A DNA stretch of 64,000 nt from assembly GCA_001771575.1 (NCBI GenBank), contig MEUD01000001.1:1575470-1639469 (forward strand), written 5' to 3'. This document shows, piece after piece, positions 1 to 64,000 of the stretch (positions within the stretch are counted from its first letter, which is position 1; every line of letters begins with the position of its first letter). The notes under the pieces were generated by a model, which was not told the origin of the DNA, did no database searches, and saw only the letters and a program-made list of their open reading frames with translations. The position numbers and the translations under genes are program-made. The stretch is from a candidate division WOR-1 bacterium RIFOXYB2_FULL_45_9. GTDB lineage: Bacteria; Margulisbacteria; WOR-1; O2-12-FULL-45-9; XYB2-FULL-48-7.

Positions 1-117
1 GTTATACTTGCTGAAGCGGGCGCTGGCCAAGGACCCGAAATGCCGGACCAGCTCGGTCGCCGGACTCCGCGGTCAGCTGGAAATTATTTTAAAGAACCTG
101 CCGTAATTTTTATTAAG
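1..117 (+). CDS. 3' end (C-terminus only) of an upstream gene, partial at window edge
   Basis: Frame 1 is open from nt 1 to TGA at 115-117 (…GQGPEMPDQLGRRTPRSAGNYFKEPAVIFIKIK*). No homology recognised. Confidence 0.25.
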
Positions 118-160
118 ATCAAATGAAATTTCCCCCTCCCACCCACGATAACTAACTGTA

Positions 161-1003
161 ATGCCAAAGGTTATTTTCCAACCACAACGGGCCGGTTTTT
201 TACCGGCGGACTTTGCCGGCCGCCGGCTTGCCCCAGCCAAACAAGGTCGGGTTGAGCTTGCTCGGCTTGGTCGAGATCTTCCTATAAGAAGCGACAATTT
301 GATTTCTAAACCGCCGCTGACCGGGATCTATAGTTTGATAGCCCAGAAACAGGTGGCGGTTGTTGTTTCTGCCGAACAGATCCCCGAAGAGATTCGCGCT
401 CCTTTTTCTTTGGCCGGTCCCAAATTTGCTGAAGATTTTAACTCTTTTATCTCAGCCCTGGTTTTATTTGAATCGGTTAGGGGTGTGCAAAGGGAGTGGA
501 CTTATGGTTTTGAGCTGTCTATGCTCGGTCTGGAAAAAGAGAACTTTTGGTCATTGCTTGGATCAGCTACAACCGAAATTTCCCAGAATAACGGACGGGG
601 GATCGTTTTTTTAAGCGCGAATTCACCTGATAACGTGTTGATTCCGGGGGGGGAGTTCCATTGGAGTTTAAGCTGGCTGATCGGCCGCCTCCGCGCCGGC
701 AACTTGTTGCTTAGTGAGAATGGACGGGATTGCGTTGCGGCCATGTATCAAGTAAATATGTTAAAAGAGTTTATTTCGGGGAATCTCGACTCCGATGCCG
801 GTTTTTACTATGATCCACGGCTGACGCAATATTTAAAATGTTTAGTTGGGTTCAATGAGCTTATTGCCGATAAAGCGCGCTTTCTCTCGGGCCAGGAAAA
901 AGAGGTGATCGCTCAACATGAGGGGGGCTGGTCGGTGTCAAACATTATCAGTTTCAATCGAGCCGTAGTTGAGGGGTATCTTAGGGCTTTGCGGGAGACA
1001 TAA
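161..1003 (+). CDS. hypothetical protein (280 aa)
   Basis: Long ORF with GC and codon usage typical of the window. Translationally coupled to the next ORF (stop 1003, next ATG 1006). No recognisable motif. Confidence 0.5.
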   Translation: MPKVIFQPQRAGFLPADFAGRRLAPAKQGRVELARLGRDLPIRSDNLISKPPLTGIYSLIAQKQVAVVVSAEQIPEEIRAPFSLAGPKFAEDFNSFISALVLFESVRGVQREWTYGFELSMLGLEKENFWSLLGSATTEISQNNGRGIVFLSANSPDNVLIPGGEFHWSLSWLIGRLRAGNLLLSENGRDCVAAMYQVNMLKEFISGNLDSDAGFYYDPRLTQYLKCLVGFNELIADKARFLSGQEKEVIAQHEGGWSVSNIISFNRAVVEGYLRALRET

Positions 1004-1005
1004 TT

Positions 1006-1458
1006 TTGATCGCTATTCATCGACTGCTAGGTTCTTTGGGGATCGCAAGTTCGCAGTACAAATTACTTCAATCCGGTCAACTCTCCAGCCGGGCGATCCT
1101 CCGTTTGGCGTTTGCTCCAAGTCGGGAGGTTAGCCTTTGCGCCTGGGCGGCGATCAACACCCGGCCGGAAATTATCTATAGTGGGGCGCGGAGGGATGAG
1201 TTTGGAGTTAACCGTCTGCTGCCGGCGGCGGAACTGGCCTTAAAACAGAGAGAAATAGAACCCCGGACCGTTGCCCGGGTTTTGCATTATTTGGGTTCCG
1301 ACGAAGCCAGGGAACCAACCTATGTAATCGATCTGTTAAGTGAGCATAGCGCAAACAAGCAAGGGGACATTGTCTCCGAACTTGGCAAGATTAACCTTCC
1401 TTTGGCGAAAAGAATAGTCGCGATTTGGCAAACAAGCCGCGGACTCCCCACAGAGTAA
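1006..1458 (+). CDS. hypothetical protein (150 aa)
   Basis: ORF immediately after the previous stop. No recognisable domain. Confidence 0.45.
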   Translation: MIAIHRLLGSLGIASSQYKLLQSGQLSSRAILRLAFAPSREVSLCAWAAINTRPEIIYSGARRDEFGVNRLLPAAELALKQREIEPRTVARVLHYLGSDEAREPTYVIDLLSEHSANKQGDIVSELGKINLPLAKRIVAIWQTSRGLPTE

Positions 1459-1606
1459 TTCACTTCTCCTGACGACCTGCCCACTTATAGGCCGATTTCT
1501 GCCTCACCATCACCCGGCACCCTTCATTACCCCAAAACATTGACTCTCAAAGAGGGGAGTGGGAGAATATATAGATGATTAGAGCCCTTATAAGGCTGGG
1601 AAATGT

Positions 1607-2254
1607 ATGAATAATAAAGAGAAAATATTTTCAAAAAAAATGAAATGTCCTTATTGCAATAGTAATATTTCTATGGAAATAGTAGCTAGATATAATCAAA
1701 TGGAAATGATATGCGATGATGATATGCAGATGCAATATGAAGAAGGGACTTACTATGAATTATTGCTATGTGCTTCATGTAATCAAATAATTTTACAATC
1801 AAAATATTATTTTGAGCCATGGGGAAAAGAACAAGAGTCGCCGAAAATTCTTTTTCCTTCCGAAGAAAAGCCAATTCTGGGTCTTCCTGAAACGGTCAAA
1901 AAGGCATATGAAGCAGCTGTAAAAATTCGTAAAATTGATACAAATGCATTTGCCGTTTTATTGGGTCGGGTGTTAGAAATAGTTTGTCAGGATCGCAGTG
2001 CACAAGGGGGCTCGCTTTACGATAAACTTAAATATTTGGCAGATAAAGGAGAAATGCCAAAGCGCTTGGCGGAAATGGCCAATAGTCTTAGACAATTACG
2101 AAATATTGGTGCACATGCTGATTTAGGGGAGTTGAGTGACAAAGAAATTCCTTTTCTTGATGGCCTATGTAGAGCCATTCTTGAGTATATTTATAGTGCT
2201 CCCCAGTTAATTGAGGCAGTTCAGACAAGACTTAATAAGATAACGAAGTCCTAG
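1607..2254 (+). CDS. Zn-ribbon + DUF4145 (HEPN-like, Rx4H motif) protein; putative abortive-infection/defence RNase
   Basis: AT-rich ORF (about 30% GC versus about 57% in flanks). N-terminal CPYC…(about 35 aa)…CASC zinc-ribbon pattern. C-terminal LRQLRNIGAHAD matches the DUF4145 / HEPN signature R-x4-H. RBS-like AAGG 6 nt upstream. Confidence 0.65.
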   Translation: MNNKEKIFSKKMKCPYCNSNISMEIVARYNQMEMICDDDMQMQYEEGTYYELLLCASCNQIILQSKYYFEPWGKEQESPKILFPSEEKPILGLPETVKKAYEAAVKIRKIDTNAFAVLLGRVLEIVCQDRSAQGGSLYDKLKYLADKGEMPKRLAEMANSLRQLRNIGAHADLGELSDKEIPFLDGLCRAILEYIYSAPQLIEAVQTRLNKITKS

Positions 2255-2300
2255 ATTTCAAGCAACCAAATATAATAGAGGAATAAAATAAGGCTAGCAA

Positions 2301-3104
2301 GTGGATAAAAAAATATATTATTGTTTTTTAGATGAAAGATTTGAAGAAGAAAGCGCCATAATAGGCGGCTATCTAATTGATGATGTTAATCTTAAGGTAT
2401 TATTTCAGAATATTGTTAGAATTAAAAAGGAAAACAATTTACCTTTGGAAACCAATATGAAGTGGCGTCATTGTAAGAAAAATAAGAATTTAGCAAAAGA
2501 TGTGTTTTCTTTGTTGTCAAAAAATAATGGCGTAACATCTTTTGTGTCTATGGTATGGACCGGGAAGGGTGGGGATAAATTCCAAGGATGGAAAAATTGT
2601 TTGAGCAATCTATTGGAAAGATTAATAATTAATTTGGATCAATTAAAAAATAAAAATGATGAGAGCTATCCTTCGGTATTTATTGTTTTTGATATGCTCC
2701 CTGGAGGGGTGGCTGGTTTAAACAAAAAAAAGCTTTGGCAATTTCTAAAAATATATTTAGATTATTATCAGAATAAACATAGTTTTCTAAAAAATGAATT
2801 ACCATCATTAAAAGAATTCTCCGCGTTTGATTCATTGGTTATTGCGCCTGCTCGCTCGTGCTCTGAAGTTCAGTTGGCTGATTGTTTTGTCGGAATGTGT
2901 GGGGACTTTTTGTATTGGAATTATAAGAATATAGACAGTGATAGCAAGGAAATAATTAAGGCTAATTTGCCCAAAATTGATTCTTTTGCTAGGGATAGGA
3001 ATGGAGATGTTATGGGGTGTGGCATTAAAATCCCTGATAGTGAAAAACAAAAAGTTATTGATAAGTTAAATGAATTATCTTTTAAAGTTGTATTGGCTCA
3101 ATAG
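2301..3104 (+). CDS. DUF3800 family protein
   Basis: AT-rich ORF starting with GTG at 2301. It carries the two motifs that define DUF3800: an N-terminal D-E motif (YYCFLDERFEEE) and a C-terminal Q-x-A-D motif (SEVQLADCFVG). Same strand as the HEPN-like gene and 46 nt downstream of it. Confidence 0.6.
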   Translation: MDKKIYYCFLDERFEEESAIIGGYLIDDVNLKVLFQNIVRIKKENNLPLETNMKWRHCKKNKNLAKDVFSLLSKNNGVTSFVSMVWTGKGGDKFQGWKNCLSNLLERLIINLDQLKNKNDESYPSVFIVFDMLPGGVAGLNKKKLWQFLKIYLDYYQNKHSFLKNELPSLKEFSAFDSLVIAPARSCSEVQLADCFVGMCGDFLYWNYKNIDSDSKEIIKANLPKIDSFARDRNGDVMGCGIKIPDSEKQKVIDKLNELSFKVVLAQ

Positions 3105-3117
3105 GAGGTTTGACGCT

Positions 3118-3435
3118 ATGTTAAACATACTCCTCTCCATTCTCTATATTGCCTTCATCAGCTTATTTGCCTTAGATGTCTTTAGCGGCGGATTCAGCTG
3201 GCCGGGGACGGTGATTGCGTTATTCATCCACCTTATTCCAACCTTTATTCTGATCGTTTGCCTTACCGTTGCCTGGAAGAGGGGAGTAGTTGGCGGGAGC
3301 CTTTTTCTAGCGGTGGGGATCTTGTTCACTCTCTGGTTTAGGACCTATCAGCGGCTTGATGTCTTCCTTTTAATTAGTTTTCCGTTGCTGTTGATCGGTA
3401 CGTTGTTTATAATAAGCGGAAAGAGGAGGCTGTAA
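3118..3435 (+). CDS. small integral membrane protein (about 105 aa, 3-4 TM helices)
   Basis: AGGAGG RBS at 3103-3108 followed by ATG at 3118 (MLNILLSILYIAFISLFA…). Strongly hydrophobic throughout. GC back to the window norm. Confidence 0.5.
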   Translation: MLNILLSILYIAFISLFALDVFSGGFSWPGTVIALFIHLIPTFILIVCLTVAWKRGVVGGSLFLAVGILFTLWFRTYQRLDVFLLISFPLLLIGTLFIISGKRRL

Positions 3436-3437
3436 TC

Positions 3438-3920
3438 ATGAATGAAAAAGAGTGTTGCCCCAAGTTTGACCCCCAGCCCTGGGACGAAAAAACGCACGTT
3501 TGGAAAAATAAACCTTTCATCCGGGAAACTATCCCCCAAATTTTCCATATGCCGCTCCCCTGGATGTTTGGCGGCGCGGTGACCAAGATGTGGAACCTGG
3601 CCCAAAAGAGTGGGGCGGCACCGGCCATGAAAGATTTTATTTTGATGAGCTACGATCCTTCTCCCTGGCGGTCTGTACTTTATATGACCGTTACCAAAGA
3701 GGTCCCCGGCGCGGATAACGTGACGCTATCGGGCACTTATATCAGCAAGGTTTTTGACGGACCCTATAACGCTGTCCCCAAGTGGATCAAGGAATTTGAC
3801 AAGTACCTGTCAGGGAAGGGGAAAAAGGCCCAGCAGTACTATTTTTACTTTTCCTACTGTCCTAAGTGCAGTAAAAAGTACGGCCATAACTTTTGTGTCG
3901 CCTTCGCGCGGGTCGATTAG
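3438..3920 (+). CDS. hypothetical protein (160 aa, Cys-containing C-terminus [13 protein letters not shown])
   Basis: ORF 2 nt after the previous stop. No confident family assignment. Confidence 0.45.
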
Positions 3921-5176
3921 AGGTCTTCCGGGCTAACTATCCGGCCCGCTACCGCTGAAGCGGCGGCGACGGCGACGTTGGAGAGGTAGACTTCCGATTT
4001 GGGATGGCCCATCCGGCCGACAAAATTGCGATTGGTCGTGGCGATTGCCCTTTCCCCTTCAGCCAAAATTCCCATGTGGCCGCCAAGACAGGGGCCGCAG
4101 GTTGGGGTCGAGACCGCCGCTTCCGCTTTAAGAAAAATATCAAATAACCCTTCTTTCATCGCCTGCGCGTAAATCTTTTGGGTCGCCGGGATAATGATCA
4201 GCCGGACATCTTTGTGTTTCTTTTTCCCTTTGAGAACCTTGGCCGCGATCCGCAGATCTTCGATCCGGCCGTTGGTGCAGGAGCCGATGACCGACTGGTC
4301 GATCTTAACCGACTTGCACTGGCTGACCGGTTTGGTGTTGCTGGGGAGGTGAGGGAAGGAGACCTGCGGTTCGATCTTGGAAATGTCCCAATCGTAAACC
4401 TGGACGTATTCGGCGTCCGGGTCGGAAGTGTAAATTATTCCTTTGTCCGCTTTGACCTTTTTCAGGTAGGCGGCGGTCTTGGCGTCGGCCGGGAAGATTC
4501 CGTTCTTACCGCCCGCTTCGATCGCCATGTTGGCCATGGTCATCCGTCCTTCAACCGAGAGGGAGTCGATAACTGGGCCGGTGAATTCCATCGACATGTA
4601 GCGGGCGCCGTCGACCCCGATCTGGCCGATGGTGTAGAGGATGAGGTCCTTGGCTTCGACCCACTTGGGGAGTTTGCCGCGGTAGACGAACTTTAGTTGT
4701 TCGGGGACTTTGAACCAGACTTCGCCGGTCGCCATCCCGGCCGCCATGTCGGTGGAACCGACGCCGGTCGAGAAAGCGCCAAGGGCGCCGTAAGTGCAGG
4801 TGTGGGAATCGGCTCCGATGATCAGGTCGCCCGGTTTGATCGCCCCCATTTCCGGGAGGAGGGCGTGTTCGACCCCCATACAGCCAATCTCAAAGAAATT
4901 GACGATCCCGTACTTTTTGGCGAACTCGCGCATCATCTTGACCTGCTCGGCCGATTTGATGTCTTTGGCCGGGGTGAAGTGGTCGGGGACCAGGTAGATC
5001 TTTTTTTTGTCGAAAACTTTTTTGACCCCGATCTTTTCAAACTCTTTGATCGCCGGGGGGGAGGTGATGTCGTTCCCCAGGACAAGGTCCAGTTTGCAAT
5101 TGATCAGCTCGCCGGGAAAAACATCTTTCTTGCCGGCGTGTTTGGCTAATATTTTTTGGGAAATTGTCTGTGCCAT
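3917..5176 (-). CDS. leuC: 3-isopropylmalate dehydratase / homoaconitase large subunit (archaeal-type about 420-aa LeuC/HacA)
   Basis: Aconitase-family hallmarks in the translation: [42 protein letters not shown], Fe-S ligand region [21 protein letters not shown]. No leuD small-subunit gene is adjacent. Confidence 0.9.
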
Positions 5177-5227
5177 GGTTTAATCTTAACAAATTTGTCG
5201 CCAGCTTTCAAGAAAGCCGCTCCGCTA

Positions 5228-5236
5228 TGTTATAAT
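5228..5236 (+). promoter_or_regulatory. extended -10 promoter element TGTTATAATT upstream of the OMP/TIGR00725/thiC operon
   Basis: TGnTATAAT at 5228-5236. The same decamer TGTTATAATT recurs at 9794 and 43257. Confidence 0.5.
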
Positions 5237-5262
5237 TCCTTTAACCTAAGGAGCGTGTTTTT

Positions 5263-5745
5263 GTGAAAAAAATCGCTATTGTTCTCTGTTCCTTGTTGGC
5301 CCTTGGTTGTTTTAGTCAGGTTAGAGCGGAGATCGGGATCGGCTATGAATCGATGGTTATTTTGCCGCACGCGGCTACCATTTATTACAAAGACAAGTCG
5401 AGCGGTTTTGGCGCGAAGTTGTCGGCCGATTTTGGGACCTCGTTCCTTTCCAACATGGTCAAACTTTACGGCTCGATCGTTACTCTAGGCTTGGCCAACA
5501 TTAAGGACGTTAGTTTTTATACCGCTTCGCTGACCAAAGACCTGACCCAGGAACCAAAATCCCGCTCCTACGTGCGAATTGGGGTGATGTTCTTTTCCGC
5601 CTCATCGGGGAGCGCTACGGCGACCACGACCATCCCAACCCTGGGGATCGGTTGGGAGTGGCAGGACGGTCTTTTTGGGCAGACGACTTCCTGCGAGCTT
5701 GGCTATCCGGAATTGCTGACTTTTGGGATACGTCATTATTTTTAA
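5263..5745 (+). CDS. outer-membrane beta-barrel family protein (secreted, C-terminal Phe)
   Basis: GTG start with AAGGAG RBS at 5248-5253. Signal peptide MKKIAIVLCSLLALGCFSQVRA. Alternating hydrophobic pattern and terminal …GIRHYF, which is typical of OMP barrels. Confidence 0.55.
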   Translation: MKKIAIVLCSLLALGCFSQVRAEIGIGYESMVILPHAATIYYKDKSSGFGAKLSADFGTSFLSNMVKLYGSIVTLGLANIKDVSFYTASLTKDLTQEPKSRSYVRIGVMFFSASSGSATATTTIPTLGIGWEWQDGLFGQTTSCELGYPELLTFGIRHYF

Positions 5746-5756
5746 AGAGGTTGATC

Positions 5757-6272
5757 ATGATCAATAAAACTTTTATCGCGGTGATCGGCGAGAGCCACGC
5801 GTCGTCTGAAATCGCCAAAATGGCGGAAGAGATTGGCCAGGAGATCGGCAGGGCAGGGGCGGTTTTGGTTTGCGGCGGGTTGAAAGGGGTTATGGAACAT
5901 GCTGCCAAGGGGGCCAAGAGCGCCGGCGGGACGACGATCGGCATTCTCCCGGGGAGCCGGCGTGAAGACGCCAACCCTTACGTTGATTATCCGATCATTA
6001 CCGGGATTGGCTACGCCAGGAATAAGTTGGTGGTCAAAACCGGCCACGTGGTGATCGCGATCGGCGGATCCTATGGCACATTGTCAGAGATCGGGTTTGC
6101 TTTAGGTTACAAGATCCCGGTAGTTGGACTGAATACCTGGCAGATGATCCACCACGACGGCCAGTTGGACAAGCAAGTTCACCGGGTTAACACGGCCAAA
6201 GAAGCTGTCGTCCTGGCCCTGAAATTAGCCCGCGAAGCAAGGCCGGAAGAGCCGCGCGAATTTAGGAACTGA
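5757..6272 (+). CDS. TIGR00725 / LOG-family Rossmann-fold protein
   Basis: MINKTFIAVIGES…VLVCGGLKGVMEHAAKGA…GGTTIGILPG…VVIAIGGSYGTLSEIGFAL is the conserved core of the TIGR00725/LOG (lysine-decarboxylase-like) family. RBS AAAGAGG upstream of ATG 5757. The longer ORF-track start at 5652 overlaps the preceding gene. Confidence 0.7.
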   Translation: MINKTFIAVIGESHASSEIAKMAEEIGQEIGRAGAVLVCGGLKGVMEHAAKGAKSAGGTTIGILPGSRREDANPYVDYPIITGIGYARNKLVVKTGHVVIAIGGSYGTLSEIGFALGYKIPVVGLNTWQMIHHDGQLDKQVHRVNTAKEAVVLALKLAREARPEEPREFRN

Positions 6273-7552
6273 TGACCACCCAACGCCAAGCCGCCTTAAA
6301 AGGGATAATTACCCCGCAGATGAAAGCCGTTGCCCGGGACGAAGGAAGACAGGAGACGGAGATACGGGACGGTCTTGCGAAGGGGACGATTGCGATCCCA
6401 TTCAACCCAAGGCATCGAGGGCTTAAGGCAATAGGCATAGGCAAAGGCTTAAGGACTAAGGTCAACGCTAATATTGGGACTTCGGCTGATTTTCCCCAAT
6501 TAAAGAACGAACTTGTTAAACTCAAAGCTGCTATTGACGCTAAAACCGACGCGCTGATGGATTTGTCTACCGGCGGGAATATCAACGCCACCCGCAAAGC
6601 GATCATGTCCGCTTGCCCGGTCCCGGTCGGGACCGTTCCCATCTACCAGATGGTCGTCGAAAAGAAAATGACGGTCGAGGGGATGTTTGCGGTCGTGGAA
6701 GCGCAGGCCAAAGAAGGGGTCGACTTTATGACGATCCACTGCGGCGTGACCAGGGCTTCCGTGGCTGAATTAAAAAAACACCCCCGCTTAATGGAAGTTG
6801 TCTCTCGCGGCGGCGCGCTGATGATGAAATGGATCCTTGATAACGACCAGGAGAATCCGTTTTATGAACACTACGACCGCTTGCTTGAGATCGCCGCTAA
6901 ATACGATGTTACGATGTCGCTTGGCGATGGAATGCGGCCGGGCTCGATTGTTGACGCGGGAGACGCGGCGCAGATCAAAGAGCTCAAGATCCTGGGCCAA
7001 TTGACCAAAGAAGCGTGGCGGGCCGGGGTCCAGGTGATCATTGAAGGGCCGGGACATGTTCCTTACGACCAGATCGTCGGCCAGATGAAAATGCAGAAGA
7101 AGTATTGCTACGGGGCGCCGTTTTATGTTCTGGGGCCGCTCCCGACCGACGTCGCTCCCGGCTACGATCACATCACCGCCGCGATTGGCGGGACCTTAGC
7201 GGCGGTTGCCGGCGCCGATTTCCTCTGTTACGTTACGCCGACCGAGCATCTTGGCCTGCCGGAAGCGGCCGACGTCAAAGAAGGGGTGATCGCTTCCCGG
7301 ATCGCCGCCCACTGCGCCGATATCGCCAAGGGAATCCCCGGGGCGATTGAGTGGGACAGGGCGATGTCCAAAGCGCGCAAAGAGCTTAACTGGGGAAAAC
7401 AGATCGCCTTGGCGATCGACCCGGAAAAAGCGAAGGCGATCCATGAGAAAAGAAAGGGAGACGGGATACGGGGGACGGGACACGGTAAAGGAGTCTGCTC
7501 CATGTGCGGCGAATTCTGCGCGATGAAAGTCTCCAGCGAAGCGCTGAAATAA
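6272..7552 (+). CDS. thiC: phosphomethylpyrimidine synthase ThiC
   Basis: Characteristic ThiC sequence throughout, including the C-terminal radical-SAM-like CSMCGEFCAMK motif. No leader is available for a TPP riboswitch: the start is at the stop of the upstream gene. Confidence 0.95.
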   Translation: MTTQRQAALKGIITPQMKAVARDEGRQETEIRDGLAKGTIAIPFNPRHRGLKAIGIGKGLRTKVNANIGTSADFPQLKNELVKLKAAIDAKTDALMDLSTGGNINATRKAIMSACPVPVGTVPIYQMVVEKKMTVEGMFAVVEAQAKEGVDFMTIHCGVTRASVAELKKHPRLMEVVSRGGALMMKWILDNDQENPFYEHYDRLLEIAAKYDVTMSLGDGMRPGSIVDAGDAAQIKELKILGQLTKEAWRAGVQVIIEGPGHVPYDQIVGQMKMQKKYCYGAPFYVLGPLPTDVAPGYDHITAAIGGTLAAVAGADFLCYVTPTEHLGLPEAADVKEGVIASRIAAHCADIAKGIPGAIEWDRAMSKARKELNWGKQIALAIDPEKAKAIHEKRKGDGIRGTGHGKGVCSMCGEFCAMKVSSEALK

Positions 7553-7599
7553 CATTAATTTGCCTGAAATTTGTTTTTTATCCCATCGATAAAAAGGGG

Positions 7600-7980
7600 A
7601 TGAGAACTTACAAGATAAAAGTTTTTCCTTACGTTCCTTCCCAGGTCTTAAAAAATATTGCCGGAGAGTCTTCGCCGGAATTATTGGCCAGAATGCGCCG
7701 ATTTCGGATGAATATCGTCGGTTTGGCGGCGGTAACCTGCCTGGATGTCTCGTCCGTGAAAGATTTGGTTTTTGGCCGGGTCCCCCCGATCAGCAGACGG
7801 GGTTCCTGGACAAAGGTTGCCATTAAAGTCTCTAATGCGCTCCTGGCCAGACCGGAAGACCTTTTCCCTAAAGTCATTGATCAGATCGGCGTAGCCCTCA
7901 CGAGCCCGGACCAGGAAATTTTCCCCGGGAGCCTCGTACCCGAGCTCAATCCCTCCAAAGAACTGCGAACAATTAAATAA
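7600..7980 (+). CDS. hypothetical small protein (126 aa)
   Basis: ATG at 7600 preceded by a purine-rich AAAAAGGGGA. The longer ORF-track version (7504) overlaps the thiC 3' end. An alternative antisense ORF 7681..8058 overlaps the next gene, so this call is weak. Confidence 0.3.
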   Translation: MRTYKIKVFPYVPSQVLKNIAGESSPELLARMRRFRMNIVGLAAVTCLDVSSVKDLVFGRVPPISRRGSWTKVAIKVSNALLARPEDLFPKVIDQIGVALTSPDQEIFPGSLVPELNPSKELRTIK

Positions 7981-7981
7981 A

Positions 7982-9013
7982 ATGGCTAAAGTTGTCCATC
8001 TGCCGAAAGCGACCTTTTTCCAGCGCTCTTTTTCACCGGGCCACCGGGCTGACGTCAAGTATCTTCCAAAGGCGACCCCGATATATCACGGCGAAAAATA
8101 CATTGGTTCTGATGGCAGTGCCGGTTTTTCCCGGCTGGTCGGATATGCTTTGCCGGGAGGTTTTTTGTCGTTTACCGATGGCCTGCCGCCTAAAACCATC
8201 TCCGCCGCGATCTCTTTTTGGCAAGAACATGAAAAGAATGATAATGAATGGGTGCCGCGCTTTCAACAGTTGCCTTTGCCCAGGCAAATGGACTATCTCC
8301 GGGTCTTTTTTGGTTATGACAATCCCAGGAACTTTTTTGAGAAAGCGACTATTAATACCGCGCGACGGATAAGCGGGCTGGCTAAACGTGATTTAGAGCT
8401 GGCCCGGACTGTTTTTTGGCGGACCAGTGAGATCTCGCCTTTAGATTTTGATCAGGCGGTCTTTTACGCTCTTGGCAAACACCCTCTTTTGCAGGCACGG
8501 CTGTTAGTGGCCAGGGGAGCGGTCCAGGGAGCGCGTTTGTTGGACGAAACATTTGAAGAGCGAACTTATGACGATCTGGAAGCGGTCCGGATCCTGATCG
8601 AGGGGGAGGGCTTGTCCCCGGCAGAAAAAGAGATCATACGAGAGATCAACAGGCTTTTTTTTCAAACAAGGGGGGGAGTGGCCCGGTCGTTTATTCTTCG
8701 CCGACTGCTGGTCTGGCGAGACAAGCTTAGCGACGCGATCAGTTTTAGCCGGCTTGTTGATCGTAAGATCAGACAGCTTGGTGATGAAAAACTGCGGTCA
8801 ATAGTCAGTCTGGCGGAAAAATCAGAAGCTCTGTGGCGTCAGTTGTGCGAGGGGTTGGGTTGTTATTCGACCCCGGAGCTTTATGAGTTGTTGTTGTTAT
8901 TTTACCGAAACGATCGGATCCTGATCCTGAAAAAAATGGGAGAGAACGGCTTTGCGGAGCGGGTCGAAGCGTTGGATTTTTACCTGATAAATGAGATGGG
9001 GAACAAACAATAA
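7982..9013 (+). CDS. hypothetical protein (343 aa)
   Basis: Long ORF with normal GC. No motif recognised. Confidence 0.5.
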   Translation: MAKVVHLPKATFFQRSFSPGHRADVKYLPKATPIYHGEKYIGSDGSAGFSRLVGYALPGGFLSFTDGLPPKTISAAISFWQEHEKNDNEWVPRFQQLPLPRQMDYLRVFFGYDNPRNFFEKATINTARRISGLAKRDLELARTVFWRTSEISPLDFDQAVFYALGKHPLLQARLLVARGAVQGARLLDETFEERTYDDLEAVRILIEGEGLSPAEKEIIREINRLFFQTRGGVARSFILRRLLVWRDKLSDAISFSRLVDRKIRQLGDEKLRSIVSLAEKSEALWRQLCEGLGCYSTPELYELLLLFYRNDRILILKKMGENGFAERVEALDFYLINEMGNKQ

Positions 9014-9130
9014 ATTTGACCGTAGCCGGGGAAGTATCGATCCAGTCGAGAAACACGAACACATGCAAGGAATTGCCTTGTTGGTACGATAAATAATTGT
9101 TAGACAAATCCACTATGATGGAGGCAAAAA

Positions 9131-9748
9131 ATGGCAGGACCAATTGAAGGAGTGCCCTCGAGTCCAAGATATACATTAGCGCTTGGCGGAATAATGCGAC
9201 AGCCAAACGATTCACTAGCAAACCCATATGGGAATGATTCCGTCGAAATATCTAGCGGGACAAGTCAGGTGAAAGAAACAGTTCCTTCCACTCCTGAATT
9301 TGGCGGTTTTGGCGAATTTCATTTGACTTTGCCATCAGGGCTGGGGGCTGGTTACCGGCTTGGGGTGCTTGCTACTCCCGGTAGCAATAACATTCATTCT
9401 GGGCAGGGGAAAGCAGTTATTAATAGCAGGGATGCGGTAATAGAAAACTCATTGCTTTTTAGTTGGACCCCAATAGGTGAGACATCTGGCTCGCCTTTTT
9501 CATTTCGTTTGGGGGCTGGTCCGACTCTTTCGAGTGTTTTTTCTACAACCACCCGGTTTACTCTTGGCGATAAACCTGCCATAAGCGACGAATCTAATGT
9601 TCAACACCGGTTTGGAGTTGGGACTAGTGTTGATATGAACTTACAGTTGCTGAATTCTGTCGGCTTGGTTTTGGGAGGCTCAGCCAGCTTTTTTGGTTCT
9701 GCGGGAACGATGCTAGGTGCCAATGCCGGTCTGACCCTGGACCTATAA
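9131..9748 (+). CDS. hypothetical Gly/Ser-rich protein (205 aa)
   Basis: ORF with somewhat lower GC, GGAGG-like RBS (ATGGAGGC) upstream. No signal peptide and no recognised domain. Confidence 0.45.
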   Translation: MAGPIEGVPSSPRYTLALGGIMRQPNDSLANPYGNDSVEISSGTSQVKETVPSTPEFGGFGEFHLTLPSGLGAGYRLGVLATPGSNNIHSGQGKAVINSRDAVIENSLLFSWTPIGETSGSPFSFRLGAGPTLSSVFSTTTRFTLGDKPAISDESNVQHRFGVGTSVDMNLQLLNSVGLVLGGSASFFGSAGTMLGANAGLTLDL

Positions 9749-9793
9749 GTATTTATTAGCCTGTTATTGGTTATCTTTTTGTTCTGAAAATTA

Positions 9794-9802
9794 TGTTATA
9801 AT
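9794..9802 (+). promoter_or_regulatory. extended -10 promoter TGTTATAATT 6 nt upstream of the thiL ATG (leaderless-type arrangement)
   Basis: TATAAT 9797-9802, then TTCCTC, then ATG 9809. No SD sequence. Confidence 0.5.
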
Positions 9803-9808
9803 TTCCTC

Positions 9809-10732
9809 ATGAAACTCGTGCGGCTCGGGGAATTTGGCTTGATCGACCATCTCACGAAACACCTCTCAAAGGGGAAGGCGATTGTTGGGGTTGGGGATGA
9901 CGCGGCTGTTGTTCGACTAACAACTAACAACAAACAACTAACGACTAAATTATTATTAATTACCACTGATGCTCTCGTTCAAGATGTTCACTTCACCGTT
10001 AAAAATACCTCTTTTGCCGATCTTGGCTACAAAGCTTTAGCCGCCAATGTTTCGGATATCGCCGCGATGGGAGGAACTCCGACTGCCGCTGTTATTACAT
10101 TGGCTCTCCCCCCAAGATTAGCGGTTAACAAGCTTGATGATCTTTACCGGGGGCTGAACCGACTGGCCAAAAAACTCAAGATCGACATTGTTGGCGGGGA
10201 CACTGTCGCTTCGCCAAAAGCCATCATGATCTCGATCACCCTTCTCGGCGAGGTCTCGCCCAAAAATCTCATCCTTCGTTCTACCGCCAAAATCGGCGAC
10301 CTGATTTGTGTCACCGGAGCCTTTGGCCTGCCGGCCGCCAGGAAGTTTTCCGCTTCGGTCTTGCCGCCGATCCGGCTCAAAGAGGCGGCGGCACTCACCG
10401 GGCGGAAGCTGGCGTCCGCCATGATCGACAGCTCCGACGGGCTGGTCCGGTCGATTGTTGAACTGACCAAAGCAAGCGGGGTTGGCGCCCGTCTCTGGGA
10501 AGAGAGGGTCCCGATCGCGCCGGGGGCGACCATCGCGCAGGCGCTCTATGGCGGGGAAGAATACGAGCTGATTTTTACCGTGCCGAAAGCCAGGATAAAG
10601 TCGCTTAAAAAATTAAAGTTCGGGATCTCGGTCGTTGGCGAGATCGCCGATCGCGGCGCGGGGGTAAAATTAGTCGATAGGCGTGGTAAAATTATGGAAA
10701 GTCAATCGAAGGGGTTTGAGCATTTCAAATGA
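9809..10732 (+). CDS. thiL: thiamine-monophosphate kinase ThiL
   Basis: AIR-synthase-related fold hallmarks: GDDAAVV, DALVQDVHF, ANVSDIAAMGGTP, VGGDTVASP. Confidence 0.85.
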   Translation: MKLVRLGEFGLIDHLTKHLSKGKAIVGVGDDAAVVRLTTNNKQLTTKLLLITTDALVQDVHFTVKNTSFADLGYKALAANVSDIAAMGGTPTAAVITLALPPRLAVNKLDDLYRGLNRLAKKLKIDIVGGDTVASPKAIMISITLLGEVSPKNLILRSTAKIGDLICVTGAFGLPAARKFSASVLPPIRLKEAAALTGRKLASAMIDSSDGLVRSIVELTKASGVGARLWEERVPIAPGATIAQALYGGEEYELIFTVPKARIKSLKKLKFGISVVGEIADRGAGVKLVDRRGKIMESQSKGFEHFK

Positions 10733-11841
10733 TCGATCAACGCCGTTTGGTTAAAACTTTTAAACAGCTGGTTACAATCGATAGCCTTTCTCTAAAGGAA
10801 GGGGCGATAATGCGCTTCCTCAAGAAAGAGCTGGCCGGTCTGGGCTGGCGCGCGGCTTTTACCGGACGCCCGGCAGGTGGGGAGGTCGGCAGTTTGGTCT
10901 TTCTTGTCCCCGGCTTCAAGAGCAAGGGCCCCCGTCTTTTGCTCAACGCCCACGTCGACACGGTGGTCCCGGGCAAAGGGATTAAGCCGATCGAGAAAGG
11001 GGGATACATTACTTCCGACGGTTCGACCATTCTGGGGGCCGATAACAAAGCCGGGGTCGCGGTGATCCTGGAGATCCTGCGGATTATAAAAGAAAAAAAA
11101 CTTTCCCATCCTCCTTTGCAGGTCCTTTTTACGGTGGCGGAAGAGATCGGGCTGGTCGGCGCCGCCGCTCTTCCTCCTTCGGCCGTTAAGGCCGACTTTG
11201 GCCTGGTCTTAGACGGCGGCGAGATCGACAAGGTCGTTTGCCGCGCGCCGAACCAATATAATTTTGTCGCCCGGGTTTACGGCCGGGCGGCCCATGCCGG
11301 GATCCATCCGGAAGAGGGGATCAACGCGATCAAGGCGGCCAGCGCCGCCATCGCTAAAATGAAGCTCGGCCGGATCGACCAGGAGACGACCGCGAACATC
11401 GGCATGATCCATGGCGGAGTGGCGACCAATATCATTCCCGACGAAGTGGAGATCAGGGGAGAAGCGAGAAGCCACCGGCTGGCAAAAGTAAAAAAACAGA
11501 TCGGCCAGATGGAAAAGACCCTGCAAAACGAGTGCCGGCGCCACGGAGCGGTCTGCAAGATCAGGTTCGCCAGGATCTATGAGTCGTTCAATATCGCCGA
11601 GACAAGCCCGCTCATGGAAAAGGCGATCGCCGGAATGAAAGCGTCCGGGATCCGTCCCAAGATCGCTGGGACCGGTGGCGGATCCGACGCCAATATTTTC
11701 AACGCTTTGGGGGTCCCGTCTTTGATCATTGGGGTGGGGGCGGACAATGTCCACACCACCAAAGAGCGCCTCGCCGTCCGCGACCTGGTCCGGGGGGCGG
11801 AAATAGTTCTAAGCATAATAAAGGAGTTTAACCGTGACTAA
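10729..11841 (+). CDS. M20-family metallopeptidase (PepT-like)
   Basis: NAHVDTV, GADNKAGVAVILE and VAEEIGLVGA are the M20 metal-binding and catalytic blocks. Start overlaps the thiL stop (ATGA). Confidence 0.8.
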   Translation: MIDQRRLVKTFKQLVTIDSLSLKEGAIMRFLKKELAGLGWRAAFTGRPAGGEVGSLVFLVPGFKSKGPRLLLNAHVDTVVPGKGIKPIEKGGYITSDGSTILGADNKAGVAVILEILRIIKEKKLSHPPLQVLFTVAEEIGLVGAAALPPSAVKADFGLVLDGGEIDKVVCRAPNQYNFVARVYGRAAHAGIHPEEGINAIKAASAAIAKMKLGRIDQETTANIGMIHGGVATNIIPDEVEIRGEARSHRLAKVKKQIGQMEKTLQNECRRHGAVCKIRFARIYESFNIAETSPLMEKAIAGMKASGIRPKIAGTGGGSDANIFNALGVPSLIIGVGADNVHTTKERLAVRDLVRGAEIVLSIIKEFNRD

Positions 11842-12382
11842 CTTGAATGAAGAACTGATCGCTTCAAAAAAGATGTTTGATGGCCGCTTATTGAAGCTCC
11901 GCGTCGACACCGTCCGGCTCCCTTCAGGCAAAGAAGCGACCAGAGAGGTCGTGGAGCATCCCGGAGCGGTGGCGATCATCGCGATCACCGACGACCAGGA
12001 ACTGGTCCTGGTCCGCCAGTACCGGCGAGCGGCGGGAGAAGTCCTGCTTGAAATCCCAGCCGGGACCCTTGGCCCGGGAGAAGAGGGGGTGGCGGCCGCC
12101 AAGAGAGAGCTGGAGGAAGAGACCGGCTACCGGGCGAAAAAAATGACCAAAGTCTTTTCCGGATTCGTCGCCCCGGGTTATTCGAGCGAAGCGATCCAAT
12201 TCTTTCTGGCGAAGGAGATGACCGAAACCCGCCAGCAAACCGAGGAGGATGAGTTTATCGAGGTCGATCTGGTCGACGTCGAAGCTTGCCTTGACCTGGT
12301 CAAGCAGGGAAAGATCAAGGACAACAAAACGATCATCGGCATTATGATCGCCGACCTGGCGCTCAAAGGCGAGTTAGCTTGA
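11834..12382 (+). CDS. NUDIX hydrolase (ADP-ribose pyrophosphatase-like)
   Basis: Nudix box GTLGPGEEGVAAAKRELEEETG (Gx5Ex7REuxEExGu). Confidence 0.85.
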   Translation: MTNLNEELIASKKMFDGRLLKLRVDTVRLPSGKEATREVVEHPGAVAIIAITDDQELVLVRQYRRAAGEVLLEIPAGTLGPGEEGVAAAKRELEEETGYRAKKMTKVFSGFVAPGYSSEAIQFFLAKEMTETRQQTEEDEFIEVDLVDVEACLDLVKQGKIKDNKTIIGIMIADLALKGELA

Positions 12383-13251
12383 ACGAGTTTATTCAGGACT
12401 TCCTTAGCTTTATTCAGGTCGAGCGCGGGTATTCAAAAAACACCGTCGTGTCGTATAAGCTTGATCTGGAACAGTTTGCCGCTTTCGCCGGAGCGGATTT
12501 TCCAAAAGTGGAGCGGCAGGTCGTGCAGGATTATTTGCGGCATTTAAGCGAGGAGAGCTTTTCCCGGACCTCGATCGAAAGAAAGCTGGCCACTTTGAAA
12601 TCGTTTTTTCATTACATGGTCGGAGAGGGGAGCGCGGCGGCCGACCCGACGTCGGATTTTAAATTGCCGAAAAAAGCCAAACGCCTGCCGAAGGCCTTGA
12701 GTATCGGCGATACCCTGAAGCTGATCACCTCGCCGCGGGGAAACGACCCATGGTCCCTGCGCGACTCGGCGATCCTCGAGCTCCTCTACGCTACCGGGAT
12801 GAGGGCTTCGGAGCTGACGGCTCTTAACCTGGACGACATCAATTTGGAGGTCTCGTTCATCCGCTGTTTGGGAAAAGGGTCAAAGGAGCGGGTCGTACCG
12901 GTCGGCAAAGCGGCCTTGAAAGCGATTCGGGACTACCTGGAAAAAGGGCGGGTTAATTTCCCGCAAAAGGACAAAGTCGCCTTTTTTCTGGACAAGAACG
13001 GAGAACGCCTGACCAGGCAGGGATTGTGGATGATCATTAAAAAGCACGTAAAAAAGCAAGGTTTGCGAGGGAAGACTTCCCCTCATACTTTGCGCCATTC
13101 CTTTGCCACTCATTTGCTGGAAAAAGGGGCCGACCTCCGCTCCGTCCAGGAGATGCTTGGCCATTCCGATATCTCGACGACCCAGATCTATACTTCGGTC
13201 TCCCGCGAACGCTTGAAAAAAATGTACAACCAGGCCCACCCGCGGGCTTAA
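12379..13251 (+). CDS. tyrosine site-specific recombinase XerC/XerD type
   Basis: Phage-integrase-family C-terminus HTLRHSFATHLLEKGADLRSVQEMLGHSDISTTQIYT with the catalytic Tyr. N-terminal core-binding domain. Confidence 0.9.
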   Translation: MNEFIQDFLSFIQVERGYSKNTVVSYKLDLEQFAAFAGADFPKVERQVVQDYLRHLSEESFSRTSIERKLATLKSFFHYMVGEGSAAADPTSDFKLPKKAKRLPKALSIGDTLKLITSPRGNDPWSLRDSAILELLYATGMRASELTALNLDDINLEVSFIRCLGKGSKERVVPVGKAALKAIRDYLEKGRVNFPQKDKVAFFLDKNGERLTRQGLWMIIKKHVKKQGLRGKTSPHTLRHSFATHLLEKGADLRSVQEMLGHSDISTTQIYTSVSRERLKKMYNQAHPRA

Positions 13252-13264
13252 AAGGAGTGGAAAA

Positions 13265-13846
13265 ATGTACGACCTGGGTTTTTTTCTGATCGCCCTGCCG
13301 ATCCTTTTGGTGACGATAACGATCCATGAGTTTGCCCATGCCTTTGTTGCCGACAAACTGGGCGATCCGACGCCGCGCTTGGCCGGACGGTTGACCCTTA
13401 ATCCTTTAAGTCATCTTGACCCGTTTGGTTTTCTCGCCCTTCTGCTGGTCCGTTTCGGCTGGGCCAAACCGGTCCCGATCAACCCTTACAATTTTCGCGA
13501 CCCTAAAATGGGGAGCCTGCTGGTCAGCCTGGCCGGCCCGCTTTCTAATTTTATCTTTGCCTGGGTCCTGGCGGTAATATTGCGCAATCTGCCGCTCGCC
13601 AATGAAACGGCGGCGATGATGATCAGCTACGCGATCTGGATCAACCTGGCGCTGGCGGTCTTCAACCTGATCCCGGTCCCGCCGCTCGATGGTTCGCACA
13701 TCCTCGAATACTTTCTTCCCCCCCATCAGTACGAGGTGATGGTCCGGCTTCAGCAATATAGTTTCATGATCCTGGTCGGGATCATCTTGTTCGGCTCGCC
13801 GGTTTTGATCGCGATCATCCAGTTTATTTATGGATTGCTGGTCTAA
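13265..13846 (+). CDS. site-2 protease family (M50) zinc metalloprotease
   Basis: HEFAHAF (HExxH) in a TM segment plus the LIPVPPLDGSHIL second motif. Polytopic hydrophobic profile. Confidence 0.8.
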   Translation: MYDLGFFLIALPILLVTITIHEFAHAFVADKLGDPTPRLAGRLTLNPLSHLDPFGFLALLLVRFGWAKPVPINPYNFRDPKMGSLLVSLAGPLSNFIFAWVLAVILRNLPLANETAAMMISYAIWINLALAVFNLIPVPPLDGSHILEYFLPPHQYEVMVRLQQYSFMILVGIILFGSPVLIAIIQFIYGLLV

Positions 13847-13847
13847 G

Positions 13848-13899
13848 CCCCCTCTGTCCCTCGCGGACTCGGGACATCTCCCCCTTATTAAGGGGGAGA
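13848..13899. repeat. left terminal inverted repeat of the DUF559 element (contains palindrome TCTCCCCCTT-ATT-AAGGGGGAGA)
   Basis: See mobile element above. Direct reading of both ends. Confidence 0.65.
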
Positions 13900-13900
13900 A

Positions 13901-13909
13901 TGATATAAT
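13901..13909 (+). promoter_or_regulatory. extended -10 element TGATATAAT just inside the left TIR of the DUF559 element
   Basis: TGnTATAAT at 13901-13909, about 47 nt upstream of the DUF559 start. Confidence 0.4.
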
Positions 13910-13956
13910 CATGCCAATAGACCAATAAAGGATCTTGGGGTTGGAGGGTGTGGGGT

Positions 13957-14379
13957 ATGACAAAGTTTTACAATCGTTTTTCGGATCGATTAAAAAGGAA
14001 GATTCTTCGGAAATATATGACCGAAGCCGAACGAGTGTTGTGGCAGGAAATCAGGAAGAATAAACTTAATTGCCGATTTAGACGTCAGTATAGTATTAAA
14101 GGTTTTGTTCTTGATTTTTATTCTCCTCAAATTAAATTAGCGATTGAAATTGATGGTGATATCCATTCCAGCAAAGAGCATAAGGATTATGATGCGGATA
14201 GAGAACAGCCGATAAGTAATTTTGGGATTAAATTTCTTAGGTTTAGCAACGATGATGTTTTTTTGAGACTCAATAGAGTGATCGTATTAATTAATGAAAA
14301 AATAGTTCAATCTCCCCCTTGCCAAGGGGGAGATGTCCGCCAGAGGCGGACAGAGGGGGTCGTAGGCGCTCATGCGTAA
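13957..14379 (+). CDS. DUF559 domain protein (Vsr-like / PD-(D/E)xK endonuclease fold)
   Basis: AT-rich ORF. GGAGGG RBS 8 nt before ATG 13957. Typical DUF559 core: RQYSIKGFVLDFY…LAIEIDGDIHS…DADREQ…GIKFLRFSNDDV. The last about 20 codons (QSPPCQGGDVRQRRTEGVVGAHA) are translated from the GC-rich right TIR, and the stop overlaps the folC start. The native C-terminus was probably near …LINEKIV. Confidence 0.7.
   Translation: MTKFYNRFSDRLKRKILRKYMTEAERVLWQEIRKNKLNCRFRRQYSIKGFVLDFYSPQIKLAIEIDGDIHSSKEHKDYDADREQPISNFGIKFLRFSNDDVFLRLNRVIVLINEKIVQSPPCQGGDVRQRRTEGVVGAHA
14311..14359. repeat. right terminal inverted repeat of the DUF559 element (contains palindrome TCTCCCCCTT-GCC-AAGGGGGAGA)
   Basis: Reverse complement matches the left TIR. 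It lies inside the 3' read-through tail of the DUF559 ORF. Confidence 0.65.
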
Positions 14380-15535
14380 AAGTGTTGCCGTCGAAAAATA
14401 CCTCTCATCTCTTGAAAAATTCGGGGTGAATCTTGGCCTGGAGAGGATCGCCGCTTTGCTCGGCAAACTCGGCAATCCTCAATTAAAGGTCCAGACGATC
14501 CACGTCGCCGGGACCAACGGCAAAGGGTCGACCTGCGCGATGATCGCGGCGATCCTGAAAGAAGCGGGTTACAAGGTCGGCCTCTACACTTCTCCCCATC
14601 TTATCAGCTACAATGAACGTTTTAAGATCAACGATCGGGAGATCAGCGGACCCGACCTGGCCGCCGGGATAAAAACAGTCCGGTTGGCGGCGGATAAATT
14701 AGCGGACAAACCGACCGTTTTTGAGGTCTTGACCGCCGTCGCCTTCTGGTATTTTGCCAAAGAAAAAGTCGATTACGCGGTGATCGAGGTCGGGATGGGG
14801 GGGCGGCTTGACGCGACCAACGTCATTAGCCCGCTGGTCTCGGTGATCACCAATGTCGAGCTGGAACATACCACCGTCCTTGGCCGGACGCTGGCCAAGA
14901 TCGCGGTGGAAAAAGGGGGGATCATCAAACCCGGAGTGCCGGTCGTGACGGCGGAAAAAAAGGCCGACGTCCTGACAGTCCTGGCGCATCAGGCGGGCAG
15001 GGAACAGAGCCTGCTGGTCCAGATCGGTACCGTGGGAAAAGGGTTTGAGACAAATCTGGTCGGCGCGCATCAAAAGGCCAACGCCGCCTGTGCGGTGGCC
15101 GCGGTCCGTTTGGCCGGGATCGTTGCCGACAAGAAAGCGATCATTGCCGGGCTGAAAAAGGTCAGGTGGCCGGCCCGTTTTCAGGTAATCAAAAAGAGGC
15201 CGCTGACGATCATCGACGGCGCCCATAACCCGTCCGGGATCATGACTTTAGTCGACACGCTTGGGAGCGAATTCCCGGGCCGGAAATTTGTTTTTATTTT
15301 CGGCGCTCAACAGGATAAAGAGACCGGGCCGATGCTCGACTCGCTCCGTCCGCTGGCCGAGGAAATAATCATCACCCGATCGTCACACCAGGATTCTTCA
15401 GCGACGATCTCCGAAGAAAAAGCGCGCCCGCTCCGCGCCGTTTTGCGCCAAACGTCCGGCCGCGACCGGGTGATCTGCGGTTCCCTGTTTTTAGCCGGTG
15501 ATACTTTGAAAATATTGACCAATAAACGCGATTAG
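14372..15535 (+). CDS. folC: folylpolyglutamate synthase / dihydrofolate synthase FolC (Mur ligase family)
   Basis: P-loop HVAGTNGKGST and Mur-ligase blocks (TSPHL, VIEVGMGGRLDATNV, DGAHNP). Confidence 0.85.
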   Translation: MRKSVAVEKYLSSLEKFGVNLGLERIAALLGKLGNPQLKVQTIHVAGTNGKGSTCAMIAAILKEAGYKVGLYTSPHLISYNERFKINDREISGPDLAAGIKTVRLAADKLADKPTVFEVLTAVAFWYFAKEKVDYAVIEVGMGGRLDATNVISPLVSVITNVELEHTTVLGRTLAKIAVEKGGIIKPGVPVVTAEKKADVLTVLAHQAGREQSLLVQIGTVGKGFETNLVGAHQKANAACAVAAVRLAGIVADKKAIIAGLKKVRWPARFQVIKKRPLTIIDGAHNPSGIMTLVDTLGSEFPGRKFVFIFGAQQDKETGPMLDSLRPLAEEIIITRSSHQDSSATISEEKARPLRAVLRQTSGRDRVICGSLFLAGDTLKILTNKRD

Positions 15536-15582
15536 TTCAGGGTTGACGCTGGGTAGGGGGAGTAGTAGAATAACGCAGGGCA

Positions 15583-16167
15583 ATGGAATATTTAAATTTT
15601 CCGGAAAAGGACCAGAATGCGGCCTCCTCTGCCGACGAGGGACCAAGAGTTCAACTGCCTAAGCAAAACCGTTTTTCGGGTTGGCTGAAAAGCTTTTTTG
15701 TTTTTGTGGTTTTGATCGCGGTTATCGCCGGTAGTTTTCTGATCAGTTTTCAATTGGGAAAAAAGGTCCTTTTTTCCGTTAAGAAACCGGATCGGGAAAA
15801 GAAGGCGATGCTTCTGGAGTCCCCGCCGTCATACGAGGCGCTGGTAAAACTGGAAAAAGCCCTCCGCTCCGGGAGCAAAAAGAAGCCGGCGATAGCGAAG
15901 AAAACGGTCAAACGGTCCAGGCGGGTTTATTCTCGTTCAGCGCGGAGCGGAACTTACTACAAGGTGCAGATCGGCCCATATAGCTCTTTGGCGACGGCGA
16001 AATATCATTTGGGGCTGGTCAAGAACAGAGGGTTTGCCGCCTTTTTGAAGAAGTACGGCTCCAAATGGAAGATCCAGGCCGGAGCATACAAGAGCCTGAA
16101 AACGGCAAGGGTTCAGCAAAGCAAACTGTTGAGAAAAGAATTTAAATCAAAGATTATCATCGAATAA
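15583..16167 (+). CDS. SPOR domain-containing membrane protein
   Basis: N-terminal TM anchor and a Lys-rich linker. The C-terminal YYKVQIGPYSSLATAKYHL…GFAAFL…WKIQAGAYKSLKTA matches the SPOR peptidoglycan-binding repeat. It sits directly upstream of mreBCD-mrdA. Confidence 0.7.
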   Translation: MEYLNFPEKDQNAASSADEGPRVQLPKQNRFSGWLKSFFVFVVLIAVIAGSFLISFQLGKKVLFSVKKPDREKKAMLLESPPSYEALVKLEKALRSGSKKKPAIAKKTVKRSRRVYSRSARSGTYYKVQIGPYSSLATAKYHLGLVKNRGFAAFLKKYGSKWKIQAGAYKSLKTARVQQSKLLRKEFKSKIIIE

Positions 16168-16188
16168 CCGAGAGGGAGGACGGGGAAA

Positions 16189-17232
16189 ATGTCGGTATAT
16201 GATATGGTGTTTGGAAAGTTTTCACGGGACCTGGGGATCGACTTGGGGACGGCGACCACTCTGGTTTTTGCCCGCGGTGAAGGGATCATTCTTTGCGAAC
16301 CATCCGTTGTCGCGATCAACAAGGACAACAACAAGCCGCTCGCTTTCGGCAACGAAGCCAAAGGGATGCTTGGCCGCACCCCGGCCAACATTGTCGCGGT
16401 CCGGCCGATGCGCGACGGCGTGATCGCCGATTTTGAGATCACCGAGATGATGCTCCGCCACTTCATCAATAAGAGCCACCAGCGCTCCGCTTTTGTCCGT
16501 CCGCGCATTGTCGTCGGGGTCCCGTCGGGGATTACCGGCGTGGAAAAAAGGGCGGTCCTGGACGCCGCGATGCACGCCGGCGCCCGCGAAGCCTACCTCG
16601 TTGAAGAACCGATGGCGGCGGCGATCGGCGCCAACCTGCCGGTCTCGGAAGCCCAGGGAAGCATGATCGTCGATATCGGCGGCGGCACGACCGAAGTCGC
16701 CGTTCTCGCCCTTGGCGGGATTGTTGTTTCCAAGTCGATCCGGGTAGCGGGGGACGAAATGGACGAAGCGATCGTATCGCACTGCCGCAAGAACTACAAC
16801 TTATTGATCGGCGAGCGGACCGCGGAACAGATCAAGATTGATATCGGCTCCGCGTACCCTTTGCCGGAAGAAAAAACGATCGAAGTTCGCGGCCGCGACC
16901 TGGTGACCGGCCTTCCCAAAACGCTGACCCTGACCTCTTCGGAGATCCGCGACGCGCTGGCGGAGCCGGTCTCAATGGTCGTTGACGCGGTCCGAATGAC
17001 CCTGGAAAAGACCCCGCCGGAATTGTCCGCCGACATTATGGACCGGGGGATCGTCATGGCCGGGGGGGGCTCGCTCCTTAGAGGACTGGATAAATATTTA
17101 GCCCAGGAAACCGAAATGCCGGTTTACGTCGTCGATGATCCGATCTCCTGCGTCGCTTACGGGACCGGGAAGATCCTGGAAGAAATCGATACGTTGAAAA
17201 AGGTCCTGATCATGCCCAAGAGTAATCAGTGA
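16189..17232 (+). CDS. mreB: rod shape-determining protein MreB
   Basis: Actin-fold signatures [30 protein letters not shown]. Length 347 aa. Confidence 0.95.
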
Positions 17233-18047
17233 AGCCATACCGTGGCACTAGAAGAAAGAATTCATATCGTCCAGCGGTAATAATTGTTCTGCTGGCGCTG
17301 GTCCTCTCTTACTTTACGATCAATAATTCGTTCGGCATCAGACTGGTCTTTACTTCAGTATTTTATCCATTTCAGGCCGCCGGCCAGTATATCGTCAAAG
17401 GGGTGGTCGGCATTCCGACCGGGATCATTTCCTTGCGCGGTCTTTCACTGGAGAACAAGGAATTAAAAACCAGGCTTTTAACCTCGTCCGCCAAGCTCGC
17501 TTTGTTTGAAGAGCTGGTCAACGAAAATGTCCGGCTCCGTCAGGCGCTCGATTTCCAGGGATCAAACCGCTACCGCTTCAAACTGGTCGCTGCCCAGGTG
17601 GTAGCGAGGGGAGCTTCTCCTTATACCTCTTTGATGGAGGTCAATCAGGGGGTCCTCTCGGGGGTTAAGGCCGATATGCCGGTCATTGTCGATGGGGGGT
17701 TGGTTGGGCGGGTCGTCGAGGTCTCTTTGTTCAGCTCCAAGGTCCTGCCGATCACCGACCTTAAGAGCTCGGTGGCGGCTGTCGATCAGCAGAACCGGGA
17801 ATTTGGCGTTATTGAAGGGTTTGCCAGTCAGCATCTCCTGGCCATGAAGTACGTCAGTTCCGTAGCGGACATCCAGGTCGGCGATCCGATCGTGACCTCG
17901 CCCGCCTCCAAGATCTTTCCGCCGGGGATCCCGATCGGCACGGTTGTTCAGGTCAAAAAGAAGGATGACGACCTGTTTTTTGACGTGAAGATCAGGCCGG
18001 CGGTCAATTTTTCCAAGCTGGAAGAAGTTTTCCTGATCATCCAGTAA
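17229..18047 (+). CDS. mreC: rod shape-determining protein MreC
   Basis: Position after mreB. N-terminal TM, then a coiled-coil segment, then a beta-rich domain (GIPIGTV…). Confidence 0.85.
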
Positions 18048-18052
18048 CCTTT

Positions 18053-18526
18053 ATGCGGACATTCAAATTAGCATTATTTTTATTGGCCCTGCTTTTCGCG
18101 CAAACGGTACTTCTGCCGTTCCTGACCTTCTTTGGGGCGATGCCCGATCTTTTTTTGGTCGCGGTCATTGTATACGCTGTCATGGTGGATCGGGGGGGAT
18201 CGACTATTTTCGCGGCCGGGGCCGGCTTCCTGCAGGACCTTTTTTCTTCCGGCATCTACGTGAACACCCTGGCTAAAGTGCTGGTCAATACCTTTGTCGG
18301 CGCGATCGGCAATGAAGTGGTTGGGGATGTCCGCTCTTTTGCCGCCAGCATGGTGGCGATCATCACCCCTCTGTATTTGATCGTCGAGGGATTGGTCGTC
18401 TATTTCTGGCAGGGGAACCATTTTTCGGTCTATTATTATCTGCTGGTCGTTCTTCTGACCACTATTTATAATCTGGTTTTTGTTCCGGTCGTCTACCATG
18501 TTTTGAAAAACATCGTCCATGAATAA
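18053..18526 (+). CDS. mreD: rod shape-determining protein MreD
   Basis: 157-aa polytopic membrane protein between mreC and the PBP2 gene. Confidence 0.7.
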   Translation: MRTFKLALFLLALLFAQTVLLPFLTFFGAMPDLFLVAVIVYAVMVDRGGSTIFAAGAGFLQDLFSSGIYVNTLAKVLVNTFVGAIGNEVVGDVRSFAASMVAIITPLYLIVEGLVVYFWQGNHFSVYYYLLVVLLTTIYNLVFVPVVYHVLKNIVHE

Positions 18527-20249
18527 AGATCAAGCTCTCTGGCTGGCGATAACCCTCGCTTTTTTGGTGATCTTTGGCCGGCTTTTTCAGCTCCAGGTGA
18601 TCGAGGGGGGGAAATACCGGCGTCTGGCCCTGGAAAACGCCGCCAAGACCATCCCGATCTACGCGCCGCGCGGCATTATTTATGACCGGGTCGGCAAGAT
18701 TATCGCCCAAAATCAAGCGGTCTTTTCCATTCAGGTCATGCCCCAGCTTCTCTCCGACCACGATCCCGAACGTCGCGACCGGGTCTTGAAAAAACTTAGC
18801 GCCATTCTTGGCGAAGAGGTCAAACCGATCAAGCGGGCCGACCGGCCGATCCTGATCAAAGATAATATCGACGTTAAGACCGCGATCACCGTGGAAGAGC
18901 TGGGGAAAGAGCTCAAAGGGGTAGAGGTGGTCGTTCATCCGGTCAGGCTCTATCCGTACGGCAAGGCCGCTTCCCATCTGCTTGGTTATGTCGGCGAGAT
19001 AGAAGCGGACGAGCTCAAGCGTTTAAAAATAGAAGGATACCGGCTGGGGGACACTATCGGCAAGGACGGGATCGAAAAAATATACGATAAATTGATCAGG
19101 GGGAAGGACGGCGGCAAGAGGATCGAGGTTGACGTCAGGGGGAACCCGATCCGGGTCTTAGGTTCGGTGAACCCGGCGCCTGGGGCCGATGTTTTCACGA
19201 CCATTGATATAGAGCTTCAGCAGGCGGCCGATGTCGCGTTGGGAGCGAAGATCGGGGCGGTGGTGGTCCTTGACCCGCGGAGCGGTGAACTGCTGTCGCT
19301 GGTCAGCCATCCCAATTACGACCCGAATATTTTTGTTAAACAGCTTGAGTCGGTGGAATGGGAGAAGCTCGAAAAAAAACGCCACCCTTTCATGGACCGG
19401 GCGCTGGCGATCTATCCTCCCGGCTCGATCTTTAAAGCGATCGTTTTGACCGCGGCGCTGGAGAAGAAGGTGACGGAGCCGAAGGAGTCTTTCTTTTGTC
19501 CCGGATATTACCGGATCAATAACCGGATCGCCCGCTGTTGGAAAGAGAGCGGCCACGGCCGGATCACCGCGGAGGACGGCCTGGTCAATTCCTGCGATAT
19601 TGTTTTTTACGAGCTTGGCCGGCGGCTTGGACCGGACCTGATCGCCGAATATTCCAGGAAGTATGGCCTGGGGGAGAGGACCGGGCTTGACCTGCCGCAC
19701 GAAAAGATCGGGTTGGTCCCGGATACCGCCTGGAAAAAAAGAGCTCTTGGCGAAGGATGGTACGAAGGGGACTCGATCAATTACGGTATCGGCCAGGGAT
19801 TTCTCCAGGTGACACCCATTCAGATGGCCAAGGTTTACGGGACGATCGCCACCGGGCGGCAAATGCGGCCTTATATTGTCACCGAGATCAGAAAAAAAGA
19901 CGGTGAAGCCCTCTACCAACAGGGGCCAAAGGAGGTCGGCGTTATTCCCGGCAACAGCGAGACGGTTAAGGTGGTCCGGGACGCCCTGCGTGAAGTGGTG
20001 AAGCGGGCGACCGGTCGGGCGGCCAGCGTGCCGGGGATCCCGGCGGCCGGAAAGACCGGGACCGCGCAAAACCCCGGCTTGCCTCACGCCTGGTTTATTT
20101 GTTACGCTCCATACGACGAACCGGAGATCGTCATTGCTTCTTTCGTTGAACATGGAGAGCATGGGGACCAGTCATCGGCGCATGTTGCCAGAGATATCCT
20201 AAAGTGGTACAAAGAAAACCGGCTTCAGAAAGAGTACGCAGAGGAATAA
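18519..20249 (+). CDS. mrdA: penicillin-binding protein 2 (peptidoglycan D,D-transpeptidase MrdA)
   Basis: N-terminal TM, active-site SxxK (PPGSIFK), then SxN and KTGT (AAGKTGTAQ) motifs. Conserved mreBCD-mrdA gene order. Confidence 0.9.
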   Translation: MNKDQALWLAITLAFLVIFGRLFQLQVIEGGKYRRLALENAAKTIPIYAPRGIIYDRVGKIIAQNQAVFSIQVMPQLLSDHDPERRDRVLKKLSAILGEEVKPIKRADRPILIKDNIDVKTAITVEELGKELKGVEVVVHPVRLYPYGKAASHLLGYVGEIEADELKRLKIEGYRLGDTIGKDGIEKIYDKLIRGKDGGKRIEVDVRGNPIRVLGSVNPAPGADVFTTIDIELQQAADVALGAKIGAVVVLDPRSGELLSLVSHPNYDPNIFVKQLESVEWEKLEKKRHPFMDRALAIYPPGSIFKAIVLTAALEKKVTEPKESFFCPGYYRINNRIARCWKESGHGRITAEDGLVNSCDIVFYELGRRLGPDLIAEYSRKYGLGERTGLDLPHEKIGLVPDTAWKKRALGEGWYEGDSINYGIGQGFLQVTPIQMAKVYGTIATGRQMRPYIVTEIRKKDGEALYQQGPKEVGVIPGNSETVKVVRDALREVVKRATGRAASVPGIPAAGKTGTAQNPGLPHAWFICYAPYDEPEIVIASFVEHGEHGDQSSAHVARDILKWYKENRLQKEYAEE

Positions 20250-20262
20250 GTATTTTTCCCTT

Positions 20263-20291
20263 TTGACAAATCTCCTCTTATTTGCTAAAAT
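20263..20291 (+). promoter_or_regulatory. sigma70-type promoter: TTGACA, 17-bp spacer, TAAAAT, upstream of rplY
   Basis: TTGACA at 20263-20268 and TAAAAT at 20286-20291 with an exact 17-nt spacer. GGTGAGG RBS follows and the ATG is at 20301. Confidence 0.6.
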
Positions 20292-20300
20292 GGTGAGGTT

Positions 20301-21017
20301 ATGAAAAAAGTTGAGCTGGCCGCTAAAAAGAGAGACGCGATCGGGACAAAAAAGCTGAAAAGTTTGAGAAAAGAAGGCTTTATTCCCGCCATCGTCTATG
20401 GCCGGAAGATCAAGCCGATTGCTGTGGCGATTGAGAATAAAGCATTTTTAACAAAGATATTAGGCTCTGAAACGGGAAAAAACACAATCGCTTCGCTTAA
20501 AGTCGGCGGAGAAGACCTGCAGGTTTTAACCCAGGACATTCAGTTTGACGCTCTCGATGGGACCATTATCCACATCGATTTTGCCAATGTTGTCATGGAC
20601 GAAGTGATCAAGACCAAGGTCTCGATCGAATTGACCGGGATACCTTTCGGCGTTAAAGAGAGTGGCGGTATTTTGGTCCATGGCTTGCGTGAAATTGAGA
20701 TCGAATGCTTGCCCGGCGATATTCCGGAGAAGTTCCACGTTGACGTCAGCGCTTTGCAGATCAACGACTCTCTCCATGTTTCCGATCTTCCTTCCGGGAA
20801 GTATAAGCTTCTTTCCAGCCCGACGGAAATGATCGCTTCCTGCGTCCCGCCGACCAAGGAAGAAGTGGTGGCCCCGACAGTGGCGCCGGTGGTCGGTGAA
20901 GCGACCGCGGCAGACGCGGTGGCGGTAGCCGATGAAAAGGTCAAAGAAAAAGCGGCCCCAGGGGCTGGACCGGCTAAAGCGGCTCCGGCTGGAAAACAGG
21001 AAAAACCTGCTAAGTAA
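20301..21017 (+). CDS. rplY: 50S ribosomal protein L25 (Ctc-form) with an Ala/Pro/Lys-rich C-terminal tail
   Basis: L25/Ctc N-terminal and beta-barrel domains (IPAIVYG…, HIDF…). The last about 40 residues are low-complexity: PTVAPVVGEATAADAVAVADEKVKEKAAPGAGPAKAAPAGKQEKPAK. Confidence 0.9.
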   Translation: MKKVELAAKKRDAIGTKKLKSLRKEGFIPAIVYGRKIKPIAVAIENKAFLTKILGSETGKNTIASLKVGGEDLQVLTQDIQFDALDGTIIHIDFANVVMDEVIKTKVSIELTGIPFGVKESGGILVHGLREIEIECLPGDIPEKFHVDVSALQINDSLHVSDLPSGKYKLLSSPTEMIASCVPPTKEEVVAPTVAPVVGEATAADAVAVADEKVKEKAAPGAGPAKAAPAGKQEKPAK

Positions 21018-21067
21018 TCCCCCTCTGGATACCGCAATATTTTTCCTGTATAATCCGATAAAATATT

Positions 21068-22357
21068 ATGGCTGATTTTCACGCGGAAGGCGGTGGCGTC
21101 CACCCGGGTAAGCCGATCATTTGGCCTACCGGTAAGCCCACAAGTTCTTCTTCCACTTCCAGCACTCAATCAAATGCCGCGCAGAACGCGGCCAACCAGA
21201 CCGCTCCGGTCAAACCAGGCCAGGTAGCGCCGGCCCAGCAGGCGGCGGCGACCGCCTCACCGGCCGCGGCCGCTCCGGCCAAAACCGCCGCTTCAATTTC
21301 CCGCAATTTAACGATCGAAGATGTCCGCTCCCATCTCCTTTCCCTGCAGATCGAACCGAGCGATTTCAATTCAAAACTCGCCTCGATGATGCTCCGCAAC
21401 GGGCTGGAGCTCTCCCGCGGCAATTTCGTGAAGATCTTGAACATGATGCAGGGGACCAATAAGTCGGACGCGATGCAGCAGGCGGCGACGATGCTGGTGA
21501 TGAAAGGGGTCGACTCTCCCGAAGCGGTCAAGGTCCTGGGCCAGTACCTGGCGGAAAACCCGAGCATGGCGAGCCAGATCTCCGGCCTTCAGTCGGGGAT
21601 AGGGAACCTCGCCTCGGCCCTGGCGAGCGGCAAAGGACTTCTAAATTCGACCCTGGTGGCCCAGCTAACGGCGATGCTCGGCCAATTTGACGACATGTTC
21701 CAGACGATCTCCGATCAGTTCGCGACCAAGGGGACCTCCCTGGATAGGAGCTCCCTGCTGACCGATGCCAAAGCGCTCAAAGCCCTTTTAAACGGGGTGA
21801 AGGAAAAAGCGGGGGGAGAAAAAGCCCGCGGCGCCCAGGGGGAAATATTGGCGTCAGCCGTAAAGGAGTTTACCAGTAAACTTGACCGGATGATGCAGAA
21901 CGTGGTCGCCCAATCGATCCTCTCCCAGAGCGGGCGGACCGAGGTCAATTACCATTACCAGCAGATCCCCAACACCATGGTCAATCCTCCCAAGGATTTT
22001 GAGATCGTCATCAAGCGAGACGGCGAAGGAAAAAAGGCGAAGATCGACCCGCGCAACACCCAGGTGGTCATGGCCTTTGAGACCGATGGGCTGGGGAAAA
22101 TGGTCATTTCAATGATCGTCAAAGACAACAAGATCTACGTAGTTTTTGTCTTTGCCGAGAAAGATTACGGCGACAATGGCCGCGCCCTGATCGCCCAGGA
22201 GTTTGGCGAGTTCCAGAAAAAACTGTCAGACAAGAATTTTCTGATCACCGGCTACCAGGTCAAAGTAGACAAGGCGATGTGCAATACCAAGGCTTATTTG
22301 ATCCCGCTTTTACCGTCGATCGAAAACGCCCTAAAAAGGATAGACATTGAGGCATAA
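21068..22357 (+). CDS. FliK-like (flagellar hook-length control protein C-terminal domain-like) protein
   Basis: Ser/Ala/Gln-rich low-complexity N-terminal half. The C-terminal about 90 aa (KIDPRNTQVVMAFETDGLGKMVISMIVKDNKIYVVFVFAEKDYGDNGRALIAQEFGEFQKKL…) follows the Flg_hook/FliK C-domain hydrophobic periodicity. Adjacent to an FlhB-C-domain gene. The family assignment is tentative. Confidence 0.45.
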   Translation: MADFHAEGGGVHPGKPIIWPTGKPTSSSSTSSTQSNAAQNAANQTAPVKPGQVAPAQQAAATASPAAAAPAKTAASISRNLTIEDVRSHLLSLQIEPSDFNSKLASMMLRNGLELSRGNFVKILNMMQGTNKSDAMQQAATMLVMKGVDSPEAVKVLGQYLAENPSMASQISGLQSGIGNLASALASGKGLLNSTLVAQLTAMLGQFDDMFQTISDQFATKGTSLDRSSLLTDAKALKALLNGVKEKAGGEKARGAQGEILASAVKEFTSKLDRMMQNVVAQSILSQSGRTEVNYHYQQIPNTMVNPPKDFEIVIKRDGEGKKAKIDPRNTQVVMAFETDGLGKMVISMIVKDNKIYVVFVFAEKDYGDNGRALIAQEFGEFQKKLSDKNFLITGYQVKVDKAMCNTKAYLIPLLPSIENALKRIDIEA

Positions 22358-22359
22358 TA

Positions 22360-22728
22360 ATGGCTGAAGAAGAAAATAAACTGCCTGACGAAGGCGAAAA
22401 AAAACCGGAACGCAAGACGGTTGTGGCGGTCCGCTATGACATTGATCGGGACAAAGCGCCAATGGTCCTGGCGACCGGCAAGGGGATGATGGCGGACGAG
22501 ATCCTCCGGATCGCCGAAGAGAACAAGATCCCGCTCTACGAAGACCCGGAGCTGGCCAAGCTTTTGGCCAAACTGGAGATCGACTCCGAGATCCCGCCGG
22601 AGCTCTATACTTTGGTGGCGGAGGTCCTCTTTTTCGTCTTCAAGCTCGACCGGATGGCCGAAAAGAGGGAGAAAGTGGTGACCCGCCTGCGCGAAGAGAA
22701 AAAAGAAAAAGCAAGGAAGGGAGAATAG
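22360..22728 (+). CDS. stand-alone FlhB/EscU C-terminal-domain-like protein (YlqH-like)
   Basis: VVAVRYDIDRDKAPMVLATGKGMMADEILRIAEENKIPLYEDPELAKLLAKLEIDSEIPPELYTLVAEVLFFV aligns to the FlhB/YscU C-terminal (post-NPTH) domain consensus. The protein is 122 aa with no TM region. Confidence 0.7.
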   Translation: MAEEENKLPDEGEKKPERKTVVAVRYDIDRDKAPMVLATGKGMMADEILRIAEENKIPLYEDPELAKLLAKLEIDSEIPPELYTLVAEVLFFVFKLDRMAEKREKVVTRLREEKKEKARKGE

Positions 22729-22730
22729 GG

Positions 22731-23060
22731 ATGGATAACATTACGTTCGACGATTTTAAAAAACTCGATCTTCGGGTCGCCGAGATCAAAGAGGTTGAGG
22801 AAGTTCCGGGGGCCGATAAGCTGTGGAAATTAAAGATCGACTGCGGCGAAGAGCGGGAAATTGTCGCCGGGATAAAACTCCATTACACCAGGGAAGAGTT
22901 GATCGGTAAAAAGATCGCTTTTCTGGCTAACCTGGAACCCAAGACCATCCGCGGGGTGACTTCACACGGGATGTTGATGGCGGCGTCAAACGACGATCGG
23001 AGCATTATCACTATTCTCTCGCCGTTGAAGGATGTTCCGAACGGATCAAAGATCTCCTGA
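22731..23060 (+). CDS. tRNA-binding protein (CsaA/Trbp111 EMAP-like domain)
   Basis: LDLRVAEIKEVEEVPGADKLWKLKIDCGEE…IVAGI is the OB-fold tRNA-binding domain found in CsaA, Trbp111 and the MetRS C-terminus. Confidence 0.8.
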   Translation: MDNITFDDFKKLDLRVAEIKEVEEVPGADKLWKLKIDCGEEREIVAGIKLHYTREELIGKKIAFLANLEPKTIRGVTSHGMLMAASNDDRSIITILSPLKDVPNGSKIS

Positions 23061-23756
23061 TCATTCCACCGCGTAAGTGATTGAGACCGAGCCAGTTATT
23101 TCGATCAATCCTGGAGAGACCGGTGTTTCCGCGTTGTCAGCTTGTAATCCGGCCAGCGCCCTCATTTGATTTTCCTGCGGATATACGACCCTTGCGCCCC
23201 CCTCAACAATAGATTGCGTCCCAATTATTTTCAGCCCGGCCGCTTTAGCGATGGTTTGGGCCTTTTCGCCGGCCGCTTCGACCGCTTGAGAGAGGGCCGA
23301 TCTTTTGGCTTCCTTATCGTCCTGGCGGGTAAAGTTGAGGCCGCGAACATTGTTGGCCCCCGCGGCGATCCCCGAATCGATCACTTTTGAAATAAGGGCC
23401 AGATCTTCAATGGTGATGTTGACCTGGTTGCCGCAGCGATAGCCGACGGTTTTTGGCGGCTGGTTTTGCTCATATTTGACTTCCGGCCAGATGTTGAAAT
23501 TCGAGGTCTTGACCTTCTTTTTGGCGATCCCATTTTTTTCGACCGCCTCCATGACCTGTTTCATCAGGCGGGCATTTTCCGCCTGGGCGGCTTGAGCGCT
23601 CTTGCCGGAACATTCGACCCCTAATTGAACATTGGCGGTATCGGGTTCGACCTGGACACTGCCAAAGCCGTTGACGATAATAGATTGTTCTTTGGCGGCG
23701 GTGGCGGAGAGAGCTAGGCAGAGCAGGGCCAATAAAATGAAGAGAGCGTTTTTCAT
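23061..23756 (-). CDS. SIMPL domain (DUF541, BP26/OMP28-like) periplasmic protein
   Basis: Signal peptide and the SIMPL architecture (…IIVNGFGSVQVEPDTANVQLGVE…, C-terminal …EITGSVSITYAVE). Confidence 0.8.
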   Translation of the reverse strand: MKNALFILLALLCLALSATAAKEQSIIVNGFGSVQVEPDTANVQLGVECSGKSAQAAQAENARLMKQVMEAVEKNGIAKKKVKTSNFNIWPEVKYEQNQPPKTVGYRCGNQVNITIEDLALISKVIDSGIAAGANNVRGLNFTRQDDKEAKRSALSQAVEAAGEKAQTIAKAAGLKIIGTQSIVEGGARVVYPQENQMRALAGLQADNAETPVSPGLIEITGSVSITYAVE

Positions 23757-23766
23757 CTTCTTCCTC

Positions 23767-24318
23767 CTAGTTAAAGGTCTCGGCCGCCTTAAAAGCGGGG
23801 CTTTTGGCGTCCTTGTCGGAGACCAGCGGGGTCAGCCCTTTCAGCGGCCACATTATTTTCAGGTCCGGATCGTTCCAGACAATGGCCCGCTCGCCGGCCG
23901 GGTCGTAGAGGTCGGTGCATTTGTATAAAACGTCGGTCTCGTCTTCCAGGGCGAGAAAACCGTGGGCAAACCCTTCGGGGATATAGAGCTGTTTGGTAAC
24001 ATCGAGGAGCTCGCCGTGCCATTTGCCGAAAGTCGCCGAGCTTTTACGCAGATCAACCGCGACGTCAAAGATCAATCCTTTCATGACGCTGACCAGCTTT
24101 CCCTGCGGGTGAGGGGGGATTTGGTAGTGGAGGCCGCGGACCACCCCTTTTTTGGAACGGCTGTGATTGTCCTGGACGAATTGGGCGATCAAGCCGTTTT
24201 CGGCAAAAGTCCGGGAATGGTAGGTTTCCATGAAAAAGCCGCGGTTGTCGGTAAAGGAGCGGCTTTCAATAACGACGACGCCGGCCAGCGGGGTTTTGCT
24301 GAACTTAAAGTTGATCAT
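23767..24318 (-). CDS. rfbC: dTDP-4-dehydrorhamnose 3,5-epimerase RfbC/RmlC
   Basis: Cupin-fold RmlC blocks: GFFMETY, VRGLHYQ, KLVSVMKGLIFDVAVDLR, IPEGFAHGF. Start moved to MINFKF to fit the family length. The ORF-track start at 24357 adds 13 aa. Confidence 0.85.
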   Translation of the reverse strand: MINFKFSKTPLAGVVVIESRSFTDNRGFFMETYHSRTFAENGLIAQFVQDNHSRSKKGVVRGLHYQIPPHPQGKLVSVMKGLIFDVAVDLRKSSATFGKWHGELLDVTKQLYIPEGFAHGFLALEDETDVLYKCTDLYDPAGERAIVWNDPDLKIMWPLKGLTPLVSDKDAKSPAFKAAETFN

Positions 24319-24334
24319 TGAGAAAAAAATTATA

Positions 24335-25039
24335 TCATTCAAATGAAGAGGGCGCAACGATTGCCGAAGATTTAATCAATCGGTATTGGCCCAGTTGCAG
24401 ATCACCCAGTTCCAAATTGGCGATCCTTACCCTTTTGAGCCGGAGGACGTTGTAGCCGAACTTATCGAGCATCCGTCTGATCTGGCGGTTTTTTCCCTCG
24501 CGCAGGATAAAGTTATAGGTCATACCGGTCATTTTTTTGACCAGGACCGGTTTGGTTTTTTCCCCTAAGATCATTATTCCCTGACGGTATTTGGCGATGA
24601 CGTCCTGGGCGATCGGCTGGTCGACCGTCACTTCGTACTCTTTTTCGTGCTCAAATTTAGGGGAGGAGAGCCGGTGGGCGACGACCCCGTCGTTGGTCAG
24701 GAGGAGGAGCCCTTCTGAATCTTTATCAAGGCGGCCGACTGGGTGGAGGTTTTTTAGTTTTGCCGGGAGGAGATCGGTCGCTTCTTTCTCACCCGCCTGG
24801 GGGAGGTTGGTGACGTAGCCGACCGGTTTGTTCATCAGGAGATAAATAAACTCTTCTCGGTGTTTTTTTGCCTGCCGGCTAAGTTCGACCTTGTCTTTGG
24901 CCGGGTCGATCCTGGTCCCCAGCTCGGTCACGACCTGGCCGTTGACCTTGATCCAGCCTTGTTTGATATACTCTTCCGCCTTGCGGCGGGAGGCAAGGCC
25001 CTGTTCGGAGCAGTATTTTTGCAATCTGATCTTTACCAT
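24335..25039 (-). CDS. RsuA/RluB-family rRNA pseudouridine synthase
   Basis: N-terminal S4 domain (RLQKYCSEQGLASRRKAEEYIKQGWIKVNG) and the catalytic GRLDKDSEGLLLLTNDG block. Confidence 0.85.
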   Translation of the reverse strand: MVKIRLQKYCSEQGLASRRKAEEYIKQGWIKVNGQVVTELGTRIDPAKDKVELSRQAKKHREEFIYLLMNKPVGYVTNLPQAGEKEATDLLPAKLKNLHPVGRLDKDSEGLLLLTNDGVVAHRLSSPKFEHEKEYEVTVDQPIAQDVIAKYRQGIMILGEKTKPVLVKKMTGMTYNFILREGKNRQIRRMLDKFGYNVLRLKRVRIANLELGDLQLGQYRLIKSSAIVAPSSFE

Positions 25040-25084
25040 ATCATTTAAGTATATTAGCTCTGGCGTTTCAGGGCAAGCGAAAGA

Positions 25085-26251
25085 CTAATAACTTAATCTG
25101 GCCAACAAGTCGGCCAGAGGCTCGGGCTGATAATACCCTTTTTGTTCTCCTTCAGTGATTAAAGGGGTCCTTTCGATCCTAAGGCCTTTTAATCTCGTTG
25201 TGTCATCGGGGATCAGCCTTCGACCCGCGCCTAATCTTAATCTTTTACTTCGATCGCCGGCGATGATCACCTGCAAATAATCATTTTCCTTTGCCCCGGC
25301 TTCCGTCCCTTTTAAGGTCTTTACCAGCTGTTGGACCATATCGGCGGTCGTCATCCCGCGAATTTCCGGATCTTCGATGGTATTGGGGATAAAAACTTTC
25401 AGGGCGTGGCTTTCCCGGACCGCCTCCGACATTCCCATCAGATGAAGAGTTGATAAAAGGCTGGTGTAGAAGCTTCCCATTGAAAAGACGATCATATCCG
25501 ACCCTCTGATTGCGTCCGCCGCTTCGGCGCTAAGGCTGGGCCTGATCTCGGCGGCGCCCGGCTCTTCGCGCTCAAGGAAAAACAGCCGTTGCATTCGTGA
25601 GCCGAGATCGGTCTTGGTGATAATGTGCTGGCCGACAATTGTTTGGCGGTCCACGGTTTCCACCGCTAAATGCATAACCGCTTCGGAAGCCGGCAAGACC
25701 CGTCCCCGGACCCCGGCCAGTTTTTCGTATAAGAAGATCGCCGCGCCGATATCTCCAAAATCAAGGTAAGCGCCGGTCAAAAAGAAGTTTCCGATGCTCC
25801 CTTGCTTTAGATCAAAAGGCCCTTTGGTCAATTCTATGCTCTTTCGTGTTTCGTCAAAACGTTTTAGGTTGGCTAAAATGATCCTGGTAAATTTGTGGTT
25901 TCTGGCGGAGGCGGCGCAGGTCAGCGGGTGGCGGCAGTTGATGATTGAAGCGAACTCTTTTTCCAGCGCTGTTTTATCTTCTATGTTCGGCAAACGATAG
26001 GCCAGCAAGTCAGTGATCTCGCGATAGCCAAGGGTCCGCCGGTCGGCAAGGTCGATACAGCGGCTGCGCAGGTCGCCGATCGCCGGAATGCCGAAAAATT
26101 CCCTGATCCTTCTGGTGCTTCTCCCGCTGTCAGCGGTGCCGATCACATGGACCGTAGTGGGATTGGGATAAAGCGAGGCGAGCGATCTGGCGACAAAGCG
26201 GAAGCCTGTCCCACCGGTAATACAGGCGATCCTTCGTTCATAAATGGCCAT
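25085..26251 (-). CDS. CofD/YvcK (UPF0052) family protein
   Basis: N-terminal ITGGTGF nucleotide-binding turn and the family motif MGSFYTSLL (like PGSLYTS in YvcK). At 388 aa it is longer than typical members. Confidence 0.65.
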   Translation of the reverse strand: MAIYERRIACITGGTGFRFVARSLASLYPNPTTVHVIGTADSGRSTRRIREFFGIPAIGDLRSRCIDLADRRTLGYREITDLLAYRLPNIEDKTALEKEFASIINCRHPLTCAASARNHKFTRIILANLKRFDETRKSIELTKGPFDLKQGSIGNFFLTGAYLDFGDIGAAIFLYEKLAGVRGRVLPASEAVMHLAVETVDRQTIVGQHIITKTDLGSRMQRLFFLEREEPGAAEIRPSLSAEAADAIRGSDMIVFSMGSFYTSLLSTLHLMGMSEAVRESHALKVFIPNTIEDPEIRGMTTADMVQQLVKTLKGTEAGAKENDYLQVIIAGDRSKRLRLGAGRRLIPDDTTRLKGLRIERTPLITEGEQKGYYQPEPLADLLARLSY

Positions 26252-26351
26252 TTTTCATCTTCCTTCTGGAGCTCCAACCGATCGGGGAGTTCTCTTGGTT
26301 TATTATCATTATTTAGCCGGGGAAATTTCGGGCGATTTGTTATCAGTCAAC

Positions 26352-26381
26352 GAGAACGATCTCCATCGCGCAAACCAAAGA
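26352..26381 (+). repeat. 30-bp direct repeat copy A (GAGAACGATCTCCATCGCGCAAACCAAAGA)
   Basis: 27/30 identical to 27171-27200, which lies inside the nnrE start. Intergenic position. Confidence 0.7.
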
Positions 26382-26452
26382 GGTCTATGTTGGCTACCGA
26401 GGTGAAATTCAAACCGATTTTGTCGGATAAATACGCGTAAGGAGTTTCACCT

Positions 26453-27088
26453 ATGACAAACATCGGTTTGGTTGGTTTCAGGCGCTGGGGGCATGTAAAT
26501 TTGGCGGGTACAATCCAGGAACTATATAAAAATCCTAAGCCTGGGGCGTTTCATGCCACGAGGAGAAATACCGTTGAGTTTTGCTCGGAGGCTTTAGGTG
26601 GCCGGCTTTTTTTCCCTGAATCCAGGCCCCTTTATGCCGCTAATGTCGTTGACGTTAATTTATTGCCGGAAGAGCTGATCCTCGAAGGTTTTTTGCCGGG
26701 CCGGATCGCGCAAAGGATTGCCGGCGGTAGCTTGGGCGCTCCCGGTTTTGGTTTAGGGATTGCCGGCATTGACGCGGTGCTTGATATTGTGGCGACTTCT
26801 TATCAGGCCGTGCTCGCGCCCAAAGAACACGACCGGCTTGTCCTGCTGAGACAGGTTTACGCCAGAAGTTTTAGTGACGTGCCTGTTCCCTGGATCTTGC
26901 GCCTGCCCCAAGAAAAATTCACCGCTCTTGAAGCGGCCAAAAGCGTGAAAGTCGTTAACATAAAAGATTTTCTCTACAATGGCGGGACATTTTCGGAAAT
27001 GACCTTTGCCGGCCGGTTCAGCCTGCAGGATTTTGAGGTTTACGCCGACCCTGACCCAAGGGAGTTATCTTATACGCCCAGCCCCTAA
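26453..27088 (+). CDS. hypothetical protein (211 aa)
   Basis: ORF with AGGAG RBS (cgtaAGGAGtttcacctATG). Lies between the two copies of the 30-bp direct repeat. No domain recognised. Confidence 0.5.
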   Translation: MTNIGLVGFRRWGHVNLAGTIQELYKNPKPGAFHATRRNTVEFCSEALGGRLFFPESRPLYAANVVDVNLLPEELILEGFLPGRIAQRIAGGSLGAPGFGLGIAGIDAVLDIVATSYQAVLAPKEHDRLVLLRQVYARSFSDVPVPWILRLPQEKFTALEAAKSVKVVNIKDFLYNGGTFSEMTFAGRFSLQDFEVYADPDPRELSYTPSP

Positions 27089-27168
27089 GCTTAGCTTTAT
27101 TCAAATTTAGTCTTTACATAAATCTTGCTTGCCCTTTGGGGTAGGGTTGTTTATGATAAACTTTAATT

Positions 27169-27816
27169 ATGAAAACGATCTCCGTCGCGCAAGCCAAAGA
27201 ATTTGACCACCGGGCCCAGGTTGATTTTGGCGTGCCGTCGATCGTTTTGATGGAGAACGCCGGCCGGAGCGCGGCCGAGGTCGCTTTGAAGATGCTTTGG
27301 TGGCGGGAGAGGGCGGCGGTTGTTTGCGGGGTAGGGAATAACGGCGGCGATGGCCTGGTCGCGGCGCGCCACCTTTATAATCAAGGGAAAAAAGTCACGG
27401 TTTTTGTTATTGGGGACCACAACCGGGGGACGATCGATTTTATGGCCAATCTGCTGATAATTGAGCATCTTGGCTTGCCGATCGTTTGGGTCAAAGAAGC
27501 GGTTCAGCTTGAAGAGCTCTCCCAGGCGGAGCTGGTGATCGACGCTCTTTTTGGTTTAGGGTTGACGACTCCTGTTAGGCAACCGGCTAGGGAGATGATC
27601 GAAACGATAAATAGCTTGCGCAGGCCGGTTTTAGCGGTCGATCTTCCATCAGGCTTGAACGCTGATAGCGGCGAGGTGATGGGGGCGGCGGTAAAAGCCA
27701 AGTGTACCGTGACTTTTATCGCTATGAAGAAAGGGTTTTTGTCTCCTCAAGCGAAACAATATTGTGGGCGTATTATTGTAAGAGATATTGGGATTACCTC
27801 ACCCACCATCCGCTAA
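27169..27816 (+). CDS. nnrE: NAD(P)H-hydrate epimerase (YjeF N-terminal domain)
   Basis: YjeF_N hallmarks: CGVGNNGGDGLVAARHL and the LDxxFGxG loop (IDALFGLGL). 215 aa. Confidence 0.8.
   Translation: MKTISVAQAKEFDHRAQVDFGVPSIVLMENAGRSAAEVALKMLWWRERAAVVCGVGNNGGDGLVAARHLYNQGKKVTVFVIGDHNRGTIDFMANLLIIEHLGLPIVWVKEAVQLEELSQAELVIDALFGLGLTTPVRQPAREMIETINSLRRPVLAVDLPSGLNADSGEVMGAAVKAKCTVTFIAMKKGFLSPQAKQYCGRIIVRDIGITSPTIR
27171..27200 (+). repeat. 30-bp direct repeat copy B (GAAAACGATCTCCGTCGCGCAAGCCAAAGA) = codons 2-11 of nnrE
   Basis: See copy A. Confidence 0.7.
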
Positions 27817-27852
27817 AGCGGATGGTCCCCCCTCTCCATTTCATGGAGAGGG
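27805..27852. other. two tandem perfect hairpins at the nnrE stop codon
   Basis: ACCATCCGC-TAAA-GCGGATGGT (27805-27826; the loop contains the TAA stop), then CCCTCTCCAT-TTC-ATGGAGAGGG (27830-27852). No T-tract follows. Confidence 0.5.
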
Positions 27853-27964
27853 CCGGGGATAGGGGAAGCGAAATGCGCGTCCATACTGAACTTGTATTCT
27901 AATCCAGTGCCATTCTTTGGGTGTCTGCCTCACTCAACACTGGGACAAACCGCTCAATAAGCCA

Positions 27965-27995
27965 GGAAGCCGCGGCGATATTACCGCTAGTTTCC
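27965..27995. repeat. 31-nt REP-like palindromic repeat, copy 1 (GGAAGCCGCGGCGATATTACCGCTAGTTTCC)
   Basis: Matches copies at 41121-41151 and, in reverse complement, at 62947-62977, with 2-4 mismatches. Outer stem GGAA(A/G)CC…GGTTTCC. Confidence 0.65.
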
Positions 27996-28051
27996 TGGGT
28001 TGCTTTTCCCCTAAACCGTGAGTAAAATGTGGGCAGAGAAGGGGAGGATAT

Positions 28052-28348
28052 ATGGATAAAATAGAAAATGCTCAAGAGAATGTTTTAAATTTGTTAAGGA
28101 AAGAGTGCGATAATTGGGTTGATTTAAATGAACTGTTTAATGAAGTACCGAATGCAAAAAATGATTTTACTAATGTTGATGATTTTTTTAAGAACGTAAT
28201 TGTTCCTTTGCAGCTTAAAAATAAAATTGATGTAGATAGTAAAGTGAAAGTTCCACTCTGTCCTCAGCCAAGTCAAAGTCCTCAAAATGCGCCTATAATC
28301 AGGAATCTCAGCAGTGTTGAAATTATTCAAGTTAGAATTAAACAATAA
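28052..28348 (+). CDS. hypothetical protein (98 aa), AT-rich
   Basis: ORF in a low-GC islet with GGAGG RBS (aagGGGAGGatatATG). No homology recognised. Confidence 0.4.
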   Translation: MDKIENAQENVLNLLRKECDNWVDLNELFNEVPNAKNDFTNVDDFFKNVIVPLQLKNKIDVDSKVKVPLCPQPSQSPQNAPIIRNLSSVEIIQVRIKQ

Positions 28349-28363
28349 ATCCATAGTTTTAGG

Positions 28364-28870
28364 TTAAATAAAACCTATCCTTGTGGGTTTTTCCGGTTGA
28401 GTAAGCATTTGATGAATCGCCTCGAAGATTAATTGAATATCCGAGCTGTTCTTGCCGGTTTTTTGTTCCAGTTCATTAATCTTGGCAATTAATTCCTTGT
28501 GTTGAGCTAGAATGTTCCGCAATTTGGTGAATATCCTCATGATCTGAATATTAACCTGGACAGCTTGTTTACTTCGTAGAACAGAAGAAAGCATCGCAAC
28601 CCCGTTTTCGGTAAAAACATTGATATTTTTATGGTATTTTAAAGGAGAGGATATCACAATTTGTGATATCCTCTGTATTTCCTGTTTTGACAGCGAAAAC
28701 ATGAAGTCATTTGGGAACCTTTCCTGATTTCTACTTACTGCTTGGTTTAAGGTGCCTGTTGGGATTCCGTATAATTCTGCTAAATCCCGGTCTAACATAA
28801 CTTTTTGGCCACGAATCATGTAGATTTTGTTTTGGATTGCTTCTAAAGGGATCAATTCATTATTGGTCAT
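28364..28870 (-). CDS. ORF6N domain protein (phage antirepressor-like DNA-binding N-terminal domain)
   Basis: N-terminus IRGQKVMLDRDLAELYGIPTGTLNQAVSRNQERFPNDFMFSL matches the ORF6N (KilA-N-related) consensus almost residue for residue. AT-rich. Confidence 0.8.
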   Translation of the reverse strand: MTNNELIPLEAIQNKIYMIRGQKVMLDRDLAELYGIPTGTLNQAVSRNQERFPNDFMFSLSKQEIQRISQIVISSPLKYHKNINVFTENGVAMLSSVLRSKQAVQVNIQIMRIFTKLRNILAQHKELIAKINELEQKTGKNSSDIQLIFEAIHQMLTQPEKPTRIGFI

Positions 28871-28902
28871 AATTTTGCCTTTTGGAAATAAGATGCTAAG
28901 AA

Positions 28903-29769
28903 CTAAGCAATATTATTGCCAAGTGCAGTTGCGGAGCAGATTCGTGGAATACCGGCATAATCATTGATAATTATAATATCTGTATAATTAGGGTTAATAC
29001 TGAAAAACTGACGAATTGCCGCTGATTGTCCAAACCCAAACTCAAACATTAACTTTCCTCCAGGATTAAGATGAGCGGGGGCGTCTTTGATGAGACGGCG
29101 GATATAGGCTAAGCCGTCAGCCCCGCCGTCAAGCGCTGAAATAGGCTCCCAATCTTTAACTTCAGGCTCCAATCCTGTTAAATCAGCGGTCGGGATGTAG
29201 GGAGGGTTCGAGACGATCAAGTCGACTTTTTCTTTCAAAGGAGCGAGAAGATCCCCTTCAAGAAAAGTGATTTGAGCGTTGTGAGCCGCGGCGTTTTCTT
29301 TGGCTAATTCCAAAGCAGAAGGGGAGAGATCGATTGCGGTAACTCTGGCAGTTGGTAATTCCTTGGCTAACGTAATGGCGATACACCCACTACCAGTCCC
29401 AACATCAGCAACAATGATAGGTGAATAGGGGATTAGGTGATTAGTGAATTTGGGATTGGAGATTATTTTTTCCACTAACAGTTCCGTTTCCGGTCGGGGG
29501 ATCAATACCCGTCGGTCGACTTTTATATCTATACCCATGAACGGTTGATAGCCGACAATGTACGCGGTCGGTTCGTGAGCCAGGCGTCTAGCGATCGAGG
29601 ATTTAAAGTTGGCCAGCAGTTTTTCCTGAATAACCTGATCGCCTTGCGATATTAATTTGGTTGTTGGTAGTTGGAGGTTGTTGGTTAATAAGACTTCCGT
29701 TTCCAATCGGGGATCTTCAAAGCTTGAGAGTTGGGTGATCCCCCAGGCGAGCGCCTCGGCGATCGTCAT
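28903..29769 (-). CDS. prmC: release factor glutamine N5-methyltransferase PrmC/HemK
   Basis: Motif I ADVGTGSGCIAI and NPPY (VSNPPYIP). Directly downstream of prfA with a 4-nt overlap. The last about 50 codons are AT-rich. Confidence 0.9.
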   Translation of the reverse strand: MTIAEALAWGITQLSSFEDPRLETEVLLTNNLQLPTTKLISQGDQVIQEKLLANFKSSIARRLAHEPTAYIVGYQPFMGIDIKVDRRVLIPRPETELLVEKIISNPKFTNHLIPYSPIIVADVGTGSGCIAITLAKELPTARVTAIDLSPSALELAKENAAAHNAQITFLEGDLLAPLKEKVDLIVSNPPYIPTADLTGLEPEVKDWEPISALDGGADGLAYIRRLIKDAPAHLNPGGKLMFEFGFGQSAAIRQFFSINPNYTDIIIINDYAGIPRICSATALGNNIA

Positions 29770-30827
29770 GCCGCGTTGGCGAGCTTGGCCGCCCGGTCGG
29801 CGGTCGCCAGGGCGTCGATCAGTTCATCAATATCACCATCGAGCATCGAATTGAGCTGGTGGACGGTAAAGCCGATCCGGTGATCGGTGATCCGGCTTTG
29901 CGGGAAATTATAGGTCCTGATCTTTTCGGAGCGGTCGCCGCTCCCGACCATCACCCGACGGCTCGATTCCCGCTCTTTGCGCAGTTTTTCTTCTTCGGCC
30001 TCGTAAATTCTGGCGCGCAGAAGCTTCATTGCCTTGGCCCGGTTCTGGAGCTGGGAGCGCTCTTCCCGGCATTCGACAACCGTCCCGGTCGGCAGGTGGG
30101 TCACCCGGACGGCGGAGGAGACTTTATTGACGTTCTGGCCGCCGGCGCCGCCCGCGCGGAACGCTTCAAATTTAATGTCTTTTTCGTCAATATGGATGTC
30201 GACATCTTCGACTTCAGGCAGGATCGCGACCGAAGCCGCCGAAGTGTGGATCCGTCCGCTCGCTTCGGTCTTGGGTACCCGCTGGACCCGGTGGATCCCG
30301 CCCTCATATTTTAAGCGGCTGTAAGCCCCTTTGCCGATAATATTGACGATCGCTTCTTTGTAGCCTCCCAGACCGGTGTCGCTGGCGTCAATGATCTCGG
30401 TTTTCCACCCTTTGCGTTCGGCGTAGCGCAGGTACATCCGGAGAAGGTCCCCGGCAAAAAGGGCCGCTTCGTCGCCGCCGGTCCCGGCCCTGATCTCCAT
30501 GATAATGTTCTTGTCATCGAGCGGATCTTTGGGGATGAGAAGGACTTCCAGCTGGGAGATGAGGGAGGTTTTCTTCCGTTCCAGTTCCTTGATCTCTTCC
30601 TCGGCGAGCTCTTTCATCGACTCGTCTTTGAGCATCGCTTCGGCCTCGGCCAGACTTTTCATCAGCTCCGTATATTCGCGGTATTTTTCGACCACTTCGC
30701 GCAGTTCGCTCAATTCTTTGGAGTAATTGGAAAACAGTTCGCGGTCGTTGATAATATCCGGCCGGCTTAGAGAACTTTCCAGCTCAATAAATCTTTTTTC
30801 GACGTTGGCAAGTTTGTCTAAAAACAT
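29766..30827 (-). CDS. prfA: peptide chain release factor 1
   Basis: PxT-type recognition region and GGQ motif (RAGGAGGQNVNKVSSAVRVTHLPTG). Confidence 0.95.
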   Translation of the reverse strand: MFLDKLANVEKRFIELESSLSRPDIINDRELFSNYSKELSELREVVEKYREYTELMKSLAEAEAMLKDESMKELAEEEIKELERKKTSLISQLEVLLIPKDPLDDKNIIMEIRAGTGGDEAALFAGDLLRMYLRYAERKGWKTEIIDASDTGLGGYKEAIVNIIGKGAYSRLKYEGGIHRVQRVPKTEASGRIHTSAASVAILPEVEDVDIHIDEKDIKFEAFRAGGAGGQNVNKVSSAVRVTHLPTGTVVECREERSQLQNRAKAMKLLRARIYEAEEEKLRKERESSRRVMVGSGDRSEKIRTYNFPQSRITDHRIGFTVHQLNSMLDGDIDELIDALATADRAAKLANAA

Positions 30828-30848
30828 GAGGTGTCCGAAAAGGGACGG

Positions 30849-31148
30849 TTACTTTTCCTTGGGGGCGGCTTTTTTCGGTTTCTTGGCGGCGCTCTTTTTT
30901 GCGGCCGCTTTGGCGACTTTCTTTTTCTTCTCTTTTTTCACGCGCGGAGCGACGTTGGCAAATTTCTTCTTGAACTTCTGGACGCGCCCTTCGGCGTCGA
31001 CCAGCTTCTGCTTGCCGGTGAAGAGCGGGTGGCAGGCGGAGCACATGTCGACCGTGACGTTCTCTCTGGTCGAGCCAATGGCAAAGACCGCCCCGCAGGC
31101 GCAGGTGGCTTTGGTGTCAAAATACTTTGGGTGGATGCCTTCTTTCAT
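30849..31148 (-). CDS. rpmE: 50S ribosomal protein L31 with a Lys/Ala-rich C-terminal extension
   Basis: [22 protein letters not shown]…[13 protein letters not shown] is canonical L31 (C-x-C…C-x-x-H zinc ribbon). The tail [29 protein letters not shown] is an extension. The ORF-track start at 31394 adds an 82-aa non-homologous N-terminus, so the start was trimmed to ATG 31148. Confidence 0.9.
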
Positions 31149-31188
31149 AACGCTAATCATAATAACATGAAAAGCGCGGCTTTGTCCA

Positions 31189-32019
31189 CTAATTTTCCTG
31201 GAGGCCTGCTTCCAATCCCCGCCGGTACTGGTATTCCTCCAGCAGATAGCGGGATTTGATCCGGGCCAAAAATTGAGGGTGGGCCTTGAGGAAGGTGTAA
31301 ATTCCCATCGCCAGCGGATTGATCCCAAGGAACATTTTGATCGTAAAATTGGGATGTTTTTTATAAAAGAGGGCGGCGGAGCGTCCCATTTCAAACTTTC
31401 GCTCCAGCATTCCAGAATCGGTGACCGGGTGATGGTGGTAATTGACCGCTCCGGGGAGGAAATAGAGCGGGACCTTCATCCGGGAGAGCCGGTACCCCAG
31501 CTCAATATCTTCCCAGCCGTAACCTTTGAACCGTTCGTCAAAAAGTCCGGCTTCCAGGAGTATCTTTTTGGGGAGAGAGAGGTTGCCGGTCAGAAAATAC
31601 GACCATTTGAGACGGGAGTGAGGAAAAATAAAAGATTTGATATACGGCTTCCCGTTCGGGTTGATGGTCAACCCTTCGAAGGAGGCGTCCTTCTTCCGCT
31701 GGTGGGCCTTCAGATGCTCCTCCAGCAGGGTTTCTTTGGCGACCATGTCGGCGTCGGTCAGAAAGATGATCTCCCCTTCGGCCGCTTTTATTCCCAGGTT
31801 GCGGGCAAAGGTCTTCCCCTTGTTTCCCACCCGCTGATAATTGAACCGGCAGGTTGGTTTTAGCTCCCGAACCATCTGGTCGGTCCCGTCGGTCGAGGAA
31901 CTGTCGACCAGCTGGACCTCGTATTCGGCGGGGGGGAGAGTTTGACGAAAAAGCGATTCCAGCGTTTGGCGCAGGACCTCTTTTTGATTGTAGGCGCCGA
32001 TCACGACCGATAGTTTCAT
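31189..32019 (-). CDS. family 2 glycosyltransferase
   Basis: [21 protein letters not shown]…[10 protein letters not shown]…LTDADM is the GT-A fold DXD architecture. Confidence 0.8.
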
Positions 32020-32098
32020 AGTTACATTATATAGCGGGGGAGCGCTGTGGACAAGTCAGATCGCGTGGGTTATTATAAGCGGGTGAAAGCGGGGAAAA

Positions 32099-32797
32099 AT
32101 GCACATTCCTGATGGTTTTCTTGACCCCAAGGTCGCGACCGGCCTCTTTGGCTCGGCGGTAGTGGTCTTAGCTTACAGCGCGGCCAGGGTCCGGGCCGCG
32201 GCGACGGCAGTTGCTCCAGCAATGGTACTGGCTACAGCCGGAAAAAAAGCGGCCAACTTTGCCCTGGGGGCGCGGCGGGTCTTGACCGACGAAGGGGAGC
32301 GGACGATCTACAAAATGGGGATGGTCGCGGCCCTTGTTTTTGCCGCGCAAATGTTCAACTTTCCGATCGGCAGTGGGACTTCCGGTCACTTAATTGGCGG
32401 GGTTTTTGCGGCGGTGATCCTGGGCCCGTTCGCCGGGTCGATCGTTATTGCCGCGGTCCTGGTCGTTCAGTCCTTCTTTTTCGCCGACGGTGGTCTGCTG
32501 GCGCTCGGCGCGAACATTATCAATATGGCCCTTTTTGGCGCGATCATTGGCTATTACATATATAACTTCCTAAAAAAAGCAGGGCCGGAATGGCTGGCGA
32601 TCGTGATTGCCGCCTGGCTCTCGGTCCCATTGGCCGCTTTCGCCTGCGCCCTGGAACTGGGGATCTCCGATACGATCCCCTTCGCGGTCGTTATTCCGGC
32701 GATGGTAAAAGTCCATCTGGTGATCGGGATCGCCGAAGGGCTGATCACTCTGGCCCTGGTCGGACTCTTCCACTCAATGCTTACGGAGAAGAGATGA
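32099..32797 (+). CDS. cbiM: ECF-type cobalt/nickel transporter substrate-capture subunit CbiM/NikM
   Basis: Starts MHIPDGFL, the signature N-terminus of CbiM/NikM. Polytopic membrane protein. Confidence 0.9.
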   Translation: MHIPDGFLDPKVATGLFGSAVVVLAYSAARVRAAATAVAPAMVLATAGKKAANFALGARRVLTDEGERTIYKMGMVAALVFAAQMFNFPIGSGTSGHLIGGVFAAVILGPFAGSIVIAAVLVVQSFFFADGGLLALGANIINMALFGAIIGYYIYNFLKKAGPEWLAIVIAAWLSVPLAAFACALELGISDTIPFAVVIPAMVKVHLVIGIAEGLITLALVGLFHSMLTEKR

Positions 32798-33030
32798 GAC
32801 GGCTTTTTTTTCTCTCGATCGCTATTGCTCTCCTGGCGACATTTTTCGCTTCCACTAAACCGGATGGCCTTGATTTTGTGGCAGAAAAGCTTGGCTTTGC
32901 CGGAAGGGGGATAGAACGGGCCGCCCCGCTCGACTATTCGACTGCTGGGATCGCCGGAGTTATGATCATGCTGGCCGTATTTTGGGGGAGCGCCCATGTT
33001 TTGAAAAAAAGTAAAGGAGGAGTCAGATGA
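32794..33030 (+). CDS. PDGLE domain (CbiN-like) small membrane protein
   Basis: Overlaps the cbiM stop (ATGA). Contains TKPDGLDFVAEKLG (PDGLE motif) between two TM segments. Confidence 0.6.
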   Translation: MRRLFFLSIAIALLATFFASTKPDGLDFVAEKLGFAGRGIERAAPLDYSTAGIAGVMIMLAVFWGSAHVLKKSKGGVR

Positions 33031-33452
33031 AAAAGATAGTTGTGTTTCTGTTTGCTTTGTTGGTTGCCTCTCAAGTTCAGGCCGCCGTCCCGTATCTTTA
33101 TGCCAACACCACCTGGGGAGCGATGGGTGGGGGATTGGGCTTTGATTTGGGAGACGGGAAAGCGGTCGATTTTTGCGCGACCGCCGGATCAGGCCCGTCG
33201 GGTTCAACCTACCAGCTTTACGCCGATTATTTTATCGGCAACTGGGGGGTGGGGGTTACCGCGAAGAAATTGGCCGTTAACGCCGATCTCGCCTACGACC
33301 TTAGCTTGCAATACGCCCTGGAGCAGGCGATTAACGACAGCGTCACCGTTGGCGCCTCCTTTACTTTGATCAATTACGACACGACCGCCAACGCCGATCC
33401 AAACTGGACCATTATTCCGAGCATTGGGGCGTATATTAAACTCCCGTTGTAA
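33027..33452 (+). CDS. secreted beta-rich protein (putative small OMP)
   Basis: Signal peptide MKKIVVFLFALLVASQVQA followed by Gly/aromatic-rich alternating pattern. Confidence 0.5.
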   Translation: MKKIVVFLFALLVASQVQAAVPYLYANTTWGAMGGGLGFDLGDGKAVDFCATAGSGPSGSTYQLYADYFIGNWGVGVTAKKLAVNADLAYDLSLQYALEQAINDSVTVGASFTLINYDTTANADPNWTIIPSIGAYIKLPL

Positions 33453-33494
33453 TCAGATCAATAAATATAGTAAAATAAATTTGAGGTGTTAAAC

Positions 33495-33995
33495 ATGAAA
33501 AAAAGTCTCTTTGTCGTTATGTTTCTCTGTCTCCTGGTCGCGGCTTCTTTTGCCGGGACGGTTAATGTTTCCGGCCGGGCCGGGATGTTCAACCACGGTA
33601 CTGGTTCGACGTCGATGATGTACGGCGTCAGCGCCGATTACGGCATCACGGAGAACGTTTCCCTCCGAGGAGCGGTCGATACGACCACTTACGATAGCGG
33701 AGGGGTTTCCACCACCTACATGCCGATCTCCGTTGACGTTATCTATCATCAGACTTTTAGCGGGATGATCACTCCTTACGCCGGCGCCGGTTTGAGCTAT
33801 AACTCGATGACCGTGGCGGGATCGACCAACTCGACCACCGGGTATCAGGGTGAAGTTGGGGTTAAGTTTTCATTGGGGGGGATGACCGCGGGCGTTGAAT
33901 ACCGGGTAATTTTCCCGGATGCCAGCAAGTCGACTTCCTTTACTTCATCAAGCGTTTATATACAGGGTGGTTTTTCGCAAAGTTTTAATATATAG
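33495..33995 (+). CDS. outer-membrane beta-barrel protein (OmpW/OMP_b-brl-like)
   Basis: ATG 33495 lies 8 nt after GAGG. Signal peptide MKKSLFVVMFLCLLVAASFA. Alternating hydrophobic beta-strand pattern, with GVEYRV and YIQGGFSQSF near the C-terminus. Confidence 0.6.
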   Translation: MKKSLFVVMFLCLLVAASFAGTVNVSGRAGMFNHGTGSTSMMYGVSADYGITENVSLRGAVDTTTYDSGGVSTTYMPISVDVIYHQTFSGMITPYAGAGLSYNSMTVAGSTNSTTGYQGEVGVKFSLGGMTAGVEYRVIFPDASKSTSFTSSSVYIQGGFSQSFNI

Positions 33996-34025
33996 GGAGC
34001 AGGGGAAAGTTAAAGGGACGAATTT

Positions 34026-34049
34026 AACCGCGCAATTAATTGCGCGGTT
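34026..34049. other. perfect 24-nt palindrome AACCGCGCAATTAATTGCGCGGTT
   Basis: Read directly. Between convergent genes, just upstream of the terminator hairpin. Confidence 0.5.
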
Positions 34050-34059
34050 AGGCAAAGCA

Positions 34060-34100
34060 GGGAAACCGGTTCCGATCTGATCGGGACGGTTTCCCTTTTT
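34060..34100. terminator. rho-independent terminator between the convergent OMP gene and bioA
   Basis: GGGAAACCGgttccgatctgatcgggaCGGTTTCCC followed by TTTTT. The T-tract overlaps the bioA stop codon on the other strand. Confidence 0.7.
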
Positions 34101-35430
34101 ATTTTTCAGTTGCGGCTTTGATTGAAGTATAGGTGATGGCGAGCAGTTCTTTTAACTCTTTTTGGGCGATGCTTTGCGGTGGCATGAGGACGATAACGTC
34201 GCCGAGCGGACGGATAATCGCGCCCCGTTTCCGGGCCTCTAAAATTACCCGGTGCCCCATTCTGATCTTGCTTGAATAAGCCCGCTTTGCTTCTCTGTCT
34301 TCAGATAGCTCGATCCCGACCATCGTGCCGCATTGGCGGATATCGCCGACGTGCTCTAATTGAAAAAATCCGGGGAGTTCTTTGGCTAATAAGGCCGCGT
34401 TGCGGTTAACGTTAGCTAATACTTTGTTCTGTTGGAAAAGCTTCAGCGAAGCGAGAGCGGCGGCGCAGGCAAGCGGGTTGCCGGTGTAGGTGTGGCCGTG
34501 GAAGAAGGTCTTATTCTCTTCAAAACGGCCGAGAAAGGCTTGATATATCCGATCGGTCGTTAAAGTTGCCGCCAGCGGGAGGTACCCGCCGGTGATCCCT
34601 TTGGCGACGCACATCAGGTCAGGGCTGACCCCTTCGTGTTCGCAGGCGAACATCTTGCCGGTCCGGCCGAAACCGGTCGCCACTTCGTCGACGATCAGCA
34701 GAACGCCGTATTTGGAGCAGAGCCTGCGGACCGCTTTAAGGTACCCCTTTGGCATCATTAGCATCCCGGCTGCCGCCTGGACGAGCGGCTCGACGATCAT
34801 CGCGGCGATCTCCCGGTGCCTGGCTTTAAGGACTTTTTCTAGTTCGATGATGTCTCCCGGCGTGACTTTGATCGATTTGAAGAGGAGCGGTTTGTAGATC
34901 TTATGGAAAAGATTGATCCCACCTACTGAAACGGAACCGATTGTATCGCCGTGGTAAGCGTTGGTTAGCGTTATGAACTTTGTTTTATGGGGCCCCCCCG
35001 AGACTGAACGTCTCGGTTCCCCATCTTTTTGTTGCCAGTATTGAAAGGCAATTTTAATCGCGATCTCAACCGCGGTCGAGCCGCTATCGGAATAAAAGAC
35101 TTTACTTAATCCTTTAGGAGCGATCTTGATCAACTGCTCCGCCAGTTCGATCGCCGGGAGATTGCCCAGGCCGAGGAGCGTGGAGTGGGCGACCCGGTCC
35201 AGCTGTTTCTTGATCGCCTGGTTGAGATTTTTATTATTATGACCATGCACCGTGACCCAAAGAGAAGAACAGCCGTCGATATATTTTTTCCCCTCGGTAT
35301 CCCAGAGATATGCGCCGTCCCCTTTTTCAATGATCAGCTGGTCATTTGCCAGCCAATCTTGCATCTGGGTAAAAGGGTGCCAGAGATGGCGCTTGTCCTT
35401 GTCCAGCAAGGCTTTGGTTCGTTGGTTCAT
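34099..35430 (-). CDS. bioA: adenosylmethionine-8-amino-7-oxononanoate aminotransferase BioA
   Basis: Class-III aminotransferase with BioA-specific blocks: HLWHPFTQ, GAYLWDTEGKKYIDG, DEVATGFGRTG, PLP-lysine region CVAKGITGG. Confidence 0.9.
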   Translation of the reverse strand: MNQRTKALLDKDKRHLWHPFTQMQDWLANDQLIIEKGDGAYLWDTEGKKYIDGCSSLWVTVHGHNNKNLNQAIKKQLDRVAHSTLLGLGNLPAIELAEQLIKIAPKGLSKVFYSDSGSTAVEIAIKIAFQYWQQKDGEPRRSVSGGPHKTKFITLTNAYHGDTIGSVSVGGINLFHKIYKPLLFKSIKVTPGDIIELEKVLKARHREIAAMIVEPLVQAAAGMLMMPKGYLKAVRRLCSKYGVLLIVDEVATGFGRTGKMFACEHEGVSPDLMCVAKGITGGYLPLAATLTTDRIYQAFLGRFEENKTFFHGHTYTGNPLACAAALASLKLFQQNKVLANVNRNAALLAKELPGFFQLEHVGDIRQCGTMVGIELSEDREAKRAYSSKIRMGHRVILEARKRGAIIRPLGDVIVLMPPQSIAQKELKELLAITYTSIKAATEK

Positions 35431-35520
35431 GAAAGCAGTATAAGTTGAGGATAAATCCTGGTCAAGAGGGGGGGGATATTACCTGAAATTCATGTCGCCG
35501 AAGATAGATAACCAGATAGA

Positions 35521-36516
35521 ATGATCAATCAGTCTTTGCGTTTATATAAATATGCCATGGCTGGAGCGCTTGCTGGAGCACTTGCTTGTCCAGGTTGTCG
35601 AAAAAAGGAGCCAAGTCCTTTGACGAAGCCAGTTGTTTCATCGCAAATTATTAGGGACCCTCAAAAACTTTATTTTCAAGACTGGCAGATGAAAATGCTT
35701 TTGACCAGCCGGGAATATCGGGGTGGGGAGCTGTGCCTGGGCGGCCAACCGGTCGATTTACATTTAGCTTCTCCTACCGGCGGCCAATCCAGCCATTACG
35801 CGGCGATCGCCCGGGAGATTTTACTTTCTGTTAAAGGAGAAGACTTTAAGAAACTATCCAATGATAAACAACAAGCGGCGGTTGACTCCCTGGCTGGAAA
35901 AATTGGTTTGGCCGGTCAGGGCGATAGTTTTCTTGGCCTGGTTGAGGCGACAGACGGCAGTTTTTTGTCAGGATACCGTGATCTCTGTGCTGGGCGGGGA
36001 GGTCTTTTCCCTCCGTTCGTCTATCTGGGAATATCAGCCGCTGAAGTTGATGCCGCCATGAAAGCGTCTGAAGCGGTTCCGGTCCGCCTTATTTTATCGA
36101 CGACCGAACCTTTGCTTCCGCTAATGGTCGTTCCAGGAGAAAAAAAGAGCTTTGTTTTGGCTTTAAGAATGGAAAACGGAGAGCTAGATCCTAATCAGTT
36201 AAGGGTGAGCTTTAGCGGGAGGGAATCCGTTTCCGCCGTTCTGACCTTAGTTAGGGAACCGCTCAATATTCGTTCTTGTCCTTTGAGCGGCGACACCATG
36301 TTCCTGACGATCGAGCTGGCTGTTCCCAAAACCGCCAAAAAAGAGAAGAAGAATCTTGTGGTTTTATCGGCTGATATTTCAGAGCCGCTCTTAACGATCC
36401 CAGACGCGCTGGAGATAGTTGAAAATCAGCGGCCGAACGACCGGCCGGCGAAATGTTCGTCTTATGAGCCGTATTTGCAGGATAAGTTTCGGGAAACCGG
36501 TCAATGCGTGGATTAA
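35521..36516 (+). CDS. hypothetical protein (331 aa)
   Basis: Long ORF, no motif recognised. A possible alternative start is at MAGALAG. Confidence 0.45.
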   Translation: MINQSLRLYKYAMAGALAGALACPGCRKKEPSPLTKPVVSSQIIRDPQKLYFQDWQMKMLLTSREYRGGELCLGGQPVDLHLASPTGGQSSHYAAIAREILLSVKGEDFKKLSNDKQQAAVDSLAGKIGLAGQGDSFLGLVEATDGSFLSGYRDLCAGRGGLFPPFVYLGISAAEVDAAMKASEAVPVRLILSTTEPLLPLMVVPGEKKSFVLALRMENGELDPNQLRVSFSGRESVSAVLTLVREPLNIRSCPLSGDTMFLTIELAVPKTAKKEKKNLVVLSADISEPLLTIPDALEIVENQRPNDRPAKCSSYEPYLQDKFRETGQCVD

Positions 36517-36535
36517 TGAACGAAGGAGATATTTT

Positions 36536-38770
36536 ATGCCGCCAGAAGTAAATGTTAGCTCTTTAAACCCGGACCGCAGAAGAATTGTCAGGGACCTTTT
36601 AATTATTGACGACCTGGTTGGATACAGCAAGTCCGGAGCGGGCTATGTTGATGGATACGCGACCTCTTTTTTGCTCGGCCAGACCAGCACAGGGATTAGC
36701 TTAAGCCCGGAAGCCAAAGGGATGCTGACCGATCGAACTAGACCTAAGACAGCGAACCAGGTAAGCGCTCGCCAGGAGAGCCGTTTAACTATTCAAAACA
36801 AAGAAAGATACCGGCAATATCAAGGTCGATTAAATCGACCGGAAAGCCACGCTGACCTTGAGGCGGTTTTGCGCGAAATTGACAATGATCGATCGATCTC
36901 CGATGCCAGACAAAAGGATTATATGAAAGATTGCTTGATCATTGACGATTTGAACGGCTTCAGGCAGGACAAGACCCATTACGCGCAAGGGTACGTTTAC
37001 CAGGCCTTATTGGGGAATCTTACCGGAGTAAGCACCGAAACAAAATTGTTGATCAACGGCTCGGTTGACGTGGTTACCGGAAACGTTATCGTTTCTCCGC
37101 TGGGGATCGCTAACGTCAAAGCCCAGCTGCTTCGCGAGCTGGGGACAAGCCGGGAGTATATAAAACTGCGGGATACTCTTACGACTCCCTACAGCAACCA
37201 GGACCTGTTGGGGGCCTTGTGTCAGCTGGATCCACGCGAGCCTTTTTGCCTGCAGATCTTAACTATAGGCCCGAGAGTTAGGCCCGGAGAGCAGAATAAA
37301 ACGATCAGGCTGACCGGCTTGAACTTGCCCGACGCGGCCCAGGTTGACATTTCCAGCCCCAATCCGGGCTTGCCGCCGATCACCGTCGAGCCCGGTTCAT
37401 ACGTGAGAATAGATGACCGTCAGGCGACGATCAAGGTCAGTGTGCCGGACAATTTCCCAGCCAATGCTCTCCCGGTTTCTTATTCGCTTACCGTGGCCAG
37501 TCAGAATGGTCTTTATCGATCGACGGTCACAAACGCGATCAGGATTGTTGGTGCGGCCGGCGATCCAACGGAGCCTGGTGTTCCCTGCGAAAGTCCCAGG
37601 GTTTGCGCCATCCCTTATCCTCCGCTGAAACTGTTTGTCGCGCCGGAGACTTTGATGGCTAATAATGAAAGCCAAACGCTCAATATTGTCGGAGATGGCG
37701 CCGATTCAATTAAAATGATACGGTTGATCGTGCCGGCGACAGGGACCGACGTTGTTGTGCCTATCACCGTAAGCCAGGAGATGTTTTCTGACGGAGGCCG
37801 GCGCTTGTCGATCCGGATCGCTCTTGACCCGATCAAATTAGCCGCGCTCTTCCCCGATCGGGCAAAGGGCCCTTTCCAGCTTAAGCTGATAGTCACAGAC
37901 GGGGCGGGACAGATAGTTACCGTTTCTAATGACCTGACGATCATCGTCATTCAAGACCGAGTCATTGTTGAGCGGGTCCCTTATCAGCTTCCTCCCTTGG
38001 TCCATAACGTTATTCGGCCAGATCTGTCGATCGGCGTTTCAATCCAGGAAAACAGCAGCAGTGTTCCGCTGGTTCTTGGTCTCAATCCCGGCTTGATCGG
38101 GAAAACCGCTCCGATCAAAAGCCAGTACTTTGAACTGGCGGCGAAAGGGGATTGCTCTTTTTTTAGCGGAGAAGTGGTTGATGGTTGTCGGGCCCAGGGA
38201 TATATCAATATTGCTTATTGGGGATTTAAACTAGAGTCGGCCGGTCAGGCTAAATACGCGACCAGCGGCTCCGTTTATAATCTGCCGTATTATTACGAGC
38301 GTACCTCTTTTATGACCGACGGCCGCTTTTCCCTTAGCTACACGCCGGGTAGGGCGCTAAGCGTCAGGGCGAGCGGCGAATGGAGCTATGTCAAAACCAT
38401 GGACGACCAGCGCGATAAGCGGTTTCGCTTGAGCGGCGAAGGATTTATCACTTTTGGAGATGGCCGCTCCGTTTACGTGCCGGAAAAACTAAATTTGCGT
38501 TTTGGCGTTGTTCCGTCGGGTGAGAGGGTTGTCGCGGGAGAAGCGCAGGAATTGCGCGGCGGCGGGATCGGGTTTGACGCCCGCTGGGACCGGGGTTTGT
38601 TTGCCGGTTTGCCTCTGGGCTTATATTTTGGCTGGGAGCGGATCTCTTCCGCGAACGAGAACAACCCGCACAACCTTTATGGCGGGGTCAATTTCGACCT
38701 GATGAGGTTTATCGACCGAACGGTCGGTTACCAGGATTTTTCCAAATATCTTCTTACCCAACAGCATTGA
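36536..38770 (+). CDS. large hypothetical protein (744 aa) with internal repeats and a beta-rich C-terminal region
   Basis: GGAG RBS then ATG 36536. Repeated module VRDLLIIDDLVGYSKSGAGYVDGYATSFLLGQTSTGIS and MKDCLIIDDLNGFRQDKTHYAQGYVYQALLGNLTGVS. The C-terminal 250 aa is Gly/aromatic-rich and ends …NFDLMRF. Confidence 0.5.
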   Translation: MPPEVNVSSLNPDRRRIVRDLLIIDDLVGYSKSGAGYVDGYATSFLLGQTSTGISLSPEAKGMLTDRTRPKTANQVSARQESRLTIQNKERYRQYQGRLNRPESHADLEAVLREIDNDRSISDARQKDYMKDCLIIDDLNGFRQDKTHYAQGYVYQALLGNLTGVSTETKLLINGSVDVVTGNVIVSPLGIANVKAQLLRELGTSREYIKLRDTLTTPYSNQDLLGALCQLDPREPFCLQILTIGPRVRPGEQNKTIRLTGLNLPDAAQVDISSPNPGLPPITVEPGSYVRIDDRQATIKVSVPDNFPANALPVSYSLTVASQNGLYRSTVTNAIRIVGAAGDPTEPGVPCESPRVCAIPYPPLKLFVAPETLMANNESQTLNIVGDGADSIKMIRLIVPATGTDVVVPITVSQEMFSDGGRRLSIRIALDPIKLAALFPDRAKGPFQLKLIVTDGAGQIVTVSNDLTIIVIQDRVIVERVPYQLPPLVHNVIRPDLSIGVSIQENSSSVPLVLGLNPGLIGKTAPIKSQYFELAAKGDCSFFSGEVVDGCRAQGYINIAYWGFKLESAGQAKYATSGSVYNLPYYYERTSFMTDGRFSLSYTPGRALSVRASGEWSYVKTMDDQRDKRFRLSGEGFITFGDGRSVYVPEKLNLRFGVVPSGERVVAGEAQELRGGGIGFDARWDRGLFAGLPLGLYFGWERISSANENNPHNLYGGVNFDLMRFIDRTVGYQDFSKYLLTQQH

Positions 38771-38801
38771 TTGTGACAAGCCGATTAGCTAAACTATTTT
38801 T

Positions 38802-39686
38802 ATGGAGAACCAACTTCTTGTCCCCTGCCGGCTCTGCGGCCACCGTTGTGGAGTAAACCGCCTGACCGGGGAGCGTGGACTCTGCCGGGCCGGCGCGAAT
38901 ATTGAAATCGCCACTTATTGCCTTCATCATGGAGAAGAGCCGGTCATCTCCGGGACCAGAGGGTCGGGGACGATCTTTTTTTCTCACTGCAGTCTGCGCT
39001 GTGTGTTTTGCCAAAACTATCAGATCAGCCAGGGGGATACGGATAAACGGGACACGGATATACGGGACAGGGGATTGGTTGAAATTATGTTGGAGATGCA
39101 GGAGCGAAAGGCGCACAACATTAATCTCGTTTCCCCGACCCATTACGGTCCCCAAATTATTGAAGCGATTAAGGTCGCTCGTGCTCAAGGCTTGACGATT
39201 CCGATCGTCTGGAACTCCAGCGGGTATGACAGCCTGGAACTGCTTGAGGCGCTCGACGGAATTGTCGACATTTATCTCCCCGATCTTAAATACGGAGACG
39301 ACGCGGCCGCCCTTAAATATTCGGGAGCGAAAAACTATTTCGAGACCGCCAAGGCGGCGATCTTTGAAATGTACCGGCAGGTTGGGACCCGATTAATAGT
39401 CCGGCATCTGGTCTTGCCGAACGGGTTGGCCGGTAGTCGGCGAGCGCTCGATTTTTTGGCTTCGCTTTCCCCTGATATCCAGGTCAGCTTGATGGCGCAA
39501 TATTCGCCCCGGCATTTAGCGGTTCGCTATCCGGAAATAAACCGGCCGCTTTCCCTCACGGAATATGGGTCGATCTTGGAATATGCCGGGAAGATCGGGC
39601 TGGAGAATATTTTTCGGCAGGAGTTAACGAGCCAAACGGCCTATTTGCCAGACTTTGAGCGAGATCAGCCATTTTCTGACGATTGA
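38802..39686 (+). CDS. radical SAM enzyme (PflA/PflX-like activase family)
   Basis: CxxxCxxC cluster (CSLRCVFCQN) preceded by a Cys-rich N-terminal region. Confidence 0.8.
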   Translation: MENQLLVPCRLCGHRCGVNRLTGERGLCRAGANIEIATYCLHHGEEPVISGTRGSGTIFFSHCSLRCVFCQNYQISQGDTDKRDTDIRDRGLVEIMLEMQERKAHNINLVSPTHYGPQIIEAIKVARAQGLTIPIVWNSSGYDSLELLEALDGIVDIYLPDLKYGDDAAALKYSGAKNYFETAKAAIFEMYRQVGTRLIVRHLVLPNGLAGSRRALDFLASLSPDIQVSLMAQYSPRHLAVRYPEINRPLSLTEYGSILEYAGKIGLENIFRQELTSQTAYLPDFERDQPFSDD

Positions 39687-41153
39687 TCTTTCCGCCCGCT
39701 TCATTTTTTTGCTTAGCAAAAGATAACTTTTGCTCTTGGGAGAATAGACCAGGTATTCATTCGAGCGGATCTTTTCCCCGTTCAGCATGATCATGGGGAG
39801 ATCGTGTTTAAAGGTCCGGGTGATCGGCGGCGAAACGGCATATGATTGTTCCCCGTTTTCCATGGTCATTTTGAACAATGAGCGGACCAGGGTGGAGGTG
39901 GTCCGGTTCTCTACGTTGGTTATTGACGCGAAGAAAAGGATCTCCGGGTCGATCAACCGGTGGGGGACTTTGAAATAATATCCATTCTCGTCGCGGTCGG
40001 CCGCTAAGCTTTGCCACTTTTTTATGGTCCACTGGTTGGGCCCCCCCTGAGAATAGTAAAGGCGCAGGTTTTTAATGTCGGCCACGCTATCGACCATGAC
40101 CGGAACGATCAAATGGTCCGGGGCTCTTGCCAGTCTGACCTCAGGTGCGGTCAGTTCTTTGGAAACCATGAAATTAGCCGGTTTTTGATAAAAAGGGAGG
40201 ATCGTGACTTCCGGGAAAATCCCTTTCTTTTTTAGTTTGCCGTCAAGCCAGGCGAGGGCGACCGCTTCGTCCCGCTGATAGAATTGGTGCCGCAGGTTGG
40301 GGATCAGGTAGAGCTGTTTTTCCCCGTTAATTTTTAGGAAACTTTTTTGGAATGTCGGCAAATAGTAACAATGGTCGTTTGTCCCGGTGATAAAAAGTAT
40401 CGGGGCGTGTTGGGTCGCCAGAAAGCGGCTGGGGTCAAGGAACGCGTTCCAGCGCTTGAGCTCGTCCGGAAGTTTCCTCGTGAATTGGTCCATCCAGGTG
40501 CATCCCTCCGGAATAAACCCAGCCCCAAAGACATTGACGACCGCTTTTAATCTTGGTTCCTGTCCATTGGTCAGGATAGAGTTGACCCCTCCCCAGGAGA
40601 GGCCGATCATTCCAAGCCGATCGGGGTCAACCTCCGGCTGGTTAGCCAAAAAACCGATCCCGTGGCGGATCGCCGCGACCGAATGGAAAAGGTAATTGTT
40701 TTCCAACTCTTGGCCGGTATAGAGCAGGCTCTCAACGTCCATGTCCGGACCGGTTGAGCGGGAGCCGCCCCGTTGTTTCCCTTTCCCCGGCAGGTCAATG
40801 ATCAGGTTGGCGTAGCCATATTTTGCCCAGCGAAGCCCGGTCGGGAGACTGGCACCGCCGCCTCCGCCATGAGAGATCAATATCGCCGGCAATCTCTCTT
40901 TTAAAAATAGGGGGACGCAGTAATAACCGAAAATAATTGACGGTTTCCCTTTATATGAGCGGCTCGGGTAATATATTTCACGCACTTTCACGGAGCCTTG
41001 AACATAAGATCGGCCTATTCTGGGGGCCGCTTCGGGGGAAGTGAGCCGCCAGAGCTCTTTGAAATCAAGGGGGGAGCAGGGAGAGGATAGCATAGAGCTA
41101 ATAAATAGAAAAATCCATATGGAAACCGCGGCGATACTGCCGCTGGTTTCCAT
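39624..41153 (-). CDS. alpha/beta-hydrolase (S9 peptidase / acetyl-xylan-esterase-like), secreted
   Basis: Nucleophile elbow GLSWGG and downstream catalytic D/H regions. N-terminal hydrophobic signal-like segment. Start placed at METSG (41153). The first codons coincide with REP-like copy 2, so the true start is uncertain. The 3' end overlaps the convergent radical SAM gene by about 60 nt. Confidence 0.65.
   Translation of the reverse strand: METSGSIAAVSIWIFLFISSMLSSPCSPLDFKELWRLTSPEAAPRIGRSYVQGSVKVREIYYPSRSYKGKPSIIFGYYCVPLFLKERLPAILISHGGGGGASLPTGLRWAKYGYANLIIDLPGKGKQRGGSRSTGPDMDVESLLYTGQELENNYLFHSVAAIRHGIGFLANQPEVDPDRLGMIGLSWGGVNSILTNGQEPRLKAVVNVFGAGFIPEGCTWMDQFTRKLPDELKRWNAFLDPSRFLATQHAPILFITGTNDHCYYLPTFQKSFLKINGEKQLYLIPNLRHQFYQRDEAVALAWLDGKLKKKGIFPEVTILPFYQKPANFMVSKELTAPEVRLARAPDHLIVPVMVDSVADIKNLRLYYSQGGPNQWTIKKWQSLAADRDENGYYFKVPHRLIDPEILFFASITNVENRTTSTLVRSLFKMTMENGEQSYAVSPPITRTFKHDLPMIMLNGEKIRSNEYLVYSPKSKSYLLLSKKMKRAERSIVRKWLISLKVWQIGRLAR
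41121..41151. repeat. 31-nt REP-like palindromic repeat, copy 2 (GGAAACCGCGGCGATACTGCCGCTGGTTTCC)
   Basis: See copy 1. It lies at the 5' end of the hydrolase ORF. Confidence 0.65.
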
Positions 41154-41242
41154 TTTAGCTTTATAACAATAAAAACGCTGTGACATGAATCATCATTTTA
41201 ACTCAAATTGCGGGGAGGCGCAATTTCTTGTATACTTGAAAT

Positions 41243-42004
41243 ATGAAGGATTTCCTCGCTATAGCAAAGAAAAAGTTCAATTCGCGGCTTCTGCTGGGGA
41301 CCGGGAAATTTTCTTCACCCAAGGTGATGAAAAAAGCGATCGAAGCTTCGGAGGCGGAGATCGTAACGGTCGCCCTCCGCCGGGTCGACCTGAATGATCC
41401 AGGCGACCATATTTTGGGGTTTATCAACCCCAAAAAATATTTGATCCTTCCCAACACTTCCGGGGCCAGGACGGCGGATGAAGCGGTCCGTTTAGCCAGG
41501 CTGGCCCGTTCTTTTGGTCTTCCCGCCTGGGTAAAGCTGGAGGTAACACCTGACCCGCGGTTCCTCCTCCCTGATCCGATCGAAACGCTTAAAGCGGCGG
41601 AAATTCTGGTTAAAGAGGGATTTACCGTCCTTCCATATATTAATGCCGATCCGGTCCTTGCCAAAAGGCTGGAAGGGGTCGGATGTGCCACGGTCATGCC
41701 GCTTGGCTCGCCCATTGGCTCCGCTCAAGGGATCAAGACCAAAGAGAATATTGCCATAATAATTGAACAGGCAAACATTCCGGTCGTGGTCGATGCCGGT
41801 CTGGGAAGCCCGGCTCACGCGGCTGAGGCGCTGGAAATGGGGGCGGACGCAGTCCTGGTGAACACGGCGATCGCCGCGGCGGACGACCCGATCGCCATGG
41901 CCGAAGCGTTCAAACTTGGCGTGATGGCCGGGAGAAAAGCGTATCTGGCCGGGATCATTGCCGGCAGTCAAATCGCCCGTGCTTCAAGCCCCCTTCACTT
42001 ATGA
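41243..42004 (+). CDS. thiG: thiazole synthase ThiG
   Basis: TIM-barrel ThiG blocks: [39 protein letters not shown]. Confidence 0.9.
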
Positions 42005-42999
42005 ACCTTCGGGATTTTAAAAAGATCATTTATGGAGAGCGGGAGCTTTCGGAGCTAATGGTTTCGGCTCGAAAGGAGACCCTCAAACATTTTGGGCGGA
42101 CGATCCAGCTTTATGCCCCCCTCTACATTTCCAATGAATGCGTTAATAGCTGTGTCTACTGCGGGTTTAACCGGTGCTCCGGGATCAAAAGATCGACCCT
42201 GACGATCGAACAGATAATCGGGGAAGCGAAACATTTGCTTAGCGAAGGGTTCCAGCATCTTCTTTTATTGACCGGCGAAGATCAGGTGAAGGTCCCTGTC
42301 GGGTACATCAGGGAAGCGGCGGTCGAACTGAAAAAAATGTTTACCTCTCTTTCCATTGAGATCTATCCCTTGACCGAAGAAGGATATAAGACTTTGGTCG
42401 ACGCCGGGGTTGATGGGTTGACCATCTATCAAGAGACCTACCATCGGCCGACTTATCAGGCGGTCCATCCGGACGGCCCCAAGCGGGATTACGGCTGGCG
42501 TTTTGCCTCTCCGGCCAGGGGAGCGCGGGCCGGCATCCGGAAGGTTGGCCTTGGGTTTTTGCTCGGCCTCTATGATTGGCGATTTGAAGCGGTCCAGCTG
42601 GCGGAGCATCTCCAATCCCTCCTAAAAAATTACTGGCAGACCCAGTTCCAGGTCAGTTTTCCCCGGATCAATCCGGCGGAAACGGCTTATCAGGTCAAGC
42701 ATCCGGTCGGCGACGATGATTTTCTCCGCCTGGTCTGCGCCTTGCGGCTGCTTTTTCCGGAGATCGGGTTTGCCCTTTCAACCAGGGAGCGGGCGGCGTT
42801 TCGCGACCGGATCTTTCAATTCGGCATCACCCAAATGAGCGCCGGCTCAAAAACCTCTCCGGGGGGGTACGCGCTGGCCCAAAAAAGCGGCAAGCAGTTT
42901 GAAATCGCCGATGCCAGGACCCCGCGTGAAGTGAGCCGGGCCCTGCGGCGATCGGGATACGAGCCGGTCTGGAAAGATTGGGAGAGGGAGTTGGGATGA
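42001..42999 (+). CDS. thiH: 2-iminoacetate synthase ThiH (radical SAM tyrosine lyase)
   Basis: [10 protein letters not shown] radical SAM cluster and ThiH-like sequence. Between thiG and thiS. Confidence 0.88.
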
Positions 43000-43196
43000 T
43001 GAAAATTACTGTTAACGGAAAAGAATGGAATGCTTTGGCCGGGACGACTATCGCCGACCTGATCGGCAGATTTAAAATATCCCCCCGCGCTTGCGCGGTA
43101 GAGATCAACGGCAAGATCATCAAAAGAGAAAAGTTTACATCATTGGTCAAAGAAGGGGATGTGGTGGAGATCATCAGGATGATGGGTGGGGGCTAG
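42996..43196 (+). CDS. thiS: sulfur carrier protein ThiS
   Basis: 66-aa beta-grasp protein ending in GG (…IRMMGGG*). GGGAGAGGGAG RBS. Start overlaps the thiH stop. Confidence 0.8.
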   Translation: MMKITVNGKEWNALAGTTIADLIGRFKISPRACAVEINGKIIKREKFTSLVKEGDVVEIIRMMGGG

Positions 43197-43256
43197 GGGA
43201 AGGAATAAGGGATAAGTAGTAAGGGATAAGAACGGATAAAAAAGAAAATAGAAAGG

Positions 43257-43265
43257 TGTTATAAT
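43257..43265 (+). promoter_or_regulatory. extended -10 promoter TGTTATAATT 6 nt upstream of the hisS ATG (leaderless-type arrangement)
   Basis: TATAAT 43260-43265, then TAAATT, then ATG 43272. No SD sequence. Preceded by tandem AAGGGATAAG-like repeats at 43205-43240. Confidence 0.5.
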
Positions 43266-43271
43266 TAAATT

Positions 43272-44597
43272 ATGAAATATACCGCGCCAAGGGGAACTAA
43301 AGATATTTTGCCGGAAGAAGCCCGGCTCTGGCAGTATATCGAGGACAATTGCCGCGACATCTTCTTCCTGTACAATTATCAGGAGATCCGGACCCCGGTC
43401 TTTGAAGCGACCGAATTGTTTTCCCGCTCGATCGGCCAAACTACCGATATCGTCAAAAAAGAGATGTATACCTTTGCCGATAGGAAGGGAAGAAGTTTAA
43501 CTCTTCGTCCCGAAGCGACCGCGGCGGTGGTCCGGGCCGGGCTCGAGAACAATTTGATCTCGCCCGATAACTTTTCCAAGTTTTTTTATATTGGTCCAAT
43601 GTTCAGGTACGAGCGGCCGCAGGCGGGGCGCCAGCGGCAATTTCATCAGGCGGGAGTCGAAGCGTTCGGCTCCGCCGATCCGTTGCTTGATGCCGAGGTC
43701 ATTGTCATGGCGGTCAAACTTTTTAATTCTCTCGGCTTGACCGGCCTGCGGGTCAACCTTAACTCCGTCGGCTGCGGCAAATGCCAGCCGGGCTACCGGC
43801 AGGCGGTCCAGGATTATTTTCGTTCCCATATCGGCGGGATGTGCGCCGACTGCCAGGAGAGGCTGGAAACCAATCCGATGAGGATCCTCGACTGTAAAGA
43901 AGCGGCCTGCCAGAAAGTGATCGCCGCCGCTCCCGCTTCGGCCAGTCATCTTTGCGAAGAATGCGACGCCCACTTCAAAAAACTTTTAAATTATCTCGAC
44001 GCGGCCAAGGTCGAGTATCAGCGCAGCGATCGGCTGGTCCGGGGACTGGATTATTACACCAAGACCGCTTTTGAGGTCGTTTCCAGCCAGCTCGGCGCCC
44101 AGAACGCGGTTTGCGGTGGCGGGCGCTACGACAACCTGGTGGAGGAGCTGGGGGGGAAGGCGACCCCGGCGATCGGTTTCGCGATCGGACTGGAGCGGCT
44201 GGTCGAGATCATGAAACAGACTAAATTGGCCGGGCACGATTCCCGCGGACTCCTTCTTTATATTGCGACGATCGGCGAGCCGGCCAGAAAGGTCGCTTTT
44301 GACCTCCTGTTAAAAGGCCGCGAGTCGGGGATCCCGGCCGACATGGATTACTCGGGGAAATCGCTCAAAGCCCAGATGAAGGCGGCAGACCGGCAGAAAG
44401 CGCAATACGTCTACATTATCGGCGAAGATGAAGTCGCCAAAGGGGGGGCGGTCCTCAAGAACATGGCGACCTCGGAGGAGCGGACCGTTACCTTTGAGAA
44501 CATTCTCTACGAACCATTTGGCTTGGAAGCGGTCCGGGAAGAGCCATCCTGCGGCGGTTGCGGCGGCAACTGTACTTGCGGCGACGACAATGACTAG
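43272..44597 (+). CDS. hisS: histidine--tRNA ligase with a Cys-rich C-terminal tail
   Basis: Class-II aaRS motifs, HisS-specific RPEATAAVVRA and GGGRYD, and an anticodon-binding domain. Ends with the unusual tail EPSCGGCGGNCTCGDDND. Confidence 0.95.
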   Translation: MKYTAPRGTKDILPEEARLWQYIEDNCRDIFFLYNYQEIRTPVFEATELFSRSIGQTTDIVKKEMYTFADRKGRSLTLRPEATAAVVRAGLENNLISPDNFSKFFYIGPMFRYERPQAGRQRQFHQAGVEAFGSADPLLDAEVIVMAVKLFNSLGLTGLRVNLNSVGCGKCQPGYRQAVQDYFRSHIGGMCADCQERLETNPMRILDCKEAACQKVIAAAPASASHLCEECDAHFKKLLNYLDAAKVEYQRSDRLVRGLDYYTKTAFEVVSSQLGAQNAVCGGGRYDNLVEELGGKATPAIGFAIGLERLVEIMKQTKLAGHDSRGLLLYIATIGEPARKVAFDLLLKGRESGIPADMDYSGKSLKAQMKAADRQKAQYVYIIGEDEVAKGGAVLKNMATSEERTVTFENILYEPFGLEAVREEPSCGGCGGNCTCGDDND

Positions 44598-45606
44598 GGA
44601 AGCCCTTTTTTATAAGAAACTTGAAGACCAGAAAGTAAAGTGCGAGCTTTGCCCTCATCATTGCCTGATCTCCGATCGGGGAAGAGGGATATGCGGGGTC
44701 AGAGAGAATCAGGGGGGGGAGCTGATCTCCCTGGTTTATGGCAAATTGGTCTCCGCGCAGATCGATCCGATTGAAAAAAAACCGCTTTTTCATTTTCTTC
44801 CCGGCTCAACCACTTATTCCATTGCCACGGTCGGCTGTAATTTTCGCTGTGATTTTTGCCAGAATTTCGGGATCTCCCAGTCACCGCGCGATAAGAAAGT
44901 GATCGTCGGTCAGGAAACATCTCCGGAGCAGATTGTCGAAGCAGCCCTGGAGAGCAAGACCCTTAGTATTTCGTATACTTACACCGAGCCGACGATATAT
45001 TACGAATACGCCCTTGATTGCGCTAAGCTGGCCAGGGAAAAGGGATTGAAAAATATTTTTATCACCAACGGATATATCGATCCGGCCCCGCTGGAAGCGA
45101 TCGCCCCTTATCTCGATGCCGCCAATATCGATCTGAAATCTTTCCGCGATGATTTTTACCGGAAGATCTGCGGGGGACAGCTTATGCCGGTGCTGGAAAC
45201 CATTAAGCTGATGAAAAAGTTAAAGATCTGGATCGAGGTGACGACGCTCATTATCCCGGGGGTAAACGATTCTTTGGAGGAGCTGGCCGAAATAGCCGGT
45301 TTTATTCGCGGTCTTGGGGAAGAAACCCCCTGGCACGTTTCCGGGTTTTATCCCGCCAATAAAATGCTTGACCGGCCTCCAACGCCCGCGTCCGCCTTGA
45401 GCAAAGCGCGCGAGATCGGATTAAAGAGCGGGTTACAATACGTCTACGCGGGGAATGTCCCGATCCCGGAGGGGGAAGATACACTTTGTCCTCAATGCGG
45501 CAAGCCGCTGATCACCAGAGCTCAATTTAGAACTTGGTCCAATCTGGTGAATGAAAAGGGTGGCTGTCCGGCTTGCCAGAAGTCGATCGCCGGAGTGTGG
45601 CGTTGA
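44590..45606 (+). CDS. AmmeMemoRadiSam-system radical SAM enzyme
   Basis: N-terminus EALFYKKLEDQKVKCELCPHHCLISDRGRGICGVREN…PIEKKPLFHFLPGS…CNFRCDFCQN closely follows that family. ATG 44590 overlaps the hisS stop. The ORF-track start at 44428 reads through the hisS 3' end. Confidence 0.8.
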   Translation: MTREALFYKKLEDQKVKCELCPHHCLISDRGRGICGVRENQGGELISLVYGKLVSAQIDPIEKKPLFHFLPGSTTYSIATVGCNFRCDFCQNFGISQSPRDKKVIVGQETSPEQIVEAALESKTLSISYTYTEPTIYYEYALDCAKLAREKGLKNIFITNGYIDPAPLEAIAPYLDAANIDLKSFRDDFYRKICGGQLMPVLETIKLMKKLKIWIEVTTLIIPGVNDSLEELAEIAGFIRGLGEETPWHVSGFYPANKMLDRPPTPASALSKAREIGLKSGLQYVYAGNVPIPEGEDTLCPQCGKPLITRAQFRTWSNLVNEKGGCPACQKSIAGVWR

Positions 45607-45607
45607 T

Positions 45608-46456
45608 TTACCCTTTTTGGACGGCAAAGAGGCCGTCGAATTTTATTGATTCGAAGTTAAAGGTCATTACTTGAGCGATTGTTCCTGTCCAGGAACTTAT
45701 CAGGTCCTGGCATGAGACAACCTCTGTTTGAGTTATAAACCAACCGCCCGGCCGCAGGACCCGATAAACCTCTCTCATCACGTCAAGCCGAAAATTAATG
45801 AATTCTTCTCCCCAGCTTAATCCCTTTACCGAGTTAATGAACCCAAAGTAGCTGCAGTCTAAAAAATGAGAGCTGAAGACCAGATCGAACCGTTCCGCTG
45901 GAAATGGAAGTGAACGAGCGTCTGCTTCAATGACCGGAGCGCCGATTTTTTCGGCGTAGGCGATCGCCGCTTTATCTACGTCGATCCCATAGAAGTCCGT
46001 CAAACCCATTTGCTCTTTTAAAAACAAAGGATAAACGCCCCAATTGCTGGCGAGCTGGATCCCGGCTGGTTTAATGTCGGGAAAAACGATCCTTCTAGCC
46101 ATTTCGATCGGAATAAAGGTCTGGTGATATATTTGGTAGTTCATCGGGGTAAATAAATGGGCGTCGAATAGATCTTGCAATAGGGCGGTTCTGACCGCTT
46201 CTTCCTTTGGCGTGTTAAGCAAAAACTTGATCGTTTCCCGGCGAAAGTCATGAGCTTGCCTAAATTCATCGAAGTTTATGTAACCTTGAGCCTGGCCGAT
46301 CTCATCAGCTGAATTTGCGTAAAAACTACTTGGCCGAAACCTGCGCAAATCCCGAGTAGCTTCGAGAAAGACTTTGTTACAAAGGGAAGGAGCCGCGTTG
46401 ACCGCTTGAATAGACATAGCTAAATATATATCGAGAAAATATGCTAAAAATTTCAA
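45608..46456 (-). CDS. class I SAM-dependent methyltransferase
   Basis: Methyltransf_11-type motifs including VLRPGGWF. Confidence 0.65.
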   Translation of the reverse strand: MKFLAYFLDIYLAMSIQAVNAAPSLCNKVFLEATRDLRRFRPSSFYANSADEIGQAQGYINFDEFRQAHDFRRETIKFLLNTPKEEAVRTALLQDLFDAHLFTPMNYQIYHQTFIPIEMARRIVFPDIKPAGIQLASNWGVYPLFLKEQMGLTDFYGIDVDKAAIAYAEKIGAPVIEADARSLPFPAERFDLVFSSHFLDCSYFGFINSVKGLSWGEEFINFRLDVMREVYRVLRPGGWFITQTEVVSCQDLISSWTGTIAQVMTFNFESIKFDGLFAVQKG

Positions 46457-46461
46457 GCATC

Positions 46462-47859
46462 CTATGGATGGCCGGACCCTTTGAAGCCGGATAAACTGAA
46501 AAAACTATAGTTATTGGTTATGTAATCTTCGATTAAATATAGCTTAAATCCTTTAAGTTCGGTGACTTTAGCAAATTCCCTGCTTGCCGCTTCCTTGAAC
46601 TCTTTGGTATCTTCTCCAAAATAGATGACCGTTTCCCCCTTTTTCAGGTCAGGTATTCCCCAAAGCTCATATTGTTTTTCCCCCCAGAGCGGTCCCGGCT
46701 TGAGGAATCCTGTCGCCATATAAGTTTGGCGCCCGGTGTAAAACTCAAGGAGGGAGGCGGAGACGTTGGTCCGGGCGAAGAGCTTGGTCTCTTTAGGGAG
46801 AAGGGTCGCCAATTCTTTGTTGCGGGCGTACTCTTTTTGATGAAGCAAGACCCCCGGAGAGACCAAGAGCAGGACCGCTAAGATCAGCGCGGTGAAAAGA
46901 GCGATCCAAAGAATGAACTTTTTTAGTGATTTGCCGTTTTCATCAAGATAGGCGACGGTCAGGGGGAGGGCGGCCAGGTACCCGATCGACGGCCAGTGGG
47001 CCCAAACCTTGACCTTGACCGAGAGGAGGAGGAATAGAAGGATGATCGGAAAAGAGAAAGAGAACAACAGCCTGGAGAGATCGTTCTTTTTTAATGAGTA
47101 GGCAAAGACCGGGACCAGCGCAAAGAGCAGGAAAGGGGTGAAGTGGACCAGCTGGTCGCCGATAAAAGGGAGGAGCCCGCTAAACCAGACGGAGGTCCCA
47201 ACCTTCGCGCCATGAAAAGAGAATGAGACCCAGTCCAGCCGGCTGTTCCAGACAAGGACCGGGGAGAAAAGGCCAAGGCTTAGTCCGAGGCAGAGGTAAG
47301 GTTGTTTTCTCTTTAGCCAGAAACGGTTGGCCGGAGAGACGATAAAGAAGAGCAGGAGGGCGGGCCAGAAAAGTATCATGGTATATTTGCTCAAAGTCCC
47401 CAGGCCAACGACAATCCCCAGCAGATACCAGTAATATTTTTGCTGGGTTTTGACGATCTTGACCATTAGCCAGACCGCCAGGGCCCAGAAAATGGCCAGC
47501 GGGAGCTCAACGAACTGGGTTAGCCAGATGACCAGATAATGAGGGAGAAGAAGAAAGAGGGCTGTAGACCAAAAAGCGACCCGCCGGTTAAACGCTTCCA
47601 GGGAGATGAAATAGATAAGCAAGGCGACTCCCAGACTGATGAGTGCGGCGCCGAGCCGCAGGGTCAGGAGGTTGGGCTGGCCAAAGGTCGTCAGATAATT
47701 GATCAGGGCGATCATCGGGGGATGGTCGACATATGATAGGTTAAGATGTCTTGCCCAGAGCCAGTAATATGATTCATCAGCGGTCAGGGGGAAGAGTATC
47801 CCCAGGGCGAGTCGAAAAAAAGTCGCGATGGTGATGAGAAGCAAGAGGTTGGTTGGCAT
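46462..47859 (-). CDS. ArnT/PMT-like (GT39/GT83, PMT_2) polytopic membrane glycosyltransferase, paralog 1
   Basis: Start set at MPTNLLL (47859). N-terminal loop DESYYWLWARHL…VDHPPM is the conserved DE-x-YY motif of polyprenyl-phosphate-sugar-dependent GT-C enzymes. More than 10 TM helices. C-terminal soluble domain WGIPDLKKGETVIYF. Confidence 0.75.
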   Translation of the reverse strand: MPTNLLLLITIATFFRLALGILFPLTADESYYWLWARHLNLSYVDHPPMIALINYLTTFGQPNLLTLRLGAALISLGVALLIYFISLEAFNRRVAFWSTALFLLLPHYLVIWLTQFVELPLAIFWALAVWLMVKIVKTQQKYYWYLLGIVVGLGTLSKYTMILFWPALLLFFIVSPANRFWLKRKQPYLCLGLSLGLFSPVLVWNSRLDWVSFSFHGAKVGTSVWFSGLLPFIGDQLVHFTPFLLFALVPVFAYSLKKNDLSRLLFSFSFPIILLFLLLSVKVKVWAHWPSIGYLAALPLTVAYLDENGKSLKKFILWIALFTALILAVLLLVSPGVLLHQKEYARNKELATLLPKETKLFARTNVSASLLEFYTGRQTYMATGFLKPGPLWGEKQYELWGIPDLKKGETVIYFGEDTKEFKEAASREFAKVTELKGFKLYLIEDYITNNYSFFSLSGFKGSGHP

Positions 47860-47872
47860 TAATTTATTATAG

Positions 47873-49159
47873 ATGATTTTTCCGGAAAAAACATTGAAAT
47901 TTACCGGTCGCCCGACAGATAAACATTTGATGTCAATTAGGCTTACGGACCAAACCAAACGGCCGGTGTTGCTCACCGCCGCGCAAACGCCGTTCATTAA
48001 CCGCGGCAAATATCAGGAAGTCTTGCGGCAATGTGGCCTCGATCGGGAAACCCCCTGGGGGATGACTTACGAAGTTTGCCGGCAGGAGAAGCTCAGCGGC
48101 TCGCTTACTCTGGCGGAAGAAATTCTTTGCCACCGCGGACGGCTTGACTGGGTTGAAGAATGTGAAGAAGGCTACCGCTTGCATGGGCCGCTTGCCATGG
48201 AGATGCGGGTGGAAACCTGCGCCGATGAGGCGACCCGCGACGAGGCGCGGCTGACTCTCCTTGCCGATTTCCGGCGGTTCGGCTATCAAACCGCCTTGCT
48301 GGCGATGGATCCGGCCGAGTATGACACGGTCAATCCCGGCTTTAACGATGAGGCGATCGCCAGGGGCCTTATGCCGCGCGATCTGCTGCTGATCAAAAGA
48401 GAACAGGAGTTGCCGGGTTCGATCGGCCTCTCGTTCCCGCGCGATCTTTTTACCCAGCTGGCGGAAACGGTTTATATCAATCCGGACGCCGGGGTTTTTG
48501 ATTGGCGGCCGTTATTTAATTGGGCAGGTGGCGGCTTGCGGCAGAATTACAGCCGAATTGGTTGCGGCGGTGAGGTCGTTATTGGTGATAAGTACGCCTT
48601 CCTGTCGGAGCAGTACATTCCCGACCTTTCTTTTCTCCCTCCGGAACAGCGGCTCATGCTGGAAATGGAATCGCGGCTTTTCAATATGGTGACGATCGGC
48701 GAAACGGAAGCGACCCTGCGAAGATTTGGGCGGCAAGTTTTCCGGGTCCCTTACGGTTGGACCGATATTTTTCCCCGCCAGCTGCTGGCCGAGCTTGGTA
48801 CTTCCAAACGGTTTTTGGTGCCGAACGACCACGCTGACATGAACCTGATGCACTTGCCGGACGAGAACGCCATTCTCACGGCGGAGCCGTATTATCTGGA
48901 GAACAGGGAATTGATCGATCGGCTTCTGGAAGAGGTCAAACCCGACCTGTTTCGCGTTTTACCGGAAGAGGACGGCCTGCCGGTCAATTTGCTCCCGCTA
49001 CCGGGCGGCGGGGTTTACCTCGATCAGGCGGCCGTTGCCGCGGCCCGGATCTTGCGGGCAGCGGGGATCAGGGTAGAAACAACTTCACGGCTATTTGGCA
49101 CCTTCCTCTGGGGCTCGCAGGGCGGGATACACTGCGCCACTAATACGCTTTGGTTATAA
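47873..49159 (+). CDS. hypothetical enzyme with amidinotransferase/agmatine-deiminase-superfamily-like C-terminus
   Basis: 428-aa ORF ending …LWGSQGGIHCATNTLWL. G-G-x-H-C-x-T at the extreme C-terminus is the catalytic-Cys signature of guanidino-group-modifying enzymes (agmatine deiminase, PAD). The rest of the fold was not verified. Confidence 0.45.
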   Translation: MIFPEKTLKFTGRPTDKHLMSIRLTDQTKRPVLLTAAQTPFINRGKYQEVLRQCGLDRETPWGMTYEVCRQEKLSGSLTLAEEILCHRGRLDWVEECEEGYRLHGPLAMEMRVETCADEATRDEARLTLLADFRRFGYQTALLAMDPAEYDTVNPGFNDEAIARGLMPRDLLLIKREQELPGSIGLSFPRDLFTQLAETVYINPDAGVFDWRPLFNWAGGGLRQNYSRIGCGGEVVIGDKYAFLSEQYIPDLSFLPPEQRLMLEMESRLFNMVTIGETEATLRRFGRQVFRVPYGWTDIFPRQLLAELGTSKRFLVPNDHADMNLMHLPDENAILTAEPYYLENRELIDRLLEEVKPDLFRVLPEEDGLPVNLLPLPGGGVYLDQAAVAAARILRAAGIRVETTSRLFGTFLWGSQGGIHCATNTLWL

Positions 49160-50765
49160 CCAGTTCGGAATAATTGTCCCGTGCCAGCACTTTTCCTCGG
49201 ATCTTCGCTTTTTCCCAGCTCTTAGTATCGCTTAGGACGACCGCTTTTTCTGTTTTTAAAAAATCTTTCAACTTGGCTTGGTCCCAGGCATAAAGGTCGG
49301 CTGGCCCGCTCATGAAGTCGACGTAAAAAAGGTCGGGACTATAAAAGAGCTGGCGGTCCGGCGGACGGTAGATAACCAGGGCGTAGCCCTGGCGGGTATA
49401 ATCATTGATCAAGGCCGGCCATTTGACGTCCGGATTGAACGAATTGACCAATGGGAGCGAAACGTAAAACAAGGCGTTGTAAGCCAACATAGTTAAAACG
49501 CAAAAAACGACAAGTTTATTCCAGGCCGGCCGGACCAGGTAAAAGAAAAGCCAACTCAAAGCGACGACAAATAGTCCGATCGGCAAAAGGGCGTCGCCAA
49601 GATAGATCCCATCGCCGTTATACGGTTTATTAAACAACGTAATAAATCCGACCGCAAAGATCAGCCAAAAGATGAGGTTCCAGAGTAATTCAATACGGAA
49701 ACCTGCGAATAAATCCGCCGCGGCGGACGGTTTCCGTATTTTCCATTGGATGGCGGTTAGTTTAAGCGCTGCTAAAATCGCCAGCGGTGGGACAAAGACG
49801 GTAAAGGTCCGCAGGTCGTTCTGGCGGTAGAAGAACAAGAGAAAGAGCAAATTTGACCAGAACCAGAGGTTGCAGAAGTGGTAGAGGCTAAGGCGGTGGG
49901 AGGGCTTCGGCAAGCTTATCGCCGTCATCGCGAGCGGCGCCCAGGGGAAAATGATGATCAAAAGGTAGCCGATGACTGACGTATAAAAACCAAAGCCGAG
50001 GTAGCTGGTATTGTATTTACTTTGAATGGTGATACTGCGCAGGTACGGCAGCCATTGATCGCCGAGCGGAATAATTTGGAGGGCCAGGACGCCGCCGATG
50101 AGCAGGAGAAGCAAGAAAGCGGTCAGGATTAGGTGGTAAGAGAAAACGAAACGAAAAAGCTTTGAGCGGGCCTCTTTGTTGAAAATCAAAAGAAAAATGA
50201 CTGTTAGCCCGGGGAGAAGGAGGCCAAAGCCGGATTTGACGAGAAAGCCGCAGGCCAGAGCGACGGTAAAAAGATAGATCGAGCTTGGGCGATCTTTCTT
50301 AATAAAATCATAAAGCGCCAGATGGGCCAGAGTGACAAAAAGCGGCAAGAGAATATCGAGCTTTGGCGCGCGCGAATAAGCGACCAATCCGAGACTGGTC
50401 CCGGCGATGATCGCGGCAAGGAGGGCGAGCCGCTGACCGCTTGCTCTCCTAATATAAAAATAGATCAAGGCCAGCAGGGCGGCAAAATAAAGGACATTGG
50501 CAAGGTGGACCGTTAGTTCGCTGACGCCGAATAGTTTCATCGGCCAGGCGAGAAGCCAGATCCCGAGCGGCGGTTTGTCGAGAAAAGAGGCGGGGTCGCC
50601 CGGTGAAATATATTGAGCCAGCCATTGATTGTGGACAACCGCGTTCTTGGCCGCCAGGGCGTAAAGAGAGGCGTCGTCGTTCTGCAACGGATTGCGCGGC
50701 AAGGTAGCGAAAGAGACCAGAATGAAAAGGCCGAGGCAAAGGGCAAGGACAAGGCGCAGGTTCAT
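49140..50765 (-). CDS. ArnT/PMT-like (GT39/GT83) membrane glycosyltransferase, paralog 2
   Basis: Polytopic. N-terminal loop DASLYALAAKN…PPLGIWLLA. Same architecture as the other paralogs. Confidence 0.7.
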   Translation of the reverse strand: MNLRLVLALCLGLFILVSFATLPRNPLQNDDASLYALAAKNAVVHNQWLAQYISPGDPASFLDKPPLGIWLLAWPMKLFGVSELTVHLANVLYFAALLALIYFYIRRASGQRLALLAAIIAGTSLGLVAYSRAPKLDILLPLFVTLAHLALYDFIKKDRPSSIYLFTVALACGFLVKSGFGLLLPGLTVIFLLIFNKEARSKLFRFVFSYHLILTAFLLLLLIGGVLALQIIPLGDQWLPYLRSITIQSKYNTSYLGFGFYTSVIGYLLIIIFPWAPLAMTAISLPKPSHRLSLYHFCNLWFWSNLLFLLFFYRQNDLRTFTVFVPPLAILAALKLTAIQWKIRKPSAAADLFAGFRIELLWNLIFWLIFAVGFITLFNKPYNGDGIYLGDALLPIGLFVVALSWLFFYLVRPAWNKLVVFCVLTMLAYNALFYVSLPLVNSFNPDVKWPALINDYTRQGYALVIYRPPDRQLFYSPDLFYVDFMSGPADLYAWDQAKLKDFLKTEKAVVLSDTKSWEKAKIRGKVLARDNYSELVITKAY

Positions 50766-52134
50766 GGAACAAGACCGCCTTTATAACCCTCGGCGTGAAA
50801 GATCTGGGTCAGTTTGGGGAGGTCGGCGTCTTTATTGAACAATCGCCGCTGTGGTTCGGTCCAGACCCGGCGAAAGAGGGGTTTGAGCTTGTCGGACAAC
50901 TCTTTTTCATTAATAGCGAAGTAGATGATATTGTCCCCCTTCTTTAGCTCCGGGATCCCCCACAGGTCAACTTGTTTGAGCCGTCCCGGCGCCATGTTGA
51001 CTCTGACCTGTCCATGGAAAGCGACCAGCCCGAGGATCCCCAGATCATTGGCAAAGTAATAGGTGCGACCGGTTTTTGGAGTGGTTTCTTTTAAATAAGT
51101 TGGCAGTTGGGAATTGATTGTAAACTCTCTTCCCCGCAGGTCGGCCGGAGTTGGATAAAAGAAAAGAAAATAGGAGAATCCACCGACGTTAAGGAGGAGG
51201 GCGAAGCCGATCAGGACACTGATTGCCCAGCGTTTCAGCTTGCCGCTGGCGGCGATCGCCGGGAAATAGGCGCAGGCCGGCCAATGTCCCCCGACGTTCA
51301 TGATCGGGCTGATGAGGGCGAAGGGGAGAAAGACCGCTCCGGCAAGTACGGCCAATAATTTGTTTTTCGCTTTAAAGATCAAATAGATCGTCCCAAAAAA
51401 GATGGGGGGGGTGTAGAGGAGTGTTTGCAGTCCGAAAAAATTAAGGAGGTTGTCGCCGATCCGTGGGCCGGCCCCCATTTTTCCGCCCCAATAGAAGAGG
51501 GGGGTAAAACCGAGACCAAAGTTCCAGACAATAACGGGGAGGAAAAGGCCGAGGCTAAGGCACAGGCCAAGGTAAGGTTCTATTCTTTTGAACCAGAAGC
51601 GTTGATCTTTTTCGATCGCGAAAAAAACGACGGTCGCGATGATAAAAAGAGCCATGACGTAGTCGCTTAGCAGGCCGAGGCCGACCGCCATCCCCAGATA
51701 GTACCAGTATTTGCCGTTGCCGCTCTTGATGAGCCTGACCAGCAGGTAAAAGCTCAACGACCAGAAAAGAAAGACCAGCATTTGCGGGACCAGAAACATC
51801 CCGCCGCCAAAAAAAGTCGGGATCAGATTGAAAAAGAGAGCGCTCTTGAGGGCGGTTTGCCGGTCAAAGAGCTCCCTGGCGGTCAGATAGACCAGATAAG
51901 TTACCATGAGGACGATCGTCAGCGCCGCCAGGCGGATCGCCAGTTCGCTGTTGCCAAAAAGGGTCGATAAGACCCGGTTGAGGTAAGCGATCATTGGAGG
52001 ATGGTCGACATAGCTAAAAGCAAGATGTTGTCCCCAAAGCCAGTAATAAGCTTCGTCCCCAATTAGCGGAAAGTACCTGATCATTCCGAGCTTGAGGAGT
52101 GTAATAGCGGCAATTAATAAAAGCGGCAAATTCA
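50762..52134 (-). CDS. ArnT/PMT-like (GT39/GT83) membrane glycosyltransferase, paralog 3
   Basis: Start set at MNLPLLLIA (52134). GDEAYYWLWGQHL…VDHPPMIAY motif. C-terminal WGIPELKKGDNIIYF as in paralog 1. The ORF-track 713-aa version carries a 256-aa spurious N-terminal extension antisense to the gene at 52154. Confidence 0.75.
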
Positions 52135-52153
52135 TGCTAAAATTATAACACAT

Positions 52154-52966
52154 ATGACGCAGAACATCGGTTTGATGCTGACCCGGAACGAAGAAGACGT
52201 GATCGACGAGGTCATGGCGGCCAACAAAAAGTATTTCGACAAGATCATGGTTCTGGACGGTTCCGACGATCGGACCGAAGAGATCGTCAGAAGCTATGAC
52301 TGCGTGAAGTACTTCCTTAAAGATAAAGAAATTATTGACCGGCTCCCGAACCGGAAGTTTGAAGATGGGGCCCGCCAGTTCTTGCTGGAAAAAGCCCAGG
52401 AGATGTACCCGGTAGAAGGCTGGTTCACTTTGCTTCACGGAGACGAGGTCTGGCATGACGACCCGAATTGGGTCGCCAATGAGGCGGAAAAAGCCCGCGC
52501 CGAAAAAGTTAACTGGTACGTGATGAACTTTTTCCTCCATCCGTCTGATAAAGAGCGTGACCTTGGGGCGATCAAATCGGTCCAGGAGCGGGTCCTCTGG
52601 TACTGTCCAGGCTACCTTGAGATCCGTCAGTTCCGCAACAAGCCGGGGATCTATTACGATCTTGGCCAGCGGAACAACACCTTGCCCCACGGGATCGGCT
52701 GGCAGATCTATAAGCATTTCCCGGTCTATAAGCATTATCCGTACCGCTCTGTCAGCCAGATGATGAAAAAAAAGGAACAGCACCAGAAGTCGGGTTTTTC
52801 GGTCAGTTACGAAAAACTCCAGTCGGCCGACGATTGCTTTGTGCCGATCCTGCCGAATTATAAGCAGGCGCGCCGCTTCGACGGATCCTTCCACGAATTT
52901 CAACTAAATAAACAGGGGTCGCTTCTTAGTCGCTGGCTAAGAGGGCATAAATTTATCACATGGTAA
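52154..52966 (+). CDS. putative GT-A fold glycosyltransferase (GT2-like, divergent)
   Basis: GLMLTRNEEDVIDEVM…KIMVLDGSDDRT resembles the GT2 N-terminal Rossmann/DXD region. Assignment tentative. Confidence 0.45.
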   Translation: MTQNIGLMLTRNEEDVIDEVMAANKKYFDKIMVLDGSDDRTEEIVRSYDCVKYFLKDKEIIDRLPNRKFEDGARQFLLEKAQEMYPVEGWFTLLHGDEVWHDDPNWVANEAEKARAEKVNWYVMNFFLHPSDKERDLGAIKSVQERVLWYCPGYLEIRQFRNKPGIYYDLGQRNNTLPHGIGWQIYKHFPVYKHYPYRSVSQMMKKKEQHQKSGFSVSYEKLQSADDCFVPILPNYKQARRFDGSFHEFQLNKQGSLLSRWLRGHKFITW

Positions 52967-53964
52967 AAATACTGATCGTTAAATTGGGGGCGATCGGGGA
53001 CGTTCTCCGCACGACTTCGCTCCTCCCCGGGCTAAGCGATAAGTTTAACCGCCAAGCGCGAATCGATTGGTTGACCGCTCCTTCGGCCAAAGATATTTTG
53101 CTCAATAATCCTTATATCAGCCGCTTGGCGACTTGGGAAGAGCGGGCTGAACTTGACGATTATCAGCTGGTCGTTGGCCTGGAAGACGACCGGGCGGCCT
53201 GTGAATACGTTTCGTCGCGGCGGGCGGAGCAGATAGTGGGGGCTTATTTAAAGAACGGCAAACTTACCTACACCCCCTCCGGTTGGTTCGATATGTCAAT
53301 GATCTCCCGCTTTGGCCTGGAGCAGGCGAACGTCCTGAAAAAAAAGAACCAAAACACCTACCAACAGCACATGGCCGCTCTGCTCGGGATCGAGATCTCT
53401 CCATACGTATTTAATCTGAAGCCGGAGGAGAGGGAATACGGGGAACAGGTGATTAGGGAATTAGGGATTGGAAAAAGAGAGACGATCATCGGGATTAATA
53501 CCGGAGCGGGGAAGCGCTGGCCGCTTAAAAGCTGGGGAGTAGAACAGACGATCGATCTGGTTAAAAGGCTCCGAAAGGAACTGGGGCTGGTCTCCCTGAT
53601 ACTTGGCGGTGACCAGGAACAGGAGCGAAACGCCCTGATCGCCAAAGAGACCGATATGCCAAATGCCGGGTCGCATTCATTGCGCGGTTTCGCATCGGTA
53701 ATTGACCAGGGGAGGATCCTTCTCTCCAGCGACAGCCTGGCGATGCACTTCGGCATCGCTTTAAAAAAACGGCTGGTCGTCTTTTTCGGCCCGACATCCG
53801 CCGCCGAGATCGAACTTTATGGGTTGGGGGAGAAGCTTCTCGCCCCGATCGATTGCTCCGTCTGTTACAAAAAAGACTGCGCAAAGAGCCCCAACTGCAT
53901 GGTCCTTCTTTCGGTCGACGAAGTTTTCCAGGCGATAAAAAGACAAGCGAGTGAGGGCCTTTAA
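52960..53964 (+). CDS. family 9 glycosyltransferase (LPS heptosyltransferase-like)
   Basis: KILIVKLGAIGDVLRTTSLL N-terminus, GINTGAG…RWP and SDSLAMH blocks typical of RfaF/RfaC. Confidence 0.8.
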   Translation: MVKILIVKLGAIGDVLRTTSLLPGLSDKFNRQARIDWLTAPSAKDILLNNPYISRLATWEERAELDDYQLVVGLEDDRAACEYVSSRRAEQIVGAYLKNGKLTYTPSGWFDMSMISRFGLEQANVLKKKNQNTYQQHMAALLGIEISPYVFNLKPEEREYGEQVIRELGIGKRETIIGINTGAGKRWPLKSWGVEQTIDLVKRLRKELGLVSLILGGDQEQERNALIAKETDMPNAGSHSLRGFASVIDQGRILLSSDSLAMHFGIALKKRLVVFFGPTSAAEIELYGLGEKLLAPIDCSVCYKKDCAKSPNCMVLLSVDEVFQAIKRQASEGL

Positions 53965-55466
53965 TACTTCGTGCTTCGACAGGCGGTGACGTAAGCCGAG
54001 GCCGCTTCGCGGGACGAGTTATAACATCTTTCCCCTTTGATCAAAACGGCGGGGATCTGTAATTTATTGGCCGACAATATCGCCGCCAAAGAAAAGAGCC
54101 AGTGGCCGGTCCGGTCGAGCGGATGAAGGATATTGGTGTTTTCCAGGACGAAGATCTTAAGCAATTTGCCGAGCGAAAAGAGGTTTGGCCTTCGGTCAAA
54201 GGAATACGTATTGATTCGACCGTCAAATGCTTTAGCCAGCGGATGATCGGCGGCGGTGATCAAGGAGATCATGTAGCCATTGCCAATCATCTGATCGAGA
54301 AATGAGGCGGCCTGGGCGATAAGCTTCTCGTCCCGGCTAAAAAAGCTGTAAGTGACGGAAAAGGTCTTTTTGCACCAGTCGTGAAAAGCGTCAGCCTGAT
54401 TTTTCAATCCCTGACCAGCAAGGAGCCGATCGAGCGCGTCGGCAATTTCACCCGGCTTGATCTCGGTCTGGCACAGGTCGTCGGGGCAATGGCTGGCGTC
54501 GCAATATTTGGGGCAGGCGCTCTTCTTTCTGACGACAACGTGTTCGGTCTTCCAGGGGCCCCAGCGGGTCGGTTTGGCCGCTTTAGAGGTGAAGATCGCC
54601 ACCATCGGGCGTTTAAGGGCGGCGGCCAGGTGCAAGGGGCCGGTGTCGACCCCGATATAGACCGAAAAACCGGCGATCAGGGCGACCAATTCCCCCAGGC
54701 TTAACCGGTCGGTCAGATCGAGGACCCCTTTGATTTCGCCAGCCACCCGGTCGGCTTTTTCCCGGTCCTTTGGCCCGCCGCTCAAGATGATCCTGGCGTT
54801 TGGGTGGCGGCTTAAAATGATCCGGGCGAGCTCCGTCCAGCTATGCGGGTCCCATGGCTTGTTGCCGCTCCCGGTCCCCAGGTGAAGCCCGATGATCAGG
54901 GCATTGGTGGGGATCCCGTTCTCCTCAAAGATCTTTTTGATCCTGGCGAGATTGTCCGCCGTTGGGACGATGGTCATCTCGCCGGGTTCGCCTTTGATCC
55001 CGAGCGGCTCCAGCAAGAGGAGGTTCTGTTCGGTCTCGTGGCGGGTGATGTCTTTCCAGCGCTGGAGCCCTTTAATGTTCTTAAACAGGGAAGTGGTTAA
55101 ATGTGCCCTGTCCCCCAGGCGGCAAGGGATCCGTGCCAGGAGGGAGATCAGGGAGTAGCTCCAGTGGTCGGTAAAAAATACCGCCAGGTCGAATTTTCTC
55201 CTCCGGAACTCTTGAACGTAGCGGGCGATCGTCCGCCAGGCCGGCCGTTCTTTTTTGAAAATCTTGTCATAGAGCCCCTCGTCGTATAGAAGGTCGTCAA
55301 GCAGGGGGGAGCGCTCGAAGATCGCGGCGCTGTAATGCCGCGTCAGCAGGGTTATTTTCGCTTCGGGAAAGCGCTGGCGCAGGGCGGACAGAGCCGGGGT
55401 GATCAGCGTTTGATCGCCGATCGCGTCGGGCCGGATGGCCAAAATATTTTTAAACGTGTTGCGCAT
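53961..55466 (-). CDS. family 9 glycosyltransferase (heptosyltransferase-like) with C-terminal extension
   Basis: ILAIRPDAIGDQTLITPAL, GLHLGTGSGNKPW, VDTGPLHLAAAL. About 150 extra C-terminal residues. Confidence 0.75.
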   Translation of the reverse strand: MRNTFKNILAIRPDAIGDQTLITPALSALRQRFPEAKITLLTRHYSAAIFERSPLLDDLLYDEGLYDKIFKKERPAWRTIARYVQEFRRRKFDLAVFFTDHWSYSLISLLARIPCRLGDRAHLTTSLFKNIKGLQRWKDITRHETEQNLLLLEPLGIKGEPGEMTIVPTADNLARIKKIFEENGIPTNALIIGLHLGTGSGNKPWDPHSWTELARIILSRHPNARIILSGGPKDREKADRVAGEIKGVLDLTDRLSLGELVALIAGFSVYIGVDTGPLHLAAALKRPMVAIFTSKAAKPTRWGPWKTEHVVVRKKSACPKYCDASHCPDDLCQTEIKPGEIADALDRLLAGQGLKNQADAFHDWCKKTFSVTYSFFSRDEKLIAQAASFLDQMIGNGYMISLITAADHPLAKAFDGRINTYSFDRRPNLFSLGKLLKIFVLENTNILHPLDRTGHWLFSLAAILSANKLQIPAVLIKGERCYNSSREAASAYVTACRSTKY

Positions 55467-57087
55467 TTATTTTTTCCAGAAAGAGATCGGCCAGGTTATC
55501 GACCGCTCCGCGATCGCCGTTGATAATGACCGGCGGAAAGTTTAGGTAAGCCCCGGCGAGCAACGCGGCCAGCCGCCAGGCTAACCCGGTCTTTCCTATC
55601 GGATTATATACAACGCTGATGTCTTGCTCAACCAGCTGGTCGATCTTGCCGCGAGCGGGGAGAAAAACGTTGAACCCTTCTTTTTTGAGCGTCGCCGCTG
55701 TCGCCTCGTTATTTTGGGTCAGTAAAATATTGAGCGACTTAGCCGCCCAATAACGTTTGGTTTCACGTACTCCAGTTATCCCCCGGCCGGCCATCAGCTC
55801 GGTGAATTCATCGAGAAGCTCTTCGGCGGTGATCTGGTCGGCGCAAGCAGTTGACTGACATGAGCGGGTCGCGCAGATCAACGGGCAATCGACCGCCTTC
55901 CGGACAATGCGGTGCGGAACCCCCCATGGCCCCCAGGTTAGCGGCTTCTGCGCCTTACTGGTATAAATGACGAGGCAGGGAGTTTTGACCCCGGCCGCCA
56001 GGTGGGTCGGCCCGGAATCACAGCCGACGTGATAGCGGCATAGGGCGATGAGGGCGGCATTTTCACCGACGGTAGTTTTGCCGGTCAGGTCGATCGCGAG
56101 ATCGCTTTCGGACGCGATCTCTTCCGCCAGCTGTTTTTCCTCCGCGCCGCCGAGAATAATAAATCGACAGCCGAATTTATCGGCCGCCAGTTCAATGAAG
56201 CGGCGGTATGTTTTGGCCGGCAGGGCCTTGTTCGTCCCGCTGGTCCCCGGGGAGAGCGCGACGATAAATTCGGAGGACGGCAGGAGCCAGGCCGCCGACT
56301 CTTTGTTCGCTTCAGAGAGGTGAAGGTCAAGAAGCGGGGGATCGTTTATTTCTCCGATCCCTTTGATGATGTCAAAATTCCTCTCGATCTGGTGGGTCGC
56401 GAAGCTCAAGCGGCGAAAAACTCCCTGGTTGTATAGCCAGCCGTATTTTTTGGTCTCGAGCGGGCCGCTGCGATACGGGATCCCGGCCCGCCAGGCGGCG
56501 AGGGGGAAGAGGGGGTCTTCCCAGAGCGAAATTATCAGGTCGTACTGGCGTTCTTTAAAAAGCGAGATCAGTCGTTCTTTGTTTTCGGGATGGACGATGA
56601 CCTGGTTCAGCGCCGGATGATCAGAAACCAGCTCTTTGGTGAGATCACGGCACAAAAAGTCGATCCTGGCTCCGGGGAAAAGTTTTTTGACCGGGGCGAT
56701 CGCTGCGGTTGCCAGGACGGTGTCCCCAATGGCGTCCGCCCGCTGGATGACGATCTTTTTAATGTCGTGCGGAGGCTTGCCGGTCGTCGTCAGATAGTAA
56801 AGATAAACGACGATCCTGGGAGCGAAATACGCGATCGCCGCCAGGACGATCGGCGCGATCCCGGCTAAGAAGATGAGGAGCGAGATGGTCGCCGCCTGAA
56901 GAATAAGTCGCCGGGAGGGGAGGCGCAATTTTAAAGTGAGATAGCCTGACCCGATCAGCACGATGAAAGCGGCCAGCAAGGCCCAGCCCCCCCGAAAAAT
57001 AAAGATCGCCGCCGCGAGGACCAGGATGGCGTAAATATCGGAGAACTGTTGGGTCATCAGGTTTATTTTCTTAAACCGAGAATTCAT
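55450..57087 (-). CDS. family 9 glycosyltransferase (heptosyltransferase-like) with N-terminal TM segments
   Basis: IVIQRADAIGDTVLATAAI, SPGTSGTNKALP, CDSGPTHLAA. Two to three N-terminal TM helices. Confidence 0.75.
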   Translation of the reverse strand: MNSRFKKINLMTQQFSDIYAILVLAAAIFIFRGGWALLAAFIVLIGSGYLTLKLRLPSRRLILQAATISLLIFLAGIAPIVLAAIAYFAPRIVVYLYYLTTTGKPPHDIKKIVIQRADAIGDTVLATAAIAPVKKLFPGARIDFLCRDLTKELVSDHPALNQVIVHPENKERLISLFKERQYDLIISLWEDPLFPLAAWRAGIPYRSGPLETKKYGWLYNQGVFRRLSFATHQIERNFDIIKGIGEINDPPLLDLHLSEANKESAAWLLPSSEFIVALSPGTSGTNKALPAKTYRRFIELAADKFGCRFIILGGAEEKQLAEEIASESDLAIDLTGKTTVGENAALIALCRYHVGCDSGPTHLAAGVKTPCLVIYTSKAQKPLTWGPWGVPHRIVRKAVDCPLICATRSCQSTACADQITAEELLDEFTELMAGRGITGVRETKRYWAAKSLNILLTQNNEATAATLKKEGFNVFLPARGKIDQLVEQDISVVYNPIGKTGLAWRLAALLAGAYLNFPPVIINGDRGAVDNLADLFLEKINAQHV

Positions 57088-58565
57088 TCTCGGGTCCTTT
57101 TCAGGAGAACGTATGAGCTTTTTTCGTCGACTACGGCAAAACGCTTGTCCGCTCTGATCTTATCGTAGAGCGGCGCGTACTCTTTTTTTGAGAGCGGTCC
57201 CGGCAGGGGAGTTTCTCCGACAAAAGTGTATTCCAGGAGCTTACCGTAGTTTTTCTTTTTAATGAGCTGGGTCAGGGCGGTCGTGTAATCCCCTTCGATC
57301 GGCCAGGTTGGATCGAGCTTGCAGAGGACAAGGTAGTCCGACTTTTCCCAATTCTTGGGGAAGAGCCAGATCTTTTCCCGGTGGGCCAAGTGGGGGTAGA
57401 GGCTTCCCAGCGCCGAAATTGCCGAGTCGGCGGGGATTTGCCGAAGCAGTCGGTGCCCCTCTTTGACCGGCTCGGTTATCACAGTGTAGCGGAAATAAAA
57501 GCCGGTGAAGAAATAAAGGGCTGAAAGGAACATAAAAAAGACGATGCTCTTTTTTATCCGGGCGAGCCTTCGGGTTTCTCCCGGTTGGACCGTGGCCAGG
57601 CCAAGAATGGCGGTCATAAAGACAAATGGGACGATTGACGCAGGGTAACGGGTGCCGAGCTGGTACATGTCCCGATAAGTGCTCAAGAGATTGATGGCGA
57701 AGATCGGCAGGGCCGGGACCAGCAGGGCGGGAGAGCGCCAGGAGAGAAAAGCGACCGGGAGAAAAAGCCCGATCATGAACCAGATCTTTTCGGGAGTTAG
57801 GATATAGCCTAAAACATAGAACGGCCTTGTAACTATGGTCCGCAAAATGGCGGGGATCGAATCGCCCAAATATGCGTAGCGCTCATAATACGCGTAACTG
57901 CCTCCGGTGTTAAAGTGTGGGATGATGACCGTGATCGCCAGGATAAAGAGGGCCAGGCCGCAAATAAAGAGCCCCCCGCCGAGAAGCTTTTCTTTCTTAA
58001 AACCGAGGATGTAAAGTCCGAAAAAGGCGGCGACCAGATAAATGTTCTCCTGGCAGAGCATGGCCAGCCCGAGAAAGAGAAGAAATAAAGGATAGCGATC
58101 CCTGATTAAATAATATACGGCAAAGAGGAGGGGGGTGATACAGAGAGCGATCGGGTAATATCCCTGGAAGGTGATATTGACCGTCGGCAAATAGAGCAGG
58201 TAAGCGAGAGGCAGGAGCCAGACAAAGGAGGAGTCGCCCAGGCTGTCGCGCGCCTGCCAATAAATCGGGAGGGCTCCCAGCCCGATCAACAGGGTCTGGC
58301 CGAAAAACAAAATGAACGGTCCGAGCCCCAGAAGATAGAACGGGATAAAAAGAAGGGTTGCCAGCTCCAGATGGTCGCCCAGGGTGGTGGAACCTTTAAT
58401 GTCGCTGTACATAAACTTTCCCTGAATGGTGTTATAGATCAAATTATCGTTGAATCCGTCGTCTAAGGCGTTATTGTTGAAAGTATAATGCTGCATCAGC
58501 CGAAAACCGGTAAAAAATATGGTAAAGAGAATGATGAACCAGATGATCCGCTCCCGGTATTTCAT
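57084..58565 (-). CDS. polytopic membrane protein, DUF2079-like (putative GT-C fold)
   Basis: 493 aa with at least 12 TM helices and a C-terminal soluble domain. Sits between GT9 and LpxB-like genes. Family name from memory, not verified. Confidence 0.45.
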   Translation of the reverse strand: MKYRERIIWFIILFTIFFTGFRLMQHYTFNNNALDDGFNDNLIYNTIQGKFMYSDIKGSTTLGDHLELATLLFIPFYLLGLGPFILFFGQTLLIGLGALPIYWQARDSLGDSSFVWLLPLAYLLYLPTVNITFQGYYPIALCITPLLFAVYYLIRDRYPLFLLFLGLAMLCQENIYLVAAFFGLYILGFKKEKLLGGGLFICGLALFILAITVIIPHFNTGGSYAYYERYAYLGDSIPAILRTIVTRPFYVLGYILTPEKIWFMIGLFLPVAFLSWRSPALLVPALPIFAINLLSTYRDMYQLGTRYPASIVPFVFMTAILGLATVQPGETRRLARIKKSIVFFMFLSALYFFTGFYFRYTVITEPVKEGHRLLRQIPADSAISALGSLYPHLAHREKIWLFPKNWEKSDYLVLCKLDPTWPIEGDYTTALTQLIKKKNYGKLLEYTFVGETPLPGPLSKKEYAPLYDKIRADKRFAVVDEKSSYVLLKRTRE

Positions 58566-59723
58566 CCGAGAGTTTCCAGGGCTAATTTAACGATCCGGTC
58601 CGTTCCCCCCCAGTCGGATTTGCTCGCCCGGCCGATCCGGGACATCTCCGACATCTTGGCTGGATCGCGCAGGATCTTCCAGATCGCCGCCGCCGTCTCT
58701 TCCGGTTTTCCGCTTAAGACCGCCATCGACTCTCCCGTGATCTTCCTAATCTCCTGCCAGCGGCGCGGAGTTGTCTGGGCGCCGCTACCGGGGAAGCAAA
58801 CGACCGGCTTGCCGAAGGCGACCGCCTGTTCGTTGGCGATCCCGGCCAAACCAATGATCAGGTCGGAGCGGACGCAGACGTCGCCGAACTTCCCTTCCGC
58901 CAGATAAACGGCGGTGCCGCGCGGCGAGACCAGCATTCCGGTAACCCCGCGCTTTAAGTCGGCCGGCAGGGTCTCGTACATCCGCCAGCCGATCTCGGTC
59001 ATTTTTTTTGCCAGGCGTTGCCGGTCAAGGGTCGAAGCGACCAACCCGACGAATTTCTCGTCTTTGTCGGATTGAGCCGCCATTTTTTCGATCACTTTAA
59101 GGATCAAGCCGAGGTTGTCAAAGGCCTCTTCCCGCGTGCCGGGGAGGATCCCGATCACGGTCTTGTTTTTTTCAATGCCAAAATCCTCGCCGGTCAGTGG
59201 GACGTAATCCATGACCCAGCTCCCCAGGTAGCGGGCGGGGAGTTTTTCTTTTTGGAGGTAGCTTGCCGTCTCCCGGTCCTGGACGACGATCTCGGAGCAG
59301 TAGCGGCGCATCAGCCACTTTTCAAGCGGCCAGTAGCCGGCGATTTTCACCGATTTTGGCCCGTCGATAAAGATCAGCGGTTTTTTAACGAAAAGGCCGC
59401 AAAGAGCGACGACAAACGCGTCGCCGACCGCGATCACCAGATCGGGCCGCTGGTTTTTTAAGATCGCGATCTGCCGCGCCAAGAGCGGGCCCCAGCCGGC
59501 CAATAGATCTTTGATAAAATGCGCCGGGCCTTCCTTGGCAAAGCCGCCGCTCGGGAGGAGTTTTTTCAGACCGAGGCTTGGGAGCCCTTTTCTCTCGTAA
59601 GCTTTTCCCAGACCGACCAGAGGAAAAGCGCTGATCTTGAGATCTGGACGGAGCGCTTTTAATCCGGCGCCGATCTCGGCCGCCGCCAGATCTTCGGCGT
59701 GGCCGTTGCTGACCAGCAATACC
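58562..59723 (-). CDS. lipid-A-disaccharide synthase-related (LpxB-like, TIGR03492-type) glycosyltransferase
   Basis: Start set at GTG 59723 (AAGGAG RBS 9 nt upstream), giving MSKRVLLVSNGHAEDL. The LVSNGHxED N-terminus is characteristic of the LpxB-related family. GT-B fold features follow. Confidence 0.6.
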
Positions 59724-59726
59724 CGC

Positions 59727-60578
59727 TTAGACACGGCGCGATTCTCCTTTGCAAAAGATCCGGAGGATCTCAATATATGCGGAGAGCTTTTCTTTGTTCT
59801 TCAGCCAGGGGTAGGCGAGAGCGGTGATCAATATCGCCGGGAGGAGGAGCAGGACGACCAGCCAGCGGTAAAGCTGGTAGGCGATCAAGCCGTAATGTTT
59901 TTTGCAGAAATAAAGGCCGCCGCGAAACCCTTCGATAAAAATCTCTTTTCTAAACAAATTAATGGTATAGCCGCCGAGATGGACAACTTCAGATTGAGGG
60001 ACAAAATAAATCTTCCACCCCGCTTTAACGATCCGGCGGGTGTAGTCGAGGTCGTCGTTGGAAAAGAAGAAATTCTCGTCGAGCAGGCCGACCTGGTCGA
60101 TCGTCGTTCGCCTGACCAGCAGGCAGGCGGCGATCAGGTAATTGACCGTGACCGGTTTGGGGGAGAGCCAAAAGCGGCGGGCAAAAATCCCTCCCTGATG
60201 CTGGACGGTCCCGTCCGGGTTGAGGAGCTTTGGCCCGCAGGCTCCCGCGCCCGGGTGGGCGTCCATGAACTCAACGAGCCGGTCGAGCGCTTTTTCCTTG
60301 ACGATCGTGTCGTTGTTGAGGAGGAGGGCGTAGCGTCCGTGATAGACCTTGAGCCCCTGGTTGTTCGCTTTGCAGAAGCCTAAGTTTTCTTCGTTTTCCA
60401 AAATGGTAACCCTGGGGAATTGCTCTTTGACCAGGCGGAGGGAGTTGTCGCTGGAGTGGTTGTCGACCAAAATAATTTCAAACGAGATCTTGCCGGTCGA
60501 ATTATAGATCGAGCGGAGGCAATCTCCCAAAAGCTTTTCGCCGTTATAATTAACGATAATAATGGAAAGATCGATCAT
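59727..60578 (-). CDS. family 2 glycosyltransferase
   Basis: LSIIIVNYNGEKLLGDCLRSI…VDNHSSDNS…LLNNDT. GT-A DXD architecture with a C-terminal TM region. Confidence 0.8.
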   Translation of the reverse strand: MIDLSIIIVNYNGEKLLGDCLRSIYNSTGKISFEIILVDNHSSDNSLRLVKEQFPRVTILENEENLGFCKANNQGLKVYHGRYALLLNNDTIVKEKALDRLVEFMDAHPGAGACGPKLLNPDGTVQHQGGIFARRFWLSPKPVTVNYLIAACLLVRRTTIDQVGLLDENFFFSNDDLDYTRRIVKAGWKIYFVPQSEVVHLGGYTINLFRKEIFIEGFRGGLYFCKKHYGLIAYQLYRWLVVLLLLPAILITALAYPWLKNKEKLSAYIEILRIFCKGESRRV

Positions 60579-60579
60579 T

Positions 60580-61302
60580 TTACTTATTGAGCCGGAGGGC
60601 TTTGCCGAGCTTATAGAAGTTTAAGGCGAGAAGGTGCTGGATATATTGGATAGTTTCGCGGCTCCCCATTTTGCTCTCTCCCGCCGCCCGTTCGGCAAAG
60701 ACGATCGGGTATTCAGCCACTTTTCCCTGGTGGTTCCCTTTGACCATCAGCTCTAATCCGACCTTACAGCCGATCGGACTGATCCTGGTCCCCTCCAGGA
60801 TCTTTTTATCGAACATAAAAAAGCCGGAGGTCAGGTCGCTTACCGGGGTCAGCATCCGGCCGAGCATCCGTGCCCCCCAGGAAAAGAACTTCCGGTACCA
60901 GATCCAGTCGGAGGTCCCGCCGCCGCTGACGTGGCGGCTGCCGATGACCAAATTGGCTTTGCCGCTCTTGATCATTTTGAACATTTCGGGGAGGACTTCC
61001 GGCGGATGGCTCAGGTCGCCGTCCATAATACAGACGATAGGAGCTTCGGCCAGGCGGATGCCGTCCATGATCGCCGGTCCCGGACCGAGCCGCTGTTTCC
61101 TGACGTAGACCCGGATCGGGTATTTGGCTGACAGTTCCGCGGCCAGATCGGCGGTCCCGTCGGGGGAGGAGTCGTCGATCACCAGGATCTCCCCGTGGAT
61201 CCAGCCGCTTTTGAGCGCGGCAAAGACCCGCTCCGCCATGGCGCCGATGTTCTTGGCTTCGTTATAGGTTGGGATTGAAATCGTTAATTCTGGTTTTGAC
61301 AT
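60580..61302 (-). CDS. polyprenyl-phosphate glycosyltransferase (ArnC / dolichyl-phosphate mannose synthase-like, GT2)
   Basis: LTISIPTYNEAKNI…VIDDSSPDGT…MDGDLSHPP…VIGSRH are the DPM1/ArnC family blocks. Confidence 0.85.
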   Translation of the reverse strand: MSKPELTISIPTYNEAKNIGAMAERVFAALKSGWIHGEILVIDDSSPDGTADLAAELSAKYPIRVYVRKQRLGPGPAIMDGIRLAEAPIVCIMDGDLSHPPEVLPEMFKMIKSGKANLVIGSRHVSGGGTSDWIWYRKFFSWGARMLGRMLTPVSDLTSGFFMFDKKILEGTRISPIGCKVGLELMVKGNHQGKVAEYPIVFAERAAGESKMGSRETIQYIQHLLALNFYKLGKALRLNK

Positions 61303-62927
61303 TGCAGGACCAAAAGATCTCCTTTTATCCCTAATATTTTAACATATTCGGGGAGGTTAAAACGGATCTTTTCGTATTCGGCCATCGAGAGAAAAAGATA
61401 TCCCTGGCGGCCGTTGATGAATTCCCAGACCTCGGTCTTGTTATTTAGAAAAGCGACCGTCCGCGGGCTGTAGAAAACGATCCCGGGGCGGTTGCCGGTC
61501 CCGAAGGCGGCGATTTTTTGGCCCGGTTGAAAATTACGGTCGATCTCTTTGCCGAGCGGCTTAGCCCCTTTGAACTCCTCGACCCGGGGGAGGACCATCA
61601 GGGTCAGGATGAACATAATGGCAAAGACCATGGCGGCCAGAACGTAGACCGACAGGCGCTTTTTCCCGGCAAAATAGATAACGACCGCCAGAAAACTGGT
61701 CCCCGTCAGGACCGCCGTGAGGAGATAAAGCAGGGGGAGAAAGCTTTTGTACTGCTCCGGATAGTTGATGTTCCCCGCCATGACGAACCCGGCGATCAGC
61801 ATCAAAACTACGACAAAAAGCAGGAGGTAGGAGACGATCATCCCGATCTTCATCGATTCGGCCTCTTTGAGCGAATCGTCAAATAGTTTGCCGACCATCA
61901 GCCCCAAAAACGGGTAGAGGGGGAGAATATAGGTCGGGAGCTTGGTTGTGGCGGCGGAAAAGACGATAAAGGTCGGGACGATAAGGCTAAGGCAGAGGAG
62001 GGACGAATCGCTCCGCCAGTTCCGCGCGGTCCGCCAAAAGGCGTAGGGGAGAAAAGGGGACCAGGGGGCAAAGCCCAGGATAATGGCGAGAAAATAATAA
62101 TACCAGGGCCCGGTGTGGCCGGCGACCACTCCCTGAAAACGGGAGAGAAAGAGGAAGCCGACGGTAAAATCGAGAAATGGCTTGCCGTGGCGGAAGAGCT
62201 CAATGGCGTACCAGGGGAGCCCGATCAAGGCGAAGATCAGGAGACCGGCCGGGAGCTTTAGCTCCTTGACCTTCGCGAGTTCCTTTTTCATCAGGAGGAA
62301 CAAAAAGATCGTGCCGGCCGGCAGAGCGATCCCCAGCGCTCCTTTGATCAAAAAGGCGAGGGCCATGGGAAAATAGCTTAATGTGAACCACCATTTCTTA
62401 TGGCTGGAATAGCCGGCGTAAAAACAATACAAGGCTAAAGTGACGAAAAACGTTAAGACGACGTCAAGTTCGGCGATCCGGGACAGGACCATAAATTGAA
62501 AGGCGGTCATGGTGACCAGCCCGGCGAAAAAACCGGCCCGCTCACTGCTGAAGAGCTTGCGGCCAAAAAGATAAGTGACGGCGACGGTCGTAAGGCCGCA
62601 GGCCGCGGCCGGCAGGCGCATGGCCCATTCGTTAAAGCCGATGCTCCTGGAGAGAAGGGCGACAGACCAATAATAAAGTGGGGGCTTGTCGAAGATGATC
62701 GCGCCGTTAAAACGCAGGGTCAGGTAGTCGCCATAGCGGAGCATATTCTTGACGAACTCGCCGTAAGTCGTCTCCGCCGCGTCGTAGAGAGAGAAACTCC
62801 CGAGCTTAAAGAAGAAGAGGATCGCCGCCAGGAGCATTAAGTAGAATAGATATGATTTTTTGACGCTGGAACTTGAGACCGAAGCTTCGGCCCCAGCTTT
62901 GGCAATGGGATTATTAGTATTACTCAT
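61284..62927 (-). CDS. ArnT/PMT-like (GT39/GT83) membrane glycosyltransferase, paralog 4
   Basis: DAAETTYGEFVKNM…FDKPPLYYW motif region. More than 12 TM helices. C-terminal soluble domain. Confidence 0.75.
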   Translation of the reverse strand: MSNTNNPIAKAGAEASVSSSSVKKSYLFYLMLLAAILFFFKLGSFSLYDAAETTYGEFVKNMLRYGDYLTLRFNGAIIFDKPPLYYWSVALLSRSIGFNEWAMRLPAAACGLTTVAVTYLFGRKLFSSERAGFFAGLVTMTAFQFMVLSRIAELDVVLTFFVTLALYCFYAGYSSHKKWWFTLSYFPMALAFLIKGALGIALPAGTIFLFLLMKKELAKVKELKLPAGLLIFALIGLPWYAIELFRHGKPFLDFTVGFLFLSRFQGVVAGHTGPWYYYFLAIILGFAPWSPFLPYAFWRTARNWRSDSSLLCLSLIVPTFIVFSAATTKLPTYILPLYPFLGLMVGKLFDDSLKEAESMKIGMIVSYLLLFVVVLMLIAGFVMAGNINYPEQYKSFLPLLYLLTAVLTGTSFLAVVIYFAGKKRLSVYVLAAMVFAIMFILTLMVLPRVEEFKGAKPLGKEIDRNFQPGQKIAAFGTGNRPGIVFYSPRTVAFLNNKTEVWEFINGRQGYLFLSMAEYEKIRFNLPEYVKILGIKGDLLVLQCQNQN

Positions 62928-62946
62928 TATAATTTCTCCTTCTTAC

Positions 62947-62977
62947 GGAAACCTGCGGCAATATCGCCGCGGTTTCC
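62947..62977. repeat. 31-nt REP-like palindromic repeat, copy 3 (reverse orientation; GGAAACCTGCGGCAATATCGCCGCGGTTTCC)
   Basis: Its reverse complement, GGAAACCGCGGCGATATTGCCGCAGGTTTCC, differs from copy 2 at 2 of 31 positions. Intergenic between lpxL-like and ArnT paralog 4. Confidence 0.65.
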
Positions 62978-63063
62978 TAGCAGCCGTATTCTTTTACCCC
63001 GTCTTTTTTTTGCCTTCTATCCTGCCATTTGCTTTGCCCGAGCCTTCTGTCCTGCCTTCTTTT

Positions 63064-63924
63064 CTATCTATGCGCCAACCCGTGGATCTCGTCCTTAAAA
63101 AGAAATATCCCCCACTGTTCGGGGTGGTTTTTGATAAAAGGCTCGAAGTAGTTTTTGATCCGTTCCATCATTTCCGGTTTGTTCTCCCGGTCGATCTGGA
63201 AAGGGGGCTGGAAGTTAATGACCACTTTTTTCCCCACCCGGCGGGCGAGGCACATGACAATCTCGGCGCGCGAGCGCTGGGCCAGGGTCAGCCAGCCGGT
63301 CGCGACCGGCAGATCGCGGCCCAAAAAACGGATCTCTTCGTGCCGCCCTTCGTTGGCGCCGGTATCCAGCAGGAGGCCGATGATCTGGTTGTCGGAGAGG
63401 CTTTTGATCGATTCCAGGTACATGTTGCTGTCCAGGACGTTGATCAGTTTGGTCCCGTGAGCAGTCCGCGCCTGGTTGATGATCTTAAAAAGCGGGTCGT
63501 CGGGCGCTTTGACGATCGAGGTGACCCGGTAGCCCCGGCTCGAGAGAAAGGCGGGGACGATCTCGTAGTTGCCGGTATGCATGGTCAGGAAAAGGCCGCC
63601 GTTCCTTTTGGCGAGCGCCAGGTCGATATTTTCCAACCCCTCGACCTTGATCACCCGGTTAAAGTGCTCTTCCCTGAAGTAGGGGAGGCAAAGGAGCTCA
63701 AAGATCGAATAGCTGATGTTGCGGAGGAGAAAGTCGGCCTTTGGCCGGCCGCTGGTCCCGGGAAAGAACATTTCAAAGTTGCGGGCGACCGTTTTCTTGA
63801 TCGGGGTCAAACGCACGACCTGGTAGACCGCTTCGGCGGCAAAGCGCATCAGGTAGATCGCCATCGGCGCCGGGAGCAAAAAGATCAGGCGCAGTTTTAG
63901 CCGGAGTAATTTTAGTAAGATCAT
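63064..63924 (-). CDS. lipid A biosynthesis late acyltransferase (LpxL/HtrB-like, LPLAT superfamily)
   Basis: N-terminal TM anchor and the acyltransferase HX4D/E box (MHTGNYE). 286 aa. Start ATG overlaps the stop of the upstream partial ABC exporter gene (ATGA). Confidence 0.75.
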   Translation of the reverse strand: MILLKLLRLKLRLIFLLPAPMAIYLMRFAAEAVYQVVRLTPIKKTVARNFEMFFPGTSGRPKADFLLRNISYSIFELLCLPYFREEHFNRVIKVEGLENIDLALAKRNGGLFLTMHTGNYEIVPAFLSSRGYRVTSIVKAPDDPLFKIINQARTAHGTKLINVLDSNMYLESIKSLSDNQIIGLLLDTGANEGRHEEIRFLGRDLPVATGWLTLAQRSRAEIVMCLARRVGKKVVINFQPPFQIDRENKPEMMERIKNYFEPFIKNHPEQWGIFLFKDEIHGLAHR

Positions 63925-64000
63925 GCCTTATTTTTTAGTTGGATCTCGCTCAAGTACTGGTAGAGTCCCCCCCTGGCCAGGAGCTCCTGATGGGTGCCGA
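63921..64000 (-). CDS. C-terminus of an ABC exporter ATP-binding/permease protein (MsbA-like), partial at window edge
   Basis: Reverse strand reads …GTHQELLARGGLYQYLSEIQLKNKA*, the typical extreme C-terminus of MsbA-type ABC exporters. Only 26 codons are visible. Confidence 0.45.
   Translation of the reverse strand, partial: GTHQELLARGGLYQYLSEIQLKNKA

What the first reader, a model, noticed from the sequence alone, without database searches (positions are those of the whole stretch)
1540..3105. AT-rich two-gene islet: Zn-ribbon/HEPN-like (DUF4145, Rx4H) + DUF3800, a candidate undescribed defence/abortive-infection module
Seen in sequence: a roughly 1.6-kb block whose GC content is far below both flanks. 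It carries two co-oriented genes, the second starting with GTG.
- Gene 1 has a CPYC…CASC zinc ribbon and the C-terminal motif LRQLRNIGAHAD (R-x4-H).
- Gene 2 has the DE and QxAD motifs (CFLDERFEEE … VQLADCFVG) that define DUF3800.

Established knowledge: the R-x4-6-H motif is the catalytic signature of the HEPN RNase superfamily, and DUF4145 is a HEPN-like family often embedded in restriction/abortive-infection contexts. DUF3800 is an uncharacterised family, recurrently found in variable regions.

Inference: a HEPN effector paired with a DUF3800 partner on a horizontally acquired islet looks like a toxin/sensor defence pair. As far as I can recall it is not a named system. No integrase, tRNA or flanking repeat was found, so the integration mechanism is unexplained.
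Basis: partly seen in the sequence, partly recalled or inferred. Interest (0 to 1): 0.72.

Follow-up and report, generated by a model that had tools for sequence, protein, structure and literature searches.

The report
RAZR-like RNase plus DUF3800 islet
A small foreign-looking DNA insert carries two neighbouring genes: a distant relative of RAZR, a known phage-triggered suicide RNase, and a rare RNase H-like nuclease; the two are almost never found together elsewhere, so this looks like two separate known-type genes, not a new two-gene defence system.

Summary
Window ~1558-3118 is the lowest-GC stretch of the 64 kb (0.33 vs median 0.53) and holds two co-oriented genes 46 nt apart.

- **Islet:** confirmed. 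A related genome has the same flanks with a different low-GC cargo.
- **Pairing:** not conserved. Of 86 other gene-1-like loci, only one has a gene-2-like neighbour (reversed order, both genes with nonsense codons). None of 10 gene-2 relatives has a gene-1-like neighbour. The 80%-identical gene-1 homologue stands alone.

Best reading: two independent, individually mobile defence-type genes stacked at a hotspot. A facultative functional link is not excluded (~0.13). Interest is modest.

The parts
1540..1568 (+). Promoter-like site (TTGACT, 17 nt spacer, TG-GAGAAT) just upstream of the cargo. The -35-like part is conserved in the related contig L093.
   Evidence: Consensus scan. Alignment with L093 shows identity through TTGACTCTCAAAGAGGGG, and TGGGAGAATA recurs at the start of the alternative cargo. 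Function is inferred, not shown.
1558..3118 (.). Variable low-GC cargo (islet) at a hotspot between the 150-aa ORF (1006-1458) and the DUF7670 gene (start 3119).
   Evidence: GC 0.333, the lowest in the window. L093 has the same flanks but carries a DeoC-like aldolase plus a membrane protein instead.
1607..2254 (+). Gene 1: RAZR/PD-T7-4-like zinc-finger HEPN RNase (215 aa).
   Evidence: Pfam DUF4145 2.8e-15. PADLOC PD-T7-4 2.5e-9 over residues 8-180; 29 of 35 family members hit that model. hhalign to the RAZR clade 92.7%, E 4e-7. phrog_1305 1.4e-25. Model pLDDT 85.
1646..1780 (+). Cys4 zinc ribbon of gene 1 (C14, C17 ... C55, C58), within the beta-rich N-terminal domain.
   Evidence: Sequence. 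C55 and C58 are invariant, and the first Cys pair is present in all full-length homologues. The model shows beta strands at residues 24-83.
1850..1888 (+). Conserved inter-domain linker (LFPSEEKPILGLP; P84, L93 and P94 conserved).
   Evidence: Alignment A1. The corresponding ..YP....(L/M)P.. segment is present in RAZR-clade sequences, and hhalign starts here. The linker is functionally essential in RAZR (PMC13017515).
2090..2116 (+). HEPN catalytic motif R162-Q-L-R165-N166-I-G-A-H170.
   Evidence: N166, G168, A169 and H170 are invariant; R162 and R165 are conserved in at least 90%. R162/N166/H170 align with RAZR R146/N150/H154. R146 and H154 are essential in RAZR.
2255..2300 (+). 46-nt spacer with an AAGG Shine-Dalgarno-like element upstream of the GTG; no terminator-like site.
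   Evidence: Sequence. The terminator scan found none on the + strand inside the islet.
2301..3104 (+). Gene 2: divergent DUF3800, an RNase H2-like putative nuclease (267 aa, GTG start).
2331..2336 (+). D11-E12 of gene 2 (the DUF3800 'DE' motif, on beta strand 1).
2691..2693 (+). D131 of gene 2 (conserved in at least 90%, at the end of the strand at residues 126-130).
2871..2882 (+). Q191-L-A-D194 of gene 2 (the DUF3800 'QxxD' motif, at the start of helix 188-206).
3105..3435 (+). Downstream flank: AGGAGG RBS, ATG at 3119, DUF7670 membrane protein. Conserved next to both alternative cargoes and probably co-transcribed with the islet.
   Evidence: Pfam DUF7670 6.6e-23. Gene call of 105 aa in L003. 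Alignment with L093.

Best explanation
The islet is a variable cargo at a genomic hotspot. It stacks two independent, individually mobile, defence-type genes rather than one two-component system.

**Gene 1** is a distant member of the RAZR (PD-T7-4) family. By homology (inferred, not shown here) it sits in the cell as an inactive oligomer. Its N-terminal zinc-ribbon domain recognises a large ring-shaped phage assembly such as a portal. Assembly around that ring positions the HEPN dimers (R162/R165, N166, H170) into an active RNase. That RNase cleaves single-stranded RNA non-specifically, stops translation and aborts the infection. The trigger for this clade is unknown, because the zinc-finger domain is the specificity-determining and most variable part.

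**Gene 2** is a rare, divergent DUF3800 protein with an RNase H2-like fold and a conserved carboxylate set (D11, E12, D131, D194, plus Q191). It is most likely a metal-dependent nuclease that acts on its own. Its substrate and trigger are unknown. A defence role is suggested only by analogy with other DUF3800 proteins.

Both genes are probably transcribed from the conserved promoter-like site at 1540-1568, together with the downstream DUF7670 and hydrolase genes.
For: **Gene 1 belongs to the RAZR family**
- PADLOC PD-T7-4 E 2.5e-9 spanning both domains. 29 of 35 homologues hit only that model.
- Profile-profile match to the RAZR clade: 92.7% probability, E 4e-7, across linker and HEPN.
- The catalytic R/N/H are in register with the PDB 9y9c RAZR chain.
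- Cys4 ribbon and linker are conserved.
- RAZR is a single-gene Abi RNase with R146/H154 essential (PMC13017515).

**Gene 1 stands alone elsewhere**
- The 80%-identical homologue sits beside Maf and flavin reductase genes with no partner.
- Across 80 genomic loci no neighbour family recurs in more than 2 loci.
- Solo copies occur on a mobilisable plasmid and between phage tail genes.
- It matches the phage family phrog_1305.

**Gene 2**
- RNase H2-like fold, conserved DE/D/QxxD motifs and family-level DUF3800 hits.
- Ten relatives lie in unrelated contexts without any gene-1-like neighbour.

**Hotspot**
- L093 has the same flanks with a different low-GC cargo.
- The solo homologues of each gene are also low-GC relative to their own flanks.
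Against: - The relationship of gene 1 to experimentally studied RAZR is distant: about 25% identity over linker plus HEPN. The family profile hits the RAZR PDB chain only at E 0.25, and neither fold search retrieved that chain. Ring-templated activation may therefore not transfer.
- The two genes are tightly linked: 46-nt spacer, no terminator between them, nearly identical GC3.
- One other lineage (L054) also has a DUF3800-like gene immediately next to a RAZR-like gene in a low-GC block. That is more than I would expect for such rare families if they were fully independent. No genome-wide background was available to test this.
- Nothing here shows that either protein is expressed or active.
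Confidence: 0.65

Rival explanations
1. Facultative functional coupling. Gene 2 (a DUF3800 nuclease) acts as an accessory or second effector for the RAZR-like HEPN RNase in this lineage. It might, for example, degrade nucleic acids once the RNase is triggered, or process RNA products, much as DUF3800 proteins accompany some Cas12a2 and type VI-F CRISPR effectors.
For: - Tight co-oriented adjacency, no terminator between the genes, and matching GC3.
- A second, independent adjacency in L054: reversed order, 42-nt spacer, low-GC block, and both genes carrying a single TAA nonsense codon at conserved positions.
- DUF3800 is reported as an accessory in V-A2 and VI-F CRISPR loci. That type VI effectors are HEPN RNases is from my own knowledge.
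Against: - 85 of 86 other gene-1-like loci and 10 of 10 gene-2 relatives lack the partner.
- The 80%-identical gene 1 homologue and the 46%-identical gene 2 homologue are both solo.
- RAZR works as a single gene.
- The L054 DUF3800-like protein is only distantly related to gene 2 (about 25-30 bits), and the gene order differs.
- Defence genes cluster in islands anyway.
Confidence: 0.13
2. Obligate two-gene toxin/sensor system: the HEPN effector needs the DUF3800 partner, or the reverse.
For: Only the local arrangement supports this.
Against: Co-occurrence is essentially absent across both families. The nearest homologues are solo. The gene 1 family is a known stand-alone system that carries its own sensor domain, the zinc-finger domain.
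Confidence: 0.03
3. Gene 2 is not a defence gene. It is instead a mobility enzyme for the islet (an RNase H-fold, transposase/integrase-like recombinase) or a housekeeping-type RNase H paralogue.
For: - An imperfect 8-nt direct repeat, TTGACTCT/TTGACGCT, lies exactly at the two junctions. The pattern has only 7 matches in 64 kb.
- No PADLOC hit for gene 2 itself.
Against: - The best structural matches are RNase H2/H3 and PIWI, not transposases.
- No terminal inverted repeats.
- The alternative cargo at the same hotspot in L093 has no DUF3800 gene.
- Gene 2 relatives hit the PADLOC candidate model PDC-M04A.
- The gene is far too rare and patchy to be housekeeping.
Confidence: 0.05
4. Gene 1 is a HEPN RNase with a non-defence role, for example RNA processing or regulation, or a toxin of an addiction module. 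RAZR-type ring-templated activation does not apply to this distant clade.
For: The relationship to RAZR is distant. About half of the neighbours in other genomes are housekeeping genes. The trigger-binding zinc-finger domain is divergent.
Against: - The architecture is the same, the linker is conserved and the catalytic residues are in register.
- The PADLOC PD-T7-4 model is the only hit for the family.
- The gene has a patchy, cross-phylum distribution, low GC relative to its hosts, and is carried on a plasmid and a phage.
- Defence and mobile genes are frequent neighbours: AbiEii, SAVED, TIR, restriction enzymes, transposases.
- No antitoxin-like partner recurs.
Confidence: 0.1

Closest known systems
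RAZR (ring-activated zinc-finger RNase; formerly PD-T7-4), E. coli UMB1727 and Klebsiella variicola; PDB 9y9c; Zhang et al., Nature 2026 (PMC13017515)
   Same: About 215 aa. N-terminal Cys4 zinc ribbon, conserved linker, C-terminal DUF4145/HEPN. The catalytic Arg/Asn/His are in register (R162/N166/H170 against R146/N150/H154). It is a stand-alone gene, patchily distributed across phyla and found on mobile DNA.
   Different: Only about 25% identity over linker plus HEPN, and the zinc-finger domain is not alignable with confidence. This clade also has a canonical R-N-x3-H arginine (R165) where RAZR has glycine. Trigger, oligomeric state and RNase activity are untested. Here the gene is followed by a DUF3800 gene, which RAZR is not reported to have.
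DUF3800 (PF12686) effector of type VII retrons (Mestre et al. 2020, PMC7736814)
   Same: DE motif at the N-terminus and an RNase H2-like fold. Human RNase H2A (3puf) is among the best structural matches in both cases.
   Different: There is no reverse transcriptase or msr/msd next to gene 2. Gene 2 keeps the Q of QxxD, which the retron-associated proteins lack. Gene 2 falls just under the Pfam threshold.
TPR-DUF3800 accessory proteins of Cas12a2 (V-A2) and type VI-F CRISPR loci (PMC10910872, PMC12669027)
   Same: An RNase H-fold DUF3800 nuclease encoded next to an abortive-infection-type nuclease effector.
   Different: Gene 2 has no TPR domain, and there are no cas genes or CRISPR array nearby. 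The association here is seen in at most two lineages.
DUF3800-associated structured RNAs (DUF3800-I to -XI; Weinberg et al. 2017, PMC5737381)
   Same: Gene 2 is a DUF3800-type gene.
   Different: No match to any Rfam family near gene 2 or near 10 of its relatives.
HEPN-MNT toxin-antitoxin modules (e.g. PDB 7AE6, 5YEP) and other HEPN defence proteins (HepS, AbiV, Csm6, Ishtar)
   Same: The HEPN fold and R...H motif. These are the best structural matches for the C-terminal domain.
   Different: There is no MNT antitoxin partner. The N-terminal zinc-ribbon sensor domain is specific to the RAZR-type architecture.

Membership tests
RAZR / PD-T7-4 | N-terminal Cys4 zinc-ribbon (zinc-finger) domain | tested here: met
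   C14-x2-C17 ... C55-x2-C58. Conserved across 35 homologues. Beta-rich N-terminal domain in the model. The PADLOC PD-T7-4 model aligns from residue 8.
RAZR / PD-T7-4 | Conserved linker joining the zinc-finger and HEPN domains | tested here: met
   L-[YF]-P-x7-8-[GD]-[LM]-P is conserved in both clades. The hhalign alignment starts at residue 80 in the linker.
RAZR / PD-T7-4 | C-terminal DUF4145 domain with HEPN fold | tested here: met
RAZR / PD-T7-4 | Catalytic Arg and His equivalent to R146 and H154 | tested here: met
   R162 and H170 align with R146 and H154 in the hmmsearch alignment to PDB 9y9c_OA and in hhalign to the RAZR clade. H170 is invariant and R162 is conserved in at least 90%.
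RAZR / PD-T7-4 | Significant sequence match to the family model | tested here: met
   PADLOC PDLC04109 E 2.5e-9. 29 of 35 homologues match, best 2.3e-12, with no other PADLOC family. hhalign 92.7%, E 4e-7. Caveat: the profile against the single RAZR PDB chain gives only E 0.25, so this is a distant clade.
RAZR / PD-T7-4 | Functions as a single gene (no obligate partner) | tested here: met
   This is genomic evidence only. There is no recurrent neighbour in about 86 loci, and solo copies occur on a plasmid and a phage.
RAZR / PD-T7-4 | Higher-order oligomerisation around phage ring proteins, non-specific ssRNA cleavage, abortive-infection phenotype | not testable with these tools
   Requires biochemistry, cryo-EM and phage assays. 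Fold searches did not retrieve the RAZR chain for a direct structural comparison.
DUF3800 (PF12686) | Pfam model at or above the gathering score | tested here: inconclusive
   Gene 2 scores 19.7 bits against a cut-off of 21 (E 1.5e-3), covering profile positions 17-146 of 149. 12 of 22 family members hit DUF3800 at E <= 0.01 (best 4.5e-7) and no other family.
DUF3800 (PF12686) | N-terminal DE motif and C-terminal QxxD motif | tested here: met
   D11-E12 and Q191-L-A-D194. Q191 is conserved in at least 90% of the family, and DE is present in most members.
DUF3800 (PF12686) | RNase H(2)-like fold | tested here: met
DUF3800 (PF12686) | Nearby DUF3800-associated structured RNA (typical of the family, not strictly defining) | tested here: not met
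   No Rfam match at E <= 1 in window 1-6000, nor at E <= 0.1 in 11 loci with gene 2 relatives.
   1 of 86 other gene-1-like loci (L054) and 0 of 10 gene-2 relatives have the partner. No shared neighbour families.
Type VII retron (RT + DUF3800) | Adjacent reverse transcriptase and msr/msd ncRNA | tested here: not met
   There is no RT domain among ORFs 1-8000 that were scanned and no Rfam hit.
HEPN-MNT type II/VII toxin-antitoxin | Adjacent minimal nucleotidyltransferase antitoxin | tested here: not met
   Gene 2 has an RNase H-like fold, not an NTase fold. No MNT domain is present in the neighbours.

The most novel reading that the evidence does not exclude
DUF3800 RNase H-like nucleases are recurrent, facultative accessory effectors of HEPN-type abortive-infection RNases. 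They would pair here and in L054 with RAZR-like proteins, and elsewhere with Cas13 (VI-F) and Cas12a2. The pair would then form a two-nuclease module in which trigger-activated RNA cleavage is coupled to a second, RNase H-type activity.
Probability: 0.12. Interest if true: 0.6.

Novelty: new member of a known kind. Interest (0 to 1): 0.3.

Why it matters
If the main reading holds, the finding has three consequences.
- It extends the recently characterised RAZR family to a large, distant clade. That clade spans Acidobacteriota, Cyanobacteria, Planctomycetota, Bacteroidota, candidate phyla, plasmids and phages. It has a more canonical R-N-x3-H HEPN motif and very different zinc-finger sensor domains, which makes it useful material for asking how general ring-templated activation is.
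- It flags a very rare DUF3800 subfamily, with 23 representatives among 1.84 billion proteins, that has an intact RNase H-like catalytic set and no known partner or RNA.
- It documents a small cargo-swapping hotspot in a candidate-phylum genome.

It does not reveal a new defence system. Only the low-probability accessory reading would do that.

Tried and rejected
- **phmmer of gene 1 against PDB sequences:** no hit at E <= 1. Only the family profile reached the RAZR chain, weakly.
- **afdb50 fold library:** unavailable.
- **Word-indexed homology search for gene 2:** found only itself. The exhaustive search was needed.
- **The search for related loci with the gene 2 alignment:** failed because the alignment was too diverse. 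Contexts had to be obtained one protein at a time, and several of those contigs are short: 1-2 kb.
- **PDB sequence search for gene 2:** nothing meaningful.
- **Phage and plasmid collections:** no relative of gene 2.
- **Rfam:** no RNA family in or near the islet or near gene 2 relatives.
- **Literature search for PDC-M04:** nothing.
- **Upstream ORFs of gene 2 relatives:** I tested the idea that these ORFs (for example the 214-aa ORF in L088) are cryptic gene 1 relatives and rejected it, with no profile match and no Pfam or PADLOC hit.
- **tRNA-targeted integration:** rejected, because there is no tRNA in the 64 kb.
Full report
**Observation**

The window contains two co-oriented + strand ORFs at the stated place: 1607-2254 (215 aa, ATG) and 2301-3104 (267 aa, GTG), separated by 46 nt.

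GC is 0.353 for gene 1 and 0.313 for gene 2, with GC3 of 0.273 and 0.284. The flanking genes are at 0.49-0.53. The islet is the lowest-GC 1560-nt stretch of the whole 64 kb (0.333 against a median of 0.531). There is no tRNA in the window and no flanking repeat of 12 nt or more. A promoter-like site (TTGACT, 17 nt, TG-GAGAAT) lies at 1540-1568. No terminator-like site lies on the + strand inside the islet.

One source names gene 2's product a hypothetical protein of 'candidate division WOR-1 bacterium RIFOXYA12_FULL_52_29'.

**Gene 1 is a distant RAZR**

- Pfam places residues 103-181 in DUF4145 (E 2.8e-15).
- PADLOC's PD-T7-4 model matches residues 8-180, covering both domains (E 2.5e-9).
- PD-T7-4 has been renamed RAZR, ring-activated zinc-finger RNase (PMC13017515). 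It is a single-gene abortive-infection protein with an N-terminal Cys4 zinc ribbon, a conserved linker and a DUF4145/HEPN RNase domain. R146 and H154 are essential. It polymerises around phage portal or Gp77 rings and then cleaves ssRNA non-specifically.
- Gene 1 has more than 200 full-length homologues of about 215 aa across many phyla. Their alignment shows the Cys4 ribbon, the L-Y-P...G-L-P linker, invariant N166/G168/A169/H170, and R162 and R165 conserved in at least 90%.
- 29 of 35 homologues hit PD-T7-4 and no other PADLOC model.
- A profile of the family reaches the RAZR chain in the PDB (9y9c_OA, 24 chains) only weakly (E 0.25), but with R162/N166/H170 aligned to R146/N150/H154.
- Against an alignment of 26 true RAZR-clade sequences, hhalign gives 92.7% probability and E 4e-7 over linker plus HEPN.
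- The RAZR chain itself was not retrieved by either fold search.
- The zinc-ribbon-DUF4145 fusion was already listed in the 2013 HEPN survey (PMC3710099).
- Gene 1 also matches the phage family phrog_1305 over its full length (E 1.4e-25).

**Gene 2 is a rare, divergent DUF3800**

- The Pfam DUF3800 score is 19.7 bits, just below the 21-bit cut-off.
- The word-indexed search found only the protein itself.
- An exhaustive phmmer scan of 1.84 billion representatives found 23 hits, the closest at 46% identity.
- The family conserves FLDE, GG, KW, LQR, D131 and LQxAD. 12 of 22 members hit DUF3800 (best 4.5e-7) and nothing else.
- Several relatives, though not gene 2 itself, hit the N-terminus of the PADLOC candidate model PDC-M04A.
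- D11-E12 lie on strand 1, D131 lies at the end of strand 126-130, and Q191..D194 lie at the start of helix 188-206. This matches the arrangement expected for an RNase H-type carboxylate site. That last step is an inference from established knowledge of RNase H2, not a superposition.
- The literature describes DUF3800 as an RNase H-fold putative nuclease. It is fused or adjacent to type VII retron RTs (PMC7736814). It is an accessory in some Cas12a2 and VI-F loci (PMC10910872, PMC12669027). It is accompanied by eleven structured RNA motifs (PMC5737381).
- No Rfam family matches near gene 2 or its relatives.
- Gene 2 has no relatives in the phage or plasmid collections.

**Is the pair a system?**

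The closest gene 1 homologue outside this species (80% identity, Margulisbacteria) lies between Maf and flavin reductase genes and a convergent gene, without a partner.

I fetched 80 genomic loci encoding gene 1 relatives, plus one plasmid locus, one phage locus and two viral-contig loci.
- BLAST clustering of immediate neighbours finds no recurrent family.
- Pfam scans of 70 downstream and 73 upstream neighbours find no family in more than 2 loci.
- The neighbours are a mix of defence genes (Uma2, AbiEii, AAA_21, SAVED, TIR_2, Eco29kI, ResIII, type I restriction, Hypoth_Ymh), transposases and housekeeping genes.

Ten gene 2 relatives were placed on contigs. Their neighbours are unrelated to gene 1 and to each other.

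A stop-tolerant six-frame search with both family profiles gave these results:

| Loci surveyed | With the other family adjacent |
|---|---|
| 86 non-window loci with gene-1-like genes | 1 (L054) |
| 10 gene 2 relatives | 0 |

. The pairing is therefore not conserved. Each gene works, or at least persists, alone elsewhere, and RAZR is experimentally a single-gene system.

**The exception, L054**

In a Thermodesulfobacteriales MAG, a DUF3800-like gene (4123-4957) is followed after about 42 nt by a RAZR-like gene (4999-5693). The block has GC 0.36, against 0.44-0.47 in the flanks. Each gene carries one in-frame TAA at a conserved position: the Q of LQLAD in the first, and a conserved E in the zinc-finger domain in the second.

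This is a second, independent adjacency in the opposite gene order, apparently with both genes inactivated. Given how rare gene 2's family is, the adjacency keeps a facultative association alive. I could not evaluate it against a genome-wide, defence-island-aware background.

**The islet is a hotspot**

A metagenome contig, L093, encodes a 79%-identical copy of the upstream flanking protein. It has the same left flank (identical through TTGACTCTCAAAGAGGGG) and the same right flank (the DUF7670 N-terminus). Between them it has a different low-GC cargo (GC 0.37): a DeoC-like aldolase and a 211-aa membrane protein.

It also rules out a conserved syntenic housekeeping context.

The solo homologues of each gene are also low-GC relative to their own flanks: 0.378 against 0.526 in L001, and 0.326 against 0.47 in L005. 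The integration mechanism remains unknown. An imperfect 8-nt direct repeat, TTGACTCT at 1540 and TTGACGCT at 3110, sits exactly at the two junctions, and the pattern has only 7 matches in 64 kb. This was noticed post hoc, and the left copy doubles as a -35-like box.

**Verdict**

The domain calls and the islet are right. The 'undescribed toxin/sensor pair' reading is not supported.
- Gene 1 is a new, distant member of a named and mechanistically characterised single-gene system (RAZR/PD-T7-4).
- Gene 2 is a new, rare member of the DUF3800 RNase H-like nucleases, with unknown substrate.
- Together they are best read as two independent defence-type genes stacked in one hotspot cargo (confidence 0.65).
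- The most novel reading still open is that DUF3800 is a facultative accessory of HEPN abortive-infection RNases (probability about 0.12).
- Overall interest is 0.3.

Noticed in passing
L093:2870-4368 (metagenome contig Ga0172379_10037894), equivalent to window 1558-3118: The same insertion site between the 150-aa ORF and the DUF7670 gene holds a different low-GC cargo in a relative: a DeoC-like aldolase and a 211-aa membrane protein. An extra segment of about 88 nt with a GC-rich hairpin lies between two TTGACTCT copies at the left end.
   Followed up: partly
window 1540-1547 and 3110-3117: An imperfect 8-nt direct repeat (TTGACTCT / TTGACGCT) lies exactly at the two islet junctions. The pattern TTGACKCT has only 7 matches on both strands of 64 kb. 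It could be an att-like site or a coincidence, since the left copy is also a -35-like box.
   Followed up: partly
L054:4123-5693 (Thermodesulfobacteriales MAG SPCL01000008.1): A DUF3800-like gene and a RAZR-like gene are adjacent (about 42-nt spacer) in a low-GC block. Each has a single in-frame TAA at a conserved residue (the Q of LQLAD; a conserved E of the zinc-finger domain). Both appear to be pseudogenised.
   Followed up: partly
window 27400-29700: This is the second-lowest-GC region of the window (about 0.40). It contains an ORF6N-domain protein (28364-28870, - strand; typical of mobile elements) between YjeF_N, PrmC and RF-1 genes. It may be another small insertion.
   Followed up: partly
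proteins P0144-P0263: The database proteins most similar to the RAZR HEPN fragment are mostly 130-150 aa. They start within the linker and lack the zinc-finger domain. They may be mis-called starts, fragments or genuine variants without the zinc-finger domain.
   Followed up: no
window 3070-3435: The mechanical ORF for the DUF7670 protein starts at 3070 and overlaps gene 2. The likely real start is the ATG at 3119, preceded by AGGAGG (3105-3110), which agrees with the 105-aa gene call in L003. The RBS lies in sequence not shared with L093, so the cargo seems to supply the downstream gene's RBS.
   Followed up: partly
window 1590-1606 and 2285-2300: Both islet genes are preceded by the same TAAGGCT(G/A)G element 6-9 nt upstream of the start codon (ATAAGGCTGGGAAATGTATG; ATAAGGCTAGCAAGTG). 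It may be a shared ribosome-binding context from the donor.
   Followed up: no
L003:3090-7158 (same species; partly upstream of window position 1) and window 161-1458: The islet is preceded by two Ser/Thr protein kinase genes interleaved with ORFs that have no Pfam family. These include the window's 280-aa and 150-aa ORFs. This block is conserved in L093 but is of unknown function.
   Followed up: no
L095:3710-4642 (Virgibacillus phage Mimir87) and L094:3917-4624 (Calothrix plasmid pCAL6303.01): Gene 1 relatives occur as a moron between the distal tail protein and tail protein genes of a phage, and beside the relaxase gene of a mobilisable plasmid.
   Followed up: partly

What the first reader, a model, noticed from the sequence alone, without database searches (positions are those of the whole stretch)
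13848..14359. 512-bp TIR-bounded element carrying a DUF559 endonuclease-fold gene, inserted precisely between the M50 protease stop and the folC start
Seen in sequence:
- The left end is CCCCCTCTGTCCCTCGCGGACTCGGGACATCTCCCCCTTATTAAGGGGGAGA.
- The reverse complement of the right end is CCCCCTCTGTCCGCCTCTGGCGGACATCTCCCCCTTGGCAAGGGGGAGA. This makes about 50-bp imperfect terminal inverted repeats, each ending in an 11-bp palindrome (TCTCCCCCTT…AAGGGGGAGA).
- The interior is AT-rich, has its own TGATATAAT -10 element and encodes a DUF559 (Vsr-like) protein.
- The DUF559 ORF reads through the GC-rich right TIR (…QSPPCQGGDVRQ…) and terminates overlapping the folC ATG. This points to a recent insertion that created a read-through tail.

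Inference: this is a MITE-like or selfish mini-element that mobilises a DUF559 nuclease gene. DUF559 genes are numerous in some uncultivated lineages, and TIR-bounded copies would explain how they spread.
Basis: seen in the sequence. Interest (0 to 1): 0.65.

Follow-up and report, generated by a model that had tools for sequence, protein, structure and literature searches.

The report
Nuclease gene bracketed by triplex-motif repeats
A small Vsr-like (DUF559) nuclease gene, bracketed by two inverted copies of a known "BoxC/PIT" triplex-forming DNA repeat, was inserted long ago between two housekeeping genes, and the same nuclease-plus-repeat pairing recurs across many bacterial phyla including E. 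coli, so this orphan repeat family may have a partner enzyme.

Summary
Window 13848-14359 carries about 50-nt inverted ends around an AT-rich DUF559 gene whose ORF reads through the right end and overlaps the folC ATG.

- It is an insertion. More distant relatives with identical synteny have M50 and folC 1-7 nt apart.
- It is not recent. Three genomes share it at the same site. The gene is under purifying selection (dN/dS about 0.2). All six end substitutions fall in loops.
- No target-site duplication, transposase or second copy was found.

The "TIRs" are not private transposon ends. Each is a hairpin (TCTCCCCCTT-N3-AAGGGGGAGA) plus a mirror-image arm (CCCCCTCT / AGAGGGGG). This is the BoxC/PIT/intrastrand-triplex class described in E. 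coli and cyanobacteria, whose function is unknown and for which no partner gene was found.
- The exact hairpin occurs in more than 119 genome stretches across many phyla, mostly solo.
- 84% of DUF559 homologues carry such a motif upstream and 66% downstream, against 1-4% for other genes. Sequence variants keep the mirror relation.
- E. coli ycjD shows the same link.

Best reading: a nuclease-repeat unit analogous to REP-RAYT. The mechanism is inferred, not shown.

The parts
13848..13899 (+). Left triplex-motif (TM) copy, the 'left TIR'. Hoogsteen-type arm CCCCCTCT (13848-13855); mini-hairpin TGTCCC..GGGACA (13855-13876); pyrimidine arm TCTCCCCCTT (13877-13886); loop ATT; purine arm AAGGGGGAGA (13890-13899). 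Class IV order on the + strand, class II on the - strand.
   Evidence: The arm is the exact mirror image of the stem (8 of 8 triplet-compatible positions, read from the sequence). Stems are identical in L001 and L213; only the mini-hairpin loop differs.
13901..13909 (+). TGATATAAT, an extended -10-like element directly after the left TM. Possible promoter of the DUF559 gene.
   Evidence: Sequence. Conserved in all three genomes while the next ~35 nt vary. There is no -35, and the consensus scan finds no two-hexamer promoter. Function is inferred.
13943..13948 (+). GGAGGG Shine-Dalgarno-like sequence inside the purine-rich stretch GGGGTTGGAGGGTGTGGGGT, 8 nt before the ATG.
   Evidence: conserved. 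In many homologous loci the 3' purine arm of the upstream TM (for example AGGAGGGGT) lies a few to about 12 nt before the DUF559 ATG. A cluster of hairpins ends 10-23 nt before the start codon.
13957..14379 (+). DUF559 (Vsr-like PD-(D/E)XK nuclease) gene, 140 aa, start MTKFYN. The core domain ends at about 14306. Residues from about 119 onward (SPPCQGGDVRQRRTEGVVGAHA) are translated from the right TM and spacer.
   Evidence: Pfam PF04480 E 1.2e-25. PDB 3HRL E 1.5e-11. AF2 model pLDDT 80 with residues 125-140 below 50. Foldseek: 3HRL, then I-Bth0305I. Invariant D53, E64, D66, H70, D79. dN/dS 0.17-0.20.
14311..14359 (+). Right TM copy, the 'right TIR'. Pyrimidine arm TCTCCCCCTT (14311-14320); loop GCC; purine arm AAGGGGGAGA (14324-14333); mini-hairpin TGTCCGCC-AGA-GGCGGACA (14334-14352); reverse-Hoogsteen-type arm AGAGGGGG (14352-14359). 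Class II order on the + strand.
   Evidence: Only loop positions differ in L001 and L213.
13265..13846 (+). Upstream host gene, a peptidase M50 family protein. Its stop codon lies 1 nt before the left TM.
   Evidence: In empty-site relatives it is followed by folC after 1-7 nt.
14372..15535 (+). Downstream host gene folC. Its ATG is overlapped by the end of the DUF559 ORF (ATGCGTAA), which gives possible translational coupling.
   Evidence: The same overlap is present in L001 and L213.
27797..27870 (+). A third, solo TM-like element of a different sequence variant: arm CCTCACCC, mini-hairpin ATCCGC-TAA-GCGGAT, CCCCTCTCCAT-TTC-ATGGAGAGGGC, then a G-rich stretch. It lies on the stop codon of a YjeF_N ORF.
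   Evidence: It is the same variant family as the L167 flanks and the E. coli BoxC consensus (PMC4666352).

Best explanation
The feature is a ~520-bp cassette. A Vsr-like DUF559 nuclease gene is bracketed by two inverted copies of a BoxC/PIT-type intrastrand triplex motif (TM). Each TM is a homopyrimidine/homopurine hairpin plus a mirror-image third arm, here joined through a small GC hairpin.

Shown:
- The whole block (TM, gene, TM) entered the M50|folC junction in the common ancestor of at least three WOR-1/Saganbacteria-type genomes.
- It has since been inherited vertically under purifying selection, on both the protein and the TM stems.
- The ORF runs through the right TM and ends on the folC start codon.
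- The TMs belong to a dispersed repeat family found across phyla. It is mostly solo, intergenic, and sometimes in-frame inside genes.
- DUF559 genes are the one gene family found consistently flanked by it.

Inferred:
- The nuclease and the motif form a functional pair analogous to RAYT and REP. The protein would recognise the TM, folded or duplex, and nick or cut it.
- Break repair templated by a TM-flanked copy (homing-like) would then spread or maintain the cassette, the solo TMs, or both.
- Read-through into folC restores the translational coupling that the insertion broke.
For: Insertion and age:
- Empty sites in L214 and L215/L216.
- The same cassette at the same site in L001 and L213.
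- dN/dS 0.17-0.20 for DUF559, against 0.10 for M50 and 0.23-0.24 for folC.
- 6 substitutions in about 19 loop positions against 0 in about 82 stem and arm positions.

Motif class:
- 117 of 123 exact hairpin copies in species genomes carry the mirror arm within 40 nt, with a modal linker of 3 nt. The four control arm-sequence and position combinations each occur in only 3-12 copies.
- Long linkers fold more stably than their shuffles in 30 of 34 cases, mostly as mini-hairpins of varied sequence.
- The architecture equals the class II/IV intrastrand triplex motifs and BoxC/PIT elements of PMC4666352. For the E. coli motif a triplex was shown in vitro.

Gene-motif link:
- 68 of 81 DUF559 homologues have a pyrimidine/purine hairpin within 120 nt upstream, and 55 of 83 have one downstream.
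- Controls: 4 of 269 random windows; 2 of 157 and 7 of 178 for other ORFs in the same loci.
- Stem sequences differ between loci and the outer arms co-vary as mirror images: 27-32% against 6-8% when permuted, with a maximum of 14%.
- The upstream and downstream motifs of one gene share the same variant: 57% against 14%.
- All 3 DUF559 ORFs in 843 kb around solo TMs abut a TM.
- The same TM sequence flanks homologues only 55-56% identical in unrelated contexts (L004, L133).
- E. coli ycjD (31% identical) ends in a degenerate TM and has a perfect BoxC about 170 nt downstream.
- A Cylindrospermum homologue has a TM upstream and four in tandem downstream.

Nuclease precedent:
- The fold matches 3HRL and the homing endonuclease I-Bth0305I (PMC3239194).
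- A DUF559 protein causes DNA damage in Caulobacter (PMC12907096).
Against: - No cleavage, binding or mobility was observed. Everything mechanistic is inferred.
- There is no second copy of this TM variant, and no second DUF559, in the 64-kb window.
- There is no TM at the empty site, so this insertion was not obviously homing into an existing solo TM.
- No target-site duplication was found.
- In the few loci that also have distant hairpins, those do not significantly match the variant next to DUF559 (20% against 13%).
- PMC4666352 found no triplex in vivo by DMS footprinting, and reports an earlier study that found no promoter or terminator activity for the E. coli motif.
- The metagenome loci are not phylogenetically independent, and some contigs are near-duplicates (for example L161 and L162).
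- A 140-aa PD-(D/E)XK nuclease cannot by itself perform strand transfer.
- The cassette has stayed put for a long time, which fits domestication as well as selfishness.
Confidence: 0.5

Rival explanations
1. Classical TIR-bounded transposon or MITE-like element. The ~50-nt inverted ends are transposon ends recognised by the element's own DUF559 nuclease, which excises and reinserts the unit.
For: Inverted ends bound the AT-rich cargo exactly. An empty site exists in relatives. Two-sided solo TMs (34 of 123) could be internal-deletion derivatives, as MITEs are. TnsA of Tn7 is a PD-(D/E)XK nuclease and appears among weak fold matches.
Against: No target-site duplication. No DDE, tyrosine, serine or HUH transposase; the only gene is a 140-aa nuclease. 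No second copy in 64 kb. The element is old and under purifying selection. In the 12 homologues where both arms could be scored, the ends are outward-inverted in 4, inward-inverted in 3, direct in 1 and mixed in 4. Most TM copies are one-sided singles.
Confidence: 0.1
2. The TMs are cis-acting expression or insulation modules of a horizontally transferred gene. They would present the Shine-Dalgarno sequence at the 5' end, stabilise or terminate the mRNA at the 3' end, and shield against read-through. The nuclease would not act on them. The cassette would move by ordinary horizontal transfer and recombination at unstable TM sites.
For: In many loci the 3' purine arm of the upstream TM (AGGAGGGGT and similar) lies a few to about 12 nt before the ATG, and a cluster of hairpins ends 10-23 nt upstream of it. 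The downstream TM overlaps the stop codon in many homologues. PMC4666352 reports that TM loci are rearrangement-prone. The E. coli ycjD region is replaced by another island in about 2050 of 5426 genomes, with a breakpoint near the BoxC.
Against: In this window the left TM lies upstream of the putative -10 element, so it would not be in the mRNA. PMC4666352 reports no promoter or terminator activity for PIT elements. None of the TMs here has a T-run terminator. This model gives no reason for the mirror-arm (triplex) constraint, nor for why DUF559 genes in particular carry TMs when other genes in the same loci do not.
Confidence: 0.2
3. Domesticated housekeeping nuclease. DUF559 is a Vsr-like repair enzyme that resolves or repairs hairpin or triplex structures (or mismatches) arising at TMs. 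Its gene sits among TMs because TMs accumulate there or regulate it. It is not selfish.
For: Long vertical retention with dN/dS about 0.2 and conserved catalytic residues. It appears to be single-copy. The Caulobacter DUF559 protein VsrA is proposed to be a mismatch-repair endonuclease (PMC12907096). RAYTs are likewise regarded as domesticated, single-copy genes (PMC5581495).
Against: Its distribution is patchy, with presence/absence between close relatives. GC3 is strongly foreign (0.31-0.35 against 0.66-0.72) and is kept in all three genomes. Cassettes occur in unrelated contexts and in viral contigs.
Confidence: 0.15

Closest known systems
BoxC / PIT (potential intrastrand triplex) elements / intrastrand triplex motifs (TM, TMECO). 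Holder et al. 2015, PMC4666352, which cites Hoyne/Maher 2000 and the 1990s BoxC work.
   Same: Three consecutive homopyrimidine/homopurine blocks on one strand (Y-R-R' or H-Y-R) with mirror symmetry and short loops. GC-rich, highly conserved, dispersed, mostly intergenic, and present in many phyla including cyanobacteria. E. coli BoxC is the same architecture, and a copy lies beside the DUF559 gene ycjD.
   Different: The sequence variant is CCCCCTCT/TCTCCCCCTT rather than CCCTCNCCC. In the window the second linker is a 17-21-nt mini-hairpin rather than the 1-6-nt loop used in the ITxF definition. The published work found no associated gene function or mobility activity, whereas here the motif brackets a nuclease gene.
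REP sequences / REPINs and their RAYT transposase (PMC3116915, PMC3337134, PMC5581495)
   Same: A usually single-copy enzyme gene is flanked by copies of a short palindromic repeat that is otherwise dispersed through the genome. Both are vertically retained over long periods. Repeat variants go with the gene.
   Different: The enzyme is a Vsr-like PD-(D/E)XK nuclease, not a Y1/HUH transposase. The repeat carries a mirror (triplex-type) arm. No enzyme-repeat interaction has been shown for DUF559.
EDxHD / Vsr-like homing endonucleases, for example I-Bth0305I (PMC3239194), and free-standing homing endonuclease genes
   Same: The same nuclease fold (Foldseek hit 3R3P). A small selfish-looking gene with foreign composition. 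Presence/absence at a conserved site. Homologues of the EDxHD family occur as free-standing genes.
   Different: There is no intron or intein host and no NUMOD DNA-binding domain. The insertion site is not a conserved coding target. The flanks are a repeat, not a split target sequence.
MITEs and small TIR transposons
   Same: Terminal inverted repeats of about 50 nt around a short AT-rich interior. An empty site exists in relatives.
   Different: No target-site duplication, no transposase, and the ends are copies of an independently dispersed motif.
Rickettsia palindromic elements (in-frame palindromic insertions in protein genes; from my own knowledge, Ogata et al. 2000)
   Same: Solo TMs occur in-frame inside ORFs, for example SPPYQGGD inserts in L039 and L116. 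Here one is translated as the C-terminal tail of DUF559.
   Different: Much shorter, a different sequence, and cross-phylum rather than genus-restricted.

Membership tests
BoxC / PIT / intrastrand triplex motif | Three consecutive homopurine/homopyrimidine blocks on one strand whose third block is triplet-compatible with (a mirror image of) the duplex purine strand. | tested here: met
   Left: CCCCCTCT against GGGGGAGA in parallel, 8 of 8. Right: AGAGGGGG against AAGGGGGAGA antiparallel, 8 of 8 (sequence). 117 of 123 other copies carry the arm. The mirror relation co-varies across variants.
BoxC / PIT / intrastrand triplex motif | Short loops (1-6 nt in ITxF, PMC4666352) between the three blocks. 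| tested here: not met
   The hairpin loop is 3 nt, but the linker to the third arm is a 17-21-nt mini-hairpin in both window copies. Elsewhere the modal linker is 3 nt, and long linkers fold more stably than their shuffles in 30 of 34 cases, mostly as mini-hairpins. The window copies are therefore a structural variant.
BoxC / PIT / intrastrand triplex motif | Multiple dispersed copies within a genome. | tested here: inconclusive
   Only the two flanking copies plus one different variant (27797-27870) occur in 64 kb. The rest of this genome could not be read. Other genomes show 3-6 exact copies among the rows returned.
BoxC / PIT / intrastrand triplex motif | Physical formation of a triple helix. 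| not testable with these tools
   ViennaRNA models only Watson-Crick pairs and leaves the arm single-stranded. For the E. coli motif, CD and NMR show a triplex in vitro but DMS footprinting does not show one in vivo (PMC4666352).
DUF559 / Vsr-like PD-(D/E)XK nuclease | A match to PF04480 above the gathering score. | tested here: met
   89.9 bits against 20.6, E 1.2e-25. NCBIfam PRK09767 (the YcjD equivalog) scores only 39.8 against 218, so it is not a YcjD equivalog.
DUF559 / Vsr-like PD-(D/E)XK nuclease | Vsr-like fold with conserved acidic and His active-site residues. | tested here: met
   AF2 pLDDT 80. Foldseek: 3HRL E 2.6e-5 and I-Bth0305I E 7.8e-4; Vsr itself is only weak (E 0.22). D53, E64, D66, H70 and D79 are invariant in 30 homologues. 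Mapping these onto Vsr D51/H64/H69/D97 is inferred.
DUF559 / Vsr-like PD-(D/E)XK nuclease | Endonuclease activity. | not testable with these tools
   No assay was possible.
TIR transposon / MITE | Terminal inverted repeats. | tested here: met
   In L001 and L213 the inverted repeat extends outward by a further 3-10 nt.
TIR transposon / MITE | Target-site duplication. | tested here: not met
   No direct repeat flanks the ends in the window, L001 or L213 when compared with the empty sites. The empty sites are distant (folC 66-67% identical), so a very short duplication cannot be excluded.
TIR transposon / MITE | A transposase, in cis or elsewhere, and several copies in the genome. | tested here: not met
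   The only ORF is the 140-aa nuclease. There is no other copy in the window.
Free-standing homing endonuclease gene | A nuclease of a family with proven homing endonucleases, and presence/absence at an otherwise conserved locus. | tested here: met
   Fold match to I-Bth0305I. Occupied and empty M50|folC junctions.
Free-standing homing endonuclease gene | Cleavage of the empty allele, and a long specific DNA-binding module. | not testable with these tools
   No assay was possible. The protein has no NUMOD-type extra domain and is only 140 aa.
REPtron (REP-RAYT) | An enzyme gene flanked by inverted copies of a dispersed palindromic repeat. | tested here: met
REPtron (REP-RAYT) | The enzyme is an IS200/IS605-like Y1 (HUH) transposase. 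| tested here: not met
   The enzyme is a PD-(D/E)XK nuclease. This is an analogue, not a member.

The most novel reading that the evidence does not exclude
DUF559 nucleases are the missing trans-acting partners of BoxC/PIT intrastrand-triplex repeats. On this reading, a Vsr-like nuclease recognises a hairpin-plus-mirror-arm (triplex-capable) DNA structure. Through nick- or break-induced copying it spreads and maintains 35-50-nt elements, and its own TM-flanked gene, in intergenic and even coding DNA across many bacterial phyla, E. coli included. This would be a second, mechanistically distinct enzyme-repeat partnership of the REP-RAYT kind.
Probability: 0.3. Interest if true: 0.85.

Novelty: new variant of a known kind. 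Interest (0 to 1): 0.64.

Why it matters
BoxC/PIT/triplex motifs have been known in E. coli since the 1990s and were later counted in hundreds of genomes. Holder et al. 2015 still reported no function, no partner protein and no mobility activity near them. DUF559 is one of the commonest "unknown function" nuclease domains in bacteria.

A consistent physical pairing of the two gives each a testable hypothesis: the nuclease acts on the folded repeat. The pairing holds from uncultivated WOR-1/Saganbacteria to cyanobacteria and E. coli ycjD. E. coli offers an immediate experimental system.

If the link is functional, it would be a new enzyme-repeat partnership alongside REP-RAYT, and a rare case of a biological role for intrastrand triplex-type DNA. 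It could also explain the proline/glycine-rich peptide inserts (SPPxQGGD-like) that these repeats leave in metagenomic proteins.

If the link is only cis-regulatory, it still defines a conserved cassette architecture that is useful for annotation.

Tried and rejected
- Rfam (E up to 10) on 13600-14600 gave only noise hits, the best being RsaF at 18.8 bits against a threshold of 60. No described RNA family covers the ends.
- The promoter/terminator consensus scan found nothing. TGATATAAT remains a sequence-only lead, and the TMs are not T-tailed terminators.
- My first hairpin pattern used a 4-nt loop and found nothing. I corrected it to 3 nt.
- I tested whether read-through into the next gene's start codon is general. 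Only 6 of 77 homologues end within 3 nt of a downstream ORF start. Coupling to folC is therefore a local feature, also seen in L002 and L004, and not a family rule.
- I tested whether other hairpins farther away in the same loci match the variant next to DUF559. The result was not significant (20% against 13%, n=30). Whole genomes are needed.
- Neighbour-gene clustering around 125 solo copies gave no recurrent family. There were only small groups, such as GatC three times, plus ORFs that matched each other only through the translated motif.
- I looked for a clean empty ycjD site in E. coli. Genomes without ycjD carry a different island (TetR + RND) instead, so they are not informative about junctions.
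- PADLOC gave only weak domain-level hits (a methyl-directed REase and DpdF, E about 1e-7). There is no evidence for a defence system.
- Literature searches found no report linking DUF559 to these repeats. The terms covered DUF559, COG2852, EDxHD, the motif sequences and ycjD/BoxC. The BoxC query was swamped by unrelated "BoxCar" hits. The library holds open-access papers only.
Full report
OBSERVATION

After the M50 stop (13844-13846) and one base, the left end (13848-13899) reads CCCCCTCT, then a small hairpin TGTCCC..GGGACA, then TCTCCCCCTT-ATT-AAGGGGGAGA. The right end (14311-14359) is its imperfect inverse: TCTCCCCCTT-GCC-AAGGGGGAGA, then TGTCCGCC-AGA-GGCGGACA, then AGAGGGGG. It stops 12 nt before the folC ATG at 14372.

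The repeat finder returns the 32-nt and 12-nt inverted pairs and the two 11-bp palindromes. Allowing 3 mismatches, the hairpin occurs only at these two places in 64 kb, where 0.01 would be expected. My first pattern used the wrong loop length and found nothing.

As single-stranded DNA each end folds into two adjacent hairpins and leaves the 7-8-nt homopyrimidine or homopurine arm free. The z-scores are -3.7 to -6.3.

The interior has 32-38% GC against about 55% in the flanks. The ORF 13957-14379 is DUF559 (PF04480, E 1.2e-25). It runs through the right end and stops 8 nt into folC.

WHERE THE WINDOW COMES FROM, AND THE AGE OF THE INSERTION

- The folC protein is 100% identical to one from candidate division WOR-1 bacterium RIFOXYA12_FULL_52_29.
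- The closest DUF559 homologue (79% identical) lies in a Margulisiibacteriota MAG at exactly the same place, M50-DUF559-folC, with the same ends (L001).
- A third genome (L213, from a Logan assembly) has it too. L001 and L213 are close to each other (M50 100% aa identical).
- More distant relatives keep the whole gene order M28-NUDIX-XerC-M50-folC-SPOR-MreB-MreC. They have only ccgtccc (L214) or a single c (L215/L216) between M50 and folC, and no repeat there.

So the block was inserted once, as a whole, in the ancestor of a sub-lineage. It is not recent:
- Between the window and L001/L213, DUF559 has dN/dS 0.17-0.20. M50 has 0.10 and folC 0.23-0.24.
- The six substitutions in the two ends all fall in loop positions (about 19 nt). 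None falls in the ~82 stem or arm positions.
- The spacer next to the left end is about half substituted.
- The read-through tail and the overlap with the folC ATG are the same in all three genomes.
- I see no target-site duplication. In L001 and L213 the inverted repeat simply extends a few bases further out.

An oddity: the gene keeps GC3 at 0.31-0.35 against 0.66-0.72 in its neighbours in all three genomes. Its dS (0.54-0.64) is lower than theirs (0.85-1.28).

WHAT THE ENDS ARE

Many distant DUF559 homologues from other phyla end in the same peptide, for example SPPCQGGDIGEV or SPPYQGGD. They therefore read into the same hairpin.

Their loci confirm this.
- L004 lies between carB and an oxidase gene. 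L133 is a second case. Both carry the same CCCCCTCT / TCTCCCCCTT-N3-AAGGGGGAGA / mini-hairpin / AGAGGGGG modules on both sides of a protein only 55-56% identical.
- L002 carries a sequence variant on both sides.

Scanning for the bare hairpin found 9 viral contigs and more than 119 stretches of species genomes. The hits came from Patescibacteria, Dehalococcoidia, Binatia, Gammaproteobacteria, Ignavibacteria, Leptospirales, Planctomycetes and others.

Among the genome copies:
- 117 of 123 carry CCCCCTCT upstream and/or AGAGGGGG downstream, usually 3 nt away, and 34 carry both. The four control arm-sequence and position combinations each occur in only 3-12 copies.
- When the linker is long it folds more stably than its shuffles in 30 of 34 cases, mostly as a small hairpin of variable sequence, exactly as in the window.

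The outer arm is the mirror image of the stem, not its complement. That is the relation needed for a third strand: C+.G-C and T.A-T triplets in parallel, or G.G-C and A.A-T triplets antiparallel.

This architecture has been described. BoxC elements of E. coli were re-described as PIT (potential intrastrand triplex) elements. Holder et al. 2015 (PMC4666352) then called them intrastrand triplex motifs (TM), with the E. coli consensus CCCTCNCCC-N3-6-GGGNGAGGG-N3-GGGNGAGGG. They report:
- a triplex in vitro, but none detected in vivo;
- from an earlier study, no promoter or terminator activity;
- more rearrangement at TM loci;

The window's two ends are class IV and class II TMs on the + strand, with a mini-hairpin in place of the second short loop.

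THE LINK TO DUF559

A metagenome scan with a DUF559 alignment returned 80 loci.

| Set tested | Hairpin within 120 nt upstream | Hairpin downstream |
|---|---|---|
| DUF559 genes | 68 of 81 | 55 of 83 |
| Random windows in the same loci (one count, no upstream/downstream split) | 4 of 269 | |
| Other ORFs of 150 aa or more in the same loci | 2 of 157 | 7 of 178 |

Further points:
- Stem sequences vary between loci (TCCTCCCC, TCCCCCC, TCTCCCTC, CCCTCTCC and others).
- The outer arms change with them so that the mirror relation holds: 27-32% within one mismatch, against 6-8% when stems are permuted between loci (maximum 14% in 200 permutations). The direct relation gives 9-12% and the reverse-complement relation 3-4%.
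- The two flanks of one gene share the same variant in 57% of cases, against 14% permuted.
- Only 3 of 125 exact solo copies abut a DUF559. But those are all the DUF559 ORFs present in the 843 kb around them.
- The solos otherwise sit next to ordinary genes. Some lie in-frame inside ORFs, such as L116, L039 and L046.

This asymmetry resembles REP sequences and their RAYT gene (PMC3116915, PMC5581495). The gene almost always has the repeat, while the repeat rarely has the gene.

The link also holds in cultured organisms.
- E. coli K-12 ycjD is a DUF559 gene 31% identical to this one. It ends inside a degenerate TM. A partial duplicate of its own 3' end follows, and then a perfect BoxC.
- A Cylindrospermum homologue has a TM upstream and four in tandem downstream.
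- High-GC viral contigs show the same arrangement.

The literature I could search does not mention this link.

THE PROTEIN

- It matches the solved DUF559 protein 3HRL by sequence (E 1.5e-11).
- The AlphaFold model has pLDDT 80, with the TM-encoded tail (residues 125-140) below 50.
[quoted passage not shown] PvuRts1I, R2 retrotransposon protein, Vsr and TnsA are weaker hits.
- D53, E64, D66, H70 and D79 are invariant in 30 homologues.
- Published DUF559/Vsr-like proteins include a homing endonuclease that makes 2-nt 5' overhangs at a pseudopalindrome (PMC3239194). They also include Caulobacter VsrA, which causes DNA damage when its cognate methylation is missing (PMC12907096).

HOW IT MOST LIKELY WORKS

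Shown:
- a nuclease gene and its two TM copies form a unit that is conserved across phyla and contexts;
- the unit entered this site as a block;
- both the gene and the TM stems are under selection.

Inferred:
- The nuclease recognises the TM. The mirror-arm constraint argues for a folded form, in single-stranded or supercoiled DNA, but duplex recognition is not excluded.
- A nick or break there, repaired from a TM-flanked copy, propagates or maintains the cassette and perhaps the solo TMs.
- The tail that reaches the folC ATG probably restores the translational coupling that M50-folC had at the empty site. This is local and not general: only 6 of 77 homologues end within 3 nt of a downstream ORF start.
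- In many other loci the 3' purine arm lies a few to about 12 nt before the ATG and looks like the ribosome-binding site. A cis-regulatory role for the upstream TM is therefore a serious rival, or an additional function.
- A plain cut-and-paste transposon is the least supported reading. There is no duplication, no transposase, no fixed end orientation, and the element has resided here for a long time.

Caveats:
- Nothing mechanistic was observed.
- The rest of this genome could not be read.
- The metagenome loci are partly redundant.
- C/T-rich sequences raise chance mirror matches. I controlled for this only by permutation.
- The literature search covers open-access text only.

VERDICT

The element itself is an old, ordinary-looking resident. 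Its wider interest is that its "TIRs" are BoxC/PIT triplex motifs, and that DUF559 genes in general are bracketed by them. As far as I could search, this association is unreported. It is directly testable in E. coli.

Noticed in passing
window 27797-27870: A solo TM-like element of a different variant: arm CCTCACCC, mini-hairpin ATCCGC-TAA-GCGGAT, then CCCCTCTCCAT-TTC-ATGGAGAGGGC. It lies on the stop codon of a YjeF_N-only ORF (27169-27816). No YjeF_C domain ORF follows, so the element may mark a truncation or rearrangement of an nnr-type gene.
   Followed up: partly
L116 1400-1500; L039 7420-7480; L046 310-370: Solo TM copies lie in-frame inside protein genes and are translated. Two tandem copies occur in a YyaL-like 783-aa ORF (TPSVSPPYQGGEL TPSDSPPYQGGDQEGV). 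One occurs in a glycosyltransferase-like ORF (TPTLSPPYQGGDEEGV). One occurs in a UvrA-like ORF (PLNLPLGKGEK). This resembles Rickettsia palindromic elements.
   Followed up: partly
L217 16040-16900 (E. coli K-12 NC_000913.3 1351039-1351899, minus strand): ycjD (DUF559) ends inside a degenerate TM. A ~45-nt duplicate of its own 3' end follows, and then a perfect BoxC. 3375 of 5426 complete E. coli genomes have ycjD. The others carry a TetR + RND-efflux island next to fabI, with the breakpoint about 30-40 nt from the BoxC position.
   Followed up: partly
window 13957-14306; L001 778-1127; L213 1285-1634: The DUF559 core keeps GC3 at 0.31-0.35 while M50 and folC have 0.66-0.72, in all three genomes. 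Its dS (0.54-0.64) is lower than that of the flanking genes (0.85-1.28). It is unexplained whether this reflects selection for AT-richness, an estimation artefact, or occasional re-copying of the cassette.
   Followed up: no
L002 3001-3426 and 5990-6361: Two DUF559 genes of different subfamilies (33% identical by tblastn), each with its own TM variant, flank a single 839-aa HHH_3-domain gene on a 1.5-Mb metagenomic contig.
   Followed up: no
L022, L064, L068 (MAG CAWINI01); L005, L008, L009 (IMG/VR): In some genomes the TM is embedded in a longer repeat of more than 100 nt that recurs with near-identical flanks. In the viral contigs it is paired with a second hairpin, CCTCCCCC-N5-GGGGGAGG, about 60 nt away. 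This suggests composite repeat units.
   Followed up: no
L227 1340-2020 (Cylindrospermum sp. FACHB-282): The DUF559 gene with its TM array sits between hsdR and hsdS genes of a type I restriction-modification locus.
   Followed up: no
L096, L125, L131: Three independent solo TM copies lie directly next to ORFs that cluster together and look like GatC (my reading of the sequences; not checked against Pfam). This may be a preferred site or shared ancestry among Patescibacteria.
   Followed up: no
L213 1661-2857: In the source annotation the folC gene of this contig is called from a GTG inside the right TM (398 aa), not from the ATG used by its relatives. This is an example of TM-derived N-terminal mis-annotation.
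   Followed up: no

What the first reader, a model, noticed from the sequence alone, without database searches (positions are those of the whole stretch)
27965..27995. Dispersed 31-nt palindromic (REP-like) repeat family in three copies, plus a related terminator stem
Seen in sequence: GGAAGCCGCGGCGATATTACCGCTAGTTTCC (27965-27995), GGAAACCGCGGCGATACTGCCGCTGGTTTCC (41121-41151) and the reverse complement of 62947-62977 (GGAAACCGCGGCGATATTGCCGCAGGTTTCC) are the same element with 2-4 mismatches.

Each can fold as a hairpin with outer stem GGAAACC/GGTTTCC and inner stem GCGGC/GCCGC. The bidirectional terminator at 34060-34095 shares the outer stem (GGGAAACCG…CGGTTTCCC).

Two copies are intergenic: one next to the ORF6N islet and one between the lpxL-like gene and ArnT paralog 4. 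One overlaps the predicted 5' end of the secreted hydrolase gene, which questions that start codon.

Inference: a REP/BIME-like family that may affect mRNA stability, transcription termination or recombination in this genome.
Basis: seen in the sequence. Interest (0 to 1): 0.5.

Follow-up and report, generated by a model that had tools for sequence, protein, structure and literature searches.

The report
REP-like hairpin repeats with cognate transposase
The three 31-base hairpin repeats are real members of a REP-like repeat family found across WOR-1/Margulisiibacteriota bacteria and tied to a single-copy IS200-type tyrosine transposase encoded elsewhere in the same genome: a familiar kind of element in a new lineage, with an unusual class of transposase.

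Summary
The three copies sit exactly where stated, and none is expected by chance. The consensus is GGAAACCGCGGCGATATTGCCGCAGGTTTCC: a 7-bp stem, a 1-nt bulge, a 5-bp stem and a 6-nt loop.

Public contigs yielded about 57 independent further sites in Margulisiibacteriota/Saganbacteria. Three stem pairs show compensatory changes. Copies are strongly extragenic: 33 of 57 sites are fully intergenic, against about 10% non-coding DNA. They often form head-to-head doublets with a second hairpin type (loop GTTYA).

In seven loci a Y1 HUH transposase gene is flanked by these hairpins. The window comes from WOR-1 bacterium RIFOXYA12_FULL_52_29, and the assemblies that hold its proteins also hold this transposase, once per assembly, in a ligA–Y1–spoU locus shared by three species.

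The enzyme scores as IS200-class, not as canonical RAYT. No GTAG/CGTC tag is present.

The terminator at 34061-34094 is orthologous to a true copy in a related genome. Copy 2 lies inside the hydrolase coding sequence, in the n-region of the signal peptide, so the start codon is not in doubt.

Verdict: a REP/BIME-like system working in the RAYT manner, and a new variant of a known kind. Interest is moderate.

The parts
27965..27995 (+). REP-like hairpin, copy 1. Type A, decayed: 4 substitutions from the consensus, and two stem pairs broken.
   Evidence: 44.0 bits. The orthologous site L004:1074-1104 carries the perfect consensus inside a 186-nt block that is 91% identical.
41121..41151 (+). REP-like hairpin, copy 2. 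Type A, 2 substitutions. It lies in the 5' coding region of the minus-strand AXE1/DLH-type hydrolase gene, where it encodes ETSGSIAAVS in the n-region of the signal peptide. It is 92 nt upstream of thiG.
   Evidence: 53.4 bits. Public gene calls place the start at 41153. N-terminal alignment of homologues.
62947..62977 (-). REP-like hairpin, copy 3. Type A, exact family consensus. Intergenic within a co-directional gene pair: 87 nt after the lpxL-like stop and 20 nt before the ArnT-like start, directly 5' of its Shine-Dalgarno sequence.
   Evidence: 54.9 bits.
34061..34094 (-). Terminator hairpin followed by TTTTTATTTTT. It keeps the family's outer stem (GGGAAACC/GGTTTCCC) but has a different inner part. 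It is orthologous to a full REP copy in a related genome, so it is a derived or overwritten family site that now serves as an intrinsic-terminator stem.
   Evidence: Model score 19.3 bits, E 0.03. The alignment with L050 shows identical flanks and T-run, with a true type-A copy in place of the inner part.
34026..34049 (.). Perfect palindrome (T)TAACCGCGCAATTAATTGCGCGGTTA(A). It belongs to a second, related hairpin family that shares the core AACCGCG/CGCGGTT and usually sits beside type-A copies.
   Evidence: 0.02 expected by chance. Identical copies occur in L021, L049 and L100, and a variant in L091; those in L021, L049 and L091 lie next to REP copies. It is absent from the orthologous L050 site.
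49697..49735 (-). Possible relic: GGAAACCG, 22 nt, CAGGTTTCC, inside the PMT_2/ArnT-like ORF 49140-50765. Low confidence.
   Evidence: Model score 20.2 bits, E 0.016 with rough calibration. Sequence. The paralogue alignment could not show whether it is an insertion.

Best explanation
**What they are.** The three repeats are solo copies of a REP-like element: a 31-nt imperfect palindrome that folds as a bulged hairpin on single-stranded nucleic acid. The family is spread through WOR-1/Margulisiibacteriota/Saganbacteria genomes.

**Proposed mechanism.**
- The family is generated and kept uniform by a cognate single-copy Y1 HUH tyrosine transposase.
- The enzyme is IS200-class in sequence but RAYT-like in behaviour.
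- Its own gene is bracketed by the hairpins.
- In the window's genome it lies about 1,200 genes away, in a ligA–Y1–spoU locus.
- By analogy with IS608/ISDra2 TnpA and E. coli TnpA-REP, the enzyme would recognise the hairpin on single-stranded DNA and cut and rejoin next to it. That would spread single hairpins and head-to-head doublets, mostly into intergenic DNA just after stop codons.

**Secondary uses.** Once in place, copies are passively transcribed and some are co-opted.
- The site at 34061-34094 acts as the stem of an intrinsic terminator.
- Copy 3 is placed where it could act as an inter-cistronic RNA hairpin.
- Copy 2 is translated as part of a signal-peptide n-region.

**Shown:** family membership, selection on the hairpin, extragenic bias, the doublet architecture, the transposase association, presence of the transposase in this genome, and its conserved catalytic residues.

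**Inferred:** that this enzyme mobilises the hairpins, that recognition occurs on single-stranded DNA, and any effect on RNA.
For: **Real repeat.** Three copies against 0 expected. Model scores are 44-55 bits.

**Family beyond the window.** Identical 31-mers occur in unrelated contexts in the Margulisiibacteriota MAG JBAZMB01, in OY969425.1 and in many metagenome contigs. These reduce to about 57 independent sites.

**Selection on the hairpin.**
- 97.3% of cells are paired.
- Pairs 5:27 (AU 11, GC 10), 9:22 (CG 19, AU 3) and 11:20 (AU 16, GC 6) change on both sides.
- 0 of 500 shuffles reach the observed covariation score or percentage paired.
- Slid controls give 23-58% paired.

**Placement.**
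- 72 of 105 copies, and 33 of 57 sites, are intergenic at 90% coding density.
- A copy within 30 nt of a stop codon is antisense to that gene in 22 of 24 cases.

**Architecture.** 19 doublets are all head-to-head, (-) then (+). They pair a GGAAACC hairpin with a GGAAGCC hairpin, which often has the GTTYA loop.

**Transposase association.** Pfam Y1_Tnp genes are flanked by the hairpins in seven places: L009, L124/L054, L129, L014, L116, L126 and L128. A second paralogue in L124 is flanked by a different hairpin.

**Same genome.**
- The window's ThiG and YjeF_N are OGC12335.1 and OGC12319.1 of WOR-1 bacterium RIFOXYA12_FULL_52_29.
- The transposase OGC11112.1 is in the same four assemblies, with one accession each.
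- It is an exact subsequence of the L129 product.

**Behaves as a resident gene.**
- The ligA–small ORF–Y1–spoU–pheST order is conserved in three species.
- Y1 identity is 88-94%, against 92-93% for the LigA C-terminus.
- Each homologue cluster sits on only 1-2 contigs.

**Catalytic residues.** HVH, Tyr120 and Gln124 are invariant in 22 homologues.

**Turnover between genomes.**
- L051 has a doublet where the window has none.
- L050 has a full copy where the window has the terminator.
- The closest hydrolase homologue lacks the peptide encoded by copy 2.
Against: - No activity has been shown for this enzyme on these hairpins.
- The enzyme passes the NCBIfam IS200/IS605 cutoff (65-79 bits against 55). 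It fails the REP-associated tyrosine transposase cutoff (41-58 bits against 80).
- A family profile matches IS200-type structures at 1e-13 to 1e-18. It matches E. coli TnpA-REP at only E = 0.52.
- There is no conserved GTAG or CGTC tag at the hairpin foot.
- In the ligA-type loci the two nearest flanking hairpins are in direct orientation, as at IS200 ends, not inverted.
- The window holds only solo copies. One is decaying and one or two are relics, so activity in this particular genome may be low or past.
- The genome-wide copy number could not be measured.
- The gene calling behind the placement statistics is a crude longest-ORF heuristic.
- Orthologous sites from different samples were merged only approximately.
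Confidence: 0.8

Rival explanations
1. The hairpins are simply the subterminal left- and right-end structures of an active IS200/IS605-type insertion sequence. On this view the dispersed solo copies are leftover ends or miniature derivatives, not a REP population served by a resident transposase.
For: - The enzyme passes the curated IS200/IS605 model and fails the RAYT model.
- Its closest solved structures are IS200, ISDra2 and IS608 TnpA.
- In L009, L124 and L129 the hairpins next to the gene are in direct orientation, as at IS200 ends.
Against: - The gene sits at the same chromosomal place (ligA–Y1–spoU–pheST) in three species, and has diverged about as much as LigA.
- There is one accession per assembly in the window's genome.
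- Homologue clusters occupy 1-2 contigs each, with no near-identical multi-copy clusters.
- What is repeated is only the 30-31-nt hairpin, with no longer shared flank.
- In L014, L116, L126 and L128 the flanking hairpins are inverted, which is the RAYT arrangement.
Confidence: 0.1
2. The repeats are primarily RNA-level signals: intrinsic terminator stems or 3'-end stabilisers, selected at each site for that function. The association with the transposase would then be incidental.
For: - Copies cluster 3-15 nt after stop codons, with a consistent orientation in 22 of 24 cases.
- The orthologous L050 copy and the window hairpin at 34061-34094 are followed by TTTTTATTTTT.
- Stem pairing is maintained by compensatory change.
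Against: - Most copies, including all three in the window, have no downstream T-run.
- The loop and stem sequences are almost invariant across species that share only about 77-85% nucleotide identity elsewhere. A generic terminator does not need that.
- Copies occur in frame inside coding sequences.
- Head-to-head doublets, and hairpins bracketing Y1 genes in seven loci, are not explained.

This reading fits best as a secondary, site-by-site co-option.
Confidence: 0.07
3. The palindrome is the double-stranded operator of a dimeric transcription factor that controls the neighbouring genes (thiG, the ArnT-like gene and the small ORF).
For: - It is a near-palindrome in three upstream regions. Copies 1 and 3 are co-oriented with the downstream gene, and copy 2 is co-oriented with thiG.
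- No TPP riboswitch was detected upstream of thiG.
Against: - The two half-sites are out of register because of the 1-nt bulge.
- Variation is compensatory, preserving pairing and not sequence.
- The neighbouring genes at about 57 sites are functionally unrelated.
- Many copies sit at gene 3' ends or inside coding sequences.
- The doublets and the Y1 association are not explained.
Confidence: 0.02

Closest known systems
E. coli REP/BIME elements with TnpA-REP (RayT/YafM); RAYT groups 2 and 3 of Bertels et al. 2017 (PMC5581495); class 2 of Quentin et al. 2018 (PMC6006769)
   Same: - Imperfect palindromes of 20-40 nt with a bulge.
- Extragenic, often just after genes.
- Two hairpin types that alternate in orientation in composite clusters.
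- A single-copy, vertically inherited Y1 HUH transposase whose gene is bracketed by the repeats.
- Occasional use as terminator or mRNA hairpins.
   Different: - No GTAG/CGTC tag at the foot of the hairpin.
- The transposase has the class-1 signature Y-x3-Q, not the class-2 signature YIxxNP. It fails NCBIfam NF047646 and does not significantly match 4ER8.
- The host is an uncultivated phylum, not Proteobacteria.
- Copy number is unmeasured. The local density is 3 per 64 kb.
REPIN–RAYT systems of Pseudomonas (Bertels and Rainey 2011, PMC3116915)
   Same: Inverted doublets with a short spacer are the commonest composite unit in related genomes (19 of 57 sites). The transposase gene sits between inverted hairpins in L014, L116, L126 and L128.
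   Different: - The two arms of a doublet are different hairpin types: GGAAACC with loop GATAYT, and GGAAGCC with loop GTTYA.
- The window itself has only singlets.
- The transposase belongs to a different class.
IS200/IS605 family insertion sequences (IS608, ISDra2, Salmonella IS200)
   Same: - The transposase is closest in sequence to this family.
- The catalytic HUH, Tyr and Gln residues are conserved.
- The enzyme gene is flanked by small bulged hairpins, in direct orientation in the ligA-type loci.
   Different: - Single copy, syntenic across species and diverging like a housekeeping gene.
- The repeated unit is the bare hairpin, far more numerous than the gene.
Y1 subclass 1.2 of Quentin et al. 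2018 (IS200-related, low copy, Cyanobacteria/Bacteroidetes)
   Same: Class-1 sequence type with low copy number and without insertion-sequence behaviour. It occurs in the neighbourhood of the sister phylum Cyanobacteria.
   Different: - Its defining motif, Y---Q--HH, is not present. Here the motif is Y-I-x-x-Q-K-x-x-G-x-D-K-R.
- Subclass 1.2 was reported without associated REPs, whereas these genes are flanked by them.
Rickettsia palindromic elements (from my own knowledge, not tested here)
   Same: Palindromic repeats tolerated in frame inside protein-coding genes. Here this is seen in the hydrolase signal peptide, a DJ-1/PfpI-like protein and a PabB-like protein.
   Different: The Rickettsia elements are about 100-150 bp and have no known cognate transposase. 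Here in-frame copies are a minority of a mainly extragenic 31-nt family.

Membership tests
REP (repetitive extragenic palindrome) elements | Short (20-40 nt) imperfect palindrome able to form a stem-loop, with pairing maintained in evolution | tested here: met
   31 nt with 12 bp, a bulge and a 6-nt loop. 97.3% of cells are paired, and three pairs show compensatory changes.
REP (repetitive extragenic palindrome) elements | Predominantly extragenic location | tested here: met
   72 of 105 copies and 33 of 57 independent sites are intergenic at about 90% coding density. Only 5 sites are clearly internal. In the window, two of three copies are intergenic.
REP (repetitive extragenic palindrome) elements | High copy number per genome (typically more than 100) | not testable with these tools
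   Only the 64-kb window (3 copies plus 1-2 relics) and one 22-kb locus of the same genome (4 copies) could be read. The genome-contig scan did not include this genome.
REP (repetitive extragenic palindrome) elements | Conserved GTAG or CGTC tetranucleotide at one end (Di Nocera et al. 2013, PMC3733652) | tested here: not met
   The element ends in GGAA and TTCC. The flanks immediately outside the 31-mer are not conserved.
BIME / REPIN composite elements | REPs in alternating or inverted orientation, separated by short spacers | tested here: met
   19 head-to-head doublets with spacers of 0-80 nt, mostly 10-28 nt, in related genomes. In the window itself this is not met for type-A copies, which are all singlets. 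The only mosaic there is the 34026-34049 palindrome beside the relic at 34061-34094.
RAYT (REP-associated tyrosine transposase) system | Y1 HUH transposase gene flanked by the same REPs that are dispersed in the genome | tested here: met
   Seen in L009, L124, L129, L014, L116, L126 and L128. L129 carries the transposase of the window's genome.
RAYT (REP-associated tyrosine transposase) system | Single copy per genome and vertical inheritance | tested here: met
   One NCBI accession per assembly. Homologue clusters sit on 1-2 contigs. The ligA–Y1–spoU synteny holds in three species, with divergence like that of LigA. A complete-genome check was not possible.
RAYT (REP-associated tyrosine transposase) system | Protein belongs to the curated REP-associated tyrosine transposase family (NCBIfam NF047646; class-2 motif YIxxNP) | tested here: not met
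   41-58 bits against a cutoff of 80. The motif is Y-x3-Q. The match to 4ER8 has E = 0.52.
IS200/IS605 insertion sequences | Transposase matches the IS200/IS605 TnpA family, with HUH, Tyr and Gln | tested here: met
   NF033573 scores 65-79 bits against a cutoff of 55. Pfam PF01797 is matched. The catalytic residues are invariant.
IS200/IS605 insertion sequences | Multi-copy element: near-identical copies of the whole unit (gene plus ends) at different sites | tested here: not met
   No near-identical multi-copy clusters. The locus is fixed and syntenic. Only the hairpin is repeated.
Intrinsic terminators | G+C-rich hairpin directly followed by a T-run | tested here: not met
   None of the three copies has a T-run. 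Only the derived site at 34061-34094 has one.

The most novel reading that the evidence does not exclude
A class-1 (IS200-type) Y1 transposase was domesticated independently of the classical class-2 RAYTs. It has since maintained a two-hairpin, BIME-like REP population across Margulisiibacteriota/Saganbacteria.

The 31-mer stays almost invariant between species that share only about 77-85% nucleotide identity. Individual sites are repeatedly overwritten by different hairpin families, and this happens even inside coding sequences.

If so, RAYT-like resident transposase plus REP partnerships would have arisen more than once from IS200 ancestors.
Probability: 0.45. Interest if true: 0.55.

Novelty: new variant of a known kind. 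Interest (0 to 1): 0.4.

Why it matters
**A new lineage.** REP/RAYT partnerships have been characterised almost entirely in Proteobacteria. This is a well-resolved case in an uncultivated lineage next to the Cyanobacteria.

**A different class of enzyme.** The partner enzyme is IS200-class by every sequence test, yet it behaves like a resident single-copy gene. That bears on how often transposases are domesticated, and on where the line between an insertion sequence and a RAYT should be drawn.

**Practical use.**
- The 31-mer and the covariance model give a marker for annotating these genomes.
- They flag likely mis-calls, such as ORFs extended through hairpins and transposase C-termini encoded by a repeat.
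- They explain short in-frame insertions in proteins.
- They identify at least one terminator as repeat-derived.

For the window itself, the elements are ordinary genome furniture and have no demonstrated regulatory role.

Tried and rejected
**Rfam.** There was no family at gathering thresholds anywhere in the window. Only chance-level hits appeared around copy 1 at E up to 10.

**CRISPR remnant.** Rejected. There are no arrays; copies are solitary or in inverted doublets.

**Transposase in the window.** tblastn finds none. It lies elsewhere in the genome.

**Metagenome pattern.** The pattern ACCGCGRCRAYAYTGYCGCNGGT also pulled in about 55 unrelated soil-bacterial contigs. They share a conserved coding motif, CACCGCGACGACATTGCCGCCGGTC. 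They were recognised by their lack of the GGAA/TTCC ends and by non-complementary stems, and were discarded.

**Hits discarded from the genome scan.** The Castellaniella hit (L008) was treated as chance. The Spirochaetales hit (L005) has a different loop and was left unresolved.

**Possible relic at 49697-49735.** An alignment of the window's six PMT_2-type paralogues was too divergent to say whether the segment is an insertion.

**Site clustering.** The first attempt to merge orthologous sites was confounded by doublet partners. It was redone on outer flanks.

**Orientation relative to replication.** Not testable. GC skew is positive across the whole window and the copies are +, +, -, so three copies give no signal.

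**Start codon.** The idea that copy 2 invalidates the hydrolase start codon was rejected on the homologue alignment.
Full report
**1. Checking the observation**

A consensus search allowing three mismatches finds these three and nothing else. None is expected in dinucleotide-preserving shuffles.

The fold is a 7-bp outer stem (GGAAACC/GGTTTCC), a single bulged base at position 24, a 5-bp inner stem (GCGGC/GCCGC) and a 6-nt loop (GATAYT). The bulge and the loop make the element asymmetric, so its orientation can be assigned.

A covariance model built later scores the stated strands at 44.0, 53.4 and 54.9 bits, against 11-30 bits for the opposite strands. Rfam has no matching family.

**2. A large family outside the window**

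One scan of species-representative genomes found the same 31-mer, often letter for letter, on:
- four contigs of the Candidatus Margulisiibacteriota MAG JBAZMB01;
- the 1.77-Mb MAG chromosome OY969425.1.

About half of those are true members. The rest are an unrelated conserved coding motif from soil bacteria, recognisable by its different ends and non-complementary arms.

After merging orthologous sites, about 57 independent sites remain. Two hairpin types emerge:

| Type | Length | Sequence |
|---|---|---|
| A | 31 nt | GGAA[A/G]CCG[C/A]G[G/A]C-GATAYT-G[C/T]C[G/T]C-N-GG[T/C]TTCC |
| B | 30 nt | same stems, loop GTTYA |

**3. The hairpin is under selection**

These figures come from 22 distinct variants.
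- 97.3% of stem cells form standard pairs.
- Pair 5:27 is AU in 11 and GC in 10.
- Pair 9:22 is CG in 19 and AU in 3.
- Pair 11:20 is AU in 16 and GC in 6.
- None of 500 shuffles reaches the observed covariation score or percentage paired.
- Sliding the 3' partners drops pairing to 23-58%.

Further compensatory variants appear beside more distant transposase genes, for example GAGGC/GCCTC in L128. The loop and the outermost GGAA/TTCC hardly vary. That points to sequence-specific recognition on top of structure.

**4. Placement and architecture**

I used a crude longest-ORF gene caller that marks 90% of the DNA as coding.
- 72 of 105 copies are intergenic.
- 33 of 57 independent sites are fully intergenic.
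- 19 sites touch a gene edge. Many of these may reflect how the caller extends ORFs to the most upstream start codon.
- 5 sites are clearly internal.

Copies within 30 nt after a stop codon are antisense to that gene in 22 of 24 cases. Copies within 30 nt before a start codon are sense in 11 of 14.

Nineteen sites carry doublets, and all are head-to-head, (-) then (+). They usually pair a GGAAACC hairpin with a GGAAGCC hairpin, which is often type B. This mirrors the alternating REP types in BIMEs and REPINs. Some copies carry a further small hairpin nested in the loop.

The window holds only solo type-A copies.

**5. A cognate tyrosine transposase**

The 2.5-kb contig L009 of JBAZMB01 carries five copies. 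It also carries a 134-aa ORF that matches Pfam Y1_Tnp (E 2e-21) and has hairpins directly on both sides.

Homologues at 46-88% identity occur beside hairpins in L054/L124, L014 and L116. They also occur in the Saganbacteria loci L126 and L128.

| Loci | Orientation of the hairpins flanking the Y1 gene |
|---|---|
| L014, L116, L126, L128 | (-) gene (+), inverted, as described for RAYTs |
| L009, L124, L129 (ligA-type) | nearest two in direct orientation |

A second paralogue in L124 is flanked by a different hairpin, TTAACCGCGRCGTTYAGYCGCGGGGC. So each enzyme lineage appears to have its own hairpin.

HVH, Tyr120 and Gln124 are invariant in 22 homologues. They align with the HUH histidines, the catalytic tyrosine and the metal-binding glutamine of ISDra2 and IS608 TnpA. 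The alignment is; the residue roles are from my own knowledge of those structures.

Several called proteins end in residues encoded by the downstream hairpin, for example ...GNRDDIVAGF.

**6. The window's own genome encodes this enzyme**

- The window's ThiG and YjeF_N proteins are OGC12335.1 and OGC12319.1 of candidate division WOR-1 bacterium RIFOXYA12_FULL_52_29 and three sibling bins. The longest contig is 1,668,697 bp.
- The transposase OGC11112.1 occurs in the same four assemblies, once in each. By accession numbering it lies about 1,220 genes from thiG.
- It is an exact subsequence of the product of L129:12709-13137.

In L129 the gene is surrounded by copies at 12106 (-), 12650 (+), 13099 (+) and 13233 (+).

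The order ligA, small ORF, Y1, spoU methylase, pheS, pheT is shared by L124 and L129. L009, a short contig, shows its ligA–Y1 part. Y1 identity is 88-94%, beside 92-93% for the LigA C-terminus. All 39 close homologues sit on one or two contigs each and come from Margulisiibacteriota/Saganbacteria.

This is the behaviour of a resident, vertically inherited gene, not of a multi-copy insertion sequence.

**7. Which family the enzyme belongs to**

- NCBIfam places it above the IS200/IS605 cutoff (65-79 bits against 55). It falls below the REP-associated tyrosine transposase cutoff (41-58 bits against 80).
- A profile of the family matches IS200-type, ISDra2 and IS608 structures at 1e-13 to 1e-18. 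It matches E. coli TnpA-REP (4ER8) at only 0.52.
- Its Y-x3-Q motif is the class-1 signature of Quentin et al. 2018, not the class-2 YIxxNP of TnpA-REP.
- It also lacks the Y---Q--HH motif of their low-copy subclass 1.2 (PMC6006769).
- Bertels et al. 2017 define RAYTs by single copy, vertical descent and abundant flanking repeats (PMC5581495). Those behavioural criteria are met here. The sequence criteria are not.

**8. The window sites one by one**

*Copy 1.* It lies in a 186-nt block that is 91% identical to L004, while the DNA on both sides cannot be aligned.
- The L004 copy is the perfect consensus. The window copy has four substitutions and two broken pairs, so it is decaying.
- The first ~95 nt of that block are a separate conserved non-coding segment, also present in L059 and L080 without an adjacent repeat.

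*Copy 2.* It lies in the divergent region between the hydrolase gene and thiG.
- All hydrolase homologues start with a short n-region followed by a hydrophobic signal peptide.
- In the window the hydrophobic run IWIFLFISS lies downstream of the repeat, so translation must start at 41153 or 41186.
- The repeat is therefore read as ETSGSIAAVS.
- The closest homologue (75% identity) has unrelated residues there, so the insertion is lineage-specific.

*Copy 3.* It is the exact consensus. It sits between the co-directional lpxL-like and ArnT-like genes, directly 5' of the Shine-Dalgarno sequence.

*The terminator at 34061-34094.* It aligns base for base in its flanks, outer stem and T-run with L050. 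There the inner part is a true type-A copy. The window hairpin is therefore a derived family site now serving as a terminator stem.

*The palindrome at 34026-34049.* It lies eleven bases upstream of that terminator, reads TAACCGCGCAATTAATTGCGCGGTTA, and is absent from L050.
- It is identical to copies in L021, L049 and L100; those in L021 and L049 lie next to type-A repeats.
- It shares the core AACCGCG/CGCGGTT with the main family.

*The possible relic at 49697-49735.* It lies inside an ArnT-like ORF and remains weak.

**9. Turnover between genomes**

- L051 has a doublet and about 190 extra bases between two convergent genes that abut in the window.
- In a PabB-like gene, L007 carries a type-A copy in frame (GNLRQYRRGF). 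L100 carries the second-family palindrome at the same spot.
- In a DJ-1/PfpI-like gene, three genomes carry an in-frame copy after the signal peptide. The compensatory 11:20 change is kept even though it alters two amino acids (ETAAILPQVS against ETATILSQVS).

**10. Conclusion**

The element is a REP/BIME-like repeat. The best-supported mechanism is maintenance by the flanked Y1 HUH enzyme acting on single-stranded hairpins, with occasional co-option as a terminator or as coding sequence. Enzyme activity and any RNA-level effect are inferred, not shown.

Rival readings fit less well:
- An active IS200 conflicts with single copy and synteny.
- Site-selected terminators conflict with the lack of T-runs, the near-invariant sequence, the copies inside coding sequences and the transposase link.
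- A transcription-factor operator conflicts with the out-of-register half-sites, the compensatory changes and the unrelated neighbouring genes.

No paper in the searched library links REPs with Margulisbacteria. I rate it a new variant of a known kind, of moderate interest.

Noticed in passing
window 27866-27960 (also L004:1109-1209 minus strand, L080:843-938, L059:4792-4888): A non-coding segment of about 95 nt is 86-92% conserved across four genomes, while the flanking DNA cannot be aligned and the downstream genes differ. It contains a conserved hairpin, CCAGTG..(AGGTGG..CCTCACT)..CACTGG. There is no Rfam match. It could be a small RNA or a leader at the edge of a variable islet.
   Followed up: partly
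window 34026-34049; L021:835-858, L049:302-325, L100:8990-9013, L091:8087-8110: A second palindromic family, TTAACCGCGCAATTAATTGCGCGGTTAA, is identical in several genomes and often sits next to type-A repeats. It resembles the hairpins that flank a second Y1 paralogue (L124:14470-14850).
   Followed up: partly
L007:3730-3760 versus L100:8990-9013: At the same position inside orthologous PabB-like genes, one genome has a type-A repeat and the other has the second-family palindrome. This suggests that one hairpin family repeatedly targets a site or overwrites the other there.
   Followed up: no
L003:62-92, L044:1582-1612, L107:2265-2295: An in-frame repeat follows the signal peptide of a DJ-1/PfpI-like protein in three genomes. 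The compensatory stem change G11A/C20T is kept although it changes two amino acids.
   Followed up: partly
L049:247-297, L057:4358-4408, L091:4051-4101 and 8116-8183: Some repeats carry another small hairpin (GCCTGCCTGCCGGTAGGCAGG) nested in their loop. This hints at a further mobile palindrome that targets hairpin loops.
   Followed up: no
L129:13099-13137; proteins P0002, P0162 and many others in alignment A4: Public gene calls for the Y1 transposase run through the downstream repeat. The last 10-13 residues (for example GNRDDIVAGF or WKPRRLVAGFQ) are therefore encoded by the hairpin. It is unclear whether this tail is functional.
   Followed up: no
window 41152-41242 (upstream of thiG-thiH-thiS): No TPP riboswitch is detected upstream of the thiGHS operon at Rfam gathering thresholds.
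   Followed up: no
window 53942-53971 versus L051:10725-10945: Two convergent genes abut in the window. The related genome has about 190 extra bases there, with a repeat doublet and two further terminator-like hairpins.
   Followed up: partly
about 55 of the metagenome-scan loci (L010-L123), e.g. L012, L015, L017, L022 and other soil-metagenome contigs: A highly conserved coding motif, CACCGCGACGACATTGCCGCCGGTC, in many soil bacteria matched the loose search pattern by chance. It is unrelated to the repeat family.
   Followed up: no
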